From Polyangiales bacterium (GTDB lineage: Bacteria > Myxococcota_A > Polyangia > Polyangiales > Ga0077539), in assembly GCA_044229975.1 (NCBI GenBank), contig JBGARZ010000009.1, positions 1-64,000 of the forward strand: a stretch of 64,000 bases of DNA. The letters are read 5' to 3'. The notes under the pieces were generated by a model, which was not told where the DNA came from, did not search any database, and was given only the letters and a program-made list of their open reading frames with translations. Numbering within the stretch: position 1 is the stretch's first letter; every line of letters starts with the position of its first letter. The translations under genes were made by a program, and so were the position numbers. This document shows, piece by piece, positions 1-64,000 of this stretch.

Positions 1-61
1 TGCCCTTCAAGGCGGCGGCCGTCTCCTTCAACACCTTCGTCACGTTGGTCGCGAGTTGCAT
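1..61 (-). mobile_element. Possible 5' end of an ISAzo13-family transposase, running off the window edge
   Basis: ATG at 61 reads MQLATNVTKVLKETAAALKG, resembling my recollection of ISAzo13 transposase N-termini (MELT..LK..L.ETA..LKG). Only 20 codons are visible. Confidence 0.35.
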
Positions 62-208
62 GCCCGACTGCCTGGGAGCTCTGGCGAGCGCTGGACACCC
101 TACGCCCGTTCAGCCCGAGCACTTTGCTGCGGCGCCCTTAGGTGAACGTCGAGCTACGATCTTGCTGATCATTGGTGCCCGTGTTGGATACGTGACCGTA
201 CAGACTAA

Positions 209-844
209 CTAGGAACGTGCTGGGTGTCCTGCCATGCCCGGACGGGGCGCCGCGGTTGACGTAGCTGGGCATACTCGGCCCTTGATATTGCTCGAACTCG
301 AACTCGAACAGCGGCGTCTCACGACGGAACACTCTTGAGAGAGCAGTTCCGAAGCGAAACGGAATGAATCACAGAAGTTCAACGCAGACAAACAATGGGA
401 ACGATTGAAGGGCAGCCCGCTATCTACGCTGACAGCCCGCACGCAAGCCATGCGGTGCCCTGCGTCGCACGCCCGCTCATACATCTCTGCGGCGACTCTA
501 AGGGATCCTGCCCTTCGAAAGGCCGATCCCGCCAAAAAGCACCCGAAACCTATGTGACCAGAACCACTCAAACAGCTCCAGCGCAGCGCAGGAAGCCTCG
601 CCCCCCATCCCATCACCATGCAGGCAAGCAGCAACATGACACCCGCAGGCCCACTGCGCCACGTCGCGAACGCGAGCCATGCTCCCCCGGCCAACAGAAC
701 GAGAACAAGAAAAAATACGACCCCAGACCAATACCGTTCATAGTACAACCCAGTCGCTAATCCCGACATGGAGGCCATGACGCCCGAGGCCAATCCCGCC
801 AACCGCTTCTTCAATTTTTCATCCCACACTTCAGTCACGTCCAT
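209..844 (-). CDS. Putative Rhs immunity protein (membrane protein with a Sel1-like repeat)
   Basis: ATG 8 nt after the Rhs stop; lower GC like the toxin tip; about 3 hydrophobic segments; Sel1-like AAEMYERACDAGHRMAC. Confidence 0.55.
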   Translation of the reverse strand: MDVTEVWDEKLKKRLAGLASGVMASMSGLATGLYYERYWSGVVFFLVLVLLAGGAWLAFATWRSGPAGVMLLLACMVMGWGARLPALRWSCLSGSGHIGFGCFLAGSAFRRAGSLRVAAEMYERACDAGHRMACVRAVSVDSGLPFNRSHCLSALNFCDSFRFASELLSQECSVVRRRCSSSSSSNIKGRVCPATSTAAPRPGMAGHPARS

Positions 845-852
845 CGACCCAC

Positions 853-3800
853 TCAATACCGCGGATGGGACATGCCCCCGAATCTCGTCCGACCCCGGCA
901 CCCGTCAATCAATCCGCGCATTGCCCAGCGCTGTGCATCAGTCGAGTATTCAGAGGCTCGATTTCCAACATTTGAGTCTGACGGAACGCCCACAAGTTCC
1001 TTCAACATATAGTACGCCCTCTGGTTATGCAGAGACCCAAAGCAACCCGCCGGGCCTCTTGAGATCCCTGAGACATAATTCTGCAGATAGTGATCTATAT
1101 TTACCAACGAAGGTCGATTCGCGATCGCCATTGCACTGTCTCGCCTGACTTCGACAACATTTTCGAAAGCCTCGTAGAAGCTACCGTTCGCTCCATCAAG
1201 CGCGTCTTGCAATGCGGCAATCGTCTGCTGTTGGGTGGCACTTGGCCCAACACTTCTTTCCCACGCTGTCTCTTGCTGCACATTCGCTTGGTGTGCGTAG
1301 TAGAGACCGACACCGAAGCCTACCACAAAGGCGATCGGTACCCATGCGACCTCGCCAGTGGGATCGATGTAGTTGACCGGATCGCCCGCCACATACGCAT
1401 ACAGATTCCGCCCATCCACGGCATCCCGCTCCCCGGCCGGATCCCTCGTGAGCCACTGCCGCAGCCGCGGCGAGTACACCCGGGCCGGCGCGAACACCAA
1501 CCCCGTCGGCCGATGCACCACATGTCCAGTGAACCCCATGTGCGTGTCGTACACCCCGAGCCCGCTGCCCGCCGCCGCCACGGTCTGCTCTCCCCACACC
1601 CCATAGCGGTATGTCCGCACCCGATCGCCGTCGAGCGTCAGCCCCATCACACTGCCGCGCACATCGCGTATCACCGCGAGGTGCTCGCCCCCCTGGTCGA
1701 TCCCATCCACGCGGTAGATCCGCTCGATGGGCGTCTCCCCCGACTCCTCGATGCGCTCGCTCCGCAGCGTCCAACCACGCCACCGCAGCTTCACCGTCTG
1801 CGCGCCCTCCACCATCGACGTGAGCCGCCCGGTCGCGTCGTACACGAAGGTCCAGCTCGCGCTGTCCGACACCCGCGTCACGCCCGTCAGCCGATCGCGC
1901 ACGTCCCAAGCATAGGTGTACTCCCCATCCCCCGTCACGCGACCGCGCGCGTCGTGCGTCAGCGTGTGCGTTGGTGAGGCGCTCGGTCCCATCGCCCGCG
2001 TCAGCAGCCGGTCGCTCACCGAGAACGTCCTGCCCTCGATGACGTTCCAGCCCCAGCTCCCGCCGCCCCAGTCCTGATAGCGGTCGATGAGCGTCGTGTT
2101 GCCCCACGCGTCGTAGTAGCTCCAGTTGCCGCTCTCCTGCACATACGTCCCCGCGATGTTGTTGACGTACTCCGAGTGGAACGACACCCGCCGTGCGCTG
2201 TTGTAATAGGTGTACCGCCAGAGCACGTCGTCCCGCTCCGAGTTCACCCGTCCGTCTGCCGTGAACTCCAGCTCCGTCAGGCCCTGCCGCTGGTTCGTCG
2301 TCGCGTTGAGCGTCCGCGCTCGCCACATCCGCAGGTCGTCCGAGGTCGACTGATAGAGGAAGTCTTGCACGCAGTTGGTGCGTGGCAGCGCCGCGAGCGA
2401 CGGGCGACGGGTCGTCACCCCCGAGCCGAAGGTGTAGCTGAGCACCGTCGTCGGGGGCGAGGTCGCGTTGTTGACGAGGCCCGTCAGCCGGTCCGCCGAG
2501 TCGTACTGGTAGGTCAGCGTCTCCCCGTCGTGTGTCACCGACGCGGCCCGACCTCGCACGTCGTGGGTGAACGACGCCGTGTCGGAGTCCGTCAGCGTCA
2601 TCCCGCTATAGGTATCCTCCACCACCCCGACGACCCGGTCGGCGTTGGGCAACGTCGTCGTCGGCATCGTCATTGCCACCACCGTCGCCGCTCCGTAGGT
2701 CAACGCGCGCTCGACCGAGACGCCGCCGTGGAGCGTCGTGGACTCCGTCAGCCGATCCCGCAGCACGTCATAGGTGAGGTCGTCCCGATCGGTGCACATG
2801 CTGTCGCGGCAGACACGCTTCGTGCGCCCCACCTCGTCGTACTCGAAGGTCGTCACCGCCGCGTCCGGCGCCGTCACCGTCGTGAGCTCGCCCGCGTTGT
2901 TGTACGCGTATGCGGTGTCCTCCGAGACGCCACCCGCCGTGCGACGCAGGCGCGTCGGCCGCGTGGAGTAGCTGGTGCTCAACGGGAAGCTCCACTGCGT
3001 CGTCGGCACCGCGCTCCCGCCGGAAACACGGAGCAGTTCGAGCCGGTGAAACCACCCGCTCTCCGCGACGTCGTAGCGGTAGCGCGTCGGGTCGGAGCCG
3101 CCGCTCGTCGTGCTGTACCGCAGTCGGTGCAGCGCGTCGTACGAGCGCACCATCGCGTTGCCGTCCACTCCCGTGACGCTCGTCGCCTCCAGTGCCTGGA
3201 AGGGGTCGCCGTGGGTGTCGAGCGCGAGCGCGCCGTTCTCGTCCCGGTAGCGGTAGTCGTAGGTCACCGTGCGGCTGCCCGGCGCCGTGATGGTGAGCAC
3301 GCGGTCGAGGTCGTCGTAGGTGAAGCTCCGGGTGATGCCCTCGATGCTCGTCACCGTCGCGGGCAGTCCCCGCGTGTTGTAGGTCGTCGACGACGTGCCC
3401 GCGGGGCTGGCCACGCTGGTCAACCGATGGCTCGTGCCGTCGTAGGTGTTGACGACCGTCGAGGAGTCCGGGCGGGTGACGGTCGTGAGCTGGTGGTTCG
3501 TGTTGTACGCGAGCGTCGTGAGCTGGTTGGTGCCGTCGCGCATGGTCACCGGGAGATGCGGATGCGCCGGGTCGTAGGTGAGATCGGCGATGAGCTCTTC
3601 GGTGCTTGAGCCGACGTCGCGCGTCACCCGCGTGAGGTCGCCTTCCGTGTTGTACGAGTAGACGATCCTCTGTCCCTCGTCGTCCGTCGAGGAGGTCATC
3701 CGCCCGTCGGCGTTGTAGGTGAAATAGGTGCTTCGATCCTGCGCGTCCCACGTCGAGCCGGACGGGTTCACCTGGCGAAACAGCCCGGTCACCAGAGCGC

Positions 3801-6380
3801 TCGGCGTGGTCGCGGCATAGAACTCGTCGCGGTCAAGCGACTCAGGGACGGTCTGGCCGAGGTGTGCGTAGAACACGCGCGGCTCGCCCGCCACCACCTC
3901 GCTTTCGAGGATGCTACTCGCGCGCTGCGGGTCGAAGGGCGAATGGATCCAGTGGTAGGTGTGCGCGTCGTGGATGCTCAGGTCCCAGCTCTCGGGCGCA
4001 CCGCTCGACGAGGGGTTGCGAGCCCGCGCTCGCGCGAAGGCGGTGGTGTCCCAGTAGAAGCTGTTGCGCGCGTTGGTGCCCTGCGCCTGCAACGGCCGGT
4101 GATAGCCGGTACCAGCAACGAGCGCCTCGCCGTAGGTGTTCGGCAGGGGCGTGTTGTCCGAGAAGCACAGCGCACTGTCGGTGCACTGGTTGGTGTCGAG
4201 GTCTTGCCGCGCGAGGCGCTCCTGCTCACCGCCCGGGTAGATGACGTCGATCCACCGGCGGCTGTGAACCTGCCGTGAGGGCATCGTGGTGGTGTCCGTG
4301 CCATCGAGCCCCCAGCCGGTGCGAAACTCCGTGCGACCGTACGGGGTCGTCATGAACCGAAGCATGGTCGGATCGGGAATGGAGGACACCTCGCTGGACC
4401 AGCTGATCTCGTGCGGGTCGAGCCCTCGCGGGGCGGTCCCGTACTCGAAGGTCGAGGTGATGCCGCCCATGTCCGTGATGCCTGTGAGCATCAGCGGACC
4501 CTCCTCGCCGACGCCTCCATCGGCCAGCGTCTCGCCGGGGAGGTGAGAGTAGGTGAGGGTCGCCTGCCGATCGCCGATCGAGACACTGCGAATGAGCAGG
4601 AAGGTCGCGGACTCCACGTCGTCGCTGTCGTAGTGGAACACCATCGTGCCCGACGGGGCGACGACGGACTCCAGTCGACGATAGGTCGGGCCGTGGCTCC
4701 CGTAGACGAGCGTCGTGACCCGGCCCTGCGGGTCGCGAATCTCCGTCAATGGATAGGCACCGAACGCGTTGTCACCGCTGCCAGCGTAGGTCTCCTCCGA
4801 GCTGTCGGGAAACCGGCGGGTGATGGTGGTGACATAGCCCGCTGAGTTGTAGTGGAGCTCGATCCGGGTCCCGTTCTGGAAGTCGATCAACGGAGGGAGC
4901 GGATCGTCGGGGTCGACGGTGGAGGTGCGGTATTATTGGACACCGCCCGTTCGCGACAAGAGGCTGACCGACCGGTGATGGATGGCCACGGACGAGGGCG
5001 CGATGAGGTTGCCGGGTGTCCACGGAGACCATGTCGTCGACGACGAGACCAGAATCTCCGAGCGCCAGTTGTGCATCCAACGTGGCCCGACGTGGCCCAT
5101 GTCCAGCGGAGTGCCGCCCCAATCGGACTGATTGTAGGAGAGCGTGAACTCCAACGGGTCGCCCACCGCCGGGTTGTTCCAGACGGGGGTGTCCTCGACG
5201 GCGAGCGTAGCGAGGTGGGTGACGAAGCGGCGGCGAGGCATCATCCGTGAGCCGCCCGACCCGCCACACTCCTTCATCCAGTGCTCTTTGCCCCAGTCGT
5301 TGGACTTGCCCTTCACCGTCGCGCCCGTCCCCAGACGGAGCGCGCCTCGTCCTCCGAGACAGCGGCCCAGTTGGCCGTGATGGCATCGGCCGTTGACGCG
5401 AGCACCACCCCCGACGCCTCCTGATCGAGAATCGCTTCCGTGGTCCAACGGTCTTCACCGAAGGTCGGGTCTCTCAAGAGATAGACCGCGTGGCCCTCGC
5501 CAACCTCGCGCCGATCGATGATCGCCGCGAAGTGTCCCACCTTCCAGTGAACCACCATCGGGGAGGCCCATGGGGTGCCGACAGGGTGGCGCGCGGCGCG
5601 CAGGTTCATCCCCGCGGCCGAGGCGATCTCCGCGAGCTGGGCGACGCTCGTCCCCTGGTGCGTCGAACGGACGGCCCCGATGCGAGGGTCGACGTCGAGA
5701 CGATTGTCGTGGGTCGCCCGCCAGACGGAGCGCAGGGCCAACGGCCCGCAGAGGTATGCCCGGCCTGGGTCGCTCTCCATCGTCAGAAAGCCCTCCCAGG
5801 CATGGGCGAGGCGCTCGGCGGACCCTCCGAGTGGTGGGCGGGTACGCAACGAGGCAAACAGGGGCCGCAGCGCCTCGCGGTGCCCGAGCTGGGCGTGCAT
5901 GACGGCGAGCTCGGTGATCACCTCATCGGCTTGCGCGCGGGCGAGCATCGAACGGGCGCTCTCGAAGCGTCGCCAAGCCGCATCGAGATGGGTGAAGGTG
6001 TCTTGATAACGGGCCATCTCCCTCGCCGCGAGTGCGATGGCGAAGTGGAGAGACGGCGCATAGGGAGAATCGGGATGCGCTGTGACGTAGTTCTCCAGAA
6101 GGGAGAGGTCGAAGGTGTCGCGACGGTGCTGATATTGCCCGATGAGGGCAGTGACCTCGGCCCGCTCCGCCTCGGTGGGCTCCTGCCCGACCGCCACGAC
6201 GACGCGGCTGTTCGGAACATTGGGCACAACCCAGTGCCGTTCGCGCGCACCCGTCAATGGCACAGCGTCGTGCCCGCCGTGCGGCGCGCCTCCGTTGACC
6301 CTTGAGGAGCACGAGAATGTGCTCAATCCCACAAAGGACAACAGGACGACTGTGGCCAGCGACCTGAGCGACCGCACCAT
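853..6380 (-). pseudogene. Lipoprotein / C39 peptidase / Rhs-YD polymorphic toxin (about 1842 aa if repaired), interrupted by one frameshift and one in-frame stop
   Basis: GGAGG SD before ATG 6380; signal peptide ending LSTFSC; C39 motifs CGPLAL, VVHWKVGHF, DPTFG; adding one G at 5324-5326 gives WGRGATVKG and joins ORF 4933..5448; TAA at 4933-4935 is in frame with ORF 853..4890; YD repeats; Rhs core ending NLYAYVAGDPVNYIDPTG. Confidence 0.85.
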
Positions 6381-6638
6381 GGACGACCTCCTCCCCGATG
6401 GGTATGATGAGTGTCCCTTGTCCACCCAGACGCTCGTCGCCGTCAACGACCTCAGAGTGAAATCGCCGTGACGCGACCTTTTCTTCCAATACCGGAAAGA
6501 CGTCCACCGTCACTTCTCCAACTGTGCCCTCGTCACTTTCGTGACATCGATACACGGTGACCATTCGATCGTTTCCTCTTCCTTCAACTGCACGACCTCG
6601 GCAATGATGGGTCTTCACCCTTCAAGGAGGCTTCGTCG

Positions 6639-7300
6639 ATGCGTCTGCCGCCCAGCTCGTCCGCGTATCTCGTGTTTGTCCGTTATGGCCGCTACGTGAC
6701 GCGGCGTTTGCGCCAGGCGGGGCACGCTGACCTCGCCGAGAGCACCGAGCGCGCGACGGCCATCGTTCGCGACACGGGGCGTGCGTGGGAAGACGCGGAC
6801 GATCCGATCCAGGCGGCGTTTGCTGACCGCGATGCGGCCGACGACGAGCTCGACGATGCCACCGAGGAGTTTCGGGTCATCCTCGCGGGCCGTGGCAAGG
6901 AGGCCGTCAAGCAGGCTCCCTACACACTCATCTTCCCAAGGGCATCGGCTACTACACCGCCGCGCCCGTGGACGACAACGCCCGGCGCTACGAGGAGCTC
7001 AAGTCGCGCGTGGTCGAGTCCCTCCCGGCCTCCGACCCCGCCCGCAAAGCCGTCGTGAAGGTGATCGACAAGGGGGTTCCGGCCTTCGTCGCCGCCCAGA
7101 AGGAGCTCAGCGCCGCGGAGACCGCCGAGGGCATCGCGGGGACAAAGGCCCGGTCCTCGTTGCGCTCCTTCGAGCGGCTGATGGAGAAGACGTACGGCGT
7201 CCTGGTGAGCGAGCGAGGCAAGGCAGCCGCGGAGCGGTTCTTCCCGAAGACGCGCGTGGCGAAGGAAAAGACCGCGCCGGAGCCGAAGCCCGTCGAGTAG
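6639..7300 (+). pseudogene. Helical hypothetical protein (about 220 aa) split by a single-base frameshift
   Basis: AAGGAGG SD; adding one C to CCC at 6935-6937 joins ...YTLIFP to KGIGYYTAAPVDDNARRYEEL... (ORF 6968..7300). Confidence 0.75.
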
Positions 7301-7320
7301 CGGCATCGAGAGGCCGCGCC

Positions 7321-7489
7321 GGGGCTCCGGGGCGGCGTGTGGGGACGTCGAGAGGCCACAACGGAGCCCCTGGGGCGCTCTGTGGGGGGCGCAAGAGACA
7401 GCACCGGGACTCCGGGGCGGCTTGTCGAGGTCTCGATGGCCGATCGTGGGGCTCCGGCGCGGTCTTTCGACGGGCAGTAGGCCACCCAC
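7321..7489. repeat. Four degenerate tandem units of about 42 bp
   Basis: Units start at 7321 GGGGCTCCGGGGCGG, 7363 GGAGCCCCTGGGGCG, 7406 GGGACTCCGGGGCGG and 7448 GGGGCTCCGGCGCGG. Confidence 0.55.
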
Positions 7490-7491
7490 GT

Positions 7492-7642
7492 CCGCGGTGG
7501 ACGCCCTTACCCGGAGGGACGCGACCGCCCACGCCCGCGGTCGTCGGCCTCCGGACGAGCGCGCGCGGAAGACGCCGGATCCGATCTCCGAGACTGCGGG
7601 CGTGGGCGGTCGCGTCCCTCCGGGTAAGGGCGTCCACCGCGG
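7492..7642. repeat. Perfect 47-bp inverted repeat with a 57-nt spacer (REPIN/MITE-like)
   Basis: 7492-7538 is the exact reverse complement of 7596-7642; lies between convergent genes. Confidence 0.9.
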
Positions 7643-7654
7643 GCGTCGTGGTCG

Positions 7655-8506
7655 CTATTCGAGCTCGAAGTTGAGCCGGAACGTCGTGACCGTCGCCACG
7701 GCGCGCCCGTCGCGAGCGCGCGGAGTGCTGGCGCGGCAGCCGTTCATCACAGCGCGCTCGGCGGCCCTGCCCAGGCCGAAGCCGGGGTCTTCCATCGACT
7801 GCGCGCGGGTGATGTGCCCTTCGGCGTCGACGCTCACCCGCACCTGCACGCGCATGCCCGTGAGCCCACGCTCCTGCGCCTCTTCGGGGAAGAAGTTGCG
7901 CAGCGAGTCTTCGTCGCACTCGATGCGCGGGCGCTCGCTGAGATCAACGTCGCGCACCGTCGACGGGAGCGCGGGCTGGGTGCCCGTGCTGCCGGGTGTT
8001 CCGTTGGGGTCGGCGTTGCGGACGGGGCCCTGGTTGGCCTCGCCGTTGTTGGCCATGTCGCCGCCGCGGTAGTTGGTGTTGTCGCCCGTCGCGACCGTGT
8101 CCCCCGACGAGTCGTTGGACTGCTCCTCCGCCACCATCAACGGCGGCGGCGCCGTGGGCGCGGGAGGCGGCGGTGGGGGCGGCGGTTCGTTACGCGGCGC
8201 AGGTGCGGCCGCGCGAGCGACCGGCGGCGGCGGAGCCTCGGCGGCGGGCGGTGGCGGCGGCGGCGTCTCGGGTGCGGGCGGTGGAGGCGGCGGAGGCTCC
8301 GGCGGCATCTCGATGTCCACCTGCGAGACGACCGGCACGGGCACCACGTCGCGCTTCGACATGCGCCCGAGGCCCACGAGCAGCACCGCCATCAACACAT
8401 GCAGCACCGTCGCGCCCACGAAGGACGTCGGCATCGCGCGCGGCAGCTCGACCCGCGGCAGCACGCCCGGCCGGGCGTCGATGAGGTCGACCTCGCTCAT
8501 GCTCAT
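7655..8506 (-). CDS. tonB: TonB family energy transducer
   Basis: N-terminal TM with His (ATVLHVLM), long Pro-rich spacer, TonB_C-like end (FPEEAQERGLTG..VSVDAEG..FRLNFELE). Confidence 0.85.
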   Translation of the reverse strand: MSMSEVDLIDARPGVLPRVELPRAMPTSFVGATVLHVLMAVLLVGLGRMSKRDVVPVPVVSQVDIEMPPEPPPPPPPAPETPPPPPPAAEAPPPPVARAAAPAPRNEPPPPPPPPAPTAPPPLMVAEEQSNDSSGDTVATGDNTNYRGGDMANNGEANQGPVRNADPNGTPGSTGTQPALPSTVRDVDLSERPRIECDEDSLRNFFPEEAQERGLTGMRVQVRVSVDAEGHITRAQSMEDPGFGLGRAAERAVMNGCRASTPRARDGRAVATVTTFRLNFELE

Positions 8507-8931
8507 GGCGTCGCTCCCGCCGTCGCCGGCGCCTGTGTCTGGATCACGAACTTGTCCACGCCCGAGCGCCGCACGAGGTCGATGGCGTGCACCACCCGGC
8601 CGTGCGGAACCGCGTCAGCCGCCGCGATGACGGCGCGCACGGTGGGGTTCTCCCGGTGGCGCTCGCGCAGGTACGCGATGGTCGCAGCCTCGGTCATCGG
8701 GCGGGCATCGACGGTGAGCGCGCCGGCCGCGTCGACGGCCACCTGCACCGCGACGTTGACCGCGTTGGAGCCATCGCCCCGCGGCAGGTCGACGGGGATC
8801 GCGTGCGGCGCCACCACGTACTTCGCCGTGACCATGAAGATGATCAACAGCACCAGCGCGATGTCGACGAACGGCGTCACGTTGATGCCGGTGATCGATC
8901 CTTCGTCCTCGCTGCTCGCTCCGCCTGCCAT
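8503..8931 (-). CDS. exbD: Biopolymer transporter ExbD/TolR
   Basis: INVTPFVDIALVLLIIFMV signature; IPVDLP; AADAAVPHGRVV-type C-terminal motif; overlaps the tonB start. Confidence 0.92.
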   Translation of the reverse strand: MAGGASSEDEGSITGINVTPFVDIALVLLIIFMVTAKYVVAPHAIPVDLPRGDGSNAVNVAVQVAVDAAGALTVDARPMTEAATIAYLRERHRENPTVRAVIAAADAVPHGRVVHAIDLVRRSGVDKFVIQTQAPATAGATP

Positions 8932-8992
8932 CGTGTGTCCTTCGATGCTCCGACGAAGAAAAGGGCGCCTCGTGACGCCCTCTCTCCATCAT

Positions 8993-9011
8993 ACTGAAAC
9001 CGTCTGTCAGT
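8993..9011. promoter_or_regulatory. Palindromic operator upstream of exbD-tonB (Fur-like candidate)
   Basis: ACTGAAA-CCGTC-TGTCAGT dyad (6/7 arm match) overlapping a TATGAT -10-like hexamer on the minus strand in an AT-rich patch. Confidence 0.45.
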
Positions 9012-9047
9012 TTAGTAGACGCCCGTCAAGGACGGTCTCGATGGCGA

Positions 9048-12000
9048 TCACCGCGGGATCTGGTGCTCGCGGGTTCGCTCCATGTCGTCGTCCGCGAAGG
9101 AGGTGACCGTCTGGGGGGCCTCCTTCTTGGCGAAGAGCCCTTCGATGGCGCGGAGCGGCCAGCCCAGGGCGTGGGTGAAGGCGCCGATGCGCCGCGAGTG
9201 CGCGAGGTCGTCGAAGAACGAGTAGACGACCGGCGTCGCGATGAGGGTGAGGATGAGCGACAGGGTCTGGCCGCCGATGATGACGGAGCTCATCGCGCGG
9301 TTGGTGCCGGAGCCCGCGCCGCTGGAGATGGCCAGCGGGATCATGCCCGCCACGAAGGCCACCGTGGTCATGAGGATGGGCCGCAGCCGGTCGCGGTTGG
9401 CGATCATCACGGCGTCGGCGCGGCCCAGGCCGTGGCGTCGCAGGTCGCGCATGTGGTCCACCTGGAGGATGGAGTTCTTCTTCACGATGCCGAAGAGCAC
9501 GAGGATGCCCAGGGTCGAGAAGATGTTCATGGACTGCTGCAGGGTGACCAGCGAGAAGAGCGCGAAGGGCACCGAGAGCGGCAGCGAGATGAGAATGGTG
9601 ATCGGGTGGATCCAGCTCTCGAACTGGGCCGCGAGCACCAGGTACATGAACACCAGCGACAGGATGAACGCGATGGCGAAGCTCTTGCCCGCGCGCCCCA
9701 GCTCCTTCGAGCGACCCGCGAGCTCGGCGGTGAAGCCCGGCTCCATGTGCAGCTCGTCGCGCGCGGCGTTGAACTGCGCGATGACGCCGGCCTCGGAGGT
9801 CCCGGGCACCACGTTGCAGTAGATGGTCACCGCGCGCTGCCGCGCGAGGCGCTGGATGGACGCCGGGCCGAGCGCGGTGCCGATCTCCACCACGTCCGCG
9901 AGCCGCACGCTGCGCCCCGGGGTCATGGTGGGGATGGTCATCTGCTCGATGGCCGCCGTGGTCACGCGGGCGTCTTCCTGCGCGCGGATCCACACCTCGT
10001 ACTGCTCGCCGCCCTCGTTGTAGTTGGACACCTGGAGGCCGCCCACCAGCATGCGGAGGGTGTTGGCGATGTCGAGCGCGTTGACCCCGAGGTCGGCGGC
10101 GCGCGCCCGGTTGATGCGCACCCGCAGCTCGGGCTTGCCGGTGACGAGCGTGGTGTCGGCGTCGACCACGCCGGGGATGGCGCGCGCGCGGCGCAGCATC
10201 TGGTCGGCGTACTCGGCGAGGCGCTCCAGGTTGGGGCCCTTGAGCACGTACTGGATGGGCGCGCTGTCGGCCGCGCCGCCGCCGAAGACGTTCACCTGCG
10301 CGACCATCACGCGGAGGTTGTCGCGGGCGTACCGCGGCAGCACCTGGTTGCGCACCAGGGCCATGGTGCTGACCTGGTCGAGCGTGCGCTGCGTGGCGGG
10401 CACGAGGCGCACGAAGAGCGACGCCTGGTTGGAGCCGCGGCCGCTGGGGTCACCCGGGGGCGAGCCCACGGTGAGCACGGTGTTCTGCACGCCGGGGAGG
10501 GCGCGCACGTCGCGGGCGATGCGCTCGGAGATGATCTGCGTCTGCTGGAGGGAGGTGCCCTCCGGGGCGCGGATGACCACGTCGAAGCGCGACTCGTCGT
10601 CGACCGGGAGGAAGTTCTTCTGCACGGCCTTCCCGAGCGGGACGACCGAGGCCATCACGGTGACCATGAGGATGCCCACGAGCCAGCGGTGCCCCATGGC
10701 GAAGGCGAGCAGGCGCATGTACGCGCCCTCGACGGCGCCGTAGAGCCCTCCCCCGCTGTGGGCGGCGGCGGCGTACTGCGGCGGGAGCTGCCGGGTCTTG
10801 GACGACCACTCGCGGTACCCGCGCTTCTCCTCCTCGCGGGGCTCCGCGGCCGGGTCGGAGAACTCCGCGTCGACGGCCTCTTCGGGCTCGTCGTCGTGCA
10901 CGGGGTGCGCGGGGCCGCCCTTGTTGGACGCCTTGAGCCAACGCGCCGAGAGCATCGGCGTCAGCGTGAACGACACGATGAGCGACACCACGATGGCGAA
11001 GCTCATGGTGAAGCCGAACGACCGCATGAAGCGGCCCACGATGCCGCCCATGAAGGCCACCGGGAGAAACACCGCGACCAGCGAGATGGTCGTGGCCATG
11101 ACGGCGAGGCCGATCTCCTTGGTCGCGAGGATGGCCGCCTTCCGGGGAGCCATCCGCTTCTCATCGATGAAGCGGAAGATGTTCTCCAGCACCACGATGG
11201 CGTCGTCGATGACGATGCCCACGGCGAGGGTGAGGGCGAGCAGGGTGATGACGTTGAGCGTCAGGCCCATGGCCTTGATGAGCCCGAAGGTCGACACGAT
11301 GGACGTCGGAATCGCCAGGGCGGCGATGAGGGTGGAGCGCCCGTTCCAGAGGAAGAGCAGCACCACCAGGGAGGCGAGGAAGCCGCCGATGACGAGGTGC
11401 TCTTCCACCGCGTGCACGGCGTTGCGGATGAACTCGCCCTCGTCGCGCACCACCTCCAGGCGAAAGCCCGGCGGGAGGCTGGGGCGCAGCTCGTCGATGC
11501 GCTCTTGCAGCGCGTCGATGACCGCGAGGGTGTTGGTGCCCGACTGCTTGCGCACGGAGAGGATCACCACCTCGCGCCCGTTGACCGTCGCCATGGAGCT
11601 GGCGTCGGCCTCGCTGTCCTCGACGCGGCCCACGTCGCGCACGCGCACCCCGAGCCCGCCGCGCTGGGCGACGACGAGGTTGCCCATGTCTTCGGTGCTG
11701 GTCACGCGCCCCATCACGCGGAGCGAGAGCGTGGTGGACCCCTGGTCGACGGAGCCGCCGGGGACCTCGACGTTTTGCGACGCGAGGGTGCGCTGCACGT
11801 CGACGGCGGTGAGCCCGTACGACTGGAGCCGCGCGGGGTCGAGCACCAGGTTGATCTGCCGCGAGCGGCCGCCGAGGACGGTGACGCCGCCGACGCCGTT
11901 GAGCGACTCGATGCGCCGGCGCAGCACGCGGTCGGCGTACTCGGTGAGCTCGCGCGACGAGCGCGGGGCCGAGAGCGCCGCCAGCACGATGGGCGCCGCG

Positions 12001-12404
12001 TCGGGGTCGGAGCGCTCGACGCGCGGCTGCTGGATGTCACGCGGGAGCAGGGTGAGCGTGCGGTTGACGCGGTCGCGCACCTCCTGGGCCGCGACGGAGG
12101 TGTCCTTGTCGAGGTCGAACTGCGCGATGACGACGGACAAGCCCTCGTAGGAGTTGGAGCGGAGGGTGTCGATGCCGGAGATGGAGTTGATGGACTCCTC
12201 CAGCTTGTCGGTGACCTCCGTCTCCACCTGCTCGGGCGAGGCGCCCGGCAGCACCGTGCTCACGATGACGACGGGGAAGTCGATGTTGGGAAACCGGTCG
12301 ACCCCGATGCCCTGGATGCTCGCGATGCCGACCACCACCAGCGCGAGGATGAGCACCCAGGTAAACACCGGGCGCTTGACACAAATTGCCGCAAGCCACT
12401 GCAT
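9048..12404 (-). CDS. RND efflux permease (AcrB/AcrD/AcrF family)
   Basis: VDRFPNIDFPVV, GIVIDDAIVVLENI, GIVKKNSIL, RLRPILMTT; 1118 aa. Confidence 0.96.
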   Translation of the reverse strand: MQWLAAICVKRPVFTWVLILALVVVGIASIQGIGVDRFPNIDFPVVIVSTVLPGASPEQVETEVTDKLEESINSISGIDTLRSNSYEGLSVVIAQFDLDKDTSVAAQEVRDRVNRTLTLLPRDIQQPRVERSDPDAAPIVLAALSAPRSSRELTEYADRVLRRRIESLNGVGGVTVLGGRSRQINLVLDPARLQSYGLTAVDVQRTLASQNVEVPGGSVDQGSTTLSLRVMGRVTSTEDMGNLVVAQRGGLGVRVRDVGRVEDSEADASSMATVNGREVVILSVRKQSGTNTLAVIDALQERIDELRPSLPPGFRLEVVRDEGEFIRNAVHAVEEHLVIGGFLASLVVLLFLWNGRSTLIAALAIPTSIVSTFGLIKAMGLTLNVITLLALTLAVGIVIDDAIVVLENIFRFIDEKRMAPRKAAILATKEIGLAVMATTISLVAVFLPVAFMGGIVGRFMRSFGFTMSFAIVVSLIVSFTLTPMLSARWLKASNKGGPAHPVHDDEPEEAVDAEFSDPAAEPREEEKRGYREWSSKTRQLPPQYAAAAHSGGGLYGAVEGAYMRLLAFAMGHRWLVGILMVTVMASVVPLGKAVQKNFLPVDDESRFDVVIRAPEGTSLQQTQIISERIARDVRALPGVQNTVLTVGSPPGDPSGRGSNQASLFVRLVPATQRTLDQVSTMALVRNQVLPRYARDNLRVMVAQVNVFGGGAADSAPIQYVLKGPNLERLAEYADQMLRRARAIPGVVDADTTLVTGKPELRVRINRARAADLGVNALDIANTLRMLVGGLQVSNYNEGGEQYEVWIRAQEDARVTTAAIEQMTIPTMTPGRSVRLADVVEIGTALGPASIQRLARQRAVTIYCNVVPGTSEAGVIAQFNAARDELHMEPGFTAELAGRSKELGRAGKSFAIAFILSLVFMYLVLAAQFESWIHPITILISLPLSVPFALFSLVTLQQSMNIFSTLGILVLFGIVKKNSILQVDHMRDLRRHGLGRADAVMIANRDRLRPILMTTVAFVAGMIPLAISSGAGSGTNRAMSSVIIGGQTLSLILTLIATPVVYSFFDDLAHSRRIGAFTHALGWPLRAIEGLFAKKEAPQTVTSFADDDMERTREHQIPR

Positions 12405-12428
12405 CGAAGTCTCTCCGCTCCCCTCTTG

Positions 12429-13643
12429 CTACTGGGTCACGGCGACGCCGTCGCCGAGCCGAGAGAGGTTGTCCGTCGCCACACGCTCGCCCGCCGTCAC
12501 GCCACGCTCGACGATGACCTCTTCGCCGCGGCGCTCGGTCACCGACACCACCCGCGCCTGCGCCCGGTTGTTGACCACCACGAACACCCGGCTCGTACCG
12601 GCCTCGGAGAGAACCGCCCGCGCCGGGATGGCCACCAGCGAGCGCTGGGTGCCGAGCGCGATGCGCGCCGTCGCGAAGAGACCGGGGCGCAGCACGCGGT
12701 CGGCGTTGGGAATCACCGCCTCGGCCACGAGCGCGCGGGTGTCGGTGCGCACGGCGGCGGAGATGTACCGGAGCGTCCCGCGGAAGGTGCGGTCGGGCCA
12801 CGCGTCGACGCGGATGTCCACGACCTGGTCGGGCCGCACCTGGGCGAAGCGCTCCTGCGGCACCTGGATCTCCATGCGCAGCGGGTCGATCTTCACGAGG
12901 TTGACCACCGCGCGCTGCGCCGTGACGTACTCGCCCACGTTGGCCATGCGCTCGGCGACCTCGCCCGAGAAGGGCGCGCGCACCACCGAGTCGGCCACCG
13001 AGCGCTGCGCCGAGGCGAGCGTCTCGCGGGCCTGCTGGTAGGCGAAGTACGACGCCCGGGTGCCGTTGACCGCCGCGCGGTACTGCTCCCGCGCCGCCGT
13101 CGCCTGGAGCACCGTCCGCTGGTAGTCGGCGTCGGACATGCTGCCGCTCGTGTGGAGCTGCTCGGCGCGGCGCAGGCCGTCGTCGGCGATGTCGCGCTGC
13201 GCGGCGGCGGCGCGCACCTCCGCGGTGGACTCCGCGTCGAAGCGGCCGTTGCCGTCGAGGCCGAGCCGCGAGCGCGCCTGCGAGACCACCGCCGACGCCG
13301 TGGCGGCGTTGGTGCGGTAGTCGGTGTCGCGGAGGCGCAGCATCGGGTCGCCCTCGCGCACCTGCGAGCCGCGCTCGACGAGCACCGCCGTCACGCGACC
13401 CGGCACGAGCGCCGTGACCTGCGACTGCTGGTCGGGCACGAGAGTACCGGTGGCCGAGAGGACGTCGGGCACCTGGCGCGCCTCGGCGGTGGCCAGGGTG
13501 ATGTGCACGGGCGGGGTGTTTTCGGCCGTGACCGAAGGCTGCGATCCGGCGGCGGGCTCGGGCTTCTTGCAGGCCGACAGCGGGAGCGCCGCGAGCGCGA
13601 GGACGCTCACCAACGTAGAGGCGAACTTGGAGTCTGTGTGCAT
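12429..13643 (-). CDS. RND periplasmic adaptor (membrane fusion lipoprotein)
   Basis: Lipobox LSAC; lipoyl/hairpin motifs PGRVTAVLVERGSQVREGD and VRAPFSGEV; LRPGLFA. Confidence 0.93.
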   Translation of the reverse strand: MHTDSKFASTLVSVLALAALPLSACKKPEPAAGSQPSVTAENTPPVHITLATAEARQVPDVLSATGTLVPDQQSQVTALVPGRVTAVLVERGSQVREGDPMLRLRDTDYRTNAATASAVVSQARSRLGLDGNGRFDAESTAEVRAAAAQRDIADDGLRRAEQLHTSGSMSDADYQRTVLQATAAREQYRAAVNGTRASYFAYQQARETLASAQRSVADSVVRAPFSGEVAERMANVGEYVTAQRAVVNLVKIDPLRMEIQVPQERFAQVRPDQVVDIRVDAWPDRTFRGTLRYISAAVRTDTRALVAEAVIPNADRVLRPGLFATARIALGTQRSLVAIPARAVLSEAGTSRVFVVVNNRAQARVVSVTERRGEEVIVERGVTAGERVATDNLSRLGDGVAVTQ

Positions 13644-13919
13644 GGTCCCGGTCCGTGAGGGTTCGAGAGGTGGGCGGCGCGCACGATGTGACCGCGGGGC
13701 ATCATCTGCACCGAACGCGACCGGAGATCAATCGGGTCACGAAGTATTTTCGTCAAGGGGTGATGCCGCGGCGCGTTGTGGGGGCGAAGTCGCAGCGTTT
13801 AGGGGCTACGAACGAAGTTGACCAGGGGGCTTGAATCCGGCGATGGGTGAGATACATCGTCTCCCGATGGAATGCGCCGGCCGCCCCCGAGGGGGCTCAC
13901 GAGGTCACGGGTCGAGGTC

Positions 13920-14384
13920 ATGATCGAGCGTCGTTTGGATCATATGAGTGCGTTGATCGACCGGGTGGTTCTGGTCATGCCGCGGCTCATGCGATCGGAC
14001 TGCGACGACGAGGTGATCACGCCTCACCAGGGCGTGCTGCTGCGCGCGCTGGAGACGCACGGCCCCATCAGCCTCACCGAGCTGCGGCGCTCGTTTCCGG
14101 GCGCGCAGAGCTCGCTGAGCGAGCTGGTGGGTCGGCTCGCGAAGCTCGGCTTCGTGCACAAGAAGCCGCTGCCGGCCGACCGTCGCACGGTGATGGTGGC
14201 CATCACCACGCGGGGCCGGGCGATGGTCGAGCAGCAGAAGAAGGTGATGCGAGAGCGGCACAAGAACGTGCTGGAGAAGCTCTCGTCGGATGACCAGGAC
14301 AAGTTCGTACAGGCCTTCGAGACCATCGTGGAGCTCTTCGGGCGCGCGGCGGCGACGGTGACAGACGCGGAGAAGGACGAATGA
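13920..14384 (+). CDS. MarR family transcriptional regulator
   Basis: ITPHQGVLL..LSELVGRLAKLGFV..DRRTVMVAITTRG winged helix; divergent from the MFP gene. Confidence 0.9.
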   Translation: MIERRLDHMSALIDRVVLVMPRLMRSDCDDEVITPHQGVLLRALETHGPISLTELRRSFPGAQSSLSELVGRLAKLGFVHKKPLPADRRTVMVAITTRGRAMVEQQKKVMRERHKNVLEKLSSDDQDKFVQAFETIVELFGRAAATVTDAEKDE

Positions 14385-15907
14385 CAGTGACAGCACGGTG
14401 GGGCTCGGCGGCAGCGGTGCTGCTCGCCGCGAGTGGCGCGTGGGCTCAGACGCCCGCGGCCCAACAGCAGCAGGTTGAACAGCCGACGGCGCGGCCGACG
14501 CCGAGCCTGCCCGAGTCGTGGGCGCCTCAGCCCGGCGGGCTCACGGCCGACCGGGCGGCCGAGCGCGCGGTGCGCTCCAGCCTCGGCGTGCGGGCGGCCC
14601 ACGCCAACGTCGACGCGGCGTCGGCCGGGCGCACCGAGGCCGCGGTCGCGATGATCCCGCAGCTCTCGCTCACGGCCCGCTACTCGCGGCTCTCGCCCAT
14701 CACGCAGCCGTCGTTCAACCTCGCCTCGTCGCTGCCCTTCTGCGTCGCCCCGGGCAACGGCAACGTGACCGCGACCGCACCGGGCGTGCAGTGTGCGCCG
14801 GGCTCGCTCTCCCTCTCCCAGCTCGCGGCGTCGAGCGGCAACTCGTCGGCGTCGTCGCCCTTCCCCGTCATCCTCAACAACTACGCGTTCAACGCGACGG
14901 TGACGCTGCCCATCACGGACATTCCCTTCCGCCTCGCGCGGGTCTACGAGAGCGCCGGGCTCGTCGAGCAGGCGCGTCACCTCGACGAGATCTCCGCCCG
15001 CAGCACGGCCGCCACCGACGCGCGCCTCGCCTTCTACGAGTACGTGCGCGCCACGGGCCAGCTCCTGGCCGCGCAGGAGTCCGCCGAGGCCGCCCGCCAG
15101 CACGAGCAGGACCTCACGCGCTTCGTCGAGGCGGGCACCGCGGCGCGGGTCGACCTCCTGCGCGTGCAGGCCCAGGTCGCCGAGACCGAGCGCTTCGTGC
15201 TCGCGGCGCGCGGCGCCCTCGACATGGCCGAAGTGCAGCTCCGGCAGCGCATGCACGCCGAGGCGGGCGAGCACTTCGTCATGGGCGAATCGCTGGAGAC
15301 GCCGCCGCCGGTGCCGACGAGCGTGGCCACCCTCATCGACCAGGCGCTCACCGCGCGGCCCGAGCTCCAGAGCCTCGACCGGCAGGCCGAGTCGCTGCGG
15401 GTCAACACCTCCGCCACGCGGGCGGCGATGTTTCCGAGCGTGGTCGGGCAGTTCAGCCTCGACGTCGCCAACCCCAACCAGCGGTACGTGCCGCAGGCCG
15501 AGGAGTTCAACACCACCTGGACGGCGACCATCCAGGCGCAGTGGTCGCTCGGCGGCGCGCTCCAGGCGGGCGCGCAGGTGAGCCGCCTCAACGCGCAGCG
15601 ACTGGCGCTGCTCGCGCAGCTCGACCAGCTCCGCGAGGGCACCGAGATCGAGGTGCGCGCGGCGTACGTCACCGCCCAGACGTCGACCGCCGCCATCGCG
15701 TCGTCGCGGCGGCAGCTCGAGTCGGCCATGGAGAGCTACCGCGTCCGGCGCGAACGCTTCCAGGCCGGCAGCTCGGTGTCGAGCGACCTCACCGACGCCG
15801 AGCTCGACCTGCTCCGCGCGCGGCTGGCGCTCATCAACGCCAACATCGACCAGCGCGAGGCCCTCGCCCGCCTGCGCCGCGCCGTGGGCACCCGCGAGCC
15901 CGACTGA
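14381..15907 (+). CDS. TolC family outer membrane efflux protein
   Basis: Signal peptide; two OEP halves (FVEAGTAARVDLL, RPEL, RFQAGSSVSSDL); ATGA overlap with marR. Confidence 0.9.
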   Translation: MTVTARWGSAAAVLLAASGAWAQTPAAQQQQVEQPTARPTPSLPESWAPQPGGLTADRAAERAVRSSLGVRAAHANVDAASAGRTEAAVAMIPQLSLTARYSRLSPITQPSFNLASSLPFCVAPGNGNVTATAPGVQCAPGSLSLSQLAASSGNSSASSPFPVILNNYAFNATVTLPITDIPFRLARVYESAGLVEQARHLDEISARSTAATDARLAFYEYVRATGQLLAAQESAEAARQHEQDLTRFVEAGTAARVDLLRVQAQVAETERFVLAARGALDMAEVQLRQRMHAEAGEHFVMGESLETPPPVPTSVATLIDQALTARPELQSLDRQAESLRVNTSATRAAMFPSVVGQFSLDVANPNQRYVPQAEEFNTTWTATIQAQWSLGGALQAGAQVSRLNAQRLALLAQLDQLREGTEIEVRAAYVTAQTSTAAIASSRRQLESAMESYRVRRERFQAGSSVSSDLTDAELDLLRARLALINANIDQREALARLRRAVGTREPD

Positions 15908-16033
15908 CCCCGCCGCCCCGACCGCCTGCTCCCTCCCCTGCGCCGCTCAGACCGACCCGCCGTTGTACCGATGCGCCGCATCGGCGATGCTGCGCCGCGT
16001 CGACCTCACCTCATCCATTCGGAGCATCCACGC

Positions 16034-17860
16034 ATGTGCGGCATCATCGGTTACGTCGGGACGGAAGAGTGCGCCCCCATCCTGCTGGAGGGCCTGCGCC
16101 GGCTGGAGTATCGCGGCTATGACAGCGCCGGGGTCGCGGTGCACGACGGTCGCACCGTCAACGTCAAGCGCGCCGCGGGCAAGCTCTCGGCCCTCGGCGA
16201 CCTGCTCGCGCGCGACCCGGTGCACGGCACCACGGGCATCGGGCACACCCGCTGGGCGACGCACGGCAAGCCCGCCGAGCGCAACGCGCACCCGCACGTC
16301 TCGGGTCACGTCGCGGTGGTGCACAACGGCATCATCGAGAACCACGTCGAGCTCAAGCACCAGCTCATGGCGCAGGGGCGGGAGTTTCTCTCGGACACCG
16401 ACACGGAGATCGTCGCGCACCTCGTCGACCTCGAGACCGCCAAGGGCCTCGACCTCTTCGAGGCCGTGCGCGCGACGCTCAAGGTCATCCGCGGCGCCTA
16501 CGCCATCGCGGTGCTCTCGCGCACCGACGCGAGCCGCATCGTGCTCGCGAAAAACGCCTCGCCCCTCGTCCTCGGCGTCGGCGAAGGGGTGATGCTCGCG
16601 GCGAGTGATGTCCCGGCGCTGCTGGCCCACTCGCGCGACGTGATCTTCCTCGAAGACGGCGAGATGGCGGAGATCACCAAGCAGGGCGCGCGCATCGAGA
16701 CCGTCGACGGCGTGAAGGTCGATCGCACCCCGACGCGCATCACGTGGTCGCTGATGCAGGCCGAACGCGGCGGCTACAAGCACTTCATGCTCAAGGAGGT
16801 GCACGAGCAGCCGCGCGCGCTCGAAGACACGCTGCGCGGTCGGGTGCTGCTGGAGGAGGGCTCGCTCGAAGCCGCCGAGATGGGCATCACCGCGGAAGAG
16901 GCGAAGGCCGTGAGGCGGGTGGTGTTTCTCGCGTGCGGGACGAGCTTCCACGGGGCGCTGCATGGGCGCTACCTGCTGGAGTCGCTCGCGCGGGTGCCGG
17001 CGGTGGCCGAGCTCGCGAGCGAGTTCAGGTACCGCGACCCGGTGATTGGTGAGGGCGACCTCGTGGTGGCCGTCTCGCAGTCGGGGGAGACCGCCGACAC
17101 GCTGGCCGCCGCGAAGGAGGCCAAGGCCCGCGGCGCTCGTGTGCTCGCGGTGGTCAACGTGCAGGGCAGCGCCATCGCGCGCATGGCCCACGGGACGCTC
17201 TACACCCACGCGGGCCCGGAGATCGGCGTCGCCAGCACCAAGTGCTTCACGGCACAGGTGGCGGCCCTCACCATGCTCGCCATCCACTTCGGGCGGTGCC
17301 GCGGCGCGCTCTCGGCCGACCAGGGTCGGGAGCTCCTCGGGGAGTTCGTTCAGGTGCCGCACAAGATGCGGACGGCGCTGGAGGGAGCGAAGCACGTCGA
17401 GTCGGTGGCGCGGTCGATCCTGCACACGCGCGACGCGCTCTTCCTCGGGCGCGGACTGTCGAGCGCCATCGCCCTCGAAGGCGCCCTCAAGCTCAAGGAG
17501 ATCTCGTACGTGCACGCCGAGGGTTATGCCGGCGGCGAGATGAAGCACGGGCCGCTGGCGCTGGTCGACCGCGACATGCCCGTGGTGTGCCTGCTGCCGA
17601 GCGACAGCACGCTGGAGAAGATGCTCTCCAACGTGCAGGAGGTGCGGGCGCGCGACGGCAACGTCATCGCCATCCTCGACAACGAGTCGGTCGCGAAGGA
17701 CCTCGCGTCGCACACCATCAAGGTGCCCGCGACGTCGGAGCCCTTCACCCCGCTGCTCACCATCGTCCCGCTCCAGCTCCTCTCGTACTACGTGGCCGAC
17801 CTGCGCGGGACGGACGTCGACCAGCCGCGCAACCTCGCCAAGACCGTCACCGTCGAGTGA
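16034..17860 (+). CDS. glmS: Glutamine--fructose-6-phosphate aminotransferase
   Basis: MCGIIGY start, LEYRGYDSAG, GHTRWATHG, SQSGETADT, PRNLAKTVTVE end; 608 aa. Confidence 0.98.
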   Translation: MCGIIGYVGTEECAPILLEGLRRLEYRGYDSAGVAVHDGRTVNVKRAAGKLSALGDLLARDPVHGTTGIGHTRWATHGKPAERNAHPHVSGHVAVVHNGIIENHVELKHQLMAQGREFLSDTDTEIVAHLVDLETAKGLDLFEAVRATLKVIRGAYAIAVLSRTDASRIVLAKNASPLVLGVGEGVMLAASDVPALLAHSRDVIFLEDGEMAEITKQGARIETVDGVKVDRTPTRITWSLMQAERGGYKHFMLKEVHEQPRALEDTLRGRVLLEEGSLEAAEMGITAEEAKAVRRVVFLACGTSFHGALHGRYLLESLARVPAVAELASEFRYRDPVIGEGDLVVAVSQSGETADTLAAAKEAKARGARVLAVVNVQGSAIARMAHGTLYTHAGPEIGVASTKCFTAQVAALTMLAIHFGRCRGALSADQGRELLGEFVQVPHKMRTALEGAKHVESVARSILHTRDALFLGRGLSSAIALEGALKLKEISYVHAEGYAGGEMKHGPLALVDRDMPVVCLLPSDSTLEKMLSNVQEVRARDGNVIAILDNESVAKDLASHTIKVPATSEPFTPLLTIVPLQLLSYYVADLRGTDVDQPRNLAKTVTVE

Positions 17861-18057
17861 CCTGAACCCCCGGCGGTGGGTGACGCGCGCCCACAGCGCC
17901 GCCCGCGGCGCCCATCCGCACACAGGCTCTCTTTCATTTTCCGGGTCGACATTCGATCGGGTGGCCTCAAGGGCCGCGCCCATGCGACCGTTGAACTGGT
18001 AGACGTCGTCCGCGCGTGGGGGTCACACCACCGCTGGCACGACGCCAGGAACGTGTG

Positions 18058-19542
18058 ATGCCAGCGCCCGCGCCGGTTGGACCCTGCCTCGACGACGACA
18101 CCCGTCTGCGCTCGCCCCGCGCGTTCGCCCTCGCTCTCCTATCACTCGCCCTGCTCGCGCTGCCGCGACGGGCCGACGCGCAGGTCGCGCGGCGCTTCGC
18201 CGTCCACGTCGAGGGCGGCGCGGGCACCATGCTCGCCTCCTACCAGCGCGACACGCTCGGGTACGGATTGATGGCCCAGGGGGCCGTGCGGCTGGCGTTC
18301 ACCGTGGTCGGGCCGCTCGCGGTGCAGGTCTCGGGGGAGAGCTGGTTCGCGCCCTCGTCGCAGGGTGACGGGCAGCAGTACTCCCTCGCGGGTGGTCTGC
18401 GCTTCGAGCCCACCATCGGCCGCGTGGGTCGCGTCTTCGTCGACGGCAACGTGGGCCTCGGTCGCTCCATCGACCTCTCGCGGCTGACGACCAACGTCGG
18501 CCTCGGGGCGGAGTTCAACCTGGGCCTCGGCTTCGCGGTGGGCCCGGTGGCGCGACTCGGGGTGCTCTTCGCCTCCGACAGCGATCACCCCAGCGATGCC
18601 CTGTACTGGTTTGGCGGAGCCTCGGTCTCCTGGCGGCTCCCGGTGCGCGACCCGGAGCCCGTTCGCATCGCCGATCGCGACCACGACGGCGTGCTCGACC
18701 CGGCCGACCGCTGCCCCGACGAGCCCGCAGGCGCGCGCCCCGACCCCGCCCTCCCCGGCTGTCCCGCGCGTGACCGCGACCACGACGCCGTGCTCGACCC
18801 CGACGACCTGTGCCCCGACGTCCCCGCGGGCGATCACCCCGACCCCGCGCGTCGCGGCTGCCCGGTGCCCGATGCCGACAGCGATGGCGTGCTCGACCCC
18901 GACGACGCGTGCCCGACGCTCGCGCAGGGCGACCACCCCGACCCCACCCGCCGCGGCTGCCCCGACAACGATCAGGACAACGACACCGTCACCGACCACG
19001 CGGACGTGTGCCCGACGGTTCCGATGGGGGCGCACCCCGACCCGGCGCGGCGGGGTTGCCCCTTCCCCGACCGCGACGGCGACTCGGTGCCCGACGCCGT
19101 CGACGCGTGCCCCGACGTGCCGGGCGCGCCCAGTACGCGCCCCGGTCGCAACGGCTGCCCGGGTCTCGTGCGTGTCGAGCGCGGGATGATCCGCATCCTT
19201 CGGCCGGTGTTCTTCGCCAACAACAGCGACGTCATCCTGCGGCAGAGCGGGGCCGTGCTCGCGGCGGTGGCCGACGCGCTGCGCGCCGATCCGTCGCTGC
19301 GGCGGGTGTCCATCGAGGGCCACACCGACGACGTCGCCGACGACGCGTCCAACCTCGCGCTGTCGCAGCGGCGGGCCGCGAGCGTGCGGCGCGACCTCGT
19401 CGGGCGCGGCGTCGCCGACGACCGCCTGGAGGCCCACGGCTTCGGCGAGACCCGTCCCGTCAACCCGGCCCACACCCGCGCGGCGCGGGCCCTCAACCGT
19501 CGCGTGGAGTTTCGTATCGTGTCGTTCGGGGAGGGATCATGA
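18058..19542 (+). CDS. OmpA family protein: beta-barrel + thrombospondin type-3 repeats + OmpA-C (TraB-like architecture)
   Basis: Signal peptide; amphipathic strands; five DxDxDxVxDxxDxCP...GCP repeats; IEGHTDD, NLALSQRRA, NRRVEF. Confidence 0.9.
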   Translation: MPAPAPVGPCLDDDTRLRSPRAFALALLSLALLALPRRADAQVARRFAVHVEGGAGTMLASYQRDTLGYGLMAQGAVRLAFTVVGPLAVQVSGESWFAPSSQGDGQQYSLAGGLRFEPTIGRVGRVFVDGNVGLGRSIDLSRLTTNVGLGAEFNLGLGFAVGPVARLGVLFASDSDHPSDALYWFGGASVSWRLPVRDPEPVRIADRDHDGVLDPADRCPDEPAGARPDPALPGCPARDRDHDAVLDPDDLCPDVPAGDHPDPARRGCPVPDADSDGVLDPDDACPTLAQGDHPDPTRRGCPDNDQDNDTVTDHADVCPTVPMGAHPDPARRGCPFPDRDGDSVPDAVDACPDVPGAPSTRPGRNGCPGLVRVERGMIRILRPVFFANNSDVILRQSGAVLAAVADALRADPSLRRVSIEGHTDDVADDASNLALSQRRAASVRRDLVGRGVADDRLEAHGFGETRPVNPAHTRAARALNRRVEFRIVSFGEGS

Positions 19543-20588
19543 AGCACTCGTGGCGATGGCTGATCGCGGGGGCGGCGCTGGTGAGCGCGTGCGGTTCACG
19601 TCCGCTGCTGGGTTCGGACACCAAGGACGGCGACGCGGGGGCGAACTCCGACGGCGCGACCGATGGCGCGACCGATGGCAACACGGGTGACCTCGGAACC
19701 GACGGCGCAACCGACGGCGCGACGGACGCGAGCGACGGCGCGACGGACGCGAACGACGGTGCGACGGACGCGAACGACGGCGCGACGGACGGTGCCCTCG
19801 ACGCGGGTGACAGCGCGACGGACGCGGGCGACGGCGCGACCGACGCTGGTGACGGCGCGGTCGATACGGGCGTCACCGACGCGGGCTTCGACGTGGTGGA
19901 TGCCCGTGACGTCGGCACCGATGTCGGCACCGATGTCGGCGCCGATGTCGCGACCGATCGCGGCACGGACACGGGCGTCGACACCGGCGTGGACACTGGC
20001 GTCGATGCGGGGACGGACACGGGCACCGACGCGGGGACGGACACGGGCACCGACGCGGGCAACGCGGACGTGTCGCTCTGCGCGGCGCCGCTGCGCTCTT
20101 GCGGCGGCGTGTGCACGGACGTCCAGACCAACGCCGCCAACTGCGGCGCCTGCGGGGTGACCTGCGGCGCCGGGTTGGTCTGCCGCTCGGGCGCCTGCGC
20201 GACGACGTGCGCGGGAACGCTGGTGAGCTGCGGCCTCCTCTGCACCAATCTCCGCTCCGATCCGGACAACTGCGGGTCGTGCGGCAGCAGCTGCGCGGGC
20301 GGCCTGCTGTGCAGCGACATGCTGTGCGTCTGCCCGCTGGGTCAGCGCCTTTGTAGCGGCGCCTGCGTCGACACCAACAGCGACACTTCGAACTGTGGCG
20401 GGTGCGGTGTGACCTGCACCGCGGGCCAGGTGTGCGGCGCCGGGAGCTGCCGGGTGTCGTGCCCGTCGGGGACGACCAACTGCGGCGGTGAGTGCGTCAA
20501 CCTCGCGCTCAACCGCAACCACTGCGGCGCCTGTAACAATCGGTGCCGCGGCCTCCTCACCTGCCTCCTTGGTCTGTGCACGCTCTAA
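19539..20588 (+). CDS. Cys-rich lipoprotein with Asp-rich tether and Stig1-like repeats
   Basis: ATGA overlap; lipobox VSAC; DGATDA/DTG repeats; four C-x-D/N-x3-(D/N)xx(N/H)CGxC units. Confidence 0.85.
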   Translation: MKHSWRWLIAGAALVSACGSRPLLGSDTKDGDAGANSDGATDGATDGNTGDLGTDGATDGATDASDGATDANDGATDANDGATDGALDAGDSATDAGDGATDAGDGAVDTGVTDAGFDVVDARDVGTDVGTDVGADVATDRGTDTGVDTGVDTGVDAGTDTGTDAGTDTGTDAGNADVSLCAAPLRSCGGVCTDVQTNAANCGACGVTCGAGLVCRSGACATTCAGTLVSCGLLCTNLRSDPDNCGSCGSSCAGGLLCSDMLCVCPLGQRLCSGACVDTNSDTSNCGGCGVTCTAGQVCGAGSCRVSCPSGTTNCGGECVNLALNRNHCGACNNRCRGLLTCLLGLCTL

Positions 20589-20605
20589 GAAGGACGGATG
20601 ACCTG

Positions 20606-22468
20606 ATGACGAACCGGAGCCAGGCCAGGAGCGACAAGGGACGGGGCAAGACCCGGCAGGACGGCGGGCCCATGGTCGACGGGAGGGAGTCCGGTCTGCG
20701 CGAACGCCCGTCGGACGGCTCACGTTGGATCGACCGCTATCACCTCCTCCACTGCGTCGCCGTGGGCGGCATGGGAGAGGTGCACCTCGCGCTGCGCCGC
20801 GCGGACGGAGAGTTTCGTCGCTGGGTCGCGCTCAAGCTGGTGCACCCCGACGTGGCCGGGTCGAAGCGCTTCGTGGAGATGTTTCGCACCGAGGCGCGAC
20901 TCGCGGCGCGGCTCGACTCGCCGCACATCTGCGCGGTGCATGATTTCGGGGTCGTTCAGGGCACGCCGTACCTCGCGATGGAGTACCTGCACGGGCTGCC
21001 GTTCGCGCTCCTGGGTCAGCGCGCGGCCGTCACCGGTGGCGTGCCCCCGCACATCGCCGCCCGCGTGGTGGCCGACGCCGCGCGTGGCCTCGCGGCGGCC
21101 CACGCCCACTGCGACGACCAGGGCGAGCTACAACCCGTGGTGCACCGCGATGTCTCGCCGCACAACCTCATGGTGCTCTACTCGGGCACCACCAAGGTCG
21201 TGGACTTCGGCATCGCGCGACCCGTCGACGACCGCCGGGAGTTCACCCGCACCGGCGAGGTGCGCGGCAAGGTCGCGTACATGCCGCCGGAGCAGCTCCG
21301 CGGCGACACGCCGCACCCGACGATGGACATCTGGGCGCTCGGAGTGCTGCTCTGGGAGGTGACCCTGGGGCGACGGCTGTTCTGTCAGGCGACGGACGTG
21401 GAGACGATGACCCGCGTGATGGTCGACCCCATCCCCACGCCGGGATCGATGCAGCAGACCTACCCCGCGGCCCTGGAGGCGGTGGTGATGCGCGCGCTCC
21501 AGCGCGACCCGAAGCAGCGCTACGCCTCGGCGCTCGACATGGCGCGCGACCTCGAAGCGTACGTGAAGTCGTGCGGCTACGACGGTCACGACTTCATCAC
21601 CGACTACCTCGCGCAGCACTTCGAGGCGGACAAGAACACCCGCGAGACGCTGCTCCGTGACCTCGCGCGGGACGTGCGCGACGCCCCCATCGACCTCGTG
21701 GTGCGGCGCGCGACGCTGCCCGGCGAGGAGATCCAGGAGCTCAGCTTCGAGGACGTGTCGCGCGAGCGGCCGACGCTGCCCACCGGGCGCGGCGAAGAGG
21801 ACGAGAAGTACCCGCACATCGGTGGGCTCCCGACGCTGCGCGCACCGCGGGTCGACGTCGAGGTCACGCCCGTCGCGACCGTGACCGCTCCGCACGCCGC
21901 GAAGCCGTCGCGACGGGGCATGGGGCTCGCGCTGCTCTCGCTGGTGGGCATCGCGGTCACCCTCGTCACCGGCGCGCTGCTCTTGAACCGCGCGCCCGCC
22001 GCGCCCGTGCGCCGACCGACGCCGACGCCCGCTGTCGTGACCCCGACGGTGAGTGCGCCAGAGGTGATCGCCGCGCCCGTGGTGGCTGCGCCGGTGGCCA
22101 TCGCCGCGCCGGTCGTGGCGGCGCCCGCGACGCACCAGCCGACGACACCGGACCCTCTCCGGGAGGTGCGACGGGCGCCCGTGCGCGCGGTGGCGTCGCC
22201 GACGACGACCCACACCGCGGCGCCGGCGACGACCATGGCCGCGACCACCGCGACGGGGCGACTGTCGCTGCGCTCGGCGGTGCCGGGGAGCGTCTTCGAG
22301 GGCAGCCGACGCATCGGGCACACCCCGCTGGTGGGCGTCGCGCTCTCGCCCGGAACGCACTCGCTGCGAGTGGTTCCGGACGAGGAGGGCGGGACGGTGC
22401 AGGAGCTGGAGGTGGAGATCGAGTCGGGCGCGGAGTCGACGGTGTCACTCCGCGGGGACGGTCACTGA
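20606..22468 (+). CDS. Membrane Ser/Thr protein kinase with C-terminal PEGA-like domain
   Basis: GGMGEV, VALK, HRDVSPHN, DFGIA, YMPPEQ, DIWALG; TM helix; Pro/Ala linker; IGHTPL..LSPGTH. Start uncertain (20606 or 20672). Confidence 0.92.
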   Translation: MTNRSQARSDKGRGKTRQDGGPMVDGRESGLRERPSDGSRWIDRYHLLHCVAVGGMGEVHLALRRADGEFRRWVALKLVHPDVAGSKRFVEMFRTEARLAARLDSPHICAVHDFGVVQGTPYLAMEYLHGLPFALLGQRAAVTGGVPPHIAARVVADAARGLAAAHAHCDDQGELQPVVHRDVSPHNLMVLYSGTTKVVDFGIARPVDDRREFTRTGEVRGKVAYMPPEQLRGDTPHPTMDIWALGVLLWEVTLGRRLFCQATDVETMTRVMVDPIPTPGSMQQTYPAALEAVVMRALQRDPKQRYASALDMARDLEAYVKSCGYDGHDFITDYLAQHFEADKNTRETLLRDLARDVRDAPIDLVVRRATLPGEEIQELSFEDVSRERPTLPTGRGEEDEKYPHIGGLPTLRAPRVDVEVTPVATVTAPHAAKPSRRGMGLALLSLVGIAVTLVTGALLLNRAPAAPVRRPTPTPAVVTPTVSAPEVIAAPVVAAPVAIAAPVVAAPATHQPTTPDPLREVRRAPVRAVASPTTTHTAAPATTMAATTATGRLSLRSAVPGSVFEGSRRIGHTPLVGVALSPGTHSLRVVPDEEGGTVQELEVEIESGAESTVSLRGDGH

Positions 22469-22475
22469 CCGACGG

Positions 22476-23183
22476 TCAGCGCCAGCGGCCGGGGATGTAC
22501 ACGGTGTTGCGGCCGCGACGCTCGACGCGCGGCGCCACCCACTGGGCGCGGGGACGCGGCGGCGCCTCGAAGTGCCCTTCGGTCCAGGCGTACTGGTTGT
22601 TGGTCCAGGCGTAGTAGCCGGGGATCCAGGTCTGGCCGCGCGGGGTCATGCGAGGGCGGCGGTCAGGCCGCGGGCGCGGCATCGCCATCGGCACCGCGAT
22701 GAACCCACCGGGCAAGGTCGGCTGCATCTGCGGCTGCATCTGCGGCTGCATCTGCGGCTGCATCTGCGGCTGCATCTGCGGCTGCATCACGGGCACCGCG
22801 ACGGTGGGCTGCATCGTCGGCTGCATCACCGGAACGGCCACGGGTCGCTCGGGCTGCGACGTGCCACCCCAGCGACCCGCGCGGAACATGTAGCGACCGT
22901 TCTGGCGCTCCCACCGCGGGGCCTCCCAGGTCTGCGCGGGCTGCGGCGGGCGCTCCCAGTGACCGGCGTTCCAGGAGTACTGCGTGCCGTTCCAGGTCCA
23001 GTAGCCGGCGACCCAGGTGTGGCCGGGGCCCGGCGAAGGCGTCGGGTTCTCCGCCTGGATCGCCGGGGGCGGCTGCGTCGGTCCCATCACCCCCTGCTGA
23101 GCAATCACCTGCTGCGCCCCCGCGGCAAACGGAACAGCGAGCAGACCCAGCGCGACCAACGAAGCACGTAGAGAAATGACCAT
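22476..23183 (-). CDS. Secreted YXWGXW/WXXGXW-repeat protein
   Basis: AAGGAGA SD; signal peptide; two WVAGYWTWNG..W..GHW modules joined by a QPQM linker. Confidence 0.88.
   Translation of the reverse strand: MVISLRASLVALGLLAVPFAAGAQQVIAQQGVMGPTQPPPAIQAENPTPSPGPGHTWVAGYWTWNGTQYSWNAGHWERPPQPAQTWEAPRWERQNGRYMFRAGRWGGTSQPERPVAVPVMQPTMQPTVAVPVMQPQMQPQMQPQMQPQMQPQMQPTLPGGFIAVPMAMPRPRPDRRPRMTPRGQTWIPGYYAWTNNQYAWTEGHFEAPPRPRAQWVAPRVERRGRNTVYIPGRWR
22719..22788. repeat. Perfect 12-bp tandem repeat (CGGCTGCATCTG) x5.8 encoding (QMQP)n
   Basis: Five identical units plus 10 nt, read directly from the sequence. Confidence 0.95.
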
Positions 23184-23219
23184 GGCGATCTCCTTGAGCG
23201 GTCGCGGCGTGCGCATCGG

Positions 23220-23234
23220 GCACCGCATGTGCCC
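23220..23234 (-). promoter_or_regulatory. Candidate sigma54 -24/-12 promoter for the YXWGXW gene
   Basis: GGGCACATGCGGTGC has GG-N10-GC spacing with GGCAC and TGC, 36 nt upstream of the ATG and downstream of a sigma54 activator gene. Confidence 0.45.
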
Positions 23235-23349
23235 TCTTGATGTCGCATCCGCGAGTGCCGTCTCCATGACGGACCTGGACGACGGACGACGGCCACTTCC
23301 TACGGTCGGAGAGCGAAATTTACAGCCCCCCAAAAGGGCTGCGACGCCT

Positions 23350-24723
<1,374 letters not shown>

Positions 24724-24770
24724 CCGCGCTACCGCCGGGCGACTCTATTCGTCCCGCAGGAGTAGCGCCA

Positions 24771-27700
24771 TCACTCTGCGAAGGCGCCCCACACCCCCGC
24801 GAGCACCCCAGTCCGGGTGTGCTCGGGAATCGCCTCCAGGAAGCACTGCCGCAGCGCCTCATCGCTGATCTTCGCGGCCCGCTCGTGGAGCCGTCGACGG
24901 GCGTCGCCGATGACCTGCCGGGCGCCCGCGCGATCGCCGAGCGCGTCACGGGTCTCCGCGTCCATCAACCGGATGAGCGCCTCGCCCTCCTCGATGCCAC
25001 CGATCTCATCGAGCAGCTCCGCGGCCGTCGCCGCCGCCGCCCGCGCCTCGTCCGCCCGACCCGCGGCCAGCAGCACCTCGGCCTGCGCCGCCAGCGCCAC
25101 CGCCCGCGACGGAGCGCCGTCCCCGAGGAGCTCGACCCCGCGCGCTGCTTCTTCCGCCGCGCCGGCGTGCTTGCCCGCCAGCGACAGGATGCGCGCGAGA
25201 TACACCCGCGCGAAGCCCGCAAGGCGTCGATGACCCTGCGCCACGAAGGCCGCCAACGCCTCGCGCTCCAGGGCCTCTGCCTCGACGAGCTGCCCGCGGC
25301 GGGCGAGCACCATCCCGAGGTTGTGCCGAGCCATCCACGCCGCGCTGTTGACGCCCAGCGCCTCGGCCTGCGCCAGCACCTCGCGCATCACGGCTTCGGC
25401 GCCCACGAAGTCGCCGAGCTCCTGCAGCGCGTAGCCCACGTTGCCCCGCTGCGCGCACGCGCTGCTCCGGTCGCCCGCGCGCTCGAAGTCCGCCGCGATC
25501 TGCGCCGTGAGCTTCAGGTACGCCGCCGGATCACCCGCGCGCAGTGCTTCGACCGCGTGCAGGCGGCGCCGCCACGCGAGCACCACCGGATCGTCCGTCG
25601 CAGGGTCGTCGGAGGCCGCGTCGAGGCACACGCGCAGCATCGCCGCTTCGGCCAGGCGACCCGCTTGAATGAGGTGGATGGCGGTGCGCGAGAGGGCGAT
25701 CACGCGACTCCCAGCGGCGCCCGGCGCGGGTGCGGTATCGACCAAGGCGTACGCGAGGGACACCAGGCGCTCGCGGGCGTGGATGCGCAGGGTCGTCGTC
25801 GCGAGGTCGGCCACCGCGAGGTGCCACGCCGCGCCGCCCTGAGGGAGCAGCGCCACCGCCTCCTCGCCCGCCGCCGCGGCCTGGGCGTTTTCTTCGCGCA
25901 GCGAGTGGGCCCGCGCCTCGACCCGGCGAACCGCGCCCAGCGCCTCGCCCATCACCCCCGAAGCGCGCGCCCGCTCGGCCCAGGTGAGCGCCTCCGCAAG
26001 AGCAAGGCCCTCCAGCGCCTGCTCGGCCGCGCGATGAAACCACCGCGCCGCCAGCTCGGGCTCGTCGCCGCGCGCGAAGTGCTCCGCCAGCACGGCAGGA
26101 TCACCCTCGCCCGTCTCCAACAACCACCGCCCCGCGAGGCGATGACCGAGCACCCGGTCGGCCTCGGTGAGCAGCGCGTACGACGCCTCCCTCAAGAGCG
26201 TGTGGCGGAAGGCGTAGACCTCGCCGCGGCGCACCAGCACCTCCGCGTCGACGAGCTGCCGCAGCCGGTCGCCCACCTGCGTCGTGCGGTCGACGCCGCC
26301 CAGCAGCGCCGCCACGCCGCGGTCGATAAACTCCCGCCCGAACACGCTCGCCGCCCGCAGCACCCGCCGCGCCTGCGGGTCGAGGCGATCGAGCCGCGCC
26401 GCGACCATCGCCAGCACCGTCTCCGGCAGCGCCTCGTCACCGCCGTCCGCCACCGCGCGCACCAGCTCTTCGAGGTAGAGCGGATTGCCCTCGGAGCGAT
26501 CGACGAGCCGCTCGACCACCGCGGGCGTCGCGCGGTCGCCGAGGGCTTCGCGGGCGATGCGTTCGCGCGCGGCGCGGGAGAGCGGGCCGAGCGAGAGGGT
26601 GAGCCCGATGGAGTCGCCGAGGGCCGCCGGGAGGTCTTCGCGCAGGTCGGGGCGCGCGAGCGCGAGCAGCAGCACGGGGCGATCGGTGAGCGACCGCAGC
26701 GAGGCGCCGATGAGACGCACGCTCGCGAGGTCGCCCCACTGGAGGTCTTCGAGCACCAGCGCCATCGGCGACGCCGCGCTCTCCGCCGCGAGCCAGTGCG
26801 TCAACGCCCGCCGGAGCTGGTCGCCCATGAGCGTCGCGTCGCGCCTCGCCGCGCGCAGCTCGACGTGCGCCTCGTCGGGCAGCGGTGCGCCGATGACCTC
26901 GCCGAGAAACGCCGTGGCCCGGTCGAGCTCCGGTCCCGCGAGGTGGCGCGACAGACGCGCGCGGAGCTTCTGCGCCCGCAACGACGGTGCATCACCATCG
27001 AGCACACCCGCGGCGCGGCGCACCCAGCGCGACAACAACCCGAACGGGGAGTGCGCGCCCACCGGGTCGCCCGCGGCGATCCACACCTCGGCCGCGGGCG
27101 AGCGCTCGTCGATGAGCCGAACGATCTCCTGCCGTAGCCGCGATTTCCCCGCGCCCGACGGCGCCGTCACCAGCACCGCCTGCGCCGCGGGGCCCTCCAC
27201 GCACCCCTCCCACGCGCCCATCAGAACGCCGATCTCACGGTCGCGCCCCACGCACGCCGTCGGCCGTCCCAGCAGCGTGCGCGCCGTCGACGCGGCCTCG
27301 CGCTCGCCCGCCAGGACGAAGCCCGGCAGGGCGCTCGCGCCCCGCAGGTCGAAGCGCGCGTCGAGCAACCCCGCCGTGGTCTCGTCGACCACCAGCGATC
27401 CATCACCCGCCGCCCGCAGCCGCCGCAGCCACTCGGCCGCGCGGTCGATGACGACCCCGACCGGCAGTCGATCGGCCATCGTCGCGCGACCCGTCGCGAG
27501 CACCACCGCGGCCTCCGGGCGCACCGTCTTCAGCGCCAGCGCGCAGCGCGCCGCGCGGGCCGCGTGGTCGGTGACGCCGCCCACCCTCGCCAGCGTCGCG
27601 AGCGCCACCCCGCCGAGCAGCGGTTCGAGCACGGCGCCGAAGGGAGCGGCGACCTCCTGCAAGCGCGCGAAGGTCAGGTCGAGATCGGTGGTCTCGACGG

Positions 27701-28643
27701 TGACGGCCTCGGAGGCGTCGGGCCCGCCGCCGTTGGGCGCCACCAGGATCACGCTCACGAGCTGCTGCTCCTTCGCGGTGAGCGTCGGCGTCGGGTCGCG
27801 TCGCGGACCGCCGCCGTGATCGGCCACGACGTCGACGAGCGAGCGCAGCGCCTCGGCCACCGCGGCGCCATCGGGCGGGCGGCGCGACGGGTCCTTGGCG
27901 AGCATGCGAACCACGAGCGCATCGAGCTCGGCGGGTATCTCCCCGCGCAGGTCGCGCGGCGACGGAACATCGGCCGCGAGGATCTTGGCGAGCACGGCGA
28001 CGAAGTGATCGCCGACGAAGGGAGGACGGCCCGTGAGGAGCTCGAAGAGCACGCAGCCCAGAGAGAACACGTCGGCGGCGGGGCCGATGGTGATGCCGCC
28101 GCGGGCCTGCTCGGGGGCGAGGTAGCCGGGTGTTCCGAGGATGGCGCCGGTGCGGGTGAGCGAGCCGTGGAGGGCCGCGCGCGCGATGCCGAAGTCGATG
28201 ACCTTCACGGCCCCGACGTCACCGTCCACGAGGAAGAGGTTGCTCGGCTTCACGTCGCGGTGGACCACGCCCTGCGCGTGGGCGTACCCGAGGGCGTCGG
28301 CGGCGCGCGCCACGAGGCGGAGGCCATCGGCCATCGGGACGCCGCGGTCGTAGAGGGTGGCGGCGAGGTCCTTCCCGTCGAGCCACTCCATGGCGAGGTA
28401 GTGCTGGCCCGCGTCGGCCACGCCGTGGCTCACGTAGCGAACGATCGCCGGGTGCGTAAACGACGCGAGCAGCTCGGCTTCGCGGACGAAGCGCCGGTCG
28501 TGCACGCCGCCGCCGGGGACCACCTTCACGGCGACGGTGCGGCCGGTGGCCTGGTCGAGCGCGCGGTACACGCTGCCCATTCCCCCGGCCGCGGCGAGGC
28601 GTTCGAGGACGAAGCGATCCGCGATGACCTGACCGGGCTGCAC
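24771..28643 (-). CDS. Ser/Thr kinase - AAA/STAND ATPase - TPR multidomain protein
   Basis: GGMGSVY, HRDVKPSN, DFGIA, GTPGYLAPEQ; CVGRDRE, APSGAGKS, LEDLQWGD, GNPLYLEEL; helical repeats at the C-terminus. Start 28643 or 28667. Confidence 0.93.
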   Translation of the reverse strand: MQPGQVIADRFVLERLAAAGGMGSVYRALDQATGRTVAVKVVPGGGVHDRRFVREAELLASFTHPAIVRYVSHGVADAGQHYLAMEWLDGKDLAATLYDRGVPMADGLRLVARAADALGYAHAQGVVHRDVKPSNLFLVDGDVGAVKVIDFGIARAALHGSLTRTGAILGTPGYLAPEQARGGITIGPAADVFSLGCVLFELLTGRPPFVGDHFVAVLAKILAADVPSPRDLRGEIPAELDALVVRMLAKDPSRRPPDGAAVAEALRSLVDVVADHGGGPRRDPTPTLTAKEQQLVSVILVAPNGGGPDASEAVTVETTDLDLTFARLQEVAAPFGAVLEPLLGGVALATLARVGGVTDHAARAARCALALKTVRPEAAVVLATGRATMADRLPVGVVIDRAAEWLRRLRAAGDGSLVVDETTAGLLDARFDLRGASALPGFVLAGEREAASTARTLLGRPTACVGRDREIGVLMGAWEGCVEGPAAQAVLVTAPSGAGKSRLRQEIVRLIDERSPAAEVWIAAGDPVGAHSPFGLLSRWVRRAAGVLDGDAPSLRAQKLRARLSRHLAGPELDRATAFLGEVIGAPLPDEAHVELRAARRDATLMGDQLRRALTHWLAAESAASPMALVLEDLQWGDLASVRLIGASLRSLTDRPVLLLALARPDLREDLPAALGDSIGLTLSLGPLSRAARERIAREALGDRATPAVVERLVDRSEGNPLYLEELVRAVADGGDEALPETVLAMVAARLDRLDPQARRVLRAASVFGREFIDRGVAALLGGVDRTTQVGDRLRQLVDAEVLVRRGEVYAFRHTLLREASYALLTEADRVLGHRLAGRWLLETGEGDPAVLAEHFARGDEPELAARWFHRAAEQALEGLALAEALTWAERARASGVMGEALGAVRRVEARAHSLREENAQAAAAGEEAVALLPQGGAAWHLAVADLATTTLRIHARERLVSLAYALVDTAPAPGAAGSRVIALSRTAIHLIQAGRLAEAAMLRVCLDAASDDPATDDPVVLAWRRRLHAVEALRAGDPAAYLKLTAQIAADFERAGDRSSACAQRGNVGYALQELGDFVGAEAVMREVLAQAEALGVNSAAWMARHNLGMVLARRGQLVEAEALEREALAAFVAQGHRRLAGFARVYLARILSLAGKHAGAAEEAARGVELLGDGAPSRAVALAAQAEVLLAAGRADEARAAAATAAELLDEIGGIEEGEALIRLMDAETRDALGDRAGARQVIGDARRRLHERAAKISDEALRQCFLEAIPEHTRTGVLAGVWGAFAE

Positions 28644-28718
28644 GGCGGGGCGCGGAGTATCACACAAGCCCGTCCGCGCCGTTGACCCGATCGTCGCGGG
28701 TCACTACACCCGCGCCCG

Positions 28719-29366
28719 ATGGTCGGCGCCCTGTCGTTCGGATTGACCGCGTTCACGTCGCTCTTCGCGATCGTCGATCCGTTTGCGGCGCTGCCGGTCT
28801 ACCTCGCGCTCACCTCGGGCGCGTCGCCCGAACACCGCCGCAGCACCGCGCTACGGGCATCGGTCACCGCGCTCTCGGTGCTGGTGGTGTTCGCGGTGTC
28901 GGGGCAGGTGTTGTTTCAGTTCTTCGGCATCTCCATCGGTGCCTTCAAGGTGGCCGGGGGTCTGCTGCTCTTCAGCGTCGCGTTCTCGATGATGAACGCC
29001 CAGGTCTCCCCCACGAAGGGCACCGCCGCGGAAAACGCCGACGCCTCCTCGCGCGGCGACGTCGGCCTCATGCCGGTGGGCATTCCGCTGCTGTCGGGGC
29101 CCGGCGCCATCGCGTCGTCCATGGTGCTCTCGGCGCGCGCGAGGAGCCTCGGCGAGAAGGCCGCGCTGGTGGCGGCGATCGTCGCGGTGGGCCTGGTGAC
29201 GTGGCTGGTGCTGCGGAGCGCGACGCGCATCGCCCGCGTGCTGGGTTTGACGGGCATGAACATCATCGCCCGCGTGATGGGATTGATCCTCGCCGCGGTG
29301 GCCGCGCAGTTCGTCATCGACGGGCTCATCGCGTCGTTTCCGGTGCTGTCGCAGCACCGCGGGTGA
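28719..29366 (+). CDS. MarC family membrane protein
   Basis: SLFAIVDPF, FKVAGGLLL, PVGIPLLSGPGAI, RVMGLILAAVA. Confidence 0.93.
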   Translation: MVGALSFGLTAFTSLFAIVDPFAALPVYLALTSGASPEHRRSTALRASVTALSVLVVFAVSGQVLFQFFGISIGAFKVAGGLLLFSVAFSMMNAQVSPTKGTAAENADASSRGDVGLMPVGIPLLSGPGAIASSMVLSARARSLGEKAALVAAIVAVGLVTWLVLRSATRIARVLGLTGMNIIARVMGLILAAVAAQFVIDGLIASFPVLSQHRG

Positions 29367-29370
29367 GCGC

Positions 29371-30360
29371 TCACCCCTTCGCGCGCTTCGCCTGCTTGCG
29401 TGCCACCGCTGCGTTGCGCTTCGCCACCAGCGCCGCGCCCGGTGCCCTGCCCTTCAGCGGAAGCTGCTCCTCGTGGTGCTCGTCGAGCGTCCCTGGCGCC
29501 ATGCCCAGCTCGAAGATCGCCACCTCGCGCTTGCCGCGCTCACCCAGGCGGATCGGGATCACCGCCGCCCCGATGCCCGCGCCTACGTAGACCGCGCCGC
29601 CCGGCGCCACGCCCTTCTGTCGCGTGCCGTAGAGGCCGTGCACGTACTTGTGCCCGGCGAGGTGCCCGATGGCGAGCTCGTGCAGCCGCGCAAGCGTCAC
29701 CTGCCCCGCGTGCGTGTGGCCTGATAGAACCAATCCGACGCCCCGCGGCCAGAGGCGATCGGCCTCTTCCGCGATGTGCGAGAGGCCGAGCGTGGGCAGG
29801 TCGGTGCGCAGGCCCTTGAGGGCGCGCTCGCGGTCGGCGTGGCCGGTGTACGCGTCGTCGAGGCCGAGGAGCTGGAGCCTCTGATGGCGCAGGGTGATGA
29901 TGGTGTGGACGTTGTCGAGCACCTCGACGCCGCCGCGCTTCAAGGCCATGCGAACCTCGTCGGCGCCCGACCAGTGGTCGTGGTTGCCCATCACGCCGAC
30001 GACGGGCGCCTTGAAGCCGCGCACGAGCGCTTCGAGCTGATCGAGGTACTTCTGGCTGTGGCAGACGAAGTCCCCCGTGATGACCACGAGGTCGGGCTTG
30101 GCTTCGTTGGTGAGGGCGACCGCGGCGTTCTGGATGGCCATCGGGGTGACGCGGCCGACGTGGAGGTCGGTGAGGTGCGCGACGCGTATCCCGTCGAGTT
30201 GCTCGACGAAGGAAGCGGGACCGGCGAAGTGGCGCACCGCGATGAGGCTGCGGGGGTCGCGCTTGCCGAGCCAGAGCAGGCCGGCCTTCTCGCCCGCCGC
30301 GCCGCCCGAGAGCATCTCCGCGAACTCCTTGGGGGGGACCGAGTGGCGTTCGTCGTCCAT
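29371..30360 (-). CDS. Calcineurin-like metallophosphoesterase (YkuE-like)
   Basis: DLH, GD, GNHD, LSH and GHTH metal-binding motifs. Confidence 0.9.
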   Translation of the reverse strand: MDDERHSVPPKEFAEMLSGGAAGEKAGLLWLGKRDPRSLIAVRHFAGPASFVEQLDGIRVAHLTDLHVGRVTPMAIQNAAVALTNEAKPDLVVITGDFVCHSQKYLDQLEALVRGFKAPVVGVMGNHDHWSGADEVRMALKRGGVEVLDNVHTIITLRHQRLQLLGLDDAYTGHADRERALKGLRTDLPTLGLSHIAEEADRLWPRGVGLVLSGHTHAGQVTLARLHELAIGHLAGHKYVHGLYGTRQKGVAPGGAVYVGAGIGAAVIPIRLGERGKREVAIFELGMAPGTLDEHHEEQLPLKGRAPGAALVAKRNAAVARKQAKRAKG

Positions 30361-30458
30361 GAGTTGGCGTCGTACCTCGTGAGGGTGGGAGAGCGATCGG
30401 AAGTCGGGGGAATCGTCGGGTACGATGGGCGCGGCGTCGAGAGTCTTTCGACGGGGTC

Positions 30459-30695
30459 GTGAGCCGGAGTTCGCGTAAGCCCCATTGAATCGAAGTGCAG
30501 TCGCTCACTCCGGGCTATTTCAGGTGGTCACCTCGCGGCGCGAGGTTGCAGTGACTCTCGGCTGGCCATGACCGGATCGATGGCTGCTCATGGGAGCTAG
30601 CGATGCAACCTCGCGCCGCGAGGTGACCACCTGAAATAGCCCGGAGTGAGCGACTGCACTTCGATTCAATCGGGCTTACGCGAACTCCGGCTCAC
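30459..30695. repeat. 92-bp near-perfect inverted repeat with a 53-nt spacer (MITE/REPIN-like)
   Basis: 30459-30550 matches the reverse complement of 30604-30695 with one mismatch; each arm contains an internal palindrome ACCTCGCG-N-CGCGAGGT. Confidence 0.93.
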
Positions 30696-33073
30696 CGCGA
30701 CGCGCAGAACCCCAGCTCCGTCCCCTCGCCCGCCATCAGCGTGCGGTTCCACATCGCGCCGCGGAACACCACGTCCCCGGTGTCGCCCATGCGCTCGCTG
30801 TTCCAGTTGTTGTTGATGCGCCCCGCGACCCGGTGGACCACCGTCCACGTCACCGCCGCGCCCGTGTTGTTCATGATCTGCACGCGCTCGCAGAAGCCCG
30901 TCTCCCACGTCGAGTCGCGCACCGTCGTCGTCGCCACGCCCGGCGTCGTCACCGCCCCACCACCCGCGTCCACCGTCACCACGACATCCACCGCACCCGC
31001 GTCCGTCGCGCCCGCATCGGCGCTCGCGTCCGCCACCACCCCGCCGTCGGTCACCACCGGCGTCCCGTCGCCCGCGCGCTCGGTGAAGTGCGGCGACTGC
31101 GTGAGCGCCACGATCAAGCCCTCGATGGAGAGGTCCGCCGTGCGGAAGCGCTGCTGAACCTCCGTCAGCGCGCACGCCGTCTGCTCGCCCGTCGCCGACA
31201 GCGCGTACGCGTAGCGGAAGAGCTGCCGGGCAAAACAATCGTGCACCTCCGGGCTCGCCGCGAGGCGCTCGATCATCGCCTGCGTGTCGGTCGTCGCTCC
31301 GTCGCTGCTCGCGCTGCCCACGACTTCGCCGCGCGCGTCGATGGCGGCGCCGTTCTCCGTCGTGCGGAAGCGCCCCACCCCGTCAAAGAACTCGAACCCG
31401 AACCCGATCGGGTCCATCAGCCGGTGGCACGACACGCAGGGCTCGTTGCTCGCGTGCATCGCGTACTGCTCCCGCAGCGAGCGCCGCGGGTCGGGCGTCG
31501 GTGGCTGCGCGTTGATGCCCGGCGGCGGCGGCGGCAGCGTCTGGCAGAGCAGGCGCTCGCGCACCAGTCGACCGCGGTGCACCGGCGACGACGAGTTGGG
31601 TCGCGCGTGCGTCGCCATCACCGCGCCCAGCGTGAGCACCCCGCGGCGCTGCGCCTCCACCGTCGATGCGCGCCGATAGCCCTGCGCGTCGGCCGCTCCG
31701 TCGGGGCTCAAGCCGTAGAAGCCCGCCAGCGTCGGGTCGACGAAGGTCGCCGCCGTCGTGAACAGGTCGGGCAGCCGTGCCCCCGCCCGCAGCAGCGTCG
31801 CGTCGACGTAACGATCGAACTCCCCCGCCATCGACGCCCTCACCGCGGGCGTAAACGCCGTGAAGGTCGTCGCGTCCTTCGGAACCGTCGCCAACCGATC
31901 GACGTCCAACCACTGGCGCACGAAGCGCCGCAGTGACTCACGCGCGCCCGGCGTCGTGAGCAGCCGCCGGACCTGCGCTTCGATGACGGCGGGCGTGGTG
32001 AGCGTCCCGGCGCGCGCGGCGGCGAAGAGCTCGGTGTCGGGCATGGTTCCGGTGAGCAGGTACGACAGCTCCGAGGCGACCTCCCACGCGGTCAGTCGGT
32101 ATGCCCCACCCGCGCTCACGCCAAGCTCGGCGCGGTAGAGGAAGTGGGGCGATTGCAGCATCGCGGACACCACGGCCTCGGCGCCTTCGTTGAAGCCTTC
32201 GCCCGTCGCGATGGTGGTGAAGAGCCCGAGGTACCGCGTCACCTCATCGCTCGTCAGCGGGCGACGGAAGGCCCGCTCGCCGAAGCCCTCCACCATGCGC
32301 CGCGCGCACGCCGCGTCGGTCGGTGACGTCGGCGTACACGGTGAGATGCGCGAGATGTCGCGGGTGGCCTCCGTCGCGATGGCCTCGCCTGCGACACGGA
32401 GCTGCTCGGCCAGCAGCGGCGACACCACGAGCGAAGCGGCGTCGTTGTCGAAGCCGTCGACCACCGGGTCGGCGACGAAGCTCGCGCCGTGGTGCGCGTC
32501 GACGCCGGTGAGGTCGCGCACCGTGCGGTCGTACTCGGTGGGCGTGAGGCGACGCAGCACGCGCGGGCCGGGCGTGACGGTGGTGCAGGCGGCGGGGGAG
32601 GTTCCGCCGTCGCCTGTCGTGGGGTCGTCGCAGGCGGCGGTGGAAACGCGGGCGACGAAGCGTGAGAGCGCGGCGTAGTCGGTGCTGCCGGGAGGCGTGA
32701 TGGTTCCGCCGGTGTGGCCCATGGGGTGGAGACCGGCGGGGCGCAGGAGCAGCAGCGGCGTGTCGGCGAGGCGTGCGGTGGCGACGGCGCGAGCGGCCCG
32801 GAAGTTGTGATCGAGCCAGTCGGGTTGCCCCTCGGCGCGCAGCACGAGGCGGGTCGCGCGCGCAGGCCCGGCGGCGTTGTGGCAGCCGACGCAGCGCAGG
32901 CTCATCAGCGGCGACCACAGCTCGCGGCGAAACGACTGGAGGTCAGCGTCGCAGACGGGGTCGTTGGAGGCGCCGTCGGGGAGCGTCGCGAGCGGAGCCG
33001 CGTCACCGCCCGCGGCGGGGTCGCTGGAGCAGCCGAGAGCGAGCAGCGCGGCGAGGGCCAGGAGGCGGGTCAC
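30692..33073 (-). CDS. DUF1587/1595/1592/1588/1585 lipoprotein with CxxCH motifs and C-terminal CBM2-like domain
   Basis: GTG overlaps the upstream TGA; lipobox ALGC; CVGCH; LRRLTPTEY; RAFRRPL; LQSPHFLYR; SSPVHRG; CVSCHRLMDPIGFGFE; tail STWETGFC..NNWNS..WN..GFC. Confidence 0.9.
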   Translation of the reverse strand: MTRLLALAALLALGCSSDPAAGGDAAPLATLPDGASNDPVCDADLQSFRRELWSPLMSLRCVGCHNAAGPARATRLVLRAEGQPDWLDHNFRAARAVATARLADTPLLLLRPAGLHPMGHTGGTITPPGSTDYAALSRFVARVSTAACDDPTTGDGGTSPAACTTVTPGPRVLRRLTPTEYDRTVRDLTGVDAHHGASFVADPVVDGFDNDAASLVVSPLLAEQLRVAGEAIATEATRDISRISPCTPTSPTDAACARRMVEGFGERAFRRPLTSDEVTRYLGLFTTIATGEGFNEGAEAVVSAMLQSPHFLYRAELGVSAGGAYRLTAWEVASELSYLLTGTMPDTELFAAARAGTLTTPAVIEAQVRRLLTTPGARESLRRFVRQWLDVDRLATVPKDATTFTAFTPAVRASMAGEFDRYVDATLLRAGARLPDLFTTAATFVDPTLAGFYGLSPDGAADAQGYRRASTVEAQRRGVLTLGAVMATHARPNSSSPVHRGRLVRERLLCQTLPPPPPGINAQPPTPDPRRSLREQYAMHASNEPCVSCHRLMDPIGFGFEFFDGVGRFRTTENGAAIDARGEVVGSASSDGATTDTQAMIERLAASPEVHDCFARQLFRYAYALSATGEQTACALTEVQQRFRTADLSIEGLIVALTQSPHFTERAGDGTPVVTDGGVVADASADAGATDAGAVDVVVTVDAGGGAVTTPGVATTTVRDSTWETGFCERVQIMNNTGAAVTWTVVHRVAGRINNNWNSERMGDTGDVVFRGAMWNRTLMAGEGTELGFCASR

Positions 33074-34371
33074 GAGAGCAGCCCCGGCAGCGGACCGGCG
33101 CCGCGCGACGGGTCGCCGAAGGTCGGGTTGTCCATGCCCATCGCGTGGCAGAGCGACACCAGCAGCCGTTGATGAGGCACGTGCGAGAGCTGGAGGTAGC
33201 GATCGGTGACCAGGCGCCCGCCCGCTCCACCCGCGAGCACGAAGGGGACGGAGAAGCAGTCGTGCAGGCGGCTGTCGCCCATCTCCTTGGCCCACACCAC
33301 GAGCGAGTGATCGAGCATGGAGCCGCTGCCGCCCGGCTCGGGGAGCTCGGCCATCTGCGCCACCAGCCACGCGAACTGCTCGGCGAACCACCGCTCGGCC
33401 TGGACGAACTGCGCCACGCCCGACGCGTTGCCGTCGCCCATGTGCGAGAGCGCGTGGTGCCCCTCACCCAGCCCCAGCCAGGTGAAGACGTGCGGCGCCA
33501 CGGTGTGCGCCCATTGGATGGACGCCACCTTCGTCGCCCCGCATGACAGCGCCGCGAGCAGGAGCTGCATCTGCGATCGACCGACGGGCGGAAGGTTGTC
33601 GTTGGCGCGGTGGTCGAGCTCGGTGATGACGGGCGGCGCGCAGGTGGCCGACGGCGCGGACGGTCCTGCGAGGGAGACCTCGACGCGGCGGAGCGATTCG
33701 AGGTGGGCGTCGAGCTTGCGGCGTTCGTCGGCGCCGACGCGGGACTGGAGGTCGCGGAGGTCACCGCGCACGAGGTCGAGAACGCTCTGCCGTCGCGAGC
33801 GCATCGCGTCGACCATGCCGGGCACCGGAGCCATCGAGGCGAAGAGTCGGCGGTAGACGCTCGCGGGCTCGTCGTCGGGCGGAACGAAGCTGCCCGGCCC
33901 CGAGTACGACATGCGCGTCTGGGTGTTGCCGCCCCACGCGCTCGTCTGGACGCCGAGTTCGAGGGAGGAGAGGCGGGAGGAGGTTCCTACGGCGCGGGCG
34001 ATGTACTGGTCGACGGAGAGGCCCGCGGAGGGGGACGACGCGTCGCCGCTGCCGGTGAGCATTGCGGCCATGCCGCCCTCGTGGTTGCTGGCGCCGACGA
34101 AGTCGATGCCGTCGAGCACCACGAGGTGCCGCTTCACCGCCGCGAGCGGCTCCATGATGGAGCCCGCGGGGAACGACCACGTCGACCCGGAGGTGGTCGG
34201 GCGCCAGTGGCGGTGGATGGTTCCGTTGGGGGAGAAGAAGAGGACGAGGCGGCGGGCGCCCATCGCGGAGCCGGCGTGCGATGCGCGGCGGAAGGGCGCG
34301 AGGAAGGGCGCCGCGACGGCCGCGAGGGCGGCTCCGTACACGAAGGTTCGACGGCCGATGCGGGTCTCCAT
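33070..34371 (-). CDS. DUF1552 (HXXSHH-family) protein with Tat-like signal
   Basis: RRTF twin-arginine; FFSPNG; SSLELGV; RRQSVLD; HHALSH; usual partner of DUF1592 proteins. Confidence 0.9.
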   Translation of the reverse strand: METRIGRRTFVYGAALAAVAAPFLAPFRRASHAGSAMGARRLVLFFSPNGTIHRHWRPTTSGSTWSFPAGSIMEPLAAVKRHLVVLDGIDFVGASNHEGGMAAMLTGSGDASSPSAGLSVDQYIARAVGTSSRLSSLELGVQTSAWGGNTQTRMSYSGPGSFVPPDDEPASVYRRLFASMAPVPGMVDAMRSRRQSVLDLVRGDLRDLQSRVGADERRKLDAHLESLRRVEVSLAGPSAPSATCAPPVITELDHRANDNLPPVGRSQMQLLLAALSCGATKVASIQWAHTVAPHVFTWLGLGEGHHALSHMGDGNASGVAQFVQAERWFAEQFAWLVAQMAELPEPGGSGSMLDHSLVVWAKEMGDSRLHDCFSVPFVLAGGAGGRLVTDRYLQLSHVPHQRLLVSLCHAMGMDNPTFGDPSRGAGPLPGLLS

Positions 34372-34481
34372 GCAAGGCCACCATACACGCGAGCGGCGGC
34401 GGTCGGCATGACGACGCTCTCCGACGATGGCCCGACGCGCCCTTGACGAGACGACGTCGACGGAGATCCGATCGGCCCACG

Positions 34482-34754
34482 ATGAGTGACCCGCTGTGCC
34501 CCTGTCCCAACTGCTATCGCCACGTGCGCACCAGCAGCACGTCCTGTCCGTTCTGCGGCGATGCACGGCGCGTCGACGGCGTCGCGTGGGGGCGCGTCGG
34601 CACCGGGGTGATCCTCGCGGTGGCCGCGAGCGCGGCGCTGCACGCCTGCTACGGCGCGCCGGCACCGTGCCCGATCGATCAGTGCGACTACGACCGCGAC
34701 GCGCAGACGGACAGTGGCGCCGACGCGTCGACCGACGTGGCCGGCGATCGCTGA
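34482..34754 (+). CDS. Small Cys-rich protein (CPxCxRH...CPFC, hydrophobic segment, CYGAP), 90 aa
   Basis: MSDPLCPCPNCYRHVRTSSTSCPFCG...LHACYGAPAPC; GC-rich third codon positions; fills the intergenic gap. Confidence 0.7.
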   Translation: MSDPLCPCPNCYRHVRTSSTSCPFCGDARRVDGVAWGRVGTGVILAVAASAALHACYGAPAPCPIDQCDYDRDAQTDSGADASTDVAGDR

Positions 34755-34843
34755 CAGGCCCCGGGGGTCCCGCCACGGGTCGATCACGATTCGGCCGGAC
34801 GTTTGGAGCGGACCCTGGCGCCGTGTCTTGCGTCCCCGCGCCC

Positions 34844-36019
34844 CTATCGCCCGCTCCCCTCGCACCGCGTAACTGGCGGAACGAACACCGTCATCACCTC
34901 GCCACACCGGCACGGCAGGTACACGCTCCCCACGAAGGCGCGCATGTTGCGCTGCGATTCCATCTCTTCGCCGCGCCCCTGCTTCACCAGCAGCGTGCGC
35001 TTGCGAAACGTCACCGCGAGCCCGTCGCTCTCGTGCCTCCCGCCAATGGCTGCGTCGTCAAACGCGCCCAGCAGCGTGAACATCCCCTCCTCGCGCAGCT
35101 TCCTCCGCGTCGGCGAGCGAAAGCCCTTCGACACCTGCAACACCGGGTCGAGCTGCGGCATGTCCCCGTGGCTCGGCAGCGTCTTCACCACGCGCAGCGA
35201 CTCGTCGCCGTAGTAGTGGATGCCCGGCCGCCCATACAGCCGGAAGAAGTACGGGACATCCCCGCGCGCCATCTGCTCGCTCTCCCCATCGAGCAACGGC
35301 GGCCACGGCGGAACCGACCGCGCCCGCACATAGTCCCCCGTCCCGCGAAGACACACCCGGATGGGCGTCTCGCGCAGCCCGGGCAGCGCCGCAAACACCC
35401 CCGCGATCGTCTCCGCGTGTCGATCGAGAATCGCGAGCGTCGCGAGGTACGCCGCCGCCATCGCGACGAGGTCTCCGCCATCGACAGGCTTCCCCAGGTA
35501 CGGCAGCACCCGACGAACACCCGCCGCGTGTCGGCACACCTCCGCGTACTCGGGGTCGGCGTCGGGCAGCAGCTTGGTCTCCGTCGGCATCGACAGGTCG
35601 GCCAGGATCATCTCGACATCGAGCGGCGTGAACACCACGCGCCCATCGCTCGCGAGACCGAGCACGAGGTTTTCCCAGTGCAGATCGGAGACGCCGAGCC
35701 AGCTCCAGAGCGCCACGGCACGACCGGTGATCTGCGCGAGCGCGCGTCGGTCATCGCCGCGGGTCATGGGCAACGGCGCGAGCGTCACGCTCTCCACTTC
35801 GCCCTCGTCGCGCGACTCCGGGTGGCGAAACTCCAGCGATGGCAGGAAGCCGAAGACGCCCGGGGCGATACCGTCGAGGCATCGCCGCAGCGGGCTGTCG
35901 GCGGAGAGCACCAGCCACTCCCAGAAGACGCTGCGCGGCTTGGCGATGCGCCCGTCGCGACGAGACACCCGTCGGCCGAAGTTGTGGGAGTCGCCGAGGT
36001 CGGTGCGCTCGTGGGTCAT
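34844..36019 (-). CDS. Stand-alone LanM-type dehydratase/kinase domain protein (DUF4135-like)
   Basis: GDSHNFGR, KPRS, DLHWEN, LDVE, RVCLRGTGDY and EQMARGDVPYF in the order found in LanM N-terminal domains; no LanC cyclase. Confidence 0.8.
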   Translation of the reverse strand: MTHERTDLGDSHNFGRRVSRRDGRIAKPRSVFWEWLVLSADSPLRRCLDGIAPGVFGFLPSLEFRHPESRDEGEVESVTLAPLPMTRGDDRRALAQITGRAVALWSWLGVSDLHWENLVLGLASDGRVVFTPLDVEMILADLSMPTETKLLPDADPEYAEVCRHAAGVRRVLPYLGKPVDGGDLVAMAAAYLATLAILDRHAETIAGVFAALPGLRETPIRVCLRGTGDYVRARSVPPWPPLLDGESEQMARGDVPYFFRLYGRPGIHYYGDESLRVVKTLPSHGDMPQLDPVLQVSKGFRSPTRRKLREEGMFTLLGAFDDAAIGGRHESDGLAVTFRKRTLLVKQGRGEEMESQRNMRAFVGSVYLPCRCGEVMTVFVPPVTRCEGSGR

Positions 36020-36087
36020 TGGGCGGCGCGACCTTACCGCGAGGCCGCGCGCGTGCGCCCGCTCCGTCGATGTGATGCACTCGGTCG

Positions 36088-37008
36088 ATGTCCGACGGCG
36101 TCACCCTCGATCAGCTCCGCACCCTGCGCGCCGTCGCCGAGGAGGGCAGCTTCTCCGCCGCGGCCCGCAAGCTCGGACGCGTTCAGGCAGCCGTCAGCCA
36201 GTCCATCGACCGCCTCGAAGCCCAGCTCGGATTGCGCCTCTTCGATCGCACCTCGCGCACCCCGACGCTCACCCGCCACGGCGAGGCCCTCGTCGCCATG
36301 GCCACCAGGGTGCACGACGAGGTGGAGGGCTTCGACGCACTCGTCGCAACCCTCAAGGGCGGCGCCGAGACGAAGCTCTCGATCGTGGTCGACGTGATGT
36401 TTCCGATGGAGGCGCTGGTCGGCTTCGCGCGCGAGTTCGCCGACGCGCACCCGGCCGTCGAGCTCACGCTGCACACCGAGACCCTCTCCGCCGTCACCGC
36501 GCTCGTGCGTGATCGCCGCGCTGCCCTTGGCGTCGCCAGCATCGACACCGACGTCGCCGACCTCGACCAGCGCCACGTCACGGACATCCGCCTCGTCCCC
36601 GTCGCGTCGCCCGCTCACCCGCTCGCCGCCATCGACGGTGCCGTCGCCAAGGCAGACCTCGCGCGCACCATGCAGATCGTCCTCAGCGAGCGCCTCTCCG
36701 GCGGGCGCCGCGGCGCTGATGACCGGGGCGTTCTGTCGGACCGCACCTGGCGCGTCGATGACCTCGCGACCAAGCACGCCCTCATCGCCGCGGGGCTCGG
36801 GTGGGGACACCTGCCGGAGCACGTCGTTCGCGCTGACCTGAAGTCTGGTCGCCTCGTCGCGCTGCGGCTCGACGCGTGGGGCCCCGAAGCACCGCTACGA
36901 TCGCTGTTCCTGGTGCGGCGTCAGGGCGGAGTGCTCGGGCCGGTGGCGCAGTGGTCGGCCGCACGCCTCGTCGACCTCTGCCGCGGAGCCGTCGATCACG
37001 TCACGTGA
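36088..37008 (+). CDS. LysR family transcriptional regulator
   Basis: LDQLRTL..EEGSFSAAARKL..QAAVSQSIDRLEAQLGLRLFDR; AGLGWGHLP. Confidence 0.95.
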   Translation: MSDGVTLDQLRTLRAVAEEGSFSAAARKLGRVQAAVSQSIDRLEAQLGLRLFDRTSRTPTLTRHGEALVAMATRVHDEVEGFDALVATLKGGAETKLSIVVDVMFPMEALVGFAREFADAHPAVELTLHTETLSAVTALVRDRRAALGVASIDTDVADLDQRHVTDIRLVPVASPAHPLAAIDGAVAKADLARTMQIVLSERLSGGRRGADDRGVLSDRTWRVDDLATKHALIAAGLGWGHLPEHVVRADLKSGRLVALRLDAWGPEAPLRSLFLVRRQGGVLGPVAQWSAARLVDLCRGAVDHVT

Positions 37009-37068
37009 TGGTGGGCATCACCCGGTCGCGCGTTTCGCTCCATCGTCCAGCGACCGACCATCACTGGC

Positions 37069-37989
37069 ATGAACACCTCAACCGAGACCCTTCGTTCGAC
37101 CGAGACCCGTCCTTCCACCAACGGGGTTCGCTCCGTCGAGGCCATCCACCGCGGTAGCCCCTTTCACTGGGTGGGCGACGGGTTTCGCGTCTCCAGCTTC
37201 TTCCCGACGCGCGCGCTCCCGGCCGAGCGGGTGAGCCCGTTTCTGCTGATGGACTACCACCCCGCGCACGAGTACCCCGCGCTCGCGCAGGGTCAGCGCG
37301 GCGTCGGTTGGCACCCCCACCGCGGCTTCGAGACGGTCACCCTCGCGTGGCAGGGATCGGTCGCCCACCGCGACACCGCCGGTCACGCGGGCGTCATCGG
37401 ACCGGGTGATGTCCAATGGATGACCGCTGCCTCGGGCGTTCTCCACGAGGAGTACCACGAGCGCGATTTCTCTCGGCGCGGCGGGGTGTTTCAGATGATG
37501 CAGCTCTGGGTCAACCTGCCCGCGAAGGACAAGATGACCGCGCCCGACTACCAGGGCATCACCGCGGCCGACATCCCCGTGGTGACGCGCGACGGCGCCT
37601 CGGTGCGGGTCGTCGCGGGCGAGTTCGAAGGGGCGCACGGACCAGCGCGAACCCACAGCCCCGTGACCATGCTCGACGTGCGGATGGAGGCGGGCGCGAC
37701 GCTCTCGTTGCCGCTGCCCGCGGGTCACAACGCGCTGGTGCTGGTCGCAGAAGGCAGCGTCGCGTCGGGCGGTCGGAAGGCCGACGTGCGGGAGCTGATG
37801 CTCTTCGCCAACGACGGCGAGCGCGCGGTGGTGACCGCCGAGAGCGCCGCGCACTTCGTGGTGCTGGCGGGTGAAGCCCTCAACGAACCCGTCGTCGCCT
37901 ACGGACCCTTCGTGATGAACACCGACCGCGAGATCGTGCAGGCGATGCAGGACTTCAACGCCGGGAAGTTCGGCCGCATCCCGGAGTGA
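37069..37989 (+). CDS. Pirin family protein
   Basis: SPFLLMD, HPHRGFETVT, QWMTAASGVLHEE, QLWVNLP, YGPFVMN. Confidence 0.95.
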   Translation: MNTSTETLRSTETRPSTNGVRSVEAIHRGSPFHWVGDGFRVSSFFPTRALPAERVSPFLLMDYHPAHEYPALAQGQRGVGWHPHRGFETVTLAWQGSVAHRDTAGHAGVIGPGDVQWMTAASGVLHEEYHERDFSRRGGVFQMMQLWVNLPAKDKMTAPDYQGITAADIPVVTRDGASVRVVAGEFEGAHGPARTHSPVTMLDVRMEAGATLSLPLPAGHNALVLVAEGSVASGGRKADVRELMLFANDGERAVVTAESAAHFVVLAGEALNEPVVAYGPFVMNTDREIVQAMQDFNAGKFGRIPE

Positions 37990-37997
37990 GCGGCTTC

Positions 37998-38076
37998 AGA
38001 CCCATCCGTCTGAAGGTCATCGCGCCCGGCCCGCCGCGGCTTGAAAACCCACGACGGCCTTCAGGGGGATGGGTCT
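37998..38076. terminator. Imperfect 25-bp inverted repeat between convergent genes (bidirectional terminator or REP)
   Basis: 37998-38022 matches the reverse complement of 38052-38076 at 21/25 positions. Confidence 0.5.
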
Positions 38077-39296
38077 CAGAACCCCACCCGACGCACCAGC
38101 CCGCCCACCTCTCCGCCCGGAAACCCCGTCGACGCCGCGCTCACGTGCACGGCGTTTTCAGGCAGACGCGGCAGCAGTCGCGAGCCCTGCTCCAGCATCG
38201 ACAATCCGTTGAAGGCGCGGTCGCTCGTGCGGAGCTGCAACAGCACCTCGCCGTCGCTGTCGCGCAGCGTGACCGCCGTGGGGCGCACGTCCGTCACGAG
38301 CCCGTCGTAGCGCACGCGGTCGCGGTCGACGCCCACGATGATGCTCAAGCTCCCGTAGCCCGTGCTGTTCACCGGCGGAACTGCCTCGTCGCCGCTCATC
38401 CGCGCCACGTACAGCTCCTCGCCAGGACGCAGGATCTGTCCCCGCATCTCCCCCGTCGGGAAGCGCGCGCTGCCGACGTGGATGTACCAACGACCGGCGT
38501 CGAGGTCCTGCGTCGAGGTGATGGTGCGCGCGCCCGCGAGCAGCGGCGCCGGCGGCGTCTTCGGGTCGGTCAGGTCGACCGCCACCGGACCATCGGCGCC
38601 GGCCGGAGCGACGCGGATGTCCACCGCGATCGGCGACACCGTCATGCCGCGGGTGAACATGTTGAAACGCACGCGGTTGGTCGTCCCGTCGACGAGGAGC
38701 TGCCCGAGGCCCGAGCTCGTCACGGAGGTCGGCGGGTTGACCTGATCGCCCGAGAGGCGCGCCACATAGACCAGCTCGCCCGGCCGAACCACCTGCGCGC
38801 GTACCTCCCCGTTGGGGTGCGCCTCGCTGTGGATATCGATGTACGCGGTTCCGTCTTCGAGGGCGCGAGCCTGCGCGCGGGTGACCTCGACGGTGCCCGT
38901 GAGCACGCCCGGCGTCAGCGGCAGCGTGAGCATCTCCTCGCCTGAATCACCTGCGAGGCCGAGGTGCAGGTGCGCCGCGGTCGGTGACTCGACGGTGTGC
39001 TCCAGGGTGTAGCTGAGCTGCGTGCGCTCGCCGTCGAGCGTGAAGGTCGCGGCCCCGGTGGCGCGGGTGTCGTAGACGGCCGGGACGACCTCGCGGCCCG
39101 TGAGCACGGCGTTGAGCGCCACGGCGGGCAAGACCTCGGGCGCCTCCGGGGGCGTTCCGACGGGCGGGTTGGTGACGACCGGGTCAGCGGGTGTGTCAGT
39201 GAACGTGTCGACCGACGTGACACCGGGCTCGGTGCCACACGCGGCGAGCAGCGAAAACACCGGAAGAACAAGGGCGAAACCGCGGAGGGAGGTCAT
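38076..39296 (-). CDS. CHRD-domain lipoprotein (three CHRD repeats)
   Basis: Lipobox LAAC; LTGREVVP..AAHLH..YIDIHSEAHPNGEVRAQ, then YIHVGSARFPTGEMRGQ and FPGGEVGG. Confidence 0.88.
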   Translation of the reverse strand: MTSLRGFALVLPVFSLLAACGTEPGVTSVDTFTDTPADPVVTNPPVGTPPEAPEVLPAVALNAVLTGREVVPAVYDTRATGAATFTLDGERTQLSYTLEHTVESPTAAHLHLGLAGDSGEEMLTLPLTPGVLTGTVEVTRAQARALEDGTAYIDIHSEAHPNGEVRAQVVRPGELVYVARLSGDQVNPPTSVTSSGLGQLLVDGTTNRVRFNMFTRGMTVSPIAVDIRVAPAGADGPVAVDLTDPKTPPAPLLAGARTITSTQDLDAGRWYIHVGSARFPTGEMRGQILRPGEELYVARMSGDEAVPPVNSTGYGSLSIIVGVDRDRVRYDGLVTDVRPTAVTLRDSDGEVLLQLRTSDRAFNGLSMLEQGSRLLPRLPENAVHVSAASTGFPGGEVGGLVRRVGF

Positions 39297-39365
39297 GGCG
39301 AAGGCTCGCTTTCATCGCGGTCCGACGGGCGGCTGGTGAGCCCGATGGCGCGGCGTGACCTGCTG

Positions 39366-39382
39366 TTGCAGAGGGCGTTCCA
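39366..39382 (-). promoter_or_regulatory. Candidate sigma54 promoter for the CHRD gene
   Basis: TGGAACGCCCTCTGCAA versus consensus TGGCACG-N4-TTGCW, correct GG-N10-GC spacing, about 70 nt upstream of the ATG. Confidence 0.55.
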
Positions 39383-39538
39383 GCGCGGGAGCTGCGGGCG
39401 TGGTGCGGTGTTGCTCGCGCGGCGCGCTGGTGAACCCGGCCACACCTGCGGCGGTCGGGAGCGGTGCCCGATTGTCCCATTCGTGCACTGTCGCGCTCCA
39501 GCTTGACACCCCCGAGGCGGTGCTCTCCCATGCGCGGC

Positions 39539-40966
39539 ATGGAGACCTCCGTGCAGCCCGCAGCCCCGCACAACCCGTACCTCGAAGGGCCCTTCAAACC
39601 CATCGAGCGCGAGCTCACCGCGACCGACCTCCCGGTCATCGGCCAGCTCCCGACCGACCTCGCGGGGATGTACGTCCGCAACGGGAGCAACCCCAAGCAC
39701 GCGCCCAAAGGGCGCTACCACTGGTTCGACGGCGACGGGATGGTGCACGGCCTCCACTTCGAGGGCGGCCGCGCGACCTACCGCAACCGCTACGTCCAGA
39801 CGGCTGGCCTGCGCGAAGAGACCGCCGCGGGTCACGCCCTCTGGACCGGCATCATGGAGGCGCCCGACTTCCGCCGCAGCGGCGGTCCCTTCAAGGACAC
39901 CGCCAACACCGACCTCGTCTTCCACGCGGGCAAGCTGATGGCCCTTTGGTGGCTCGGCGGCGCCTGCCATCACCTCTCGCTCCCGGCGCTGGAAACCCTC
40001 GGCGTGGTGGACTTCGGCAAGTCACTCCACAAGGGACTCTCGGCGCACCCGAAGGTCGATCCCGTCACCGGGGAGATGATGTTCTTTGACTATCAGCTCA
40101 CGCCCCCATTCCTCACCTACGGGGTGATCTCGGCGAACGGGGAGCTGGTGCACCAGGTTCCGATCAACCTGCCGGGCGCGCGCTTGCAGCACGACATCGC
40201 CATCACGGCGAAGCACACCATCCTCATGGACCTCCCGCTGATGTGGGACCCGGCGCTGCTCGCGCGCGGCAAGACCCGCGTTCGCTTCTATCCCGACAAG
40301 CCCGCCCGCTTCGGCATCATTCCCCGCCACGGCGGGACGAGCGAAGTGCGGTGGTTCGAGGCCGCGGCTTGTTACATGTATCACACCATCAACGCCTGGG
40401 AGGAGGGCGACGAGGTCGTGATGCTCGGCTGCCGCATCGAGAACCCGCTGCCCGAAGCGGTCGACCCGTCGCGCCCGATTCCGCGCCTCGACGCGCTCGC
40501 GCTGGAGCCGTACTTCCACGAGTGGCGCTTCAACCTCGTCACGGGCGCCGTGCGCGAGCGCAAGCTCGACGACGTGATGACGGAGTTCCCCCGAATGAAC
40601 AACGAGTTCCTGGGGAGGCCGTCGCGGTATAGCTACAACCCGCGCATCGCCCCGGCGACCACGCTGCTCTACGACGGCGTCATCAAGTACGACTCCGTGG
40701 CCAACACCTCCGTCGCTCACGGTTATGGCAAGGGGCGCTACGGCGGAGAGGTGGTCTTCGCGCCGCGGGTCGGGGCGACCGAAGAGGACGACGGATACCT
40801 CGTGACCTTCGTGCATGACGTGACCACCGACCGCGGCGAAGTGGTGGTGCTCGACGCGCGCGACGTCGGCGGAGAGCCCGTGGCGAGGGTGATGCTGCCG
40901 CAGCAGGTGCCCATCGGGTACCACTCGTGGTGGGTTCCGGCCGCGCAGATGGCGGTCTCGCGATGA
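39539..40966 (+). CDS. Carotenoid/lignostilbene cleavage oxygenase (RPE65 family)
   Basis: NPYLEGPFKP, HWFDGDGMVH; four Fe-binding His in SAHPK, QHD, YHTINAW and GYHS; EFPR; EDDGY. Confidence 0.95.
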   Translation: METSVQPAAPHNPYLEGPFKPIERELTATDLPVIGQLPTDLAGMYVRNGSNPKHAPKGRYHWFDGDGMVHGLHFEGGRATYRNRYVQTAGLREETAAGHALWTGIMEAPDFRRSGGPFKDTANTDLVFHAGKLMALWWLGGACHHLSLPALETLGVVDFGKSLHKGLSAHPKVDPVTGEMMFFDYQLTPPFLTYGVISANGELVHQVPINLPGARLQHDIAITAKHTILMDLPLMWDPALLARGKTRVRFYPDKPARFGIIPRHGGTSEVRWFEAAACYMYHTINAWEEGDEVVMLGCRIENPLPEAVDPSRPIPRLDALALEPYFHEWRFNLVTGAVRERKLDDVMTEFPRMNNEFLGRPSRYSYNPRIAPATTLLYDGVIKYDSVANTSVAHGYGKGRYGGEVVFAPRVGATEEDDGYLVTFVHDVTTDRGEVVVLDARDVGGEPVARVMLPQQVPIGYHSWWVPAAQMAVSR

Positions 40967-42216
40967 GAGAGGCGCGTCGCTCGCGGGCACCGGTCTTCGT
41001 GCTGGGCGGCGCGCAGACGGACTTCGCGCGGCACTGGACCCGCGAGGGAAAGACGCTCAGCGACCTGATGCGCGAGACGGCGCAGTCGGCCCTGGCAAGC
41101 GCGAAGGTCGACGCCGCGGAGGTGGAGGTCGGCCACGTGGGCAACTTCGTGGCGGAGCTGTTCTGCGGACAGGGCCACCTCGGCGGATTGCTGGTCGAAG
41201 CAGATGCTGCCTTCGAGGGCATGCCCACCTCGACGCACGAAGCGGCGTGCGCGGCGGGCGGGGCGGCGCTGATGGCGGCCATGGCCGACATCGAGTCGGG
41301 CCGGTACGAGTGCGCGCTGGTGATCGGGGTCGAGCTGCTGCGCAACGTGAAGGGCGACGTGGCGGCGAAGAACCTCGGCGCGGCGGCGTACGTCCCGCGC
41401 GAGACCGACGGGGTGCAGTACCCGTGGCCGCAGCTCTTCAGCGACCTCGGCGACGAGTACGACCGGCGCTATGGGTTGAAGCGCGAGCACCTCGCGGCCC
41501 TCGCGCAGAGCAACTTCGCCAACGCGCGACGCAACCCCAACGCGCAGACGCGCCAATGGGTGTTGGGCGCGGAGCACTTCGCGGAGGACAACACGAACAA
41601 CCCGGTGGTGGCGGGGCGCATCCGCAAGCAGGATTGCAGTCAGATCACCGACGGCGGGGCGGCCGTGCTGCTGGCTTCGGCGCGCTTCGCGGAGCGCTGG
41701 GCAAAGCGGTGTGACCGTCGCATCGAAGACGTCGCGATGATCCGCGGCTGGGGCCATCGGACGGGGCGGATGTCCTTCGCGGACAAGATCGCGTCGAGCC
41801 GCGACGAGGCCTACGTGCTGCCCCACGTGCGAGGCGCCATCACCGACGCGTACGCGCGAGCGGGTGTCGAAGGCCCCGCGGTGCTGGACGCCATCGAGAC
41901 GCACGACTGCTTCACGACGACGCACTACATGGCCATCGACCACTTCGGGATGACGGCGCCCGGCGAGAGCTGGAAGGCCATCGAAGACGGCACCATCCAG
42001 CGCGGCGGCAAGTGTCCGATGAACGCCGGTGGCGGCCTGACGGGTGGCGGTCACCCGATCGGGGCGACGGGCGTGAGGATGGTGCTCGACGCGGCGAAGC
42101 AGGTGACGGGGACGGCGGGCGACTACCAGGTGGAGGGCGCGCGCACGGCGGCGACGCTCAACCTGGGCGGCAGCGGGACGACGGCCGTGTGCACGATCGT
42201 GGGCCGCGCGGGCTGA
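40963..42216 (+). CDS. SCP2-type thiolase-like protein
   Basis: EAACAAG, HDCF, GHPIGATG, LNLGGS (no second Cys); ATGA overlap with the oxygenase. Confidence 0.88.
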   Translation: MREARRSRAPVFVLGGAQTDFARHWTREGKTLSDLMRETAQSALASAKVDAAEVEVGHVGNFVAELFCGQGHLGGLLVEADAAFEGMPTSTHEAACAAGGAALMAAMADIESGRYECALVIGVELLRNVKGDVAAKNLGAAAYVPRETDGVQYPWPQLFSDLGDEYDRRYGLKREHLAALAQSNFANARRNPNAQTRQWVLGAEHFAEDNTNNPVVAGRIRKQDCSQITDGGAAVLLASARFAERWAKRCDRRIEDVAMIRGWGHRTGRMSFADKIASSRDEAYVLPHVRGAITDAYARAGVEGPAVLDAIETHDCFTTTHYMAIDHFGMTAPGESWKAIEDGTIQRGGKCPMNAGGGLTGGGHPIGATGVRMVLDAAKQVTGTAGDYQVEGARTAATLNLGGSGTTAVCTIVGRAG

Positions 42217-42219
42217 GCG

Positions 42220-43422
42220 ATGGACGCGTACATCTACGAGGCGATTCGCACGCCGCGCGGGGCGGGCAAGCCCGGTGGCGCGCTGTCGGGCGTGCGGCCG
42301 GTGGAGCTGCTGGCGACGCTCTTCCGCGAGCTGGTGGCGCGAACGGCGATCGATACCGCGGTCATCGATGACATCGTCCTGGGGTGCGTGACGCAGGTGG
42401 GCGAGCAGGGCGCCAACCTCGCCAAGGTGGCTGCCCTCTATGCGGGCTGGAGCGATCGGGTGTCGGGGATGACGCTCGATCGGTTCTGCGCGTCGGGCCT
42501 CGATGCGGTGAACCTCGCGGCGGCGAAGGTCTCGTCGGGCATGGAAGACCTCGTGGTGGCGGGCGGTGTCGAGTCGATGTCGCGGGTTCCGATGATGTCG
42601 GACAAGGGCGCGTGGTTTACGGACGCGGACGTGGCGCAAGCGACGGGCTTCGTGCACATGGGCGTGTCGGCCGACCTCATCGCGACGCTCGACGGCGTGT
42701 CGCGCGAGGAGTGCGACGCGTGGGCGCTGCGATCGCACGAGCGGGCGGCGGCGGCGCGGGCGACGGGGCGCTTCGCGCGGTCGCTGGTGGCGGTGCGTGA
42801 CGCGAGCGGCGCGGTGGTGTGCGAGCGCGACGAGTGGATTCGCGAGGGGCTCACGGCGGCGAAGCTGGCGGGGATGGCGGCGGTGTTCGCGGAGGCGGGC
42901 GCGAAGGGCGGCGACGCGATCGCGCTGGCGAAGTATCCGCAGGCGGGCGCGATACGCCACGTGCACACGGTGGCGAGCGCGCCGGGCGTGGTCGACGGCG
43001 CGGCGCTGGTGCTGGTGGGCAACCGGGCGGCGGGTGAGAGGTATGGGCTGAAGCCGCGAGCGCGGGTGCGGTCGTTTGCGAACGCGAGCGCCGAGCCGGT
43101 GGCGATGCTGACGGCGCCAGCGCCCGCGACGCGCAAGGCGCTGGCGAAGGCGGGGATGGGCGTCGGCGACGTGGAGCGCTTCGAGATGAACGAGTCGTTC
43201 AGCGCGGTGGTGCTGCGGTACGTGCGCGAGCTGGAGCTGGACGCCGAGCGGGTGAACGTCGACGGCGGGGCGATCGCGATGGGTCACCCGCTGGGCGCGA
43301 CGGGCGCGGTGCTGGTGGGGACGCTGCTGGAGTCGATGGAGCGCGACGGGCGCGGCGTCGGGGTGGTCGCGATGTGCGCGGGGGCGGGCATCGGCGCGGC
43401 GACGGTGATCGAGCGGGTGTAG
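42220..43422 (+). CDS. Acetyl-CoA C-acyltransferase (thiolase)
   Basis: RTPRG, RFCASG, GGVESMS, NESF, GHPLGATG, MCAGAGIG. Confidence 0.93.
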   Translation: MDAYIYEAIRTPRGAGKPGGALSGVRPVELLATLFRELVARTAIDTAVIDDIVLGCVTQVGEQGANLAKVAALYAGWSDRVSGMTLDRFCASGLDAVNLAAAKVSSGMEDLVVAGGVESMSRVPMMSDKGAWFTDADVAQATGFVHMGVSADLIATLDGVSREECDAWALRSHERAAAARATGRFARSLVAVRDASGAVVCERDEWIREGLTAAKLAGMAAVFAEAGAKGGDAIALAKYPQAGAIRHVHTVASAPGVVDGAALVLVGNRAAGERYGLKPRARVRSFANASAEPVAMLTAPAPATRKALAKAGMGVGDVERFEMNESFSAVVLRYVRELELDAERVNVDGGAIAMGHPLGATGAVLVGTLLESMERDGRGVGVVAMCAGAGIGAATVIERV

Positions 43423-43435
43423 CGGGGGCTGGAGC

Positions 43436-43549
43436 TCAAACGCGCGCGAAGTACCGCACGGTGTCCTCGCGGAAGAGCACGTACAGCCACACCGCGTCGG
43501 CGACGAGGCTCACCACCAGCGTCGGCGTCGCCGCGGGCGGTAGGTCACC
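43436..43549 (-). pseudogene. 3' remnant of a membrane protein gene
   Basis: Reads ...TLVVSLVADAVWLYVLFREDTVRYFARV* with GC-rich third positions and no room for a full gene upstream. Confidence 0.4.
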
Positions 43550-43562
43550 CCTTGGCGCGCGC

Positions 43563-45986
43563 CTACCAGGTCGTCGCCGTGAACTCCGCCCGCCGACCCG
43601 CGGGCAGCGTCCCGGTCAGCACCACGCGACGGCCGCCGATGCGCGTGGGCCCGCAGGCCGCGCAGTCGAAGCGACGGATGACATCACCGAACTCCAGCGT
43701 GAGCCCGGTGATCTCTCGCGCACCCGCCGTGATCGTTCCCCGGTAGCCCGTCGCGGAGTCGTAGCCAGCGTCGACCTCGACCTCCCGGCGCGCCTGCCAG
43801 AACGCCCCGAGCGCCGTCACGGACACGTCCGTCCGCAGGCCCGCCGACGCCGCCACGGCGAGCAGTCGATCGACGGCCACCAGCTTGGCCGCGAGGTTTT
43901 CGGGCCCGAGGCCGAGGCCGAACGACGGGTGCACCAGCAGCGTGGTGTGCGCGCGGTTGGCCGCGTTGTGCAGCAGCACCGACGCCCAGCGGCCCACGAA
44001 GGTCGGGAGGTTGAAGCCCTGGAGCTCGGTGCGAACGGTTCCGCCGGCGTCGCGCGCGCCGAAGCCGTCGTCGAGCGTGACGGGCAGCTCGGTGATGGCG
44101 CGGTGATGGAAGAGGTCTTGACGGTGGAAGGTGCGCGCGAGGTCGAGCGGGAGGTTGGTCTTGAAGTCACCAACCGCGAAGCTCGAATCCACCGACACGC
44201 CATGGTCGGACAGCACATCGTAGAGCCGCGGATGAACGTCGAGGTACGGCGATCGCCACGCCACGACGGGTGAACCCGCGGCCTCGCCCGCGAGCTGCTG
44301 CGAGACCCTCACCTCGCCGCAGAGGGTCGACTCCGCGAGGGTCGTGGGGAGGTACCCCGGGAAGCGCTCGGTGCAGTCACCCACGGGCTGTGTGACCGGC
44401 GACGGGAAGTGCCGCACCGAGTGGGCCCCGACCGGGCACATCCCCAGCGCGCACACGTTGCGAACGGTCGCGGGCTCCCACGATCCGCCGACGTAGTCCG
44501 TGGTGAAGAAGAAGCTCCCGACGGCCTCGCGCTCGTACAGCACCGATGCCATCTGCGCGGCGCCCGCGGCGCCCCACGGCCCCGACCGCGTCGACTCCGT
44601 CGCGTCGATGTCGTGCGTCGAGAGCAGCAGCGCGTCTTCGAGACCCGGCACCGTGTGCTTGAAGACGGCGTGCCCCGCGGCGCCCTCGCGCAGCGCGTCG
44701 CGAAAGAAGAGACCCAGCACGTCACCGGCGGGCTCGAAGCAGTTCACGTAGCAGCGGTAGTGCGCCCAGGAGTGCAGGTCGTGGCCGAGGGTGTAGACCG
44801 CCCCGGCGCCGACGGGTCGGCGGGTGAGAACGGCCCCGGCGTCGGTCGTTCCGGCGAAGGCGCGCGCGGCGACGACGGTGCTGACGTCGGCGTCGGGCTC
44901 CAGCGCGAAGACCTCGATGGGGTGCGCCACCGGGTCGTCGGTGACGGTGAGCTCGCGCTCTTCGAGCGAGTCGAAGGAGAGCACCGCGGGGACGGAGGAG
45001 CCGGCGACGTGCAGGGAAGTGACGTCGGTGCGACGGGTGCTGGCGCGCAGGCCCGCGAGGCGCAGCACGTTGGCCGTGGGGAGCGAGGCGACGGGCTTGT
45101 GGAGCAGCACCACGCCGCCCGCGTTGGCGAACTCCTCCAGGTAGAGCCGCGCGATGGTGTCGACCACCGCGCCGTCGAGATAGCCCGGAACAATCACCAG
45201 CGCGTAGCGGCCCAGGAGGCTGCGGAGGGGAATGTTCCAGTCGGAGTCGGCGGGGGGTAGGTCGTAGGGGACGCCCCACTGATCGAGGACGGAGGCGAGC
45301 GCGCGGATCTCGTCGCCGCCCTTCGTCCAGAGGTAGCGCGGCGCGAGGAGGAGGGCTCGTGCGCGGACGGTGGCCGGGCGGGCGTTGTCGACGACGCTAT
45401 CGCAGTCGTTGTCCAGCCCGTCGGAGACCTCGGCGGAGGGAGCAGGGGTGAGGCAGATGCGGGCCGTTCCGACGCACGCGGCCCAGCCGACGGCGCAGAC
45501 GCCCATGGCCGCGGCAACGCATGCGTTGGGGCCGGTGGGGAGCAGCGCATCGACGCGACCGTCGCAGTCGTTGTCGAGCCCGTCGCAGAGCGTCTCCAGG
45601 GCTTCACGACGCGGGTCTCCGAGGGGAATGGCGCAGTCGGCGACGGCGGTCGGCAGGTCGGCGAGGCGCACGTCGACGAGCGCCCCATCGGGGACGGTGC
45701 GACCCGCATCGGCCGGCGGAACATCGACGACGTCGGGCTGCACATCGACGACGTCGGGCTGCACATCGACGGCGGCGACCACATCGACGACCTCGGACGA
45801 GGCATCGATGGCGACCACATCGACGACGTCCCCTGGGGTGTCGACGGCCGGGACGTCGGTGGGAGCGGGCGTCTGCTCGCAGCCCAGGATCATCGCGACG
45901 AGGGCGATGGTGGACTTCGCGGCGAGGGGGCCGACCGATCGTCGGTCGACACCTACGAAGCTGGAGGATGACGTCGGCCGTCGCAT
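43563..45986 (-). CDS. Lipoprotein with Cys/Asp metal-binding repeats and a NodB/CE4-like polysaccharide deacetylase domain
   Basis: Lipobox ILGC; DV-rich tether; CDGLDNDCDG-type repeat x2; THDID, GAHSVRH, WRSPYL, DSS, ELPV, LLVHP. Start approximate. Confidence 0.75.
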   Translation of the reverse strand: MRRPTSSSSFVGVDRRSVGPLAAKSTIALVAMILGCEQTPAPTDVPAVDTPGDVVDVVAIDASSEVVDVVAAVDVQPDVVDVQPDVVDVPPADAGRTVPDGALVDVRLADLPTAVADCAIPLGDPRREALETLCDGLDNDCDGRVDALLPTGPNACVAAAMGVCAVGWAACVGTARICLTPAPSAEVSDGLDNDCDSVVDNARPATVRARALLLAPRYLWTKGGDEIRALASVLDQWGVPYDLPPADSDWNIPLRSLLGRYALVIVPGYLDGAVVDTIARLYLEEFANAGGVVLLHKPVASLPTANVLRLAGLRASTRRTDVTSLHVAGSSVPAVLSFDSLEERELTVTDDPVAHPIEVFALEPDADVSTVVAARAFAGTTDAGAVLTRRPVGAGAVYTLGHDLHSWAHYRCYVNCFEPAGDVLGLFFRDALREGAAGHAVFKHTVPGLEDALLLSTHDIDATESTRSGPWGAAGAAQMASVLYEREAVGSFFFTTDYVGGSWEPATVRNVCALGMCPVGAHSVRHFPSPVTQPVGDCTERFPGYLPTTLAESTLCGEVRVSQQLAGEAAGSPVVAWRSPYLDVHPRLYDVLSDHGVSVDSSFAVGDFKTNLPLDLARTFHRQDLFHHRAITELPVTLDDGFGARDAGGTVRTELQGFNLPTFVGRWASVLLHNAANRAHTTLLVHPSFGLGLGPENLAAKLVAVDRLLAVAASAGLRTDVSVTALGAFWQARREVEVDAGYDSATGYRGTITAGAREITGLTLEFGDVIRRFDCAACGPTRIGGRRVVLTGTLPAGRRAEFTATTW

Positions 45987-46073
45987 CGCAGATGCCCGCG
46001 ACGCTGCCACGGATGCCCTCTGCACCGATAGCGATTGGAGCGCGCCGCGAGGATCGCTACGATCGCGCCCGAC

Positions 46074-47366
46074 GTGAAGACTCCGATCTTGTGGGCGGCC
46101 GCGCTGGCGGTGAGCGTGGGTTGTAGCGGGAGCTCGACCCCCGTGCGCTCCGTGGCGACGGCGCCCGTCGATGCTGGCAGCGCGGACGTTTCGCCTGGTG
46201 ACGATGCGGGCGAGGCGATCGCCGAGACCCCGGCGGCGCCCGTCCAGCCGCTCCGGCCGGCGCCGGTGGTGTTCATCACCCTGGGCGAGTGGCACGGGTG
46301 CGCGGTGGCGGCCGACGGCAACGCGCGCTGCTGGGGGCGCAACCGCGAGGGGCAGCTCGGGCACCCCGCGACGGCGCCCGTTGTCGCTGGTCCGACCAGG
46401 GTGCCAGGGCTCTCCGGGGTCGCGGTCGAGGCGTCGGCCGGAACCTTCCACACCTGCCTGCGCACCGACGATGGCCGCGCCTATTGCTGGGGCGACAACC
46501 GCACCGGGCAGGCGGGCGTCGAGGGCTCTGCCACCCTCGATCAGCCCGCCGAGCTCCGCGGCCTCACCGACGTGGCGGAGGTCGTCGCCGGGCGCGACCA
46601 GTCCTGCGCGCGCCTGCGCGACGGGACCGTTCGCTGCTGGGGCAACAACGAACACGGGCAGCTCGGTGACGGCACCGTGCGCGCGCGCTTCACGCCGACG
46701 CCCGTCGTGGGGCTGCGCGGGGTCGCCGAGCTCGCCGCGGGTTCGGGCCACACCTGCGCCCGCCTCGAAGACGGAACCGTCCGCTGCTGGGGACTCAACC
46801 GTCGCGGCCAGGTGGGCGACCGCACCCGCCTCGCGCGCCATCGCCCGACGCCCGTCGTGGGCGTCGCTCACGCCAACCAGATCGCCGTGGGCCGCGAGCA
46901 CGGATGCGCCCGCCTCACCGACGGAACCGTCCGCTGTTGGGGCCGCAACGACGTCGGTCAGCTCGGCAACGGCACCGTGGTCGGGTCCAACGTCGCCGTC
47001 GCGGTGCGCGGTCTGCGGGGCGTGCGGCACATCGCGGCCGGCGGCCTCCACACCTGCGCGGTGCTGGAGGACGCCACGGTGCGCTGCTGGGGTTCCAACC
47101 ACCACGGCCAGCTCGGGATCGGCACCGTCGGGGGCGTGCAGCGGCTGCCCGTGGCCGTCATTGGGCTCACCGGTGTCGGCTCGGTCGCGCTGTCGAGCGC
47201 GGCGGACGACGGGTCCACCTGCGCGCTGATGGAAGACCAGTCGGTGCGCTGCTGGGGCGACAACGCCTTCGGGCAGCTCGGGCGCGCGGCGTCGCCGGCC
47301 GATCCGAACCCCACCGCCATCGTGTGGGACGCGCCTCCCGCCGGGCCCGCCGTCGCCCCGCGCTGA
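46074..47366 (+). CDS. RCC1/BLIP-II beta-propeller lipoprotein
   Basis: Lipobox SVGC; seven HxCA..DGTVRCWGxNxxGQLG-type repeats. Confidence 0.92.
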   Translation: MKTPILWAAALAVSVGCSGSSTPVRSVATAPVDAGSADVSPGDDAGEAIAETPAAPVQPLRPAPVVFITLGEWHGCAVAADGNARCWGRNREGQLGHPATAPVVAGPTRVPGLSGVAVEASAGTFHTCLRTDDGRAYCWGDNRTGQAGVEGSATLDQPAELRGLTDVAEVVAGRDQSCARLRDGTVRCWGNNEHGQLGDGTVRARFTPTPVVGLRGVAELAAGSGHTCARLEDGTVRCWGLNRRGQVGDRTRLARHRPTPVVGVAHANQIAVGREHGCARLTDGTVRCWGRNDVGQLGNGTVVGSNVAVAVRGLRGVRHIAAGGLHTCAVLEDATVRCWGSNHHGQLGIGTVGGVQRLPVAVIGLTGVGSVALSSAADDGSTCALMEDQSVRCWGDNAFGQLGRAASPADPNPTAIVWDAPPAGPAVAPR

Positions 47367-47409
47367 ACCGGCCCACACCGCAGCGTCAGCGCGGCGCGCA
47401 ACCGCGACG

Positions 47410-48018
47410 CTACGAGGAGAGTCCGCGTCGCAGCAGGCCCACGCGGTTGCGCGCCGCGAGGAGCTGCTGACGGAGCGCGTCGGCCTGGCGGGCGACGTCG
47501 ACGAAGTCCGCCGCGGTGGCCTCGCGGGCGACGTCCTGGGCGCGGTCGACGGCGCCGTCCATGCGGGCGACGATCTCTTCGAGCCGCTCGATGAGCTCGG
47601 CGAGGCGCTCGGGCGAGGTGGGCATTCCCCCGCCGCTGGTGGCCTCCTGCACGAGCGCGTTGATGCCGCGCGCCTCTTCGCCGAGCTGCCCCAACCGAAC
47701 ACCAAACGCCGTGTGCTCGGTGGTGCGGGCGTCGATGTCCGAGACGCGGCCGTTGATGGTGGCGGCTGCGGCGCGCTGGCGTTCGTTGGCGGTGCCGACG
47801 AGGGCGACGAGCCCGTGGAGCTGCTCGGCGAAGCGGGCCTGCGCATCAGCGGCGTCGCGGGTGAGCCGCGCGGCGTGCTCGATGGCCTTCTCGGAATTGA
47901 GCGGAGACCGGGCGAGGGACGCGGCGATGTCCTCGAAGCGCTTGAGCTCCGACTCTAGCGCCGCGGCGGCCGTGGCGAAGGCGGAGACTTTGTTGGAGGC
48001 GCGGTCGTCCCTGCTCAC
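47410..48018 (-). CDS. Coiled-coil hypothetical protein
   Basis: 202-aa Ala/Leu/Glu-rich helical ORF with host-like codon pattern. Confidence 0.7.
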   Translation of the reverse strand: MSRDDRASNKVSAFATAAAALESELKRFEDIAASLARSPLNSEKAIEHAARLTRDAADAQARFAEQLHGLVALVGTANERQRAAAATINGRVSDIDARTTEHTAFGVRLGQLGEEARGINALVQEATSGGGMPTSPERLAELIERLEEIVARMDGAVDRAQDVAREATAADFVDVARQADALRQQLLAARNRVGLLRRGLSS

Positions 48019-48066
48019 GGGTCGGGATGGAAGTCCGCCGCGGGGCGCGGCGTCAAGCGCGACGGC

Positions 48067-48567
48067 TCACCCGTGGAGCGAACGCGCGGACACCAGCACC
48101 CCATCGGCGTCCGCGTAGCACCACTCGCCGGGCCGCACCGCGACACCTGCTACGTCGACGACCCCATCTCGCTCGCCTGCCCCTGCCTTGGCGCTCTTGC
48201 GTGGGTGCGTGCCCAGCGCGCGAATCCCGACATCGCACGCCGCGAGCTCCGCTGCGTCGCGCACGCAGCCGTACACCACGATGCCGGCCCAGCCGTTTTG
48301 CACCGCGAGCGCGCCGAGGTTGCCGCCCACCAGAGCGCGACGAAGGCTCCCTCCCCCGTCGATCACCAGCACGCGCCCCGCGCCCGGCGTCGAGAGCACC
48401 TCGCGCACGAGCGCGTTGTCCTCGAAAAGCCGCAGCGTGGTGACGGGACCATGGAATGACGTGCGCTTCCCGTAGTCACGGAAGACCGCCGGGAGAACGC
48501 GCAACGATCCGTCGATGAGCAGTGGCTCGTGAGCGTCGCAGAGGTCGGTGGTGGCGAGGGTCGTCAT
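48067..48567 (-). CDS. rraA: RraA / HMG-aldolase family protein
   Basis: [42 protein letters not shown]. Confidence 0.92.
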
Positions 48568-48656
48568 GCCGCGCATGGGAGTCCGGTGCGACCGCCTGGT
48601 CAAGCGCGACGCTCGCCGACGGCCTCGTCGCGGGAGATCTGACGGGTTCGGAGATG

Positions 48657-48762
48657 GCCGCCAGGGCGCAGGGGGCGCAAGGATCGAAAGGGAGAGATGA
48701 GGTGAAGGTGAAGGTCCTTCGCTTGAGCCGTTCTTCCCTTGCGACGCTTGCGCCCGGTTGGC
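48657..48762. repeat. Degenerate intergenic inverted repeat (REP-doublet-like)
   Basis: GGGCGCAGGGGGCGCAAGG pairs imperfectly with CCTTGCGACGCTTGCGCCC about 55 nt downstream. Confidence 0.45.
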
Positions 48763-48791
48763 TGTCCTCCCACGAGGCACGCCCCGACGCG

Positions 48792-48970
48792 CTACTCGAC
48801 CTCGGTGAGAGCGCTCGCGTGTCGCTTGCCCCAGTCACACAGCGACGCGACGATGGGCTGGAGGCTCATCCCGAGTCGTGTCGCCGAGTACTCCACCCGC
48901 GGCGGAACCCGCGCGAACACCTTCCGCCGAACGATGCCGTGCTCTTGCAGCTCGCGGAGCGCGCTCAGCG
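48792..48970 (-). pseudogene. C-terminal fragment of an HxlR-family regulator
   Basis: [44 protein letters not shown] is the HxlR wing and C-terminus; the N-terminal half is occupied by the PLA2 gene. Confidence 0.8.
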
Positions 48971-49705
48971 CGGGACGGGGATGGGGAGCGGGATGCTGTT
49001 GCCCGTGGGCTGCGACGGAATGCCGGGGATGGGGATGCCCGGGATGGGGCCCGCGTTGGCGCCGCGGTCGAAGCCCGCGATGCCCGGCGTCGGCAGCGTC
49101 GGCGGGCGGGCGCCCGGACCCTGGAAGAACCAGTTGCGACCTGCCGCGCGCGCCCCGGCGTAGACGGCCTGCGCGGAGACCATGCACGGGGTCTGGAGCA
49201 GGCCCGCGTGCTGGCCCCGGCAGATGCCGTGGAGGTCTTCGCGGAGGCGGTCGTCGACGCGGGTGCGACGACCCTCGGTGGTGTCGAGCGCCAGGCCGCC
49301 CGCGCCGTAGTTGCGGTAGCCGAACTCGTGGCGCGCGCAGGCCCGGTCGAAGGCGTCGCGGAAGGGGCCGGAGATCTCCCCGAAGGAGCACCCGCCGCTC
49401 TGCCAGTTGTAGGGAGGCGGACGAACGCCGCGGAGGTTCTGGAAGGTCTCCAGCGGGAGCTGCATGTAGCCGTCGGCCGTGAGGATGAGCAGCGAGCGCG
49501 GGGCGTTGGCCGCGAGCGGTCGGGCGGCCGAGGCGGGCGCGCGGCTGCGGCGCGAGCTGCGACCCGACGCGGGGGCGTTGCCGAGCACACCGTTGGCGGC
49601 GTTGGTCGCGGCGCCGAGCATGTCGCCCGGCGCGTTCTGCGCCGGGGCCATCAACGGGGCGAGCAGGAGCGCGAGGAGCACGGAGGGGCGGGCGTGGTGT
49701 CGCAT
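48965..49705 (-). CDS. Secreted prokaryotic-type phospholipase A2 homolog (variant active site)
   Basis: Signal peptide; YNWQSGGCS, FDRACARHEFGYRNY and RVDDRLREDLHGIC match the Streptomyces-type PLA2 pattern (WSTDxCS, CARHDFGYRNY). Confidence 0.82.
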   Translation of the reverse strand: MRHHARPSVLLALLLAPLMAPAQNAPGDMLGAATNAANGVLGNAPASGRSSRRSRAPASAARPLAANAPRSLLILTADGYMQLPLETFQNLRGVRPPPYNWQSGGCSFGEISGPFRDAFDRACARHEFGYRNYGAGGLALDTTEGRRTRVDDRLREDLHGICRGQHAGLLQTPCMVSAQAVYAGARAAGRNWFFQGPGARPPTLPTPGIAGFDRGANAGPIPGIPIPGIPSQPTGNSIPLPIPVPR

Positions 49706-49792
49706 CCCGCGAAGGTGCCCGAAGCGCGCGACCGCCACAAGCCACGCGGCTTCGATGGAAGCTTGACGATCCCCCGCGCAACAGCGCCAATC

Positions 49793-51211
49793 GTGGCCGT
49801 GTCGAAGCCCACGCATGACCCGTCGCACTCCCCCGCCAACGCCCTCCCGAAGGTTCGTCCCGGGCCCGCCGTAGTCTTCGGCTTGCTCTTCGTGGGCAGC
49901 GTCGCGGCGGTGTGGGCGCCGTCGTCGCCGACCACCCCGGAGGGCGCCACCGCGCTCAACACCGGCGACACCGCGTGGATGCTCACGGCCACCGCCCTCG
50001 TGCTGCTGATGACGCCGGGGCTGTCGTTCTTCTACGGCGGCATGGTGCGCCCCAAGAACGTCATCTCCACCATGCTCCAGAGCTTCATCAGCATGGGCGT
50101 GGTGAGCCTCATCTGGGTCACCTTCGGCTTCAGCATGGCCTTCGGGGACTCCATCGGCGGCGTCGTCGGCAACCCCCTCACGCACTTCATGCTCCGCGGC
50201 GTCGGCGGCGCCCCGAGCGCCGACCTCAGCCCCACCTTCCCGCTCGCCCTCTTCGCGCTCTACCAGATGAAGTTCGCCATCATCACGCCGGCGCTCATCT
50301 CGGGCTCGTTCGCCGAGCGCGTGCGCTTCTCCAGCTACCTCATCTTCATCTCCATCTTCACCGTCGTCGTGTACTGCCCGCTCGCCCACGCGACGTGGCA
50401 CCCGCACGGACTCCTCCACCGCTTCGGCGTGCTCGACTTCGCCGGCGGAACCGTCGTCCACATGTCCGCCGGTCTCGCCGCCCTCGTCGGCGCGAGCTTC
50501 CTCGGTCGACGCACCGGCCACGGTCCGGGGCACGCCCACACGCCCGCGCACATCCCCTTCGTGCTGCTCGGCACCGGGATGCTGTGGTTCGGGTGGTTCG
50601 GCTTCAACGCGGGCTCGGCGCTCGGGGCATCGCCGCTCGCGGTGCACGCCTTCCTCACCACCAACACCGCGTCGGCCGCCGCGATGCTGAGCTGGATCTG
50701 CCTCGAACGCCTCCAGGGCCGCCCCGCCTCGGCGCTCGGCGCGTGCATCGGCGCCGTGGTGGGCCTCGTCGCCATCACGCCCGCGGCGGGCTTCGTCAGC
50801 GTCGGCGCGAGCCTGTGCATCGGCACGGTGGCGAGCGCGGTGAGCACCTTCGCGGTGCGCTGGAAGAGCCAGTCGATGCTCGACGACACGCTCGACGTGT
50901 TTCCCTGCCACGGCGTCGGCGGCATGGTGGGCATGGTGCTCACGGGGGTGTTCGCCTCGAAGGCCGTGAACCCCGCGGGCGGCGACGGGCTCATCTTCGG
51001 CGGGACGGGGCTGTTTCTGAAGCACCTCGCGGCGCTCCTCATCGTGTCGGCGTTTACGTCACTGGGCGCGTGGGCGATCTACTTCGTGACCGATCGCATC
51101 CGGCCGCTGCGTGTGCTCCCGGAGGAGGAGAAGCTCGGACTCGACATCACCCAGCACGGCGAGAGCCTGCTCACCGACGGGCGCAACTCGATGCTGCCCG
51201 ACGAGGCCTGA
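49793..51211 (+). CDS. amtB: Ammonium transporter (Amt)
   Basis: DTAWML, LMTPGLSFFYGG, DFAGGTVVH, LWFGWFGFNAGS, DDTLDVFPCHG, GLDITQHGE. Start approximate. Confidence 0.95.
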   Translation: MAVSKPTHDPSHSPANALPKVRPGPAVVFGLLFVGSVAAVWAPSSPTTPEGATALNTGDTAWMLTATALVLLMTPGLSFFYGGMVRPKNVISTMLQSFISMGVVSLIWVTFGFSMAFGDSIGGVVGNPLTHFMLRGVGGAPSADLSPTFPLALFALYQMKFAIITPALISGSFAERVRFSSYLIFISIFTVVVYCPLAHATWHPHGLLHRFGVLDFAGGTVVHMSAGLAALVGASFLGRRTGHGPGHAHTPAHIPFVLLGTGMLWFGWFGFNAGSALGASPLAVHAFLTTNTASAAAMLSWICLERLQGRPASALGACIGAVVGLVAITPAAGFVSVGASLCIGTVASAVSTFAVRWKSQSMLDDTLDVFPCHGVGGMVGMVLTGVFASKAVNPAGGDGLIFGGTGLFLKHLAALLIVSAFTSLGAWAIYFVTDRIRPLRVLPEEEKLGLDITQHGESLLTDGRNSMLPDEA

Positions 51212-51215
51212 CCCG

Positions 51216-51605
51216 CTACTTGTGCATCGCCTTCATCTGGCCGGGCACCACCACCTGGATGACGCCGCCCCAGTTGCACATGCACTTCGACGTCGCGTTG
51301 AGCACGGGCATCTTCTTGATCATCGCCTTCGGGTGACCGGGCGCCCAGGGGGCCGCGATGACCGGCATGCACGGCATCGGCGTGAGCACACCCAGCGCCG
51401 CCGCGGTGGCCGACGCGACCGTCGGGTTCGCGAGCGAGCTGCACATCACGAACGGGGGAATGTTCTTGATGGGAACGTTGTCCATGATGTTGGCGATGGG
51501 CATCTGGGTGCCCTGCACGCCCTTCTCCGGCGTGACGACCATGGTCGAGGGCGCCGCACCGAAACTGCACTGGAGGGTCGCTCCCATTGCGACGAAGGGT
51601 GGCAT
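51216..51605 (-). CDS. DUF4280 (PAAR-like) protein
   Basis: GATLQCSFG, NIPPFVMC, PCMP, W.PG, KCMCNWGGVI pattern; 129 aa. Confidence 0.9.
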   Translation of the reverse strand: MPPFVAMGATLQCSFGAAPSTMVVTPEKGVQGTQMPIANIMDNVPIKNIPPFVMCSSLANPTVASATAAALGVLTPMPCMPVIAAPWAPGHPKAMIKKMPVLNATSKCMCNWGGVIQVVVPGQMKAMHK

Positions 51606-51638
51606 TCGCGAACTCTATCGTGATCGCGTGGCGGAGGG

Positions 51639-53129
51639 CTACGGCCGCCAGCGCGGCGGCTCCAACCGACGGCGACCGTCCTTGGAGCGACCCACCTCGC
51701 CTTCGTCGGTCCCAACGGGCAGGCGGTCCCAGAGCTGGCAGGTGACCTCCTTGTGGTGCTGATCGAGCCCCTCGCAGTAGCTGGTGAGCTTGCACCGCCG
51801 CACCTCGCTCCCGCGTCCGACGCGAACCTTCCGCCACCAGTCGGGGTCGGCCAGGCTCTGCCGCGCGGCGCCCACCGCGTCGCAGTCGCCCCGCACCAGC
51901 GCCTCCTCCGCGAGTCGGAAGCCCGTGATGCCGCCCGCCCCGACGACGGGTGTGGTGAGCCCCTTCGCGCGGATGGCGTCGCGCACCGCTCGCGACAGAC
52001 CGAGGTTGCGACCAAACGGACCTCGCGCGTCGGAGCGCACCGTCGGCATGCACTCGTGGCCGCTCTCGCCGGTGTACGGGTACGCCGCGTGGCCGATCTT
52101 CGGCTGCTTCGCGTCCTCGAACTTCCCGCCCTTGGACACCGAGACGAAGTCCATCCCGTCGCTCGCCAGCTCGGCTCCGATGCGCGCCGCGTCCGTGACC
52201 GTGTTGCCGCCCGCGACGACCTCGTCGCCGAGGATGCGGCAGCCCACCACGAAGGCGTCGGAGACGCGTTGCCTCACCGCGGCGAAGACCTCCTTCGGTA
52301 GCTGCAATCGACCTGCGCGGGTGAGCCCGTAGCCGTCGTCGCGGCCGTTGTGCATCGAGAGAAATGACGCCATCGTGTAGGCGTGGGCGTAGTGGAGCTC
52401 GACGCCGTCGAAGCCCGCCGCCTCGGCGCGCGCAGATGCCTCGGCGAAGAGCCCGGGGAGCACCGCGGGCAGCGACCGGATGTGCGGCAGGTGCATGTCG
52501 TCGACGCGCTCGCGGTAGCCCTGGCGGAGGTCGTCGAGCTCGCGCGCGGTGAGCACCGCGTCGAGCTGCGGGTCATCGAGTGTGACCAGCGCCGAGCGGA
52601 GCGCGTCGTCGTCGAGGCGCTCGATCGCGGGGTCGCCGAGGAGCGCGGCGAGGCGCCGACGGTGGCCGTCGTCGACGCGGAGGAAGCGGGCGAAGTAGGC
52701 GGCGGGTTCGGGGCGCCGTCGGATGGTGAGGAAGTCGATGACCTGGAGGAAGACCCTGGTGCGCCCGGACGAGCGCTCGCGCACGGTGTCGACGAGGCGG
52801 CGCAGCCCGGGGACGTAGCGGTCGTGGCCGACGCGCAGCAGCGGCCCGCTGGGGACGTCGCGGATGCCGGTGGCCTCGACGACGATGGCGCCGGGTTCGC
52901 CGTCGGCGTAGCGGCCGTACCACTGGCAGACGGCGTCGGTGACCTCTCCGTCGTCGGTGGCGCGCCACGGAACCATCGCAGGCACCCAGGTGCGCGACGT
53001 GAGCGTGCAGCGGTGACCGAGCGGAAGGGGGGAGAAGAGCCGCGAGCGGGCGGCCTCGTCGGCGGTGGGCCACGCCTCGTCGGGGATGGGATGGACGACG
53101 CGCAGGTGGGTGCTCACGGGGAGCACCAT
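51639..53129 (-). CDS. NADH:flavin oxidoreductase (old yellow enzyme family) with C-terminal Cys motif
   Basis: PAM, VEAT, AGFDGVELHYAHAY, NGRDDGYG, ARQSLADPDW, CKLTSYC..C. Confidence 0.9.
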   Translation of the reverse strand: MVLPVSTHLRVVHPIPDEAWPTADEAARSRLFSPLPLGHRCTLTSRTWVPAMVPWRATDDGEVTDAVCQWYGRYADGEPGAIVVEATGIRDVPSGPLLRVGHDRYVPGLRRLVDTVRERSSGRTRVFLQVIDFLTIRRRPEPAAYFARFLRVDDGHRRRLAALLGDPAIERLDDDALRSALVTLDDPQLDAVLTARELDDLRQGYRERVDDMHLPHIRSLPAVLPGLFAEASARAEAAGFDGVELHYAHAYTMASFLSMHNGRDDGYGLTRAGRLQLPKEVFAAVRQRVSDAFVVGCRILGDEVVAGGNTVTDAARIGAELASDGMDFVSVSKGGKFEDAKQPKIGHAAYPYTGESGHECMPTVRSDARGPFGRNLGLSRAVRDAIRAKGLTTPVVGAGGITGFRLAEEALVRGDCDAVGAARQSLADPDWWRKVRVGRGSEVRRCKLTSYCEGLDQHHKEVTCQLWDRLPVGTDEGEVGRSKDGRRRLEPPRWRP

Positions 53130-53140
53130 CGTACTGCGGT

Positions 53141-53986
53141 CTATGCCTCGCTGGGCTCGCGTTGCGCGCCTTCGAGGCTCGACCACCACGCTGGCACGAA
53201 GCTCAGCGCCGTCGCGACGAGCACCGTCACGGCCGGAAACAAGAACGCCCCGAACCCCAGCGCGCTCGCCATCGGGACCATGATCGACGCGCCGCCGATG
53301 AAGGCGACGATCTTCAGCGCGCGCAGGCCCGCCGCGCGCAGCGCGAGCCCGCGGTGGGCGCCCACCGACACCGCCGCCGTGCCGAGGTAGACGCCCAGGT
53401 CGCTCGCCGGGCCCGTCAGGTGCGTCGTGCGAACCATGAAGCCCGTGAGCGTCGCGACCGAGGCGTTTTGCAGGCCCATGGAGAAGCTCAACATCGCGAG
53501 CAGCAGGAGGTCGGCGGTGCTCTGCACCCGGCCGCCAAACGCACCGAACACGCCCGCCATCCCGAGCGCCGCCGCGAGCGCGAGAATCGCCGACACCGCG
53601 ATCAACGGAACGTGGTGCCAGGGCTCCTGCCCCTTGTGCGTGCGCCCCTGGAGCGCGAGCACCGACGTCGCGGCCCCGAGGATGAAGCTGCCCATCAAGA
53701 GCCCGAGGTCGACCGCGAGCGTCTGGAGGTGCGCGTTGATGCTGATCATCGTGGCCGTCCCGGTGACGTGGCTCACGAAGCGCCGACACGCGAGGAAGCC
53801 TCCCGCGTTGACGGCGCCTGCGCTCATCGAGAGCAATACCCAGCTCGGCGAGTGCCGGAGCGTGAAGATCGTCGTGGGGTCGTGAAGGGTCACTTGCATC
53901 GTGGGTGCACTCTCCTCCGCGGCGCCGAGGTCCGCGGCCAATGTCTTGAGGCGACGGACCCGCATAGCGAACTCCGTGCCTCGCAT
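53141..53986 (-). CDS. YoaK/DUF1275 family membrane protein
   Basis: AGAVNAGGF, FVSHVTG, MGLQNA, VRTTHLTG. Start may be 53899. Confidence 0.9.
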   Translation of the reverse strand: MRGTEFAMRVRRLKTLAADLGAAEESAPTMQVTLHDPTTIFTLRHSPSWVLLSMSAGAVNAGGFLACRRFVSHVTGTATMISINAHLQTLAVDLGLLMGSFILGAATSVLALQGRTHKGQEPWHHVPLIAVSAILALAAALGMAGVFGAFGGRVQSTADLLLLAMLSFSMGLQNASVATLTGFMVRTTHLTGPASDLGVYLGTAAVSVGAHRGLALRAAGLRALKIVAFIGGASIMVPMASALGFGAFLFPAVTVLVATALSFVPAWWSSLEGAQREPSEA

Positions 53987-54116
53987 TGGACCTGGGCCGT
54001 AGATCGCAGCGCGCGCAGTGCGAGCGACAATCGCGGATCTGCGGGCTGGTGTAGGAGAGTCGGCCCGAGCCGACGGTGCGTTGGGCGTCGCCGACGGGCG
54101 CGTTGCGAAGACGACC

Positions 54117-54815
54117 CTACGCGGCGGAGGCGAAGGTCTGCGCGGGGATGCCAGCGAGGCGGGCCTCGACGGCGTCGGGGTCGATGCCGAGGCGGGCGCG
54201 CACCTCCGTAACAGGGACGTCCCAGAGGTCGTCCCAGCGCACGCCGAAGAGGGCTTTGCTGGTGCGGCCGAGGAGCCAGCCGCGGACGACCTCGCGCATG
54301 CGGCGGTCGCGGTCTTCGAAGCCGATGGGGCCGAGCGTGTTGAGCATGCCCGCGGCGAGCAGGGTCACGCCCAGCTTGGCCGGAAACTGCGCCAGGTAGA
54401 ACGCCTGGAGACCGAGCTCGCCCGCCACGTCGGTGCCGAACCCGCCGACCACGTGCCAGATGTCGTGGGTGTCGTAGAGGTGCGCCGTCACGAACTCGAT
54501 GGGGTCGCTCGACGGGAGGTTGGGAAAGCCCTTCGGGTCGAAGCCGTTGCCGCGCATGTGGTCGACGTAGGCGCGGCCGAGCGTTCCTGTCGGGAGCTTG
54601 CCCAGGCGGTCGAGGTCGAGGTCGAGCCGGGGGCGCTCTTCGAGCGAGCGGGCGCCCACCGCGTCGCGGCGAAACCAGTCGATCATCGGCTGCACCGCCT
54701 CCGGCGTACGCAGCGCGTCGGTGATGGTGAACACCCCGTCGATCTGCCGCGGATCGCGCACCAGCGACACAAACCCCCGCAGCGCCTTGAGCCCCGCCAA
54801 CACCTTCATCGCCAT
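54117..54815 (-). CDS. Coq4-like protein
   Basis: LGKLPTGTLGRAY and HDIWH-x11-E zinc motif (HDIWHVVGGFGTDVAGE). Confidence 0.88.
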   Translation of the reverse strand: MAMKVLAGLKALRGFVSLVRDPRQIDGVFTITDALRTPEAVQPMIDWFRRDAVGARSLEERPRLDLDLDRLGKLPTGTLGRAYVDHMRGNGFDPKGFPNLPSSDPIEFVTAHLYDTHDIWHVVGGFGTDVAGELGLQAFYLAQFPAKLGVTLLAAGMLNTLGPIGFEDRDRRMREVVRGWLLGRTSKALFGVRWDDLWDVPVTEVRARLGIDPDAVEARLAGIPAQTFASAA

Positions 54816-54883
54816 ATGCCGTATCGCTCCGTTCGAGCCGTCCGTGGTGCGCGCTTGCGCCGCCGTCCGAGCTGCGGAAGAAT

Positions 54884-54916
54884 ATGTGAGCGATTACTCA
54901 GATTTGCTACTCGCAT
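54884..54916. promoter_or_regulatory. Probable TetR operator in the divergent coq4-like/tetR interval
   Basis: AT-rich ATGTGAG...CTCGCAT dyad enclosing TGAG-N6-CTCA and direct repeats TACTCA/TACTCG. Confidence 0.55.
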
Positions 54917-54939
54917 CCCAGCGAGGGGAGCGTCGGACG

Positions 54940-55569
54940 ATGGTGGCAGCGCGGAAATTGTCGGCTCGCAAGGAGCCACGGCAGGAGCGGTCGAAGGACA
55001 CGGTGGGCAACATCCTGCGAGCGGCGGCTCGCATTCTGACCCGCGACGGCTACGAGGGCGCGACCACCAACCGCATCGCGGAGGTGGCGGGGGTGAGCGT
55101 GGGGTCGCTCTACCAGTACTTCCCCAACAAGGACGCCATCGTCGCGGCGCTCATCGACGACCACTGCGAGGAGATGTTCGAGGTGTTTCGCAAGGAGCTC
55201 GCGTCGCTGGCGGGCGCCGACCTGGAGACGGCGGCGCGCGGCGTGGTGGCAGCGCAGGTCGAGGCCCACAAGGTCAACCCGAAGCTGCACCGGGTGTTTC
55301 TGGAGCAGCTCCCGAAGGTGGGGATGCTGGAGCGCTTCCACGAGATCAACCGGCGTTCCGAGCTGCTGGTGCGGACGTACCTCGAAGCGCGGCGCGAGGA
55401 GATCCGCCCGGCCAACCTCGACCTCGCGGCCTTCCTGCTGGTGACGGCGGTGGAGGCGGTGACCCACGCCGCGGTGCTCGGGCGCGGCGAGCAGCTCGAA
55501 GAGCCCGACTTCATCGACGAGGTCGCGACGCTCTGCGTGAAGTACCTCGACGGGCGGCGGCGCCGATGA
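54940..55569 (+). CDS. TetR/AcrR family regulator
   Basis: PRQERSKDTV..ILRAAARIL..TTNRIAEVAGVSVGSLYQYFPNK. Confidence 0.95.
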   Translation: MVAARKLSARKEPRQERSKDTVGNILRAAARILTRDGYEGATTNRIAEVAGVSVGSLYQYFPNKDAIVAALIDDHCEEMFEVFRKELASLAGADLETAARGVVAAQVEAHKVNPKLHRVFLEQLPKVGMLERFHEINRRSELLVRTYLEARREEIRPANLDLAAFLLVTAVEAVTHAAVLGRGEQLEEPDFIDEVATLCVKYLDGRRRR

Positions 55570-56936
55570 CCGCCGCGTTGCGTGAGCTGGACAGCCTGCC
55601 GGGCGTCGCGGGACCGCCCTTCGCGGGGAGCTTCTTCGACGCGCGGCGAGATCCGTTGGAGCTGTTCGAGCGGGCGGCGCGGCACGGGGGCGACGCGGCG
55701 TGCCTGCGCTTCGGGCCATACCGCTACCTGACGCTGCACTCGCCCGAGGCGATTCGTCATGTGTTCGTGGAGAACGCCCGCGCCTACCACAAGAGCCCCA
55801 GCTACCGCGGGCTCAAGATGGTGCTGGGCAACGGGCTCATCACCAGCGAAGGAGACTTCTGGAAGCGGCAACGTCGGCTCGCGCAGCCGGCGTTTCACCG
55901 CGAGGGCCTGACGGGCTTCGTCGACGCCATGGTGCGCGACACGCAGGACATGCTCGACGGGTGGCGCCGCGACGGCGACGGCGCCTTCGACCTGCACGAC
56001 GCCATGATGCGGCTGACGCTGCGCATCGTCGGGCACACGCTGTTTTCGACGGACGTCCAGGCTGACGCTGGGGCGGTGGGGGCGGCCTTCGCGGTGGCCA
56101 TCAAGCGCGCCGACGACGAGAGCGTCGCGCTGATCAACCTCCCGACGTGGCTGCCGCTGCCGAGCAACCGTCGCTTCAGGAAGGCGCTGGCGACCCTCGA
56201 TGGGCTCGTGCATCGCATCATCGGCGAGCGACGCGCGATGCCCGAGGCCGAGCGGCCGGCCGACCTCCTGTCGATGCTGATGGCCGCGAAGGATGATGAC
56301 GGCGCGGGGATGAGCGACGCGCAGCTCCGCGACGAGGTGATGTCGATGGTGGGCGCCGGGCACGAGACGACGGCCAACGCGCTGGCGTGGACCTTTCACC
56401 TGCTGGGTGACCACGCCGAGGTGGCCGATCGGGTGGCCGACGAGGCGCGCGCGGCGTGCGGCGATCGGGCTCCGACGCTGGGCGATCTGCCGAAGCTCAC
56501 GTACACGAAGCGCGTGGTGGAGGAGTCGATGCGGCTGCGACCGCCCGTGTGGGTGATGGAGCGCGTGGCCATCGAGGACGACGTGGTGTGCGGCATCCGC
56601 GTGGCGAAGGGAACGCTCATCGGAGCATCGCCGTGGTGCCTGCATCGAGACCCACGGCACTGGAGCGACCCGGAGCGCTTCGACCCCGATCGCTTTCTGC
56701 CGGAGGCGGTGGAGGCGCGGGCCCGGTACACGTACCTGCCCTTCGGCGCGGGGCCGCGGGTGTGCATCGGCAACGGCTTCGCGATGATGGAGGCGCAGCT
56801 GTTGTTGGCGATGATCGCGCGCGAGCACCGCCTGGAGCGGGCCCCGTGGCACACGGTGAAGGCCGAGGCGACCATCACGCTGCGCCCGAAGGACGGCATG
56901 ACGATGATTCGTCGGCGGAGACACGCGGCGGTGTGA
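55566..56936 (+). CDS. Cytochrome P450
   Basis: WKRQRR, AGHETT, EESMRLRPP, FDPDRF, PFGAGPRVCIG; ATGA overlap with tetR. Confidence 0.96.
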   Translation: MTAALRELDSLPGVAGPPFAGSFFDARRDPLELFERAARHGGDAACLRFGPYRYLTLHSPEAIRHVFVENARAYHKSPSYRGLKMVLGNGLITSEGDFWKRQRRLAQPAFHREGLTGFVDAMVRDTQDMLDGWRRDGDGAFDLHDAMMRLTLRIVGHTLFSTDVQADAGAVGAAFAVAIKRADDESVALINLPTWLPLPSNRRFRKALATLDGLVHRIIGERRAMPEAERPADLLSMLMAAKDDDGAGMSDAQLRDEVMSMVGAGHETTANALAWTFHLLGDHAEVADRVADEARAACGDRAPTLGDLPKLTYTKRVVEESMRLRPPVWVMERVAIEDDVVCGIRVAKGTLIGASPWCLHRDPRHWSDPERFDPDRFLPEAVEARARYTYLPFGAGPRVCIGNGFAMMEAQLLLAMIAREHRLERAPWHTVKAEATITLRPKDGMTMIRRRRHAAV

Positions 56937-56967
56937 GGTTGCAGCAGCTCTGGTAACGTCCGTCACC

Positions 56968-59913
56968 ATGCGGAGACTCTCGTGGGTGGCGCTCTGGGCG
57001 TGCGTGATGACGGCCTGTCTGGGCCGGTCGGTGGTGGGCGGACCCGAGGACAGCGGCAACGGTGTCACCGACCTCGGCGTCGACGTCACCGCGGACGCGG
57101 GCTTCGATGCGGGCCTCGACACCGGCGCGCGCGACGTTCCCGCCGTGGACACACCGCCGACGGACACCCCCGCGGCGCGTTGCACCGCCAACAGCGACTG
57201 CCGCGACAACGAGTTTGGCTTCAACGTGTGCGACCTCCCGTCGGGGCGCTGCGTGGCCTGCTCGCCCACCGCGGACACCTGTCCTGCGGGGCAGTTCTGC
57301 GATGGGGCGACCTTCCGGTGCAGCCCCGGCTGCCGCAACGACGAGGGCTGCGCGCCGGGTGTCACGGGCGACGCCGGAACCACCGCGACGCCGCGCTGTG
57401 ACGTCGCCACCCGCCGCTGCGTGGCGTGTGTGACCGACGCCCACTGCCCGTCGGGCCTCGTCTGCGCGGGCAACGTCTGCGTGATGGGCTGCACCGCCAC
57501 GCAGCCCTGCCCGTCGGGCCAGTCGTGCTGCTCGGGCGCGTGCGTCGACCCGCGGACCAACACCGACCACTGCGGCGCCTGCGGGACGATGTGCACCGTC
57601 GCCAACGGCGCCGCCGACTGCCGCGCGGGCGTCTGCGCGGTGGGCCTCTGCACGGGCTCATTCCGTGACTGCGACAGCGCCGCGGCCAACGGCTGCGAGA
57701 CCGACTCGTCGACCAGCGTGATGCACTGCGGCGGCTGTGGGATGGCCTGCGCGACGCGGCCCAACACCACCGCGACCTGCGCGATGGGCATGTGCGCCTA
57801 CGCCTGCAACGCGGGCTTCGCCGACTGCGACATGGACCCGAGCAACGGCTGCGAGGTGACGCTCGCCACGAGCGCCGCCCACTGCGGGATGTGCGGCAAC
57901 GCGTGCATGGTGGCCAACGGCGTCGCGGCCTGCGTCGCGGGCGTGTGCGCCGTGGGCTCGTGCGCGGATGGGTTTGCCAACTGCGATGGAGACGTGAGCA
58001 ACGGCTGCGAGGTGGACACGCGCACCACGCTCGCCCACTGCGGCGCGTGCGGGACGGTGTGTCCGACGCCCGCCAACGCCGCCGCGACCTGCGCGATGGG
58101 GGCGTGTGGCCTTCGTTGCAATGACGGCTTCGGCAACTGCGACGGGGACGCCACCAACGGCTGCGAGGTCGACCTGCGCGTGACGCTCACCCACTGCGGG
58201 GCGTGCTCCAACGTCTGCCCCACCCGCGCTGCGAGCGCGCCGACCTGCGCGATGGGGGCGTGTGGCCTTCGTTGCGACGCGGGCTTCGCCAACTGCAACG
58301 CGATGGACGCCGACGGCTGCGAGGTAACCCTCGCCACCAACGTCGCCCACTGCGGGGTGTGCGGCAACGCGTGCCCGCTCGGGTCGGACTGCGTCGCGGG
58401 CGCCTGCACCACGCGGCCCGCGGGCGACGGGCGCGACGGCGAGCTCATCGTGACGGACACCTACGACCACGCGACGCGCCTCCGCAACGGGCGCACCGTC
58501 GGCGACGCGGTGAGCTTCCCGGTCACTGGCATCGCGGGGGACTCGGTTCGGGTCACCGGGACGCCCGCGACGGGGATCGCCGTCGGCGACGAGGTGGTGG
58601 TCATCAACCTGCGCGGGACGGCTACCGCCTTCACGAACGTGGGTCGCTGGGAGAGCCACCTCGTGGCGGGCGTGTCGGGCGACACGGTGCGCCTCGACGG
58701 CGCCGTCACGGGCGTCTTCGGCAACGTGACCAACGCCGACCTCACGGGGCAGACCGTGGTGTTGCAGAGGGTTCCGCAGTACACGCGGGTCATCGTGCGG
58801 AGCGGCGGTCGGCTGACCACCGCGGGCTTCGACGGGACGCGCGGCGGCGTGCTGTGGCTGAAGGCCAACGAGCGGGTCACCGTCGAGGCCGGCGGGGCGA
58901 TCGACACCGACGCGCGCGGGTTTCGTGGCGGCGCGGCGGGCGGCGGCGACGGCTCGGGCGGTCGCGGGGGCGAGTGCTACGCGGGCGCGGGCGGCAACGG
59001 CGGCGCGCTGGGCATGGCGGGTCTCCTGGGCGGCGGCAACGGCGACGGGGCGCCGACGCCGACCGTGGGCGGACGCTGCGCGGGCGGCGGTGGCGGCGAC
59101 AGCACGGGCAACAGCGACGACGGTTCGGGCGGTGGCGGCGGCGGTGGTTACGGCGGCGGTGGAGGCGGTGGAGGCGGCGGCACGGGCTGCGGCGCCGACG
59201 GCTCGGCCGGCGGAACGGGTGGTCTGACGGGCATCCCCGCGGGCGGCGGCGGCGGGTCGACGTGCAACCCGGCGGACATGGCGCGCGGCGGCAACGGCGG
59301 CAACGCGGGCTCGCCGGGCAACACCGCGACGTCATCGAGCACGCCAGCGCCGCCGTACCTCGCGGGCTCGGTGGGCGTCGGGGCCATCGGCGGCGGCGGC
59401 GGTGGCGGGACGACGGGCAACTACTACGGCGGTGGCGGTGGTGGCGGCGGTGGCCTCGCGGGGGACGCGGACTTCGGGCTGATCCTGCTGGGCGCGGCGG
59501 GCGGCGGCGGTGGTGGCAGCGCGTTTTCGACGACGGGCGCGGCGGGCGGCGGGGGCGGCGGCGTCGTGACGCTCATCTCGCCACGCATCGAGGTGGCGGC
59601 GACGGCGCGCGTCTCGGCCAACGGGGCCTCGGGTGAGGTCATCGTCGCGCGCAACCGCGGGGCGTGTGGCGGCGGCGGCTCGGGCGGGAGCGTTCGGCTG
59701 CGGGCGCGCGACCTCGTGCTGACGGGCAACGTCTCGGCGGTCGGCGGCGTGCCGGTGCGCTCGGGCGGTTCGGGCGGCGGTGGGGGAGGGGTCGGCCGGG
59801 TGCGGGCGGAGTTCGCGACGGTCAACGGCGAGGCGCAGGGGACGGCCCCCGCGACGACGGCCCTCACGGCCCGGGTAAGCCCGGCTCCGGGCTCGACGGC
59901 CGGGGGCATTTGA
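56968..59913 (+). CDS. Large Cys-rich lipoprotein with Gly-rich C-terminal domain (surface/adhesin-like)
   Basis: Signal with MTAC; about five CDxDxxNGCE..HCGxCGxxC repeats; QRVPQY..V..GG; poly-Gly tracts; GGGGSGGSVRL. Confidence 0.85.
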   Translation: MRRLSWVALWACVMTACLGRSVVGGPEDSGNGVTDLGVDVTADAGFDAGLDTGARDVPAVDTPPTDTPAARCTANSDCRDNEFGFNVCDLPSGRCVACSPTADTCPAGQFCDGATFRCSPGCRNDEGCAPGVTGDAGTTATPRCDVATRRCVACVTDAHCPSGLVCAGNVCVMGCTATQPCPSGQSCCSGACVDPRTNTDHCGACGTMCTVANGAADCRAGVCAVGLCTGSFRDCDSAAANGCETDSSTSVMHCGGCGMACATRPNTTATCAMGMCAYACNAGFADCDMDPSNGCEVTLATSAAHCGMCGNACMVANGVAACVAGVCAVGSCADGFANCDGDVSNGCEVDTRTTLAHCGACGTVCPTPANAAATCAMGACGLRCNDGFGNCDGDATNGCEVDLRVTLTHCGACSNVCPTRAASAPTCAMGACGLRCDAGFANCNAMDADGCEVTLATNVAHCGVCGNACPLGSDCVAGACTTRPAGDGRDGELIVTDTYDHATRLRNGRTVGDAVSFPVTGIAGDSVRVTGTPATGIAVGDEVVVINLRGTATAFTNVGRWESHLVAGVSGDTVRLDGAVTGVFGNVTNADLTGQTVVLQRVPQYTRVIVRSGGRLTTAGFDGTRGGVLWLKANERVTVEAGGAIDTDARGFRGGAAGGGDGSGGRGGECYAGAGGNGGALGMAGLLGGGNGDGAPTPTVGGRCAGGGGGDSTGNSDDGSGGGGGGGYGGGGGGGGGGTGCGADGSAGGTGGLTGIPAGGGGGSTCNPADMARGGNGGNAGSPGNTATSSSTPAPPYLAGSVGVGAIGGGGGGGTTGNYYGGGGGGGGGLAGDADFGLILLGAAGGGGGGSAFSTTGAAGGGGGGVVTLISPRIEVAATARVSANGASGEVIVARNRGACGGGGSGGSVRLRARDLVLTGNVSAVGGVPVRSGGSGGGGGGVGRVRAEFATVNGEAQGTAPATTALTARVSPAPGSTAGGI

Positions 59914-59968
59914 CGATCTGCACTTTCCTCACCCAAGGATCCCCTACCCCTCCCTATCGGACCTCGTC

Positions 59969-60706
59969 ATGGTCGCCCCTCGTCGCCCGCGATTGACGCC
60001 GCCCCACGCGCTCCCCGCCGTGGCCCATGGCCCGCCGCCCGTCCCCACCGACGCGCTGGTGCGGGCCGCGCGCAACGGTCACGCCCGCGCCTTTCAAGAG
60101 CTGGTGCGGCGCTTTCGCCCGCGCATCCGGGCCCTCGCCCTCCAGCTCACGGCCAATGCTTCCGATGCCGACGACGTGACCCAGGACGCGTTCCTGCGCG
60201 CCTGGGAGAACCTCGCCACCTTCGAGGGTCGCAGCGCCTTCTTCACCTGGATCTACCGCATCGCCGTCAACCGCGCGCTCCAGGTTCGGCAGCGCGCCGC
60301 GAGCCGCCCCTGCGTCGACCCCGATGACCCGCGCGTGGCCCTCGCGGTGGCCGTCGACGCCCACACCTCGCCCCACCACGCCATCGAGCTGCGCGAGCGT
60401 TACGGCCAGCTCCTGTGGGCCTTCGACCAGCTCTCGCCGCTGCTGCGCACCACCGTCGCGCTCACCACCCTCCAGGGGCTCAGCTACCCCGAGGCGGCCG
60501 CCGTTCTCAATGTGCCCGAGGGGACCATCGCGTGGCGCATGCACGAGGCCCGCGCGAAGCTCCGCGCCGCCCTCGACCGCTTCGGTGAAGCGCCCGTCGA
60601 GGCCCCCGAAGCGCCCCGTCGTCGCGCCCGGTCTGCCCAGCCGAGGGAGCGTGACCCCAACATCGCGTCGCTGGCCTTCGCGCTGGCGGCGGTGTTCCAG
60701 GGTTGA
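59969..60706 (+). CDS. ECF RNA polymerase sigma factor
   Basis: DADDVTQDAFLRAW, FFTWIYRIAVN, GLSYPEAAAVL.VPEGTI..R.HEAR. Confidence 0.93.
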   Translation: MVAPRRPRLTPPHALPAVAHGPPPVPTDALVRAARNGHARAFQELVRRFRPRIRALALQLTANASDADDVTQDAFLRAWENLATFEGRSAFFTWIYRIAVNRALQVRQRAASRPCVDPDDPRVALAVAVDAHTSPHHAIELRERYGQLLWAFDQLSPLLRTTVALTTLQGLSYPEAAAVLNVPEGTIAWRMHEARAKLRAALDRFGEAPVEAPEAPRRRARSAQPRERDPNIASLAFALAAVFQG

Positions 60707-60743
60707 CACCGCCCGACCCGACGCGATGTAACGTCCGCTGACG

Positions 60744-61061
60744 ATGTACCTCGGTCGCGTGGTCGGAACCTGCGTCGCCACCCAGCGCACCCCCAACCTG
60801 GAGGGCGTCCGGTTGTTGGTGGTGGAGCCCGTCGATGGCGACGGCAAGGTGACCGGAGCGCCCTTCGTCGCGGCCGATACGGTCAGCGCGGGCCCCGGTG
60901 AGCTGGTGTTTCTCGTGGGCGCGAGGGAGGCGTCGCTCGCACTGGAGCAGCCGTTTGTTCCGATCGACGCGGCCATCGTCGGGCTCGTCGATGAAGTGCA
61001 CCGCACCGACGGGGGCGCGGGCTTCCTGCGCGGCCGCGATGACCTCCGGGGTGCGCCGTGA
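60744..61061 (+). CDS. Microcompartment vertex protein (BMC-P, EutN/CcmL family)
   Basis: MYLGRVVGTCVAT..VAADTVSAGPGELV..PIDAAIVGLVD. Confidence 0.93.
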   Translation: MYLGRVVGTCVATQRTPNLEGVRLLVVEPVDGDGKVTGAPFVAADTVSAGPGELVFLVGAREASLALEQPFVPIDAAIVGLVDEVHRTDGGAGFLRGRDDLRGAP

Positions 61062-61336
61062 AGATCGCCCGCGTCGTGGGGACGCTCACCGCCACGGTTC
61101 ACCAGGCTTCGTATGACGGCCAGACGCTGCTGCTCTGCGCGCCCGTCGATCCGAAGGGCGCGGTGACGGGGGAGACCTTCGTCGCGGTCGATCACGCGCA
61201 GGCGGGGGTCGGCGACACGGTGCTGGTCAACGCCGAGGGCGGCGGGGCGCGGCTGGTGTTCGGGCGCAAGCTCACCGACCCGCTGGCCATTCAAGACGTG
61301 ATCGTGGGCGTGGTCGACGCCTACCACGAGGGATAG
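61058..61336 (+). CDS. Microcompartment vertex protein (BMC-P, EutN/CcmL family)
   Basis: MKIARVVGTLTAT..VAVDHAQAGVGDTVLV..IVGVVD; GTGA overlap. Confidence 0.93.
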   Translation: MKIARVVGTLTATVHQASYDGQTLLLCAPVDPKGAVTGETFVAVDHAQAGVGDTVLVNAEGGGARLVFGRKLTDPLAIQDVIVGVVDAYHEG

Positions 61337-61338
61337 CG

Positions 61339-61980
61339 ATGGAGACGCGCACGCGGGAGGAGATCGTCCGCGCCTGCGGGTACCTCGTGACCCGCGGTTG
61401 GGTCGCCAACCACGACGGCAACGCGTCGGCGAAGGTGTCAGCGCAGCGCCTCGTGTGCACCCCGGGCGCGACGCACAAGGGCGCCATCCGGGCGCAAGAC
61501 CTGCTGGTCACCGACCCTGCGGGCAAGCTGCTCTCGGGGCGCGGAAAGACCTTCTCGGAGTACGCGCTGCACCTCGCGGTGTACCGGCTGCGGAAGGACG
61601 TTGGGGCCGTGGTGCACGCGCATCCGCCCTTCGCGACGGCGCTCGGGGCGTGCGGGCGCGAGCTGGTGACGTTCCTGCCGGAGGCGGTGGTGTCGCTGGG
61701 GGCGAAGGTTCCGCTGGTGCCCTTGGCGATGCCGGGTGGTGCGGCGGTGAAGGCCCTGGAGGGCTTCGTCTCGGGCTACGACGCGGTGCTCATCGCGGGC
61801 AACGGGGTGCTGTCCTGGGGCGACGATGTGGAGCAGGCGCTGCTGCGGCTGGAGCTGGTCGAGCACCTCGCCACCATCGCGACGCACGCGCAGGTGTGGG
61901 GCGGCCCGCAGCCGCTCCCGGCCGAGATGATTGCGTCGCTGCTGGAGGCGCGGAAGAAGGCGTTTCCCGGGCGAAGCTGA
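61339..61980 (+). CDS. Class II aldolase/adducin family protein
   Basis: NHDGNAS, TP, SEYALH, VVHAHPP; AGNG in place of the usual NHG. Confidence 0.9.
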   Translation: METRTREEIVRACGYLVTRGWVANHDGNASAKVSAQRLVCTPGATHKGAIRAQDLLVTDPAGKLLSGRGKTFSEYALHLAVYRLRKDVGAVVHAHPPFATALGACGRELVTFLPEAVVSLGAKVPLVPLAMPGGAAVKALEGFVSGYDAVLIAGNGVLSWGDDVEQALLRLELVEHLATIATHAQVWGGPQPLPAEMIASLLEARKKAFPGRS

Positions 61981-61999
61981 CGGCGACGAAGGAACGACG

Positions 62000-63973
62000 A
62001 TGACGAGACTGGGATTGGCCTCCGTGATGGCGCTGGTGACGGTCATGGGCTGCAACCCGCTGGCCCCATCGGGAGACTTCGGCTCCGACAGCAGCGTCGA
62101 TGGCAGCACGACGGACATCGCCGTGGCGGCCGACGGCGAGACCAGCGACGCACAGGCGCTCGACGCCTCGGGCGATGGCGGAACCAAGCCGGGCGACGTG
62201 CCGGTCGTCACCGACGTCACCAAGACCGACGACGTCCCGGTCGCGCCCGACGCGAGCATCGACGACGTGCCCGTGACGCCCGACGACGTCCTCGTGAAGC
62301 CCGACGCGAGCGTCGACGACGTCCCCGTGACGCCGGTGGATGTGCCGGTGACGCCGGATGATGTCCCCGTGCCGCCCGTGGATGTGCCGGTCACGCCGGT
62401 CGACGTCCCGACCCCCATCGACGTCCCGACGCCGATCGACATCCCGGTCACGCCCATCGATGTGCCCGTGCCGCCGGTCGATGTCCCGACGCCTCCCGTG
62501 GATGTGCCGCCGGCGGTCGACGTGCCTCCGGCGGTCGACCCGTGCCTCGCGCCGGTCAACCTCAACGCCGCCGGGTCGCTCTCGGGGTCGGTGCTCCGAT
62601 ACGTCGGCAACAACACCGCCACGTCGACTGCCACCACGTACAGCGCGTGTACCCGCATCGGCCACGTGCTCGCCTTCTCGTACACCACGCGCACGCTCAC
62701 GCGGCTCCAGGTGTCGACCGACAACGCGGGCACGGCCGCCAGCTTCGACACCGTGGCCTTCTCGCAAGACCGCTGCGTGGCGACCGGCGCGAGGTCGCTC
62801 GGCTGCGACGACGACAGCGGCAGCACCCGCAGCCGTTCGTCGGTGTTCACCACCGCGGCGCTCCCGGCGGGGACGACGGTGTTCCTCTTCGTCGCGGGCT
62901 ACGAGCCGCCCACCGACGCCGCGTGGACCTCCGCGGGCCCCTTCGAGCTCAGCGTCACGGAGCTCCCTCCGCTCCCCATCATCCCGATCGGCGGCGTCTG
63001 CGACTCCACCGGCGCGACCAACGTGTGCGCCGCCGCGTCGTCGTGCCGCCTCTCCGCGGGCACCTACCGCTGCATCGCCGACGGCGCCCTCGGCGGAACC
63101 TGCCGCGCCGCCGCCCCCCGCTGCGACTCGCCCTCCGAGTGCAACACCGGCACGTCGCTGTGCCAGCCCGCCGCGGGCACCAACGGCGGCTACTGCCGCC
63201 TCTCTGCGACGCCGTGTGACGCGGGCCTCGGCTGCTCGCCCACGGGCTCGCCCATGTGTCGACCCGTGGTGGCCGACGGCGCGAGCTGCGACCCGACCTC
63301 CTTGGCCAACGTGTGCCTCGGCGCCGCGCAGTGCCTCGGCGCGGCGGGCAGCGCGACCTGCCGACGGTTCTTCACCGAGACGCCCATCCCCTCGCCGACC
63401 TTCGTCGACGCCTGCGCCCTGGGCACGCGCGTCACGCTCGCCGGCACCGGCGGTCGCGACGACAACCACGCCGCGGCGCTCACCAGCATTCCGTGGACGT
63501 TCATGTTCTTCGGCACGCCGGCGCTCAACTTCTGGCCGAGCACCAACGGCTTCATCCACTTCGGGACGACGGCGCCGCCCGACGACACCGGCGGTCACGC
63601 CTCCATCCCCGACACCGGCGCGGGTCCCATCATCGCGCCGCTCTGGGACGACCTCGTGCTGCGCGCGTCGCCCGGCTCCGACCTCTGCGTCGCGACCGTC
63701 GGCACGACCCCCAATCGCCGCATGGTGATCGAGTGGCTCGACGCCTACCGCTACACCGTCAACGAGGCGCACATCACCATGGAGGTCGTGCTCTACGAGC
63801 GCGGCTCGGTCATCGACTTCGTCTACAACCGCCTCGAAGGTCCCGCCGGGTCGACCGCCTCCGTCGACGGCAGCCGCGCCACGGTCGGCATCCAGAACGC
63901 CAACGGCGTCCTCCACGTCATCCACCCCGGAACGGTCTCCACCGCGACGGGCATCCGCATCACCCCGCTCTGA
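62000..63973 (+). CDS. Surface lipoprotein: DVP-repeat tether, PPC-like domain, Cys-rich repeats, NIDO-like C-terminus
   Basis: AAGGA SD; lipobox VMGC; (DVPVTP)n; FDTV..CDDD; FMFFG..STNGFIHF..IAPLWDDL..VIEW..ATVGIQ. Confidence 0.82.
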   Translation: MTRLGLASVMALVTVMGCNPLAPSGDFGSDSSVDGSTTDIAVAADGETSDAQALDASGDGGTKPGDVPVVTDVTKTDDVPVAPDASIDDVPVTPDDVLVKPDASVDDVPVTPVDVPVTPDDVPVPPVDVPVTPVDVPTPIDVPTPIDIPVTPIDVPVPPVDVPTPPVDVPPAVDVPPAVDPCLAPVNLNAAGSLSGSVLRYVGNNTATSTATTYSACTRIGHVLAFSYTTRTLTRLQVSTDNAGTAASFDTVAFSQDRCVATGARSLGCDDDSGSTRSRSSVFTTAALPAGTTVFLFVAGYEPPTDAAWTSAGPFELSVTELPPLPIIPIGGVCDSTGATNVCAAASSCRLSAGTYRCIADGALGGTCRAAAPRCDSPSECNTGTSLCQPAAGTNGGYCRLSATPCDAGLGCSPTGSPMCRPVVADGASCDPTSLANVCLGAAQCLGAAGSATCRRFFTETPIPSPTFVDACALGTRVTLAGTGGRDDNHAAALTSIPWTFMFFGTPALNFWPSTNGFIHFGTTAPPDDTGGHASIPDTGAGPIIAPLWDDLVLRASPGSDLCVATVGTTPNRRMVIEWLDAYRYTVNEAHITMEVVLYERGSVIDFVYNRLEGPAGSTASVDGSRATVGIQNANGVLHVIHPGTVSTATGIRITPL

Positions 63974-64000
63974 TGGCCACCGTCGCCGACTGCCCCTGGT

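Follow-up and report, generated by a model that had tools for sequence, protein, structure and literature searches.

Closest described systems

Class II lanthipeptide synthetases (LanM), among them CylM, are the closest characterised relatives of the protein described here. The available text of PMC4550811 assigns five residues of CylM to phosphorylation and four to phosphate elimination, and names I666-L690 as the proposed leader-binding element. PoyF (polytheonamide), HomMD/LanMD (hominicin) and EmbM (phospeptin) possess a dehydratase domain without a cyclase and, in the accessible portions of PMC9505594, PMC12749797 and PMC9259500, belong to RiPP clusters that also contain tailoring genes and a gene for a precursor with a leader; the catalytic site of EmbM is described there as mutated. 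LanM-like proteins of the CA_C0082 type, encoded beside agr operons, are unaccompanied by the other lanthipeptide machinery and do not have the conserved catalytic residues, as far as the available part of PMC10301443 describes them.

The window, a stretch of 64,000 nucleotides from a Polyangiales bacterium, encodes a 391 amino acid protein that resembles PoyF, HomMD and EmbM (a likeness drawn from their descriptions, not from sequence comparison) in having a dehydratase domain without a cyclase, with intact residues as in the PoyF and LanMD type, and resembles the CA_C0082-type proteins in its isolation from lanthipeptide machinery. It differs from the latter, and from EmbM, in keeping the catalytic residues, those of elimination included. 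A co-encoded precursor, such as accompanies PoyF and LanMD, was found neither in the window nor in the clade to which the enzyme belongs, though one was found at six loci of distant relatives; the clade also has no tailoring genes, and pairs instead with a DTW (aminocarboxypropyl-transferase) gene. In the literature covered (few subscription journals, no supplements) we found no description of the family, of the LanM-DTW pair, of the precursor cassettes or of any link between TapT/DTW proteins and a LanM-type enzyme.

The enzyme gene and its neighbours

The motifs listed in the preliminary description were all located, in the order given, in the 391-residue product: GDSH (residues 9–12), KP (27–28), DLHWEN (112–117), DVE (134–136), the R-x5-T motif RVCLRGT (221–227) and GDVPYF (253–258), followed by the short Cys tail, YLPCRC (367–372) and C386. 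The protein does begin almost at GDSH, and this short N-terminus is real, since relatives likewise start at GDxHNF and a -10-like box precedes the ATG (Table 1). Of 105 upstream regions from the clade, 33 contain such a box, whereas shuffled sequence gives a mean of 1.8 and a maximum of 6; the near-leaderless promoter that it predicts leaves no room for a precursor ORF upstream. Compared with a 90%-identical relative, 31 of 39 changed codons are synonymous (40 of 51 differences). The enzyme gene is whole and under selection, its change being mostly synonymous.

As had been stated, LanC, ABC transporter and leader peptidase families gave no match among the nine proteins scanned between 29.4 and 41.0 kb. 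The convergent orientation of the 90-residue ORF and the divergent one of the LysR gene were also confirmed; the latter stands in tandem with a pirin gene, and a LysR gene adjoins the unit at only one of the loci scanned (L017).

Table 1. Features of the locus, with positions in the window
Feature	Position	Strand	Basis or remarks
90-aa zinc-ribbon lipoprotein-family protein, not part of the system	34482..34754	+	Multicopy family
Minimal LanM-type kinase/phosphate-eliminating enzyme, 391 aa (P0001)	34844..36019	-	ORF, homologs, predicted fold
Clade-specific tail, residues 357–386	34862..34951	-	Invariant C370, C372, C386; conserved S365, S/T377, T384
Beta sheet, residues 327–356	34952..35041	-	DSSP on the model; site of CylM I666-L690
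R221-x5-T227 = CylM R506, T512 (elimination)	35339..35359	-	R 44/44 A3; position 227 T 42 and S 2 of 44 (A3), T 137/138 (A2)
H164, invariant	35528–35530	-	With C370, C372 and C386 a predicted zinc site
Catalytic loop D112, H114, N117 and metal-binding D134 = CylM D347, H349, N352, D364	35618..35686	-	Each 44/44 A3, 138/138 A2
K27 = CylM K274 (phosphorylation)	35939..35941	-	44/44 A3, 138/138 A2
P-loop D10, H12 = CylM D252, H254 (phosphate elimination)	35984..35992	-	44/44 A3, 138/138 A2
-10-like box TAAGGT, predicted near-leaderless promoter	36031..36036	-	11 nt 5' of ATG
LysR, then pirin, probably not part of the system	LysR 36088–37008, pirin 37069–37989	+	Flanks differ among loci

Predicted fold and catalytic residues

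The predicted model of the enzyme (pLDDT 91.4) has CylM as its top structural match using Foldseek (E-value=2.3e-5), at a TM-score of just 0.49, which counts against the explanation favoured below. When superposed on the CylM dehydratase, as the preliminary description had proposed, the model matched the LanM kinase fold: by VIA, residues 1–361 aligned with CylM 242–688 (Z=14.0, rmsd 3.5, 285 aligned). As modelled, the protein would consist of kinase core, elimination subdomain and three-strand sheet, the capping helices and the cyclase toroid being absent. The sheet would lie at the site of the proposed leader-binding element of CylM, a correspondence at the level of the aligned range, which ends at CylM 688. 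The claim that only a dehydratase domain is present thus holds for the missing toroid and fails for the three-strand element, with which the cyclase domain of CylM begins; the protein exceeds a dehydratase domain alone, because the alignment reaches CylM 688.

Seen against CylM and class II LanM, the enzyme shares the PI3K-like fold (Z=14.0 and 12.0) and the five phosphorylation and four elimination positions, and differs in starting at the P-loop, without the capping helices (5–131) and most of the N-lobe (135–241), in the missing toroid, in its low identity (13–15%) and in its extra three-Cys tail; no precursor, LanT or protease gene lies near it. The order and spacing of the motifs served to match residues to those of CylM, and conservation was counted in 44 diverse relatives (alignment A3) and in 138 sequences (alignment A2). 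The LanM phosphorylation set (K, D, H, N, D) and the elimination set (D, H, R, T) are both complete in the 391-residue protein. Eight of the nine CylM catalytic positions are invariant in the 44 diverse relatives and the ninth is Thr or Ser.

The profile searches proposed earlier gave weak matches: DUF4135 scored 22.6 bits (cut-off 29), and TIGR03897 10.6 bits (E-value=0.081), below its cut-off of 304. For most close homologs PF13575 (DUF4135) is marked in precomputed annotation, and two distant members score 39.5 and 47.4. Searches of PDB sequences with the enzyme or the A2 profile recovered no LanM at E<=10. No PF05147 domain, indicative of a fused LanC cyclase, was found in the 391-residue protein, and no LanC-like gene in the 93%-complete genome, the same search being positive in three of five other genomes. 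The product is a stand-alone, cyclase-less LanM-type enzyme with phosphorylation and elimination residues, and is whole, not a fragment.

Relatives, distribution and precursor peptides

Among 7999 proteins scored, 859 were related at E<=0.001; the best 120 are 386–459 residues long, and hundreds share the boundaries of the enzyme. The suspicion that close homologs might all be full-length LanM proteins was therefore not borne out. The distribution is patchy and mobile: 30 of 151 Polyangiaceae genomes are carriers and 121 are not, and none of 30 genomes of the source genome's own family has the enzyme. Plasmids, phages and viral contigs gave no match to it.

The distant minimal DUF4135 enzymes share the family, the N-terminal boundary and the catalytic residues of the window's enzyme, and differ from it (30–38% identity) in being without Cys tail and DTW gene and in having a precursor. 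This precursor, of 22–31 residues, is encoded just upstream at six distinct loci (L105, L106, L109, L171, L182 and L183; one relative is named Bdellovibrionales). A solute-binding protein and a sensor kinase are also encoded downstream at three distinct loci, and at one there is a clear MFS gene upstream, the context of this distant clade being drawn from eight distinct loci. Profile comparison using hhalign places the window's clade and the precursor-bearing one in a single family (probability 100, E-value=5.7e-77, 357 columns). Descent of the 391-residue enzyme from peptide-modifying enzymes is supported by these relatives with tiny precursors.

At the loci of the window's own clade no such peptide was seen. 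No conserved short ORF was found among 1355 near 108 clade loci, the short ORFs shared among loci being pieces of neighbouring genes; no LanA precursor with leader and Ser/Thr/Cys core was found at these loci, nor any exporter or receptor recurring among 111 flanking proteins. A search of 53122 ORFs of the genome likewise returned nothing precursor-like (best E-value=0.79). In a trial with held-out precursors, four of six beat every other short ORF of their loci, two of six fell below background and three of six below the best genome match, so that a diverged precursor at another site might escape the search. Mean column identity is 54–64% in the window's clade and 29–34% in the precursor-bearing members, as a fixed substrate would predict; it may instead reflect a younger clade.

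The DTW partner gene

Neighbourhoods of homologs, the analysis of which had been suggested, confirmed a family of similar length and yielded no local substrate; a DTW partner emerged instead. It lies directly downstream of the enzyme gene in 88 of 99 evaluable clade loci. Its product matches PF03942 (E-value about 1e-39) and shares with the acp3U transferases TapT and DTWD2 the zinc-finger Cys, DGTW (the D-x-T/S-W motif) and STLE. A paralog of 35–42% identity is also present, so that the partner, a putative acp transferase, is the second, accessory copy. Across the 151 Polyangiaceae genomes, 24 DTW copies are 69–81% identical to the cassette type, and every one accompanies an enzyme gene, 23 adjacent and one at 2.1 kb by hand comparison. 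The pair is carried by basal clade members and by three Acidobacteriota.

Several findings count against the pairing. Eleven of the 99 loci have no adjacent DTW gene (one of these has it at 2.1 kb); six of the 30 Polyangiaceae carriers, one a single-chromosome assembly (G065), are without any of the same type; and about 28 of the 30 genomes of the source's family have a same-type DTW (roughly 50% identity) without the enzyme. Absence of the DTW gene recurs across the tree. The window's enzyme is nested in the DTW-paired clade (placement from a quick tree), yet has no DTW gene beside it; a same-type copy lies elsewhere in the source genome (C11). In 55 of 75 cases a separate -10-like box precedes the DTW gene, often overlapping the 3' end of the enzyme gene, so the linkage may be mechanical. 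Enzyme and DTW distances are correlated (Mantel r=0.66, 77 pairs), which indicates co-inheritance only, because kin are not independent. Complex prediction for one pair (L035; 66-row alignments; score 0.01, mark 0.32) speaks neither way.

Possible functions

The preliminary description saw either an installer of dehydroamino acids for a non-lanthipeptide RiPP or a protein-targeting effector; the dehydratase-type enzyme stands, while no precursor and no evidence for a secreted effector came to light. The best reading, to which we give about an even chance, is a former peptide dehydratase that has turned to a conserved cellular protein. By analogy with LanM, the enzyme would phosphorylate a Ser or Thr with ATP, and elimination of the phosphate would then yield a dehydro residue. 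Its target would likely be a conserved cellular protein encoded elsewhere, and it would likely work alongside the DTW transferase encoded downstream in most relatives. The ancestor would have dehydrated a short exported peptide, the clade then losing precursor, exporter and receptor, and the source genome would have gained the gene by transfer and would rely on its resident DTW copy. The Cys3-His tail would bind zinc and take over from the missing capping helices in holding the activation loop. The weakest step is what kind of substrate the enzyme has; the DTW partner alone suggests a translation-related target.

The tail might itself be the substrate, although we think this unlikely: the enzyme would dehydrate its own S365, S/T377 or T384, after which the three tail Cys would add to them or the tail be released as a peptide. 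The tail arises in the clade that has no free precursor and combines three hydroxyl positions, kept in 133, 126 and 138 of 138 sequences, with three Cys (C370, C372 and C386) that, like H164, are found in 138 of 138 A2 members and are absent from most distant relatives. It is the most conserved region, half of its columns being at least 95% conserved, and T384 exchanges with Ser (55 T and 10 S of 66). On the other hand, that exchange may stem from the overlapping DTW promoter; five other positions are also 90% Ser/Thr; and the gain of H164 together with the three Cys fits a metal site. Residues 361–380 are ordered in the model (pLDDT 93–94), and alignments to PI3K-family kinases extend into the tail, to 375–391, so that it resembles a structural C-terminal element.

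Enzyme and DTW protein could also form a two-enzyme unit, for which we see an outside chance, in which the dehydro residue, possibly in the enzyme's own Cys tail, would be attacked by the aminocarboxypropyl amine to give a new protein or protein-RNA modification; a dehydratase of peptide signals would thereby have been recruited to a task beyond RiPP biosynthesis.

A purely RNA-directed role is improbable to a similar degree. In this case the DTW protein would install acp3U and the kinase-fold enzyme would phosphorylate or otherwise change that nucleoside or its neighbour. acp3U carries no beta-hydroxy-acyl group to eliminate; because of this, and because all four elimination residues are kept, the RNA role is disfavoured. 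Relatives of known context adjoin peptides, DTW losses recur, and the closest folds are LanM enzymes. Among the families listed in the structural comparison the top folds are LanM and PI3K; a likeness to the ePK-like fold of ArkI-type tRNA kinases, which phosphorylate the 2' position in tRNA, may exist beyond that list. What speaks for the RNA role, besides the linkage of the genes, is that the DTW protein keeps the residues used by TapT (zinc-finger Cys, DGTW and STLE, according to the available text of PMC12630136) and that ArkI, of kinase fold, phosphorylates tRNA U47, the site that TapT modifies (PMC9095486, in the portion available).

Little probability likewise attaches to a RiPP dehydratase whose small precursor lies at another site of the genome, with DTW as a mere passenger. 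The putative leader-binding sheet is kept, relatives have precursors, the DTW promoter overlaps the enzyme gene and same-type DTW genes also occur alone; against it stand the fruitless searches of genome and clade loci for a precursor, the lack of a recurring exporter or receptor among the 111 flanking proteins, and the retention of the enzyme gene by every cassette-type DTW copy.

Very unlikely is a kinase whose reaction ends with phosphorylation; so is an effector or toxin that targets proteins. EmbM, cyclase-less and LanM-like, does phosphorylate Thr (PMC9505594, available text) and the gene is patchy and mobile; but the catalytic site of EmbM is described as mutated, whereas D10, H12, R221 and T/S227 are kept here, the N-terminus, beginning at the P-loop, leaves no room for a secretion signal, PADLOC gave no match, and the gene is maintained with no fixed neighbour.

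The convergent 90-residue protein, put forward as the only local substrate candidate, can hardly be the substrate: its gene is next to that of the enzyme and it carries a run of Ser/Thr flanked by two Cys pairs, but it belongs to a family (zinc-ribbon, hydrophobic segment, lipobox-like Cys, YG motif) with 14 matches in the source genome and 6–10 in each of four congeners without a detected enzyme, it has no match (best E-value=1.2) at 42 other enzyme loci (L001–L039, L041–L043), its run is not kept in paralogs, and two of these sit between two splicease-like radical SAM genes. That the gene is a piece or decaying remnant of a full-length LanM, as the sub-threshold DUF4135 score and the missing partner gene might suggest, is equally hard to credit given the hundreds of relatives with the same boundaries, the mostly synonymous change, the short terminal branch (0.048, quick tree) and, as weak evidence, no relative among the 805–2295-residue proteins searched.

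Significance

This LanM core of roughly 390 residues has kept its full catalytic set. Routine mining is liable to overlook it, since it scores under the Pfam cut-off; the DUF4135 network of PMC10676384 left out sequences shorter than 500 residues. If active, the enzyme reveals what dehydration by a LanM requires and could serve as a compact installer of dehydroamino acids. The family would record a change of role, from cassettes with precursor and sensor to a conserved pairing with a transferase of the tRNA type, and since a cultured strain, Minicystis rosea DSM 24000, carries the pair, the question is directly testable.

As to public sequencing data, no RNA run was listed among those carrying the gene, which comprised 17 DNA runs, each with a small share; short pieces of the enzyme locus were obtained from four DNA runs.

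The minimal dehydratase gene and its family

The gene for the short stand-alone enzyme of the preliminary description proved to be complete and to belong to a genuine family, rather than being a fragment of a full-length LanM. Among 7999 scored candidates (215-685 aa), 859 matched the window enzyme; the best 120 matches had 386-459 aa and 63-90% identity and, where named, belonged to the Polyangiaceae. A profile search matched 521 cluster representatives (E<=0.001); of these, many have 340-390 aa and open at the same motif, and one cluster member is named Bdellovibrionales. A search among proteins of 805-2295 aa found no relative, though as evidence this is weak. The ATG is preceded, at 11 nt, by a -10-like box, and such boxes occur in 33 of 105 upstream regions of the clade formed by its close relatives (1.8 in shuffles). 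In a comparison with a 90%-identical contig, 33 of the 40 differences listed (of 51) fell at third positions, and 31 of the 39 codons changed among them were synonymous. The enzyme gene is an intact member of a genuine family; that it is a remnant of a LanM is very improbable. A search of the window's genome (93% complete) for LanC-like genes came up empty; it gave matches in three of five other carrier genomes and none in two. Two family members, G085 C22:87294-88480 and L182:1586-2454, appear split in two pieces, through a frameshift or a sequencing error.

Features in the window and at the loci (L) of distant relatives
Feature	Location	Strand or position
Minimal LanM-type enzyme, 391 aa	window 34844-36019	(-)
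90-aa ORF	window 34482-34754	(+), convergent to enzyme gene
DUF1552 (HXXSHH) gene, then DUF1592/1588/1595/1587/1585 gene with CBM_2 domain	window 30692-34392	(-)
CHRD-repeat protein (-) and RPE65-family oxygenase (+)	window 38076-40966	
Precursor-like ORF	L105:5915-5986	directly upstream of distant member
Precursor-like ORF	L106:1262-1336	directly upstream of distant member
Precursor-like ORF	L109:5835-5930	directly upstream of distant member
Precursor-like ORF	L171:2701-2778	directly upstream of distant member
Precursor-like ORF	L182:1513-1581	directly upstream of distant member
Precursor-like ORF	L183:5876-5956	directly upstream of distant member

Structure and catalytic positions

Translation confirmed all the motifs first read in the 391-aa ORF, in the right order. 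DUF4135 was matched at E 7e-5 but below the cut-off, and TIGR03897 only at E 0.081. The AlphaFold2 model (pLDDT 91.4; 138-row alignment) matched CylM, a class II lanthipeptide synthetase, first and LicM2 second, followed by PI3K-family kinases. In the proposed superposition, residues 1-361 of the model aligned with CylM 242-688 (VIA Z 14.0, rmsd 3.5, 285 residues). PMC4550811 assigns K274, D347, H349, N352 and D364 of CylM to phosphorylation and D252, H254, R506 and T512 to elimination, proposes that a beta element (666-690) binds the leader, and describes capping helices that keep the activation subdomain in place. From the alignment range and the boundaries given there, the window enzyme therefore begins at the P-loop. 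Compared with CylM it has no capping helices and little of the N-lobe, retains the C-lobe and the subdomain bearing the elimination residues, and extends to the beta element, the cyclase toroid being missing. All of the 44 diverse relatives keep K27, D112, H114, N117, D134, D10, H12 and R221, and at position 227 Thr occurs in 42 of them and Ser in the other two; the pairing of these positions with CylM residues rests on motif order and spacing, not on a printed structural alignment. The enzyme would act like a LanM dehydration domain, yet it is no LanM.

Only the window's clade has the tail formed by residues 357-386. Its C370, C372 and C386, and also H164, which lies after the activation-loop region, are each present in 138/138 sequences of the clade alignment. 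The tail would be a zinc-stabilised element in place of the capping helices. The main rival, that it is a fused substrate undergoing self-modification, draws on its hydroxyl positions (S365, S/T377 and T384, 91-100% hydroxyl) and is nevertheless unlikely, as the model shows an ordered tail and the PI3K-family kinase alignments reach into it.

Relatives with precursor-like ORFs

Six distinct loci at 30-39% identity each carry a ribosome-binding site and a 22-31-aa precursor-like ORF directly upstream of the enzyme gene. Common to the peptides are an N-terminal part that is acidic and hydrophobic and closes with E-A or a similar pair, and a Thr close to the C-terminus. When each was held out in turn, four of the six outscored all other short ORFs at the loci (4833 in total); those of L171 and L182 failed. 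Downstream in L109, L171 and L183 are genes for a solute-binding protein and a sensor-kinase-like protein (Pfam-confirmed in L109 and L171); L105 has a kinase gene and L109 an MFS gene, the MFS call being weak in L171 and without a Pfam hit in L182. These are candidate peptide-signal cassettes. On the contig of L183 and L184 the block of precursor, enzyme and receptor genes occurs in two inverted copies, which may be an artefact of assembly. In a seventh locus, L175, the end of a LanC-like gene (1-384; PF05147, E 6.4e-7) stands upstream instead of a precursor and overlaps the start of the minimal dehydratase gene (381-1496), possibly a split LanM.

Both clades align over 357 columns (E 5.7e-77), which suggests one family, of which the distant clade likely shows the ancestral role. 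No precursor-like ORF was found at the loci of the window's clade or among the 53122 short ORFs of the genome, and no conserved short ORF was found around the unit.

The DTW partner

We fetched 119 loci (39 from species genomes, 80 from metagenomes; redundant loci kept), of which 108 belong to the window's clade and 99 of these have at least 250 nt of downstream sequence. A DTW gene (aminocarboxypropyl transferase, PF03942; assigned by Pfam) lies directly downstream on the same strand in 88 of the 99; it is 2.1 kb away in one and absent from the sequence obtained in 10. Flanks otherwise differ, and none of the 111 flanking proteins scanned was LanC, LanT-type or a recurring exporter. The preliminary description could not include the partner, which is missing at the window's site. 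The enzyme was found in 30 of 151 Polyangiaceae genomes and a DTW with 69-81% identity to the cassette type in 24, in every case beside the enzyme gene; a 50-52% DTW without the enzyme occurs in three genomes, and six have the enzyme without either DTW, the groups being split at an identity gap, defined by likeness to the cassette copy and compared by hand.

A quick tree places the window protein within Polyangium and Minicystis sequences linked to DTW. DTW is also present in the three clade members that branch most basally, and DTW-less members are scattered over several places, which suggests repeated loss. The window copy probably arrived by transfer, since the enzyme is found in 0/30 genomes of the window's own family. 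About 28 of these 30 hold a same-type DTW, all without a detected enzyme; in the window's genome such a DTW (about 50%) is encoded on C11, and a less similar one on C38.

A -10-like box of its own precedes the start of the cassette DTW in 55 of 75 cases (shuffled mean 1.4); 29 of 77 show a -35/-10-like pair (0.6), often within the final codons of the enzyme gene. In L004, L023, L116, L125 and others these boxes overlap the last-Cys and stop codons. Stand-alone same-type DTW genes adjoin an HflX-like GTPase gene (G000 C11:133688-134386; L186, L189, L195); that of G000, the window's genome, and several others miss the N-terminal zinc-finger Cys. Several of the unit's insertion sites, few of them independent, touch translation-related genes: RsmE-type methyltransferase (L012, L015, L022), 50S-binding GTPase (L018), HflX-like (L039), rplB and rpsS (L006) and MetRS (L009).

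Proposed function

The enzyme would bind ATP and Mg, phosphorylate Ser/Thr and then eliminate the phosphate as CylM does; for this chemistry alone we have good confidence. The leading reading, with about an even chance of being right, is that the target would be some conserved protein of the cell and that the same-type DTW would serve the same process, substrate class and coupling being argued from the lost precursor, the high conservation and the linkage. RNA modification is an unlikely alternative activity. Similarly unlikely is that the precursor lies at another place in the genome and DTW is a passenger; a passenger effect is possible because of the DTW promoter-like signals and the same-type DTW without enzyme, and alone it leaves unexplained why 0/24 cassette copies lost the remainder of the enzyme gene. 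A role as kinase only, or as effector, is quite improbable.

The cyclase-less LanM-type enzymes PoyF and EmbM (PMC9505594, PMC9259500) and HomMD (PMC12749797) each have a precursor, whereas none was found at the loci of the window's clade. DUF4135 proteins <500 aa were excluded in PMC10676384. Further sources were PMC10301443 (CA_C0082), PMC12630136 and PMC6895100 (TapT features) and PMC9095486 (ArkI); PMC9758233 and bioRxiv 2025.01.14.632903 contributed nothing further. Literature on DUF4135, DTW+LanM, DTW+RiPP and cyclase-less LanM in Bdellovibrio/Myxococcota, supplements, which could list this family, being outside its scope, yielded no description. New here are the apparent unity of the precursor-bearing and DTW-paired clades, the probable repeated DTW loss, the DTW's own promoter-like signals and the rejection of the 90-aa ORF as substrate.

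The 90-aa ORF and other window features

The protein of the 90-aa ORF has a zinc-ribbon-like head, a hydrophobic segment and, ahead of YGAP, a lipobox-like Cys. Its earlier designation as candidate substrate is abandoned as highly improbable: it belongs to a multicopy family (14 matches in the window's genome, 6-10 in each of four congeners without detected enzyme), has no match at 42 other enzyme loci, and its paralogs do not keep the Ser/Thr run. Two tandem paralogs (C14:174584, C14:175208) sit between two splicease-like radical SAM genes (G000 C14:173375-176985; L197, L198) whose TIGR04103 scores, 511 and 474 bits, stay below the cut-off of 725. Such enzymes could act in trans on the window's copy, which has a YG motif.

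Of the CHRD-RPE65 region, only the oxygenase part is well conserved in congeners. GC drops to 0.59-0.67 in window 1-3000, against ~0.72 elsewhere.
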